17,215 nt of DNA from Octopus sinensis (taxonomy: Eukaryota), in NCBI RefSeq assembly GCF_006345805.1, contig NW_021824882.1, forward strand, positions 1 to 17,215. Direction: 5' to 3'. The notes below the pieces were generated by a model. The model saw only the letters and a program-made list of their open reading frames with translations, searched no databases and had not been told where the DNA came from. Shown here piece after piece: positions 1-17,215 of this stretch. Numbering within the stretch: the stretch's first letter is position 1; every line of letters begins with the position of its first letter. Made by a program: the position numbers and the translations under genes.

Positions 1-25
1 CTTACACATATACAAATACATTCGC

Positions 26-48
26 TTCTTTCTTTCTTTCTCTCTCTC

Positions 49-115
<67 letters not shown>

Positions 116-445
116 ATAAATATGGATAAGGCCGTTAATCTAAATATCGATCTTATCAAGTGGCCATCATGGGAATAAAAACCTTCATAGGTAATAATTA
201 TTCTTCTCTCCAGGTGCGGTATGAACATTTAATGTGGTTTTAGAGTCAAGTTTTGCCTGCTATTTCCAGCGTGATGGTATCTCTTAGATACCCTATATTA
301 CAATTATATTATATAGATATATATATATAATATATATTATCTATCTATCTATATATATAATATCTATCTATCTATTTAATAATATCTATCTATCAATCTA
401 TATCTATATCTTATATCTAATATCTATCTATCTGTCTATCTAATC

Positions 446-490
<45 letters not shown>

Positions 491-511
491 TATAATATAT
501 AATATATATAT

Positions 512-541
<30 letters not shown>
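26..541. repeat. Microsatellite block: (CT)n/(TA)n at ~26-118 and (TA)n/(TCTA)n at ~300-541
   Basis: Simple repeats read directly, separated by ~180 bp of unique sequence. Confidence 0.95.
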
Positions 542-543
<2 letters not shown>

Positions 544-1190
544 GCAATTAAGACAACTACTTAATAAGGAAAACTTAACAAGAAATTGTCAGGTAGATAG
601 CGTGAAAACCTCATAAGAGAAAAAATTTCGAATAATTATTTCTTATTGAACATATTAATTTAGATATAGAGGGCATTATACATACATGCCAGATGCATTA
701 TACATACATGCCACACGCTAAGAGGGACAATTAGTCATTTCTACCAAAATATTACTAATCCCATCGAATGCAATTTTTCAAGTAAGACATTTAAAAAAAT
801 AGACCTGTATCACAGTGATTTCATACTTACGTATTCATCAGCAGCCTGGATGTATCATACATAAACGACCCTGCCTCGCTTAAGCCGATCAGCTAACTGA
901 TCAACATCAACGAAGCACATGGGTGAGTTTACATATATTACATCCGGTAAATGGCCGACTTTTACGAATTGCATTTCGGGAAAGGAAAAGTTTTTTCGGA
1001 ATAAAAATTTAGCAATTAAGGACAACTACTTAATAAGGAAAACTTAACAAGAAATTGTCAGGTAGATAGCGTGAAAACCTCATAAGAGAAAAAATTTCGA
1101 AAATAATTATTTCTTATTGAACATATTAATTTATATATAGAGGGCATTATACATACATGCCAGATGGCATTATACATACATGCCACACGC
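542..1190 (-). mobile_element. ~1.4 tandem copies of a ~467-bp hammerhead-containing unit (retrozyme / Penelope-like pLTR-type), ribozyme sense on minus strand
   Basis: TAGCAATTAAG(G)ACAACTACTTAATAAGG starts at 542 and again at 1010 (period 468). The second copy stops at ...TGCCACACGC (1190). The block is the reverse complement of the unit at 1209-1968. Confidence 0.85.
801..847 (-). ncRNA. Type I hammerhead ribozyme motif (unit copy, stem I lacks one C)
   Basis: Minus strand reads AGGCTG-CTGATGA-ATAC-GTAA-GTAT-GAAA-TCAC-T-GTGA-TA-CAGGTCT. Core is intact; the stem I 5' arm is one base shorter than in the plus-strand copies. Confidence 0.75.
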
Positions 1191-1307
1191 ATGTAATATA
1201 TGTAAACACGGATGTAATATATGTAAACTCACCCATGTGCTTCGTTGATGTTGATCAGTTAGCTGATCGGCTTAAGCGAGGCAGGGTCGTTTATGTATGA
1301 TACATCC

Positions 1308-1355
1308 AGGCCTGCTGATGAATACGTAAGTATGAAATCACTGTGATACAGGTCT
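1308..1355 (+). ncRNA. Type I hammerhead ribozyme
   Basis: Stem I AGGCCTG(1308-1314)/CAGGTCT(1349-1355), 7 bp with one G-U. Core CTGATGA 1315-1321. Stem II ATAC/GTAT with GTAA (GNRA) loop. GAAA 1334-1337. Stem III ATCAC-T-GTGAT. NUH triplet AUA, predicted cleavage after 1348. Confidence 0.9.
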
Positions 1356-1773
1356 ATATTTTTTAAATGTCTTACTTTGAAAAATTGCATTCGGTGGGAT
1401 TAGTAATATTTTTGGTAGAGATGACTAATTGTCCCTCTTAGCGTGTGGCATGTATGTATAATGCCATCTGGCATGTATGTATAATGCCCTCTATATATAA
1501 ATTAATATGTTCAATAAGAAATAATTATTTTCGAAATTTTTTCTCTTATGAGGTTTTCACGCTATCTACCTGACAATTTCTTGTTAAGTTTTCCTTATTA
1601 AGTAATTGCTAAATTTTTATTCCGAAAAAACTTTTCCTTTCCCGAAATGCAATTCGTAAAAGTCGGCCATTTACCGGATGTAATATATGTAAACTCACCC
1701 ATGTGCTTCGTTGATGTTGATCAGTTAGCTGATCGGCTTAAGCGAGGCAGGGTCGTTTATGTATGATACATCC

Positions 1774-1821
1774 AGGCCTGCTGATGAATACGTAAGTATG
1801 AAATCACTGTGATACAGGTCT
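1774..1821 (+). ncRNA. Type I hammerhead ribozyme (identical second copy)
   Basis: Same sequence as 1308-1355, 466 nt downstream. CTGATGA at 1781-1787; predicted cleavage after 1814. Confidence 0.9.
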
Positions 1822-2289
1822 ATATTTTTTAAATGTCTTACTTTGAAAAATTGCATTCGGTGGGATTAGTAATATTTTTGGTAGAAATGACTAATTGTCC
1901 CTCTTAGCGTGTGGCATGTATGTATAATGTCATCTGGCATGTATGTATAATGCCCTCTCTATATAAATATAATATATATAATATATATATATATAGATAT
2001 ATATCGCATATTCATACATACACACATAAATACATGTTGTGCACATGTGTCTATGTAGTGCCTTCAACGTCTTTGTTACAGCTGCCGGATAATAGTATCC
2101 GATCAGCCTCCATTCTCTCCAACTATTTTGGGGAAAGAAAAATAACCCATAACTGGCGAAGTCGTCGACATGTTTTTTCCAAAGATTAGTTTACAGACCC
2201 GGCTAAGCGTTTACTTCTATTGTTTCCGGACACAGAGCTCACAAGGCAGACATTTATATCAGTAGATTTACAAGCTAAACGTGTAATCA

Positions 2290-2432
2290 AACTCCACCGA
2301 GTTCACCTTTGCTTTTAAAACAATCAGTGATCGATAAAATAAGTTCTAGACATGTACCGCATCGATATTATCGACTGTCTAACCCATTGCCCTCTACCCA
2401 CAATGTGTGACCTGGTGCATGTATAGAAACAA
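2290..2432 (+). mobile_element. Highly decayed fragment of SINE family A
   Basis: Degenerate matches to family A motifs: CTTTGCTTTT, TCGATAAAATAAGT, TCGATATTATCGACT. Confidence 0.5.
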
Positions 2433-2496
2433 AATCAATAATATAGTTTCATGAAACCATTCAATTGATTTCCGCCGACCTAAACAAATGTCATGT

Positions 2497-2765
2497 GGAG
2501 GCACATGGCCTACTGGTTAGAGCAGCGAACTCGCGGGTTCGTATCTCAGACCGGGCGATGTGAGTGTTTATGAGCGAAACACCTAAGCTCCACGCGGCTC
2601 CGACAGAAGTTAATGGCGAACTTCTGCTGACTCTTTCGCCACCACTTTCACTCACTTTTTCCTCCTGCATCATGCGACGGACCGGCGTCCCGTCCAGGTG
2701 GGGAACCTATACGCCAAGGAAACCGGGAAACCGGCCCTATGAGCCAGGCTCAAGAAAGAACAAAC
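2497..2765 (+). mobile_element. tRNA-derived SINE, family C head with tail type 1
   Basis: GGAGGCACATGGCCTACTGGTTAGAGCAGCG head with A box and B-box-like GGTTCGTATCTC. Body shared with the 5387/8418/8860 copies. Distinct 3' part (GACGGACCGGCGTCCCGTCCAGG...) ending in AAGAAAGAACAAAC. Confidence 0.85.
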
Positions 2766-2958
2766 ATATGTTATGGGTGGCCACAATACAGCTTGTGTGT
2801 GTTATAACCTATGTCTACCCTTTTTATAGAAATAGCAGTGAAATATCCCTAAAAATACATTAGACTGTTTGAAAAGGAGACATTAGAAAATATAGTCCAA
2901 CGTACACTATGCCTGAAGTATAGCATTTTCGTGGGATGCGCCGGAGCAATATGGCAAG

Positions 2959-3359
2959 ACGGCGAGCTGGCAGAAACGTTAGCACGCCGGGCGAAATGCG
3001 TAGCCATATGTCGTCTGCCGTTACGTTCTGAGTTCAAATTCCGCCGAGATCGACTTTGCCTTTCATCCTTTCGGTGTCGATTAAATAAGTACCAGTTACG
3101 CACTAGGGTCGATATAATCGACTTAATCCGTTTGTCTGTCCTTGTTTGTCCTATCTGTGTTTAGCCCCTTGTCGGTAATAAAGAAATAGGTGTTTCGTCT
3201 GCCGCTGCGTTCTGAGTTCAAATTTCGCCGAGGTCGACTTTGTCTTTCATTCTTTTGGGGGTCGATAAATTAAGTACCAGATGCGTACTGGGATCGATCT
3301 AATCGACTGGCTTCTCCCGCCCCCCTCAAATTTCGGGCCTTGTACCTAAATTAGAAAAG
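2959..3359 (+). mobile_element. Composite/dimeric SINE family A with 11-bp TSD
   Basis: Full copy (GGCGAGCTGGCAGAAACGTTAGC...GAGTTCAAATTCC...AAAGAAATAGG) at 2959-3190, then a headless copy at 3191-3359. AATATGGCAAG at 2948-2958 and 3360-3370. Confidence 0.9.
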
Positions 3360-3646
3360 AATATGGCAAGGTCGGTAGCGTGAAAGACAATAGGCGTTAT
3401 GTTTTTATTCAAGACCTCTGCATTGTCAGTTCAAACCCTAAGAAGGCCAACTTTGCCTTTTATACTTCTGAGGTCCATAATTTATAAAATCAATCCAAGA
3501 TAATAGATTGGCAGAATTGATAGACTTTAAGAAAACATGCCTTGTGATATATGCTCCGGTTCTTCGCGTTTCTCTGAATATGCGAGGTAAAAGAAAAACG
3601 TGCTTCCATACTAATTATATTCTTAGACACATTCGTCTTGCCACGC

Positions 3647-3649
<3 letters not shown>

Positions 3650-3691
<42 letters not shown>

Positions 3692-4092
3692 ACTCAGATA
3701 CACACACACACGCACACACACGCACGCACACACACATACAGATGGTCTCTCTCTCTCACACAGACATAAATGGAGTCTCATACACACACACACACACACA
3801 CACACAGACGGTTTCTCTCTCCCACACACACATAGAGGGAGTCTCATACACAGAAACTAAGTCTCATACACACATACAGGCACACACACAGAGGCACTCA
3901 CACACACAGGCACACACACACACACACACACACACACACCACGCGCGCGCGCGCGCACACACACATACAGACAGTCTCTCTCTCTCTCACACACACACAT
4001 AGATGGGGTCTCATACACACACAGAAACTAAGTTTGGTACACAAACACACACACACACGCACAAACAGACACAGACGGAGCTTCACACAGAA
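3650..4092. repeat. (CA)n-rich compound microsatellite with recurrent (A)GATGG(GG)TCTC and CAGAAACTAAG spacers
   Basis: Read directly; source of the HT/CV-rich ORFs. Confidence 0.95.
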
Positions 4093-4774
4093 ATTCTAAG
4101 TCTTAATGTTTGATCTGTAGATTTTCCTCCAACGGTTGCTATATTAGCAGTATTTATTTGTCGAGAGCATATTTGAAGAATTACACCAGAGAAACTTCGC
4201 CTTTTCACAGACAATTCATACCAACCAATGAACTCTCTCTGTCTACTAGCATTGCGTTCGCCGACTTGCGCGGTGACTTTTTATTAAAAGGATAAACCGT
4301 TGCGCACCGCCAGCCTCATTCTTCCGTCCGTAATCATCTTCATAGTCAAGACGACTGGGAATAAAGACGGATGCAATTGTTTTATCTGCTTCATCTTCAT
4401 CTCTGCACTCCATCCAGGGTTACTGCAGCCGTCTTCCTCTCCGTTGAATCCTGAAGGTTTCTTCTGCAGGGTCCACCGGGCCCAGTCTTCATATTCATAG
4501 ATAGATAATCCCTAATATGTTTATTGAAGGCGCATGGTCTAGTGGTTAGAGCGTCAGGCTGATAATCTTGAGATAGTTAGTTCGATTTCCGGACCAGGCT
4601 GTGTGTTGTGTTCTTGAGCAAGAGACTTTATTTCACATTGTTCCAGTTCATCCTGTTGTAGAAATCAGTTGCGATCACTGGTGCCAAGCTGTACCAGCCT
4701 TTGTCTTTCTCTTGGACAACATCAATGGCGTAGACAGAGGAGGCTAGTACGCATGGGCAACTGCTGGTCTTCAT

Positions 4775-4984
4775 ACATTATTTACATTATTTACAATAGA
4801 CGGATATGTGTCCTCATCTTGTTTGTTGTTAACACAAAGTTTCGGCTGATTTACCCTCCAGCCTTCATCAGGTGTCTTGGGGAAATTTCGAACCTGGGTT
4901 CTCATTCCTAAGGTATTTTTCGATGTTATTATTAATTATATTGTTATCATCATCATCATCATCATCATATCATCATCATCATCA

Positions 4985-5054
<70 letters not shown>

Positions 5055-5094
5055 CTTGGGGTTAGTAGCCCGCGCCCTTAACCACCGCGCAGTA
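4775..5094 (-). mobile_element. 320-bp TSD-flanked retroelement: partial tRNA-like head + (AAT/GAT)n + hammerhead-containing tail
   Basis: 13-bp duplication TGCTGGTCTTCAT at 4762-4774 and 5095-5107. Minus strand begins TACTGCGCGGTGGTTAAGGGCGCGGGCTACTAACCCCAAGATT, then microsatellite 5052-4926, then a tail ending TGTAAATAATGTAAATAATGT. Confidence 0.75.
4831..4876 (-). ncRNA. Minimal type I hammerhead motif, stem III degenerate
   Basis: Minus strand: GACAC-CTGATGA-A-GGCTG-GAGGGTAAAT-CAGCC-GAAA-C-TTT-GTGTT. Stem I GACAC/GTGTT and stem II GGCTG/CAGCC pair. The usual GAAAC-GTH junction reads GAAAC-TTT. Confidence 0.7.
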
Positions 5095-5386
5095 TGCTGG
5101 TCTTCATTAAACAACCTTGCCCGGAGTTGTGCCTCGGAGGGGAACTTTCTAGGTGCAATCCCATAGCCATACAGGACCGAAGGGGATCTTTGCCCTGTTA
5201 ATTAACCTATAGAAGGGACTCTGAAATGTCCCTACTTCTCTTGGTCAGAACAGGCGTGTGAAAAATAGTTGCTAAGAGGTGCTTTCACACTCCTCGGAAG
5301 CCAGGAACTCTCGAACAAGGAACAAAGAACCCTCCCCTCCACACAACCGGAAGCAGTTTAGTCGTACTCAGGATATTTACTCTAGC

Positions 5387-5781
5387 GGAGGCGCAATGGC
5401 CCAGTGGTTAGGGCAGCAGACTCGCGGTCATAGGATCGCGGTTTCGATTCCCAGACCGGGCGTTGTGAGTGTTTATTGAGCGAAAACACCTAAAACCTCC
5501 ACGAGGCTCCGGCAGGGGATGGTGGTGATCCCTGCTGTACTCTTTCACCACAACTTTCTCTCACTCTTCCTGTTTCTGTTGTACCTGCATTTCAAAGGGC
5601 TGGCCTTGTCACTCTCTGTGTCACGCTGAATATTCCCGAGAACTACGTTAAGGGTGCACGTGTCTGTGGAGTGCTCAGCCACTTACACGTTAATTTCACG
5701 AGCAGGCTGTTCCGTTGATTCGGATCAACCGGAACCCTCATCGTCGTAACCGACGGAGAGCTTCTAAAAAAAAAAAAAAAA
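5387..5781 (+). mobile_element. Full-length young tRNA-derived SINE (family C head, tail type 2) with poly(A) and 12-bp TSD
   Basis: A box TGGCCCAGTGG, B box GTTTCGATTCC, pure A run 5766-5782, perfect ATTTACTCTAGC at 5375-5386 and 5782-5793. Confidence 0.95.
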
Positions 5782-6017
5782 ATTTACTCTAGCACTGAAA
5801 TCATGATCTAAAGGAAATACCACACATTTTCGACTCTCAATCGTTTTTTGGTAAATGTGGCGCTGCCTGTATTTCTGCAGCTAATTCTTGGTCGTTATCT
5901 TTAACCGTTTCTTCATTACTGTCTTTTTACAATAAACATTTTTTTCCTGGATTCTCCATAATCCATATAATTCCATTCAACGCTGTTAAATAATTTCAGT
6001 GTTAGAACTTATCTAAA

Positions 6018-6425
6018 GCAGTAAGCTTGCAGAATCGTTAGCACGCCGGGCAAAAATGGTTAGTGGCATTTCGTTTGTCTTTACGTTCGAATTCCAGCAG
6101 GGACGACTTTGTCTTTCATTCTTTCAGGGTCGATAAAATAAGTACTAGTTGAGTGGTAGTGGGGCGACAAGCTGGCAGAAACGTTAGCACGCCGGGCGAA
6201 ATGCGTAGCTGTATTTCGTCTGCCGTTACGTTCTGAGTTCAAATTCCGCCGAGGTTGACTTTGCCTTTCATCCTTTCGGGGTCGATAAATTAAGTACCAG
6301 TTACACACTGGGGTCGATATAATCGACTTAATCCGTTTGTCTGTCCTTGTTTGTCGTATCTGTGTTTAGCCCCTTGTGGGTGGTAAAGAAATAGGTAGTG
6401 GGGTGTCGATGTAATCGACTTATCT
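6018..6425 (+). mobile_element. Old SINE family A copy with a younger family A copy (6163-6395) nested in it
   Basis: Host head/body at 6018-6160 resumes as GTCGATGTAATCGACTT after 6403. GGTAGTGGGG duplicated at 6155-6164 and 6394-6403. Confidence 0.9.
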
Positions 6426-6526
6426 TATACTTTTGATTTTGCGCATGCGCACTGTTTCTTTTTGATTTTGACGACTACACAGCGTGGTAGAGTCCGTTGG
6501 GCACCGTCTGTGAGACAAAGAGCAGC

Positions 6527-7140
6527 ATGGCACAGTTTACACTGCCAGAAATTTGGAAACGACATGCTGTACTGCTTGGCATTCGCACTAAAAGCTCCAA
6601 TACGAAAATTTCAGAGTGTTTGGGTGTCAATCTGACGACAGTGCAATCAGAGGACATGTACCAAGAGTGATACAAATCAAATATCCAGTCAACATCACTA
6701 GTGATGGCAACGTTATGCCTCCATTCATCTTCCCACAGACTGAACAAGGTGACCTACATCAAGTGCTTGGAGAAAATTGTGCTGCCCTGGGTCAAGGGAG
6801 TGACTGCTGAAAGAATCTAAGTCTAGCAACAGGACTCTGCAGTATGCCACACATGCAGGAGAACCCAGTCATGGCTGTCAGACAATTTCTGCAACAACAT
6901 CACCTCACCCCTAACATCTAGCAACCTAACTCCCCAGGCTGCAACCCCCTTATTATTATGTGTGAGGCGCAGTTCAGCGAGAGACCAACAAAACTTCTTC
7001 TTACACCAAAGATGAAGTGAAGGCAAGGATTATGGCAGAATTCACCAACTTAAGCAAAGAGACTGTCCAGAAGAGTTGCATGGGATTCTCAAGTCCTCTG
7101 GAGGCCGTGGTTGAAGCCAATAGCGATTTTATTGAAGAAA
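6527..7140 (+). pseudogene. Decayed, internally deleted Tc1/mariner transposase, DD37D (maT) type; element remnant extends ~6435-7262
   Basis: Manual translation: MAQFTLPEIWKRHAVLLGIRTKSSNTKISECLGVNLTTVQ...YIKCLEKIVLPWVK...V*QQDSAVCHTCRRTQSWLSDNF...PNI*QPNSPGCNPL(D)YYV*GAV...LEAVVEANSDFIE. Matches the QQDxAPxH and WPPxSPDxNPLD motifs, with 37 residues between the last two Asp positions after frameshift repair. Multiple stops and frameshifts. Confidence 0.9.
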
Positions 7141-7337
7141 TTTACTCTTTAGTATTTCAAGATATTTTTATGCAATTTTAGTAAATATATCTGTTAAAAT
7201 GAGACGCCAGCGTTATTTTCATTTTCCGTAGTTTAAACGGCAGTTTATTCAACGCAACCTGCGTGTATATATGTATGTATATAAATATATGTATATATAA
7301 TTATATATATATATATAATATATATATAATATATATA

Positions 7338-7480
7338 TACGACGAGCTTCTTTCAGTTGTCATCTACCAAATCCATTGATAGGCCTTGGTCGCCTCGAGG
7401 TTATAGTAGGGGGACACTTGCCCAGTGTGCCACGCAGCTGGACTGAATACGGAACCACGTGGCTGGGAAGCAAGCCTGTT

Positions 7481-7482
<2 letters not shown>
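7338..7482 (-). mobile_element. SINE family B, 5' portion only
   Basis: Matches the head and central part of the 14645 and 16583 copies (GACACTTGCCC...CACGCAG.TGGACTGAA..CGGAACCA). Embedded in (TA)n. Confidence 0.85.
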
Positions 7483-7514
<32 letters not shown>

Positions 7515-7546
7515 ATATATATATATATATATATATATAATATGTA

Positions 7547-7620
<74 letters not shown>
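7483..7620. repeat. (TA)n microsatellite
   Basis: Read directly. Confidence 0.95.
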
Positions 7621-8099
7621 TTATTTATTTATGTATAATATGTTTATGTACTTGTTTGTTTGTTTGTGCGTGCACGTGTCTGTACAATGGTCAGAAAAAA
7701 CCCAAATGTAGGGAATATGAAGTTGCTCTGCCTCTGCAAAAACGGTGTATTTATTGGCGAAGTGTAAAGTCAGTTAATATTTTGGCACCTTTGGGAGGAG
7801 AAGAATTTCAGGTGTCTTAGACAAAGTGTTTCTTAAGGAAGCAAGATAAGTTTCTATTTGACAAATGTCTGCGCGATCTTTGAGAAGAAAACACTTAAAA
7901 AATGTGCCAAAATGTGTTTAAAATGTGTGAATGTGACCCAAAGATCTAGCGGTTTGGTGAGGGAAACCATTATGAAGAAAATCGCTATAACACTTTCGTG
8001 ACGGTGTTCCATTTCCAGAAAAATCAATATTTTGAATCGTAATGGAATTGTCAGTGCCAAGAGATTGGGAATATCAGGAATTGTACGTGTGGTGAGGAT

Positions 8100-8417
8100 A
8101 GAAACAACATCAACAACAATGATGAGAACGGCGGCGGCGACGGTGATGGTACCAACAACTACAAGAAGAACAACGACAGCAGCGGAAGCACTAATAGCAA
8201 CAAGGACAGTGTAGAGGGCGGTAGAAACAGCAAAGTTAGCAACAAGAACAAGAACAACATCAACAAGAACAATAACAACAACAACAACAAGAGCAACAAC
8301 AATCACAATAACAGCAGCAGCAGCAACAACAACAACGACAGCTTCAACAATAACAACAACAACAACAACAATCACAATAACAGCAGCAGCAACAACAACA
8401 ACAACAACAATGACAGC
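8100..8417. repeat. Degenerate (CAA/CAG)n trinucleotide repeat
   Basis: Read directly; gives the poly-V and poly-T ORFs. Confidence 0.95.
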
Positions 8418-8785
8418 GGAGGCGCAATGGCCCAATGGTTAGGGCAGCGGACTGGCAGTCGGAGGATCGCGGTTTCGATTCCCAGACCGGGCGTTGTGTG
8501 TGTTTATTGAGCGAAAAACACCTAAAGCTCCACGAGGCTCCGGCAGGGAGTGGTGGCGACTCCTGTTGTACACTTTCGCTCCAACTTTCTCTCACTCTTT
8601 CTTCCTGTTTCTTGTCCCCGACTTCCTACGCAACCGCTGAGCCTGGATGCGAATTCATCCATCCGTTGATGCTCTCGGTGTCAGGGGTTGACCTGATTTC
8701 TCTTCTGCGGGTCTTACGAAGAGCAAAGGACCACGGTTCGGTCTTCTCCCATCTTGCGAGCTCTGGGACGAAGACCGTTCGCTCA
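8418..8785 (+). mobile_element. tRNA-derived SINE, family C head with tail type 3, followed by (CAA/CAG)n
   Basis: Head/body nearly the same as the 5387 copy up to ...TTCCTGTTTCT (~8612), then an unrelated 3' sequence. Confidence 0.9.
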
Positions 8786-8859
8786 ACAGCAACAGCAGCA
8801 ACAACAGTGGCAGCAGTATCAAAAACAACAGCAATAATAACAACAACAACAACGACAGT

Positions 8860-9318
8860 GGAGGCGCAATGGCCCAGTGGTTAGAGCAGCGGACTCGCGG
8901 TCGTAAGAACGCGGTTTCGATTCCCAGACCGGACATTTTGAGTGTTTATTGAGCAAAAACACCTAAGCTCCACGAGGCTCCAGCGGGGTGGGATGGGGTG
9001 AACCCCGCTGTACTCTTTCTTCCTACTTCTGCCAGTAAGCAGAGGGACCATGGTGTAACCCATTATAGTGAGGTAAACTTTCAGACCCTAGTCTAGATTG
9101 CGAATCCTCTGTACCCCAGGATGGTTCAGCTCTCCACCCGTTAAGAAAAAGCCACCGTTTACGGAATGAGGATAACAACGTAGCTTTCACGCCCGTGCAA
9201 CCGCCAGTCTATCGCGTGTGGTGGGTGGATCTTAAAGTTGCCACACGCATTCTTAGTAGCTTAGAGTAGGCTCGAATTAGAGATTATTCTTTGTGGCTAA
9301 TGGCGTGGGTCCTGATTG
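8860..9318 (+). mobile_element. tRNA-derived SINE, family C head with tail type 4, followed by (GAA/GAT)n to ~9420
   Basis: Same head/body to ~9025, then ~290 bp of different sequence ending at a trinucleotide tail. The 3' boundary is inferred. Confidence 0.75.
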
Positions 9319-9671
9319 GAAGAAGAAGATGATGATGATGATGATGATGATGAAGAAGAAGAAGAATAAGAATAATAATAATAAGAAGAAGGTGGAGAAG
9401 AAGAAGACAACGACAAGGAAAATCTATTTCAATATATTAGTTTACTAATTCAAATCTAACGCTTATGTTTTTTTTATAACCCTACTTAACCTTTAAGCAT
9501 TTAATCCGGCTATATCCGTTTTAAGCATTCTACCCGTTTAATGCTCAAATCCACCAGATCCAATCTCTCACACTTACCCTATAATGTCATTCTAAAAATA
9601 TACAATTATATTTTCAAAATCTCGAAGCTACGAGATTTATACTTGATTAATTCAAAACAATGTGAATAAAT

Positions 9672-9737
9672 AGGCGTAGGAGTGGCTGTATGGTAAGTAG
9701 CTTGCTTACCAACCACATGGTTCCGGGTTCAGTCCCA
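9672..9737 (+). mobile_element. SINE family B head fragment
   Basis: AGGCGTAGGAGTGGCTGTATGGTAAGTAGCTTGCTTACCAACCACATGGTTCCGGGTTCAGTCCCAC closely matches the reverse complement of ~16937-17000. Confidence 0.9.
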
Positions 9738-9793
9738 CACAAACACACTAATATATGTGAGACAATTAAGAATTACGCATTACCCGATTTCTT

Positions 9794-9876
9794 CGCACCG
9801 CCGCCCGTACACCGCACCGCCGCCCGTACACCGAACCGCCGCCCGTACACCGCACCGCCGCCCATACACCGCACCG
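9794..9876. repeat. GC-rich 19-bp minisatellite CGCACCGCCGCCCGTACAC x ~4.4
   Basis: Units start at 9794, 9813, 9832, 9851 and (partial) 9870, with two single substitutions. No spacers, so not a CRISPR array. Confidence 0.95.
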
Positions 9877-10202
9877 AGTAGGAAGTAACCGAATGACTGA
9901 TAATGACGTAAGCTACGAAAGGAAAATATATTTCGTCCGTCACGCTTCAGGAAGTCTTGTTTGTAATTTTCAAAATGAAGGGTTGAAGCTTAACGTCAAA
10001 AATAAGTTTGTTCCTTTTAGAATCGGATTGTGAGGGCTATGATGTTTGTCAGTGAGACAGAAATTTTAGGGCATTAATCAATTTGAAAGTACCTGTATCT
10101 TATCTGACATTGTACAGGAGATACCTGTAGTCTGTTCTGTGTCTCTTGATCCCCATATTTGCTTTGAAGTTGATGCCGTGTTATTAATATAATCTTAGAA
10201 TA

Positions 10203-10851
10203 AGGTGGTGAGCTGGCAGAACCGTTAGCTCGCAGGGCGAAATGCTTAGGGGTATTTCGTCTGTCTTTACGTTCTGAGTTCAAATTCCGCCGAAGTTGAC
10301 TTTGCCTTTCATCCTTTCGGGGTCGATAAATTAAGTACCACTTGCGTACTGGGGTCGATCTAATCGATTAGTCCCCTCCACCAAAATTTCGGGCCTTGTG
10401 CCTAGAGTAGAAAAGAATATAAAGACGGCGAGCCGGTAGGAACGTTAGCACGCCGGGCGAAATGTTTAGCACTATTTCGTCTGCCGTTACGTTCTAAGTT
10501 CAAATTCCGCCGAGGTCGACTTTGCCTTTCATCCTTTCGAGGTCGATAAATTAAGTACCATTTACGCACTGGGGTCGATGTAATCGACTTAATCCCCTTG
10601 TCTGTCCTTGTTTGTCCTCTCTATGTTTAGCCCCTCGTGCGCAATAAAGAAAGTATAAACGTTAGCATGTCGGGCGAAATGCTTAGCGACATTTCATCCG
10701 TCTTTACGTTCATGGTTCAAATTCCGCCAAGTCGACTTTGCCTTTCATCATTTCGGGGTCGATAAATTAAGTACCACTTGCGTACTGGGGTCGATCTAAT
10801 CTATTGGTCTCCTCATCAAAAATCTCGGGCCTTGTGCCTAGAGTAGAAAAG
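10203..10851 (+). mobile_element. Head-to-tail trimer of SINE family A inside one 17-bp TSD
   Basis: Copies at ~10203-10418, ~10423-10655 and ~10658-10851 (5'-truncated). AATATAATCTTAGAATA at 10186-10202 and 10852-10868. Confidence 0.92.
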
Positions 10852-11631
10852 AATATAATCTTAGAATATATTTAAATACAAACCGGTTTATGAATTTGAA
10901 TCAATGGAGCAATACGATCATGTGAACAAAAGGATTCGGAAAAATAAAGCAATTTTTATCTGAGACAGACCGACATCTTTGATTATATATTTGCGCCTGT
11001 CTAGATGTCGAAACCAGCAGTTTCACTAAAATATACACCAATTTTACTAGTCAATATTACTAATCTACACTAATATCACATCAAACGTCCTTTAGATCTT
11101 TAAGCATGGCTAGCGATCACTCTTCTGAGCGAATTTTGTGTCACAATGGGCAACTTTGATGAAGCCTTATTGTTTGCTTCAGAAAGCATATTACTTTTCT
11201 AAGAAATGTAGAGCTATTGAAATGGTTTATAATTTTGATCAGGTTGTATCGCTGAACAGCTGAAATTTCCGGGAGATGAATAATTTACACAGTCAAGAAA
11301 TTCATTTGTTTGTGACGGTCGAAGAAGAAATTACAGCGGTGAGGTTAAGTTTAAGCTCGTCTTCAAATTGTATGAGTTTTACTGCACAAAATAAATTTAC
11401 AACATTCTTTTGTACATCGATACCCATCCAACAACCAACCCAACGTCATCAAACATGTGCCAATAAGCGTCAGCAAGAGGACAAGTATATTTAGTTTGTA
11501 ACGAAACCATCTTCAGTATCTTGTAGAGTATTGGATAACACCACAACACTTTCAGAGTATATTTTGAAATCGAGAGACAAATAAGAGACCCCTAACGTGT
11601 CTCATTAGAAGTACTAGATAAGGTACAGATA

Positions 11632-12135
11632 CCGTAAACCCTCCAGTATAGTCCGCCCTTGAGTATAATACGCAGGGGATTTTTAGGGGGCTGTACCTCT
11701 GAAAAACTTAAACCTTGTGTATATTATGCACCCCTTCTCTAACTTAAGTCAAAGAGGTCTATATAACGCCTTGGTTTGTAAAAATGTATACAGTAACGTC
11801 CTTTAATATATTGTACATATAACATAATGCAAACGTGTAGCTTTTTTGTGCATTTTGTTTGCAGAAAATAAAGAAATAACAGTAATAGGTTTAATAAATG
11901 TTGCTTACTGCAAGTTATGGATGTTCTTTATGACTTCATTGCTTTCAGGTTAGCTTAAGGTATTTTAACGCCCGACATCACAAAATGCGTCTGAATAACA
12001 TTGCTGGACAGCAAATAGAGACTCGGACATTGCTTTGAAAATATTTTCATTTTTAACCTCGTGTATAATACGCGCTAGGGATTTTGACCTTTAAATTTTT
12101 GGGGAAAAATGCGGATTATACTCGAGGATTTACGG
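11632..12135. mobile_element. 504-bp non-autonomous Tc1/mariner-superfamily (pogo/Tc2-like) MITE
   Basis: TIRs CCGTAAACCCTCCAGTATAGTCCGC (11632-11656) vs reverse complement of 12111-12135 match 22/25. TA on both sides (11630-11631, 12136-12137). Internal GTATAATACGC repeats. Confidence 0.9.
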
Positions 12136-12595
12136 TATTTAAGAATATAGGAATGTCCTACAATCTCTGTCTTTCGGAGAAACTTTACATCATCATGTTT
12201 TACACTCTGACTTAAATAAATTAATTCCAACTTCCGAGCATAAGCCTAACTATCTCCCAGTGAATTTCAAAAGGGACTTTTATACCTGAGATAATGTAGA
12301 AACTATCGGTGATTTACGGTGTTTACCGGTGATTTACGGCGTTAACTCCACGCAGAATTATCGAACTGTTCCCTAAACCAAAAACGGTATTGCTCAGTTA
12401 GCCGAAAGAATAAAACCGCCGCTTGGAAATATAATTAGAAATATAATTTGCGATGTCGAATAGTGGGTAACACTAATTTTACAAAATTGATGTAATACAT
12501 ACATGCATACGTATGTATCTAGGTATGAGTGTATTTGGATTTATATATACATGTATGACGCATATAATGTATATGCATATAGATGTAAAGTATCA

Positions 12596-13025
12596 TTTAT
12601 CGCCACTTCAACGTGTGTGATCTCTAAGAACCGACGATACTGCTATGTTAATCCCAGGAAGACATTTCCTCCAGCTGGTTATTTAGTGCGCTTTCGCATT
12701 CGATATTCATTGCAAAGGGGGAGAGAACTTCTGCCATCCTACCCCAGAGACCACAAGGTCACGTGATTTCAATCTTATTGGATCACTTCAGTGATGGACA
12801 CTCGTTTGCTCGGCATGGCATTAGCCTGACCTCGCTTGTAATATATTAGAAAATACAGTGTCATACAATAACTAGCAAACTAGTCCATCAGGAAATCTCT
12901 GTTTGAGACAGAAGCAGTAAACGAACCAAAAAGGTAGTGTTTATCGCCACTTTAACGTAGGCGTTCTGTAAGAACCGACTATTCTGCTATTTTAACCCCA
13001 GGAAGACATCTCCTTCAGATGGTTA
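12596..13025 (+). repeat. Two diverged direct copies of an ~86-bp repeat (12596-12681, 12940-13025)
   Basis: TTTATCGCCACTT.AACGT...TAAGAACCGAC...CTGCTAT.TTAA.CCCAGGAAGACAT..CCT.CAG.TGGTTA present twice, 344 bp apart. Confidence 0.85.
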
Positions 13026-13091
13026 TAACACAACTGTATATAAATACATGCAAATATGTACATACATCACACATCCATATATATATATATG

Positions 13092-13402
<311 letters not shown>

Positions 13403-13964
13403 ATGTGTGCATATAAATGTGTACTCAGACAGACACACGGAAATAGATGTGGATATACGCATTCGGATACTTTTAACTGTTCTACAAGTAAATATTCATC
13501 GATTTTTGAAGATACCAGAGAAGCAACAACGGTTTATTGATTAATTCAGATTGTACTTTATCTGTGTACTAAATGCATTCATATACATAGATACACACAC
13601 GAACACATACACACGTGCGTATACGCATATGTATATATATGTGTTGTTAGATTTTCACCCTTGGGAGAGTTAATGACTTTTGTTAGAAAGGGTGAATACA
13701 TGTTCCAAAGTTAAATTGATGGACAAAGCCTAGGGACTCATCAGACGTCGAGACCTCATCATTTCAAATTTAATTCCGTTCTAATACAATTTGAAGAGGA
13801 CAAATGCACGCGGTCTTAACAAGGAACTTAGCACAACTGATGATTGCTTGCAGACCGTAGAATTGATGTTTTGCCGAATTTGGTAAATGTCTAAAACTAT
13901 ATAAAAACACAATAAATTGTGCTGTAATCTGTTACCCCACATACAGATATAAGTCTATCAATGA

Positions 13965-14069
<105 letters not shown>

Positions 14070-14137
14070 GCCCAGGAATCGAAACCACAAGCTTACGATC
14101 ATGAGTCCAATAACCGTAACCACTAAGCCACGCGGCT
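14070..14137 (-). mobile_element. tRNA-derived SINE head fragment
   Basis: Minus strand CAGCCGCGTGGCTTAGTGGTTACGG...GGTTTCGATTCCTGGGC (A and B boxes), truncated at the (GATA)n tract. Confidence 0.75.
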
Positions 14138-14524
14138 GACTTGCTTATTCTGCCAAACGTATAAATTACCAGATCATTTATATATGAGGGGCTCTTCGTT
14201 GTATAGCAGTCCCTTGTATAGACGCAAATCATACCACAACTGAAATGGATTGGTATACAAATAAGCGAAACGGCGAATGAAAAAGGGCTGCCTTTTGACA
14301 AATCACCTGGCGAGAGACATCTGTCCCACAGTTGCTTGTACGGTATCTCAGCTGGAAGGAACCGTGGATTTTACTTTCTTTCGCTCATACACACAACACA
14401 CACACACGCGCTCACGCGCGCGCAAACATATATATTATATATATATACACAGTATATATATGTGTATGTATAGATGTATATATAATGTATATATATATAT
14501 ATATATAATATATATATATATATC

Positions 14525-14586
<62 letters not shown>

Positions 14587-14644
14587 TATGTATTTATGTG
14601 TATGTATATGTATGTAGATTTGAATGTAAGTAAATATATATATG

Positions 14645-15066
14645 TTCTTTTATTTATTTATTCTTTTATTTGATTCAGTCATTTTGACTGTGGCCATGCT
14701 GGAGCACCGCCTTTTTTTCGTCGAAGAAATCGAACCCTGGACTTACTCTTTTTAAGCCGGGTACTTATACTACCGGTCTCTTTTGTCGAACCGCTATGTT
14801 ACGGGCACGTAAACACACCAACATCGGTTGTCAAGCGATGGTAGTGGGACAAACACAGACACAAACACACAAGCACCCCCCCCCCCCACACACACACATA
14901 TACGACGGGCTTCGTTGAGTTTCCGTCTACCAAATCAAGTCATAAGGTTTTGGTCGGCCCGAGGATATAGTAGAAGAATCTTGCCCAAGATGTCACGCAG
15001 TGGGACTGAACCCCAAACCATGTGCTTGAGAAGCAAGCTTCTTACCACACAGCCATGCCTCCGACT
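14645..15066 (-). mobile_element. Full-length tRNA-derived SINE family B
   Basis: Minus strand head GGCATGGCTGTGTGGTAAGAAGCTTGC...GGTTCAGTCCCAC, central TTGGGCAAG motif, internal (TG)n, A-rich tail. Homologous to 16583-17000. Confidence 0.92.
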
Positions 15067-15143
15067 ATATATATATATATATATATCTACATACACACAT
15101 ATACATACATATATATATATATATATCACACACAAATTTAAAG

Positions 15144-15179
<36 letters not shown>

Positions 15180-15260
15180 ATATACATATATAATACTATA
15201 AATATATATATATATTATATATATATATACATATATAATACGTATTAAATATATATATAG

Positions 15261-15296
<36 letters not shown>

Positions 15297-15494
15297 GTAA
15301 ATGTATGTATGTATGTATGTATGTATGTATGTATGTATATATATAATATGAGTTTTCTAAACGGCTTATTAAAATAAATCATCAATTAACATTTTTGATA
15401 TATGCTGCGTTATCAAGTGTTACTTCTAAAGAAAAATGAGAAATCATTACTAAGAAAGCCACTGGTGTGCATCGATCTAAGTTTGTTATCTCAC

Positions 15495-15513
15495 CGTACA
15501 AACGCGCGGCCAT
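15495..15513 (-). CDS. Candidate first coding exon (MAARLY + G) of an unidentified minus-strand gene
   Basis: CGAAA-ATG-GCC-GCG-CGT-TTG-TAC-G|GTGAGA: good start context, YY1-like AAAATGGCCG motif, CpG-rich patch and consensus donor. No homology recognised. Confidence 0.3.
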
Positions 15514-15912
15514 TTTCGGTGAGCAGCTTGTGCATGGCTCGCTACCTTTCAGTCGTTTAAACAATGTTTGTCGATCAGAAATTGCTATACGTACGTACAT
15601 GCTCATGCATGCAAATCTATAATACATACACACATATTTTACACACACACATACACATGCACACACATAGATCTGTGTGTGTGTGTGTGTAATATGTACA
15701 CCAACACATGTACTCGCTGTTCACGTGATGAATATTTCCCATATACAACATGAAAGTATTTAATAAAGTGCTCAACAGATTTCATTACATTCTTGCGAGC
15801 GATATGGAGTGCAAAGCTATGTAATAAAGCGTAACTATTGGAGGTGAAGGAATGAAATCAAACCTTTATATTAAGTATACGTATGCATATAGTGTATGTG
15901 TATATGTATATA

Positions 15913-15952
<40 letters not shown>

Positions 15953-15972
15953 ATATATATATATATATATAA

Positions 15973-16158
15973 TAAAGTTAATCCAACAAGAAAACACAGA
16001 AAAAAGAAAAAAAAACACAGCAACGCAGGACGTGGAACAATTAAAGTATTATTGACACTCAGGAAAGAAGGGAGGAGGGTTTAACGTTTCGAGCGGAGCT
16101 CTTCGTCGAAAAAAAGGGAAGGAAAGATCCCAAGAAGGGAAGACAGAGGAAAAAATAT
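15973..16158 (-). mobile_element. Second, inverted copy of the ~190-bp hammerhead element; core mutated
   Basis: Reverse complement matches 13100-13290. The HHR at 16079-16111 reads TCGACGA-A-GAGCTCCGCTC-GAAACGTT-AAAC instead of CTGACGA. Its 3' end abuts (TA)n at 15900-15972. Confidence 0.8.
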
Positions 16159-16582
16159 TTGAGCTGGTGGTGCTCAAGAGATCACATGTTGAAAGCATAT
16201 ATAACCCGGGACCTTGAAGAGTGCTTAAATGCAAGAAAGTATACTAGTCCCTTAATATTCGATATTCAATATTTCATCTTTTCAATAAGACAATCAATAC
16301 TTCATTTCATTTTACTACATATACTATACATACCAGATATTCTATATCCTACGTTAATATTATAAAGAATATAAATAAAACATAATAAACAGACGCAGTT
16401 GGAATTCCTTTGAATAATATATATATATATATATATATACACAGATTTATGTACATGCATATACTCATATTTACACACATGCATATATGAATGCATAAAT
16501 ACACACTGACATACACGCATACTCGCACACCCATACGCATACACGCACACACACATACACACACATAATCATATGATGCGTA

Positions 16583-17000
16583 TACTCTTTTACTCTTTTA
16601 CTTGTTTCATTCATTTTATTGTGGCCATGCTGGAGCACCACCTTTAGTCGAGCAAATCGACCCCACGACTTATTCTTTTGTAAGCTTAGTACTTATTCTA
16701 TCGGTCTCTTTTGCCGAACCGCTAAGTGACGGGGACGTAAACACACCAGCATCGGTTGTCAAGCAATGTTGGGGAGACGAGCACAGACACACAAACACAC
16801 ATACACACACACACACACACATATATATATACATACATACGACTCGCTTCTTTCAGTTTCCGTCTACCCAATCCACTCACAAGGCTTTGGTCGGCCCGAG
16901 GCTATAGTAGAAGACACTTGCCCAAAGTGACACGCAGTGGGACTGAACCCGGAACCATGTGGTTCGTAAGCAAGCTACTTACCACACAACCACTCCTACG
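16583..17000 (-). mobile_element. Full-length tRNA-derived SINE family B
   Basis: Homologous over its full length to 14645-15066; tail is a short AGTAAAAG repeat. Confidence 0.92.
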
Positions 17001-17077
17001 TAAGTATTTCTACCGATAAAATACTTCTTACAAGTAGCAAAGAACTCATTACTGATGTGATTCTATACCACATCTCA

Positions 17078-17117
17078 TTACTGACAGTTTCGTCCCTGAA
17101 AACACTCGTCAGACGAA
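17078..17117 (-). ncRNA. Degenerate hammerhead core
   Basis: Minus strand CTGACGA-GTGTTTTCAGGGAC-GAAA-C-T-G-TC. Perfect core, G-C closing pair and GUC triplet, but stems I and II pair poorly. Confidence 0.4.
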
Positions 17118-17215
17118 GACTGTGAATGTTGAAAGCCCCTGTATGGTCAGGTGATTCGGTAGGAATTGAGCGTTTTGCTGCAACTTTTTTGCTGGGTTTT
17201 TCCCTTCTTACTGAG

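Follow-up and report, generated by a model that had tools for sequence, protein, structure and literature searches.

How does a short non-coding unit come to lie at one locus in copies that point both ways, in non-integer numbers and between two tracts of (TA)n? The question is raised by positions 542–1968 of a 17,215-nt stretch of octopus DNA (here called the window), which is non-coding animal DNA with many microsatellites and dispersed repeats. A first, sequence-only reading had described about 1.4 units running leftward (542–1190) and about 1.6 running rightward (1209–1968), and the arms as measured here, of 1.37 and 1.63 units, agree with that description.

Geometry of the arms and their (TA)n target

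The unit, numbered so that u1 corresponds to position 1209, is a non-coding sequence of 476 nt that is reduced to 466 nt in the right arm. This right arm (1209–1968, plus strand, 760 nt) consists of u1–466 followed by u1–294, with 1209–1502 and 1675–1968 forming a tandem repeat of 294 nt, 99% identical at a spacing of 466. The left arm (542–1190, minus strand, 649 nt) runs from 1190 to 542 and consists of u233–466 followed by u1–403, its alignment extending to 546 and the final bases having been taken directly from the sequence. Segment 657–1190 is the reverse complement of 1441–1968 over 539 columns with a mean column identity of 98%, the differences amounting to one 10-nt gap, five 1-nt gaps and three substitutions, and BLAST returns the same inverted repeat as a match of 553 nt at 96% (E = 0). 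Alignment thus confirms the inverted repeat previously placed at about 658–1190 and 1441–1968, with coordinates accurate to 1–2 bases. No further copy of the unit lies within the 17,215 nt of the window, motifs from the unit had no exact match in the prokaryotic genomes scanned, and a phage collection gave one chance-level match of 52 nt, in TA-rich sequence.

Both arms end in simple sequence. To the left, a (TA)n tract at 484–541 forms the end of a longer TA/TCTA microsatellite region (305–543), and to the right a second tract occupies 1969–2004; TRF arrays at 305–543 and 1960–2004 bracket the two arms, in keeping with the earlier remark that both outer ends run into (TA)n. In both arms it is the 3' end of the unit that lies outermost and enters (TA)n, and the 5' ends meet in a head-to-head arrangement, an orientation that supports priming from both strands of the target. 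At the left 3' end the joint to (TA)n is formed by a 2-nt TA microhomology (542–543), and the right 3' end (1958–1968, plus strand), whose exact position is uncertain by about 15 nt, falls within u284–300, where the unit has both its longest TA run and its longest stretch of A and T alone. The two 3' ends differ, at u294 on the right and u403 on the left, and are about 110–120 nt apart, and a gap of 63 nt (u404–466) separates the left 3' end from the right 5' start. At most 6 nt of pure TA are shared at the flanks, so that no target-site duplication (TSD) can be called; TSDs are described as often indiscernible in microsatellite targets (PMC8557442).

Two side observations concern these ends. 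The arm lengths total 3.0 units within about 1 nt, a 63-nt gap at one end facing a 62-nt overlap at the other, which could be chance (roughly 1 in 25, given the uncertainty of the ends). The tracts at 484–541 and 1969–2004 both have AA rather than TT interruptions on the plus strand, and other TA tracts in the window mix AA and TT interruptions; AA in both is expected if the two were one tract before insertion, a weak indication.

The combined inverted and tandem structure, a retrozyme-type unit in the insertion layout of Penelope-like elements (PLEs), is very probably real. Beyond the mirror point, the left arm has about 115 nt more of the unit (u295–403), and the flanks are not mirrored, the best flank-to-flank match reaching only E = 0.24; together with a junction built of templated microhomologies these features make a plain fold-back artefact unlikely, and a simple mirror artefact was rejected because fold-back of one molecule would extend the mirror into the flank. 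Some concern attaches to the outer left arm (542–844, minus strand), which has seven small deletions (six from the alignment and one further C read from the sequence) against none in 845–1190, a distribution with a probability of 0.005 if they were evenly spread, the boundary having been chosen post hoc. Six of the seven shorten a homopolymer run, as had been noticed for the left copy beforehand, and they are probable consensus errors. An assembly or library chimera, made by joining two copies or by folding of one molecule, would fit the confinement of these error-like deletions to 542–844 and the location of the locus close to the window start, amid microsatellites, and structures of this type are known to trouble assemblies (PMC8557442). 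Such a chimera is nevertheless quite improbable: beyond the overrun of the mirror point and the unmirrored flanks, the left arm has a segment that is absent from the right arm, the joined ends have only 2 nt in common, too little for an overlap misjoin, and the error pattern is absent from the sequence near the junction.

The hammerhead unit and its predicted RNAs

Each arm carries predicted type I hammerhead ribozymes. In the right arm two lie in tandem, 466 nt apart: an inner copy (1308–1355, plus strand, core at 1315) with a predicted cut at 1348/1349, and an outer copy (1774–1821, plus strand, core at 1781) with a predicted cut at 1814/1815. The left arm has one (801–847, minus strand, core 841–819), predicted to be cut between 808 and 807, in which one C is missing from stem I, at a place that falls among the probable consensus errors. 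The layout is a 7-bp helix I, CUGAUGA, a 4-bp helix II, GAAA, a palindromic helix III and cleavage after AUA, with stem I of 7, 7 and 3 bp in the three copies and stem II of 4 bp. A strict descriptor (stem I of at least 6 bp, stem II of at least 4 bp) found nothing in 20,000 shuffles of the unit, and a loose descriptor found three. Rfam returned no hammerhead family among 27 weak matches for the whole window and four for 1700–1900, a miss that we take as a limit of the models, since the descriptor does find the motif. As to activity, the core by itself has no exceptional stability (z −1.3), 2.4 kcal/mol separate its active fold from the more stable minimum (−9.7 vs −12.1), and the A10.1–U11.1 pair and the AUA triplet were counted against activity; for comparison, cleavage in vitro is reported for only one of nine predicted Xenopus retrozyme dimers (10.64898/2026.07.22.740005).

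Double self-cleavage at the predicted sites of the right arm would release a monomer of 466 nt (1349–1814, plus strand). This monomer is strongly folded (z = −8.2 as a linear molecule, with none of 100 shuffles as stable), and as a circle it reaches z −8.0 in the sense orientation vs −4.8 in antisense. The 15 control windows had a median z of −0.5 and a minimum of −7.1, three of them falling below −6, all three containing (TA)n; the GC content of the unit is 0.34. Directly 5' of the hammerhead lies a 98-nt stem-loop (1210–1307, plus strand, u2–u99) with helix pair probabilities of 0.98–1.0, and the right arm's 5' end coincides with the foot of this structure. A second hairpin is formed by a 23-nt internal duplication (1446–1492, plus strand, u239–280), which is found in all four copies covering u239–280.

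It had been suggested that a transcript from either strand would carry a hammerhead and fold into long dsRNA. Sense cores are indeed found on both strands and a long duplex is predicted, but this duplex buries two of the three hammerheads. In the predicted plus-strand fold, 250 nt remain as a loop that closes the duplex. Only the hammerhead at 1315 falls in this loop, where its helices I and II are formed; pairing in the duplex takes up the one at 1781 and likewise the partner of the minus-strand hammerhead. Such a duplex might in principle be edited or give rise to small RNAs, a role in RNA editing being speculation.

Other identities for the element were considered. A coding role was rejected, since the longest stop-free frame in the element is of 64 aa and a Pfam search of 16 frames (12 from the element and four from 6.4–7.2 kb) gave two matches only, both below the cut-off; a 54-aa frame compared with longer proteins, a weak test, matched none of seven candidates, and no RT or GIY-YIG endonuclease gene was found within the window. 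A tRNA-derived SINE was likewise rejected, in view of the absence of a tRNA head, an A box and a full B box (judged by consensus patterns). Finally, the inverted repeat was not read as a MITE, the arms being permuted tandem units and not terminal repeats round a core.

Further hammerhead motifs occur in the window. A minimal PLE-type hammerhead is part of another short repeat, unrelated to the unit, that is present at 13103–13290 (plus strand), with an intact core at 13152, and again at 16156–15972 (minus strand), about 82% identical and with one core base missing; each of these two copies has its 3' end in (TA)n, and they converge at a distance of 2.5 kb. A minimal hammerhead at 4871–4830 (minus strand; stem I of 5 bp, stem II of 6 bp, and an extra A) adjoins a (TTA)n/(ATC)n tract at 4926–5052, and the descriptor found no site in 100 block-shuffled windows; it is probably a third PLE-derived fragment. 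At 17112–17088 (minus strand) there are hammerhead-like core words that lack a good stem II and failed the descriptor. Among the other repeats are a MITE-like element of 510 nt with 28-bp terminal inverted repeats (11629–12138, 89%), a first SINE-like family (2960–3191, 6165–6396 and 10206–10858) that also occurs as a 220-nt tandem of 2.9 copies, a second one (5384–5571, 8415–8602 and 8857–9044) that twice follows (AAC)n tracts, and a GC-rich minisatellite (9794–9876) of 4.4 copies of a 19-nt unit. The head of the second SINE-like family looks tRNA-like by eye and ARAGORN calls no tRNA there. A frame through the repeat at 2853–3161 matches a hypothetical Octopus vulgaris protein, the one candidate compared, at 82% identity (E = 4e-28), a single hit that makes an Octopus host probable. 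Broken frames at about 6420–7250, which by eye resemble a remnant of a Tc1/mariner transposase, gave no Pfam match in the four frames searched.

Junction, copy divergence and origin of the insertion

The inversion junction (1177–1228, plus strand) contains a 21-nt duplication (1185–1228) that spans the inversion point. Bases 1191–1208 are part of this duplication, 1191–1207 repeating u4–u20; 1206–1210 repeat the left arm's last bases, and a CG microhomology (1209–1210) is common to both arms. The junction is made up of templated pieces linked by microhomologies of 2–5 nt, and can be read as repeated template switching on these or as a CG join followed by a slippage duplication with one substitution. 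Under either reading it was made by a polymerase, and a library polymerase is also possible. A 7-bp hairpin with a 5-nt loop (1177–1183/1189–1195) straddles the first join, and a hairpin this long or longer appeared in 0.6% of 63,492 simulated joins, a feature noticed post hoc.

This hairpin is one of several points that favour the main rival history, with a single priming event, in which the cDNA end would have turned at u233 to its own strand as template and copied it back, the right arm later losing u295–403 and 10 nt. Both arms would first have ended near u403, the loss of u295–403 occurring by slippage between the internal TA run and the flanking (TA)n, and the present right end does coincide with the longest TA run of the unit, the place at which this slippage would leave it. 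Over 845–1190 no substitution separates the inner left arm from the right arm, and self-priming has been proposed for the inverted repeats (pLTRs) of PLEs (PMC3846280). However, the rival needs two later deletions in the right arm, and although palindromic junctions are the basis of the model in PMC3846280, no perfect palindrome over 6 nt is found at this junction. The mirror arms are also separated by 250 nt, and the right flank does not recur in inverted form on the left. Single priming with fold-back is accordingly rather unlikely, and it would still count as a PLE-type event.

The differences between copies bear on the number of sources. In the four copies of u233–294 every difference is private to one copy, the two right copies differ at three of 294 sites, and u186 is G in both right copies and A in the left. 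A single source, from which each copy later diverged by about 0.5%, is compatible with these data, and two templates are not required; the private differences and the near identity of the right copies indicate an insertion that is young and from a single source. The 10-nt segment (1019–1028, minus strand) is present in both left copies and absent from the right arm, as the sequence-only reading had it, but it does not serve as proof that the arms differ in template. Its position is covered by only one right copy, lies between TA microhomologies, and the segment completes the 7-bp closing helix of a hairpin in the predicted fold, so that the unit probably had 476 nt originally and a single right-arm copy would have lost the 10 nt, which makes the indel weak evidence for two templates. 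The left arm's overrun of the mirror point is the better argument against a mirror copy. With substitutions this rare, a loss of 10 nt tips the balance slightly from one circle towards a heterogeneous template, and indel variants are described as coexisting in coral retrozymes (PMC7229834).

The indel and u186 could also be explained by two independent insertions in opposite directions into the same (TA)n tract, in a family that targets such tracts. Since the arms are equally young, have no (TA)n remnant between them and meet in a junction that combines pieces from both ends, this coincidence is very improbable. A different route, without an RNA step, is capture at the DNA level, whereby a break in the fragile (TA)n would be repaired by template switching or end joining from a genomic tandem array. 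Here the templated junction with its microhomologies and the lack of a callable TSD would be accommodated, and arms of more than one unit would need no circle if the donor were an array. Yet the 3' ends are the outer ones, as they must be after priming, PLEs show this layout as a rule (PMC8557442, PMC3846280), and a second hammerhead family in the window likewise meets (TA)n with its 3' ends; DNA capture is therefore distinctly unlikely.

The locus is probably best read as a single young insertion of a non-autonomous hammerhead retroelement of about 476 nt (a non-LTR retrozyme) by a Penelope-like RT-endonuclease. The enzyme would nick both strands of the (TA)n tract, and each nicked 3' end would prime reverse transcription of sense RNA, one at the TA-rich run u284–300 and the other at u403 with 2 nt of homology. 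Both cDNAs would cross predicted ribozyme cut sites, two on the right and one on the left, and their ends would be joined head-to-head via short microhomologies and template switching. The geometry, the motif, the ends and the junction are features of the locus itself, and the PLE layout, the AT-rich targets and the nicking and extension of both strands come from the literature; from these we infer the identity of the enzyme, the RNA intermediate and the double priming. A PLE protein in purified form acts on AT-rich DNA by cleaving both strands and extending them, with RNA that need not be cleaved, and it initiated at sites non-homologous to the target, unlike the right end here (PMC11167929). 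Counting against this mechanism are the offset of the 3' ends by about 110–120 nt, where a PLE tail has 30–40 nt, the 63-nt gap, which exceeds the L1 median of 14.5 nt, and the absence of a helper RT/endonuclease gene from the window.

As to the template, no arm end coincides with the predicted cut site u140/141 and three such sites are crossed, which excludes a cleaved linear monomer unless the enzyme jumped between templates. Because both cDNAs would have run through predicted ribozyme cut sites, the template would have been a circle or an uncleaved multimer, and a circle and an uncleaved RNA of at least 3.1 units both fit the locus. The circular or multimeric template proposed earlier stands to the extent that arms of more than one unit crossing cut sites need a circular, uncleaved multimeric or template-jumping source; a choice between circle and multimer goes beyond what the locus can separate. 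Each 5' end is found at the foot of a strong hairpin or just past it (u2–99 and u239–280), a pattern noticed post hoc which suggests that synthesis may have been ended by snap-back of the cDNA there. It is a tentative possibility that a dimeric PLE enzyme used both strands of a single (TA)n site to copy a retrozyme circle, with each RT completing more than one lap and stopping just past a strong hairpin. If this were true, the locus would provide direct genomic evidence for the still hypothetical mobilisation of circles by PLE enzymes, inverted PLE termini would be products of twin priming, and the plus-strand transcript would form a hairpin of roughly 530 bp whose loop is opened by its own free hammerhead. 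Circle-based mobilisation of retrozymes has itself been published as a hypothesis (PMC7229834, PMC4209133).

Comparison with known systems

In common with metazoan non-LTR retrozymes (PMC7229834, PMC7761336, 10.64898/2026.07.22.740005), the element is an ORF-free tandem unit with one type I hammerhead per unit, a GC content of 34%, a monomer predicted to be strongly self-paired and two tandem hammerheads that could release it. Its motif fits the canonical metazoan form, with helix I of 6 bp, helix II of 4 bp and a palindromic helix III (PMC4209133). The unit length of 476 nt is above the 170–400 nt given for the retrozymes of PMC7229834 and inside the 51–972 nt of a 2026 preprint that derives non-LTR retrozymes from PLE pLTRs (10.64898/2026.07.22.740005). 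In Schistosoma, hammerhead pairs are described 100–700 bp apart on opposite strands (PMC4209133); the corresponding distance is about 475 bp here.

Retrozyme-type units and PLE-type insertion layouts are each already known. Their combination, or its occurrence in octopus, was not found in the main texts searched, nor do those texts describe an inverted head-to-head retrozyme insertion, and no description of an octopus retrozyme was found in the open-access literature. The origin of the tandem and inverted ends of PLEs, and the circle-based movement of retrozymes via PLE enzymes, are posed as open questions in PMC8557442 and PMC7229834. One locus settles neither; what it does show is the PLE layout in a retrozyme insertion short enough to be resolved completely, and end positions gathered family-wide could therefore test double priming against fold-back, and a circle against a multimer.

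L1 twin priming (10.1101/2024.08.27.596794, PMC11702581) offers a second comparison. As in that process, two primers from opposite target strands would have been used, one end has a long homology and the other a short one, the junction has microhomology, and a gap separates the pieces. Unlike it, the element has no poly(A) and no callable TSD, and its gap is 63 nt vs a median of 14.5 nt. The extensive overlap of the arms, also unlike L1, is explained by a repetitive template.

In layout the element resembles endonuclease-bearing (EN+) PLEs. Partial tandem and inverted repeats had been called a Penelope-like hallmark, and the texts of PMC8557442 and PMC3846280 do describe this layout, with partial tandems often accompanied by an inverted 5'-truncated copy, a (TA)n bias in Naiad and Neptune (PMC8557442), and head-to-head as the commonest inverted arrangement (PMC3846280); the parts consulted of PMC9977147 and PMC8969392 held nothing beyond it. 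The element differs from EN+ PLEs in lacking an RT/GIY-YIG ORF, in an inverted partner that itself exceeds one unit, and, at this one locus, in 3' ends about 110–120 nt apart where PLEs have an optional tail of 30–40 nt. Its hammerhead lacks the extra base that precedes helix II in the minimal PLE form (PMC4209133), and three short unit motifs were not found in the supplement of PMC8557442, where line-wrapped sequences could hide a match. As in EN+ PLEs with inverted pLTRs, and especially the (TA)n-targeting Neptune and Naiad (PMC8557442, PMC3846280), the locus has a partial tandem with an adjacent head-to-head, inverted and 5'-truncated copy, a (TA)n target, no discernible TSD and a hammerhead within the repeat. 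Also in favour of a PLE-type enzyme are the 31 recently active PLE families reported for Octopus vulgaris (PMC13282606) and the further minimal hammerheads of PLE type that adjoin microsatellites in the window, and since Naiads are described as being without canonical hammerheads and as remnants in cephalopods (PMC8557442), a Neptune-type helper is the better guess.

Follow-up and report, generated by a model that had tools for sequence, protein, structure and literature searches.

A hammerhead-bearing non-coding repeat of Octopus sinensis, probably inserted in trans by Penelope-like machinery, and a LINE nested in it

The 17,215-nt stretch of Octopus sinensis DNA analysed here (the window) contains a tandem repeat that carries hammerhead ribozyme motifs and has no coding capacity, which raises the question of how it moves. 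A first-pass annotation, made from the letters alone, had suggested a retrozyme, whose read-through transcript would release a monomer to be circularised and re-inserted by a reverse transcriptase (RT) acting in trans. This suggestion was followed up in the window and across the genome.

The element in the window and its hammerheads

Two identical hammerheads had been claimed at 1308-1355 and 1774-1821, 466 nt apart, and this was borne out; both sit within a 294-nt direct repeat with 3 mismatches. The extent originally given to the element, 1209-1968, has to be revised, since it corresponds to the direct arm of a larger structure, whose inverted arm and third hammerhead had been overlooked. 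The whole element spans 544-1968 and is a head-to-head inverted insertion inside (TA)n, with three hammerheads. Its features are the following:

483-543, no strand: left (TA)n target microsatellite
544, minus strand: outer end of the inverted arm, equal to end site 2 (unit position ~415), adjoining (TA)n
544-1190, minus strand: inverted arm, 5'-truncated, ~1.35 units (self-BLAST, inverted repeats)
801-847, minus strand: third hammerhead, one base short in the 5' strand of stem I (motif scan)
1185-1228, no strand: inversion junction, head to head, with a 21-nt duplication (TRF, sequence)
1209-1968, plus strand: direct arm, ~1.65 units
1308-1355, plus strand: type I hammerhead 1, 48 nt, predicted cleavage after 1348
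1349-1814, plus strand: predicted monomer RNA, 466 nt in the window
1446-1492, plus strand: two 23-nt direct repeats (TRF, sequence)
1600-1610, plus strand: 10-nt deletion, private to this unit (alignment)
1774-1821, plus strand: type I hammerhead 2, identical to hammerhead 1, predicted cleavage after 1814
Outer end of the direct arm, plus strand: equal to end site 1 (unit position ~295), merging with (TA)n
1960-2004, no strand: right (TA)n target microsatellite

The 466-nt spacing is correct for the window but not as the size of the family: in the fetched loci (overlapping loci kept in) the hammerheads were 473-477 nt apart in 94 of 114 cases and 466 nt apart once. The shorter period in the window is due to the 10-nt deletion in one unit; the full sequence at this site is kept in the inverted arm. 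Several homopolymer shortenings in the inverted arm suggest that the base missing from stem I of the third hammerhead is an assembly error. The element has a low GC content (32-33%) and is non-coding, with all six frames closed and no ORF of 100 aa across it. The idea that the minus strand of the unit holds a degenerate GIY-YIG tail was given up on account of the closed frames and an empty PLE (Penelope-like element) protein search of the window. The base step 1469|1470 (unit position 261|262), which is a LINE junction in eight other loci (see below), is empty in the window.

Other repeats were seen in the same stretch. Minimal hammerhead-like cores belonging to other repeat families lie at 13152 (plus strand), 4871 (minus) and 17112 (minus), and the first recurs beside several PLE loci. 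A SINE-like repeat of ~220-230 nt has dispersed and tandem copies at 2960-3191, 6165-6396 and 10206-10855, and a 188-nt repeat, whose head looks tRNA-like by eye, occurs three times (5384-5571, 8415-8602 and 8857-9044). The 155-codon asparagine-rich open frame at 8043-8510 is composed of (AAC)n and is probably a microsatellite artefact.

Each of the two intact hammerheads consists of a 7-bp stem I (one G-U pair), CUGAUGA, stem II (AUAC/GUAA/GUAU), GAAA and AUCAC-U-GUGAU, and an AUA cleavage triplet precedes each predicted cut site. A structure descriptor run over the window matched at these two places and nowhere else, and gave no match in 3000 dinucleotide shuffles of the unit. In Rfam, no hammerhead family was found at E<=10 over 780-1900, or at E<=1 across the window. 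The pair 10.1-11.1 is A-U instead of the usual G-C, which counts against the ribozyme reading, and no canonical contact between loops 1 and 2 is evident in the hammerhead sequence. The description of stem III as AUCAC-U-GUGAU was accurate, but the 1-nt loop assigned to it cannot form; in the monomer, stem III would have 4 bp and a 3-nt loop.

The earlier view that cleavage would be favoured in dimers is backed by folding prediction. The active fold of a lone ribozyme makes up ~1% of the predicted ensemble, because the core mispairs with stem III, and the cofold minimum of two ribozymes is a double hammerhead (-31.1 versus 2 x -12.1 kcal/mol). These predictions agree with the dimer model for metazoan type I hammerheads, as set out in the accessible text of PMC4209133. 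According to the part of Li et al. 2026 (10.64898/2026.07.22.740005) available to us, only one of nine Xenopus dimers tested was cleaved, which counts against a required role of the ribozyme. The predicted monomer RNA is strongly self-paired (-142 kcal/mol, z -8.15, none of 100 shuffles as low).

The first-pass annotation had proposed to compare the conservation of the hammerhead core with that of its surroundings, and the outcome was divided. Across 102 distinct, related copies, differences were counted in 4 of 1294 cells at the 13 core positions (0.31%), compared with 1.45-2.03% elsewhere. The whole 48-nt ribozyme, in contrast, varies by 1.0%, a value matched by 34% of other 48-nt windows, and the test as a whole is equivocal. 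Within the ribozyme, variation is greatest at unit position 134 (window 1342), in the centre of the stem III palindrome, where 18 of 100 copies have G for T. Words of the unit were looked up in sequencing runs: a fraction of 0.36-0.61 was present in 14 runs guessed to be RNA, and next to none in 4 more. Contigs from three guessed-RNA runs and one unclassified large run covered the unit partially and at low depth, so that ends, strand and circles are not resolvable from them.

Insertions across the genome and their probable mover

Counts for the family were taken across the 2.72-Gb genome. A 39-nt ribozyme string occurred exactly 481 times (its reversed control, 0 times), and a search with the unit gave at least 187 matches, on many contigs, among the best 39 of 1224 candidates. 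The claim of a mobile tandem unit that has no coding capacity and carries a single type I hammerhead is supported.

Fifty distinct insertions were mapped. They are a non-random sample, drawn from the best unit matches, the first exact ribozyme matches on contig 1, LINE-bearing loci and long arrays. Thirty-nine were two-armed, with the arms head to head, and 36 could be seen over their full length. All but two of the 36 had an arm ending at ~292-300 of the unit opposite an arm ending at ~413-422 (34 insertions), and in none was the same end site used twice; the exceptions are L228, which is interrupted, and L031, where the end lies in another element. In a few insertions that lack one of the 23-nt repeats, the site-1 end maps near 261 instead. 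The two fixed end sites leave a tail, ~120 nt long, at one end only. The outer ends of the insertions adjoin (TA)n. The inner ends of the arms are scattered, with no pile-up at the cleavage site, and arms reach up to 12 units.

Among 127 long units, the 264 pairs from one and the same locus diverged by 0.8%, and the 7737 pairs from different loci by 2.1%. When haplotypes were read in 20 loci, both arms carried a single haplotype apart from single changes and one locus, L104, which mixes two. One unit haplotype recurs at several loci.

This anatomy resembles that of EN+ PLEs, for which PMC8557442, in its accessible text, describes partial tandems, a truncated copy in inverted orientation, a tail that is confined to one end and a bias towards microsatellites. 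In vitro, the protein of the one PLE studied in PMC11167929 cuts AT-rich DNA by nicks in both strands and extends each of them, and two internal RNA start sites explain the tail, as far as the accessible text of that paper goes. The two fixed end sites of the present insertions fit such a mechanism, although with a longer tail. The proposal of an RT supplied in trans is thus supported, and the insertion anatomy narrows the mover to PLE machinery. We consider it highly probable that the ~475-nt repeat is reverse-transcribed and inserted in trans by a PLE, that is, that it is a non-LTR retrozyme and a non-autonomous PLE. The alternative classes set against each other in the first-pass annotation, retrozyme and PLE terminal repeat, are in current literature largely one class (Li et al. 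2026, in the part available).

Candidate movers are present in the genome. A young PLE family (family A) has RT ORFs of 784 aa, TA flanks and inverted arms, and its relatives carry a GIY-YIG annotation; two further families, C and D, are likewise present. The search for an autonomous partner covered these three families, with only the best candidates scored in each search. Neither the family A loci (6 long and 30 short) nor those of families C and D (30 each) showed a PLE end resembling the unit; the matches seen in PLE loci were neighbouring copies of the unit or of its sister family, or weak AT-rich similarity. At a single locus, L033, a truncated family A arm faces an arm of the unit, with a short piece of family A at the joint, an arrangement consistent with the family A enzyme having switched templates. 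Copies attached to an ORF with RT and GIY-YIG domains, which the earlier reader had suggested looking for, were not found in the 50 insertions, and L033 is a chimera. Hammerhead-like cores starting with UUGA instead of CUGA were noticed in families A and C (L094:5150-5210 and L179:3340-3380); that of family A reads like the U3-A8 variant described for Schistosoma.

A sister retrozyme family, with a 493-nt unit 62-66% identical to the ~475-nt unit, was found at L033:4315-4920 (G000:C1 near 64.84 Mb). A first look gave 1849 candidates, mostly of one to two units and older (92-97% identity). Inspection by eye of 20 loci revealed ten insertions with two arms, each of which had mixed ends, and most ends were flanked by TA. 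The sister hammerhead keeps the core and the AUCAC/GUGAU arms, and its stems I and II differ in sequence and still pair. The self-pairing predicted for its monomer is weaker in score (z -2.5). Another non-coding element with a hammerhead, ~420 nt long, unrelated to either family and ending in (TA)n, was noted at L031:6851-7368 and in the left flank of L156; in one composite it is fused to the 5' end of the LINE described below.

The cycle that we propose for the ~475-nt unit would start with transcription of a tandem copy. By folding and by analogy, two hammerheads would then pair through their palindromic stem III and excise monomers, which a host ligase, again by analogy, may close into circles. 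The RT-GIY-YIG protein of a PLE would nick both strands of a TA tract, and one cDNA would start at ~295 and another at ~415; the ends at these positions are observed, and their origin as RT start sites is suggested by PMC11167929. Each cDNA would run for a variable length, up to 12 units, probably round one template in a putative rolling circle, and the two would be joined head to head, the arrangement observed in the insertions.

The same mover could also do without the ribozyme. If the hammerhead were a passenger, uncut multi-unit transcripts of a few master arrays would be the templates and no circle would be formed. A single haplotype over 12 units suits rolling-circle copying but equally a homogeneous master array, read-through of which would also yield one-haplotype loci; this counts against the cycle described above, as do the two haplotypes mixed at L104, the recurrence of one haplotype at several loci, the scattered inner ends and the ordinary conservation of the ribozyme as a whole. 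Moreover, another PLE inserts uncleaved RNA in vitro with no need for ribozyme cleavage (PMC11167929, accessible text). On the other hand, the core positions are several times less variable than the rest of the unit, the sister family has retained the core while its stems were rebuilt, and arms of 10-12 units would require 5-kb RNAs that evade a dozen ribozymes. Taking these points together, we regard a passenger hammerhead as rather unlikely, though a serious contender.

It is clearly improbable that the unit serves as pseudo-LTR to an autonomous PLE family outside our sample, most copies being 5'-truncated relics. The anatomy would equal that of truncated PLEs as PMC8557442 presents them in its accessible part, and our sampling of three families, with the best candidates scored, leaves room for such a family. 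None of the 50 insertions, however, has an upstream ORF of its own, an arm that exceeds one period goes on into a further unit, up to 12 times, and the sole locus joined to a PLE is a chimera in which the PLE family differs from the unit in its 3' end. A DNA satellite with a chance ribozyme-like motif, spread through unequal crossing-over or other copying at the DNA level, would account for the homogeneous units within arrays but is scarcely credible and already largely refuted by the end-site rule. The insertions are short and dispersed, their outer ends are fixed at two sites while the inner ends vary, they have inverted arms and lie in TA targets, and the motif did not arise in the shuffled units. 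PLE machinery acting in trans on a retrozyme thus remains the preferred reading.

A LINE inserted in the unit

In two of the first loci, the foreign sequence following unit position 261 was identified as the 3' end of a young LINE that runs opposite to the unit. This LINE is 5.3 kb long, has an ORF1 with a zinc knuckle and an ORF2 with AP endonuclease and RT, and lacks a poly(A) tail; an intact ORF2 of 1129 aa is present at L103. The only named invertebrate match of a co-resident LINE protein was from Argonauta, and no named Tx1 reference was among the matches. We provisionally call the element Tx1-like. The junction between LINE and unit lies at one nucleotide in eight cases genome-wide, among 70 exact LINE 3' ends. 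Two of the eight LINEs are full length and flanked by 13-14-bp duplications; five others have lost unit sequence, their 5' end being joined to a more downstream part of the unit, and in one the 5' end joins another hammerhead-bearing element.

The eight loci span at least five unit haplotypes, and the piece of unit adjoining the LINE matches its own locus, rare variants included. These insertions are therefore mostly independent, and a role of the LINE as a 3'-transducing carrier of the unit was rejected on the same match. At L101 the junction between the LINE 5' end and the unit is present on both arms, so that this composite was re-copied in PLE fashion. If the same had happened more generally, all eight loci could derive from one composite moved whole rather than from repeated targeting; the common 5' junction of L103 and L105 and the position of the LINE, always in the innermost unit (rough p ~0.01, from hand-counted sites), would agree with this. 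We consider such an origin unlikely in view of the haplotypes, which differ even between L103 and L105, of LINE 5' ends that range from 3149 to 5282 nt, and of the tree, in which the eight LINEs are not one clade (2 changes forced). In the preferred reading, as a further step of the cycle, the inserted unit becomes the target of a tail-less LINE sub-lineage at 261|262, as observed at 8 loci.

Flanks were read for 43 of the 70 LINE 3' ends. Two lie at one nucleotide of the sister family and four at one nucleotide of another repeat, and the remaining flanks mostly end in TAGT or AACTCC-like motifs. Where readable, these motifs lie inside 13-17-bp duplications and thus are target DNA; the possibility that they are part of the LINE was rejected for this reason. 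Exact duplications of 13-17 bp were found in 6 of 18 loci (six others ran off the locus end, four had none and two were short or imperfect) and, in a second set, in 5 of 13 sequence windows (five lacked the LINE 5' end, two were imperfect and one had none). No RNA family was detected by Rfam in 20 LINE-flank loci. The LINE 3' ends include a cluster of 22 at G000:C28:4.37-5.50 Mb and one of 4 at C2:195.34-195.38 Mb, where the flanks read share the end AACTCCA or AACTCCG in a diverged local repeat.

A tree of 31 LINE copies was built (12 were left out as too short), with a bootstrap that had not fully settled. The four flank classes (25 rows) need 3 changes on this tree, which is the minimum; the mean after shuffling was 13.9 and none of 200 shuffles was as low. 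Since kin share labels, this result shows clustering only. Outside the motif, however, most TAGT sites are unrelated to one another, the exceptions being two pairs with common flanks, and hitch-hiking therefore cannot fully explain the pattern.

The endonuclease differs between target classes. E15 together with D23 was found in all 7 unit-inserted copies with a readable endonuclease, and K15 with N or H23 in 8 of 8 copies that sit elsewhere. Judged by its 3' end, the AACTCCA class falls within the unit-inserted copies, yet it has the other allele plus T14. The evidence leans towards target choice set by endonuclease residues; the alternative is pairing of read-through flank RNA, and R1Bm is reported to need downstream target RNA or flank pairing (cited in the accessible text of PMC7265360).

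Taken together, the data allow a three-tier parasitism to be put forward, as a tentative scheme: a PLE retrozyme copied by rolling circle from two fixed start sites, one per arm, would be the specific target of a LINE sub-lineage, and the LINE family would switch its motif between sub-lineages 1-4% apart through one to three endonuclease residues or through pairing of the read-through 3' flank, having been PLE cargo at least once. By the Kojima criterion a target-specific family has more than 20% of its copies in one target; with 8 of 70 3' ends in the unit the LINE lies below this value, and it is specific at the level of the sub-lineage only.

Relation to known systems

The retrozyme class has already been published (PMC7229834; Li et al. 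2026), and the window element is a real, young member of it. Our literature search found no paper on this particular family and none on a LINE that targets a retrozyme; Repbase, Dfam and most subscription journals, and for the family also some supplements, lay outside the search, and the family may be listed there. The repeat itself is therefore unsurprising, and its value is that of a test system, being young (units ~2% apart) and short. Two points of PLE biology appear in it unusually cleanly, namely that each arm has its own start site and that an arm can hold many identical units. A 475-nt RNA, together with an intact PLE protein from the same genome, would allow the proposed circle-template model and the origin of the head-to-head inversion to be tested. 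As for the nested LINE, its endonuclease has natural variants that differ by a few residues and are tied to different target motifs, and these bear on how LINEs acquire and change site specificity.

With the non-LTR retrozymes, as the accessible parts of PMC7229834 and Li et al. 2026 present them, the family shares a non-coding tandem unit with one type I hammerhead, low GC, a self-paired monomer (here by prediction), co-existing PLEs and a proposed status as non-autonomous PLE derivatives. At ~475 nt the unit exceeds the 170-400 nt of PMC7229834 but is within the 51-972 bp of Li et al. 2026. A difference is that no pLTR homology to an autonomous PLE was found in the three families sampled, and the PLE link rests here on insertion anatomy.

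The likeness to EN+ PLEs (PMC8557442, PMC11167929 and PMC4209133, each in its accessible text) covers the partial tandems, the inverted 5'-truncated copy, the one-end tail and the microsatellite bias named above, as well as a hammerhead with a palindromic helix III. Unlike these elements, the unit has no ORF, its tail measures ~120 nt instead of the 30-40 nt described in PMC8557442, its hammerhead has a full helix III and is not minimal, and its arrays reach up to 12 units.

The trans-mobilisation of gene cargo by pLTRs described for the rotifer Adineta vaga (PMC3846280, accessible text) has a counterpart in L101, where a 5.3-kb cargo is framed by direct and inverted unit repeats; in this one case the cargo is a full-length LINE and the frame a non-coding retrozyme. 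Tx1-clade LINEs are known to target other transposons, Tx1L being found in Tx1D and Tx1-Mar in Mariner-N4 (PMC4494074, accessible text). Like them, the octopus element is an AP-endonuclease/RT LINE that recurs at one position of a mobile element and makes 13-17-bp duplications. It differs from them in that its target is a retrozyme, and in that its sub-lineages, ~96-99% identical, each keep a different target motif.
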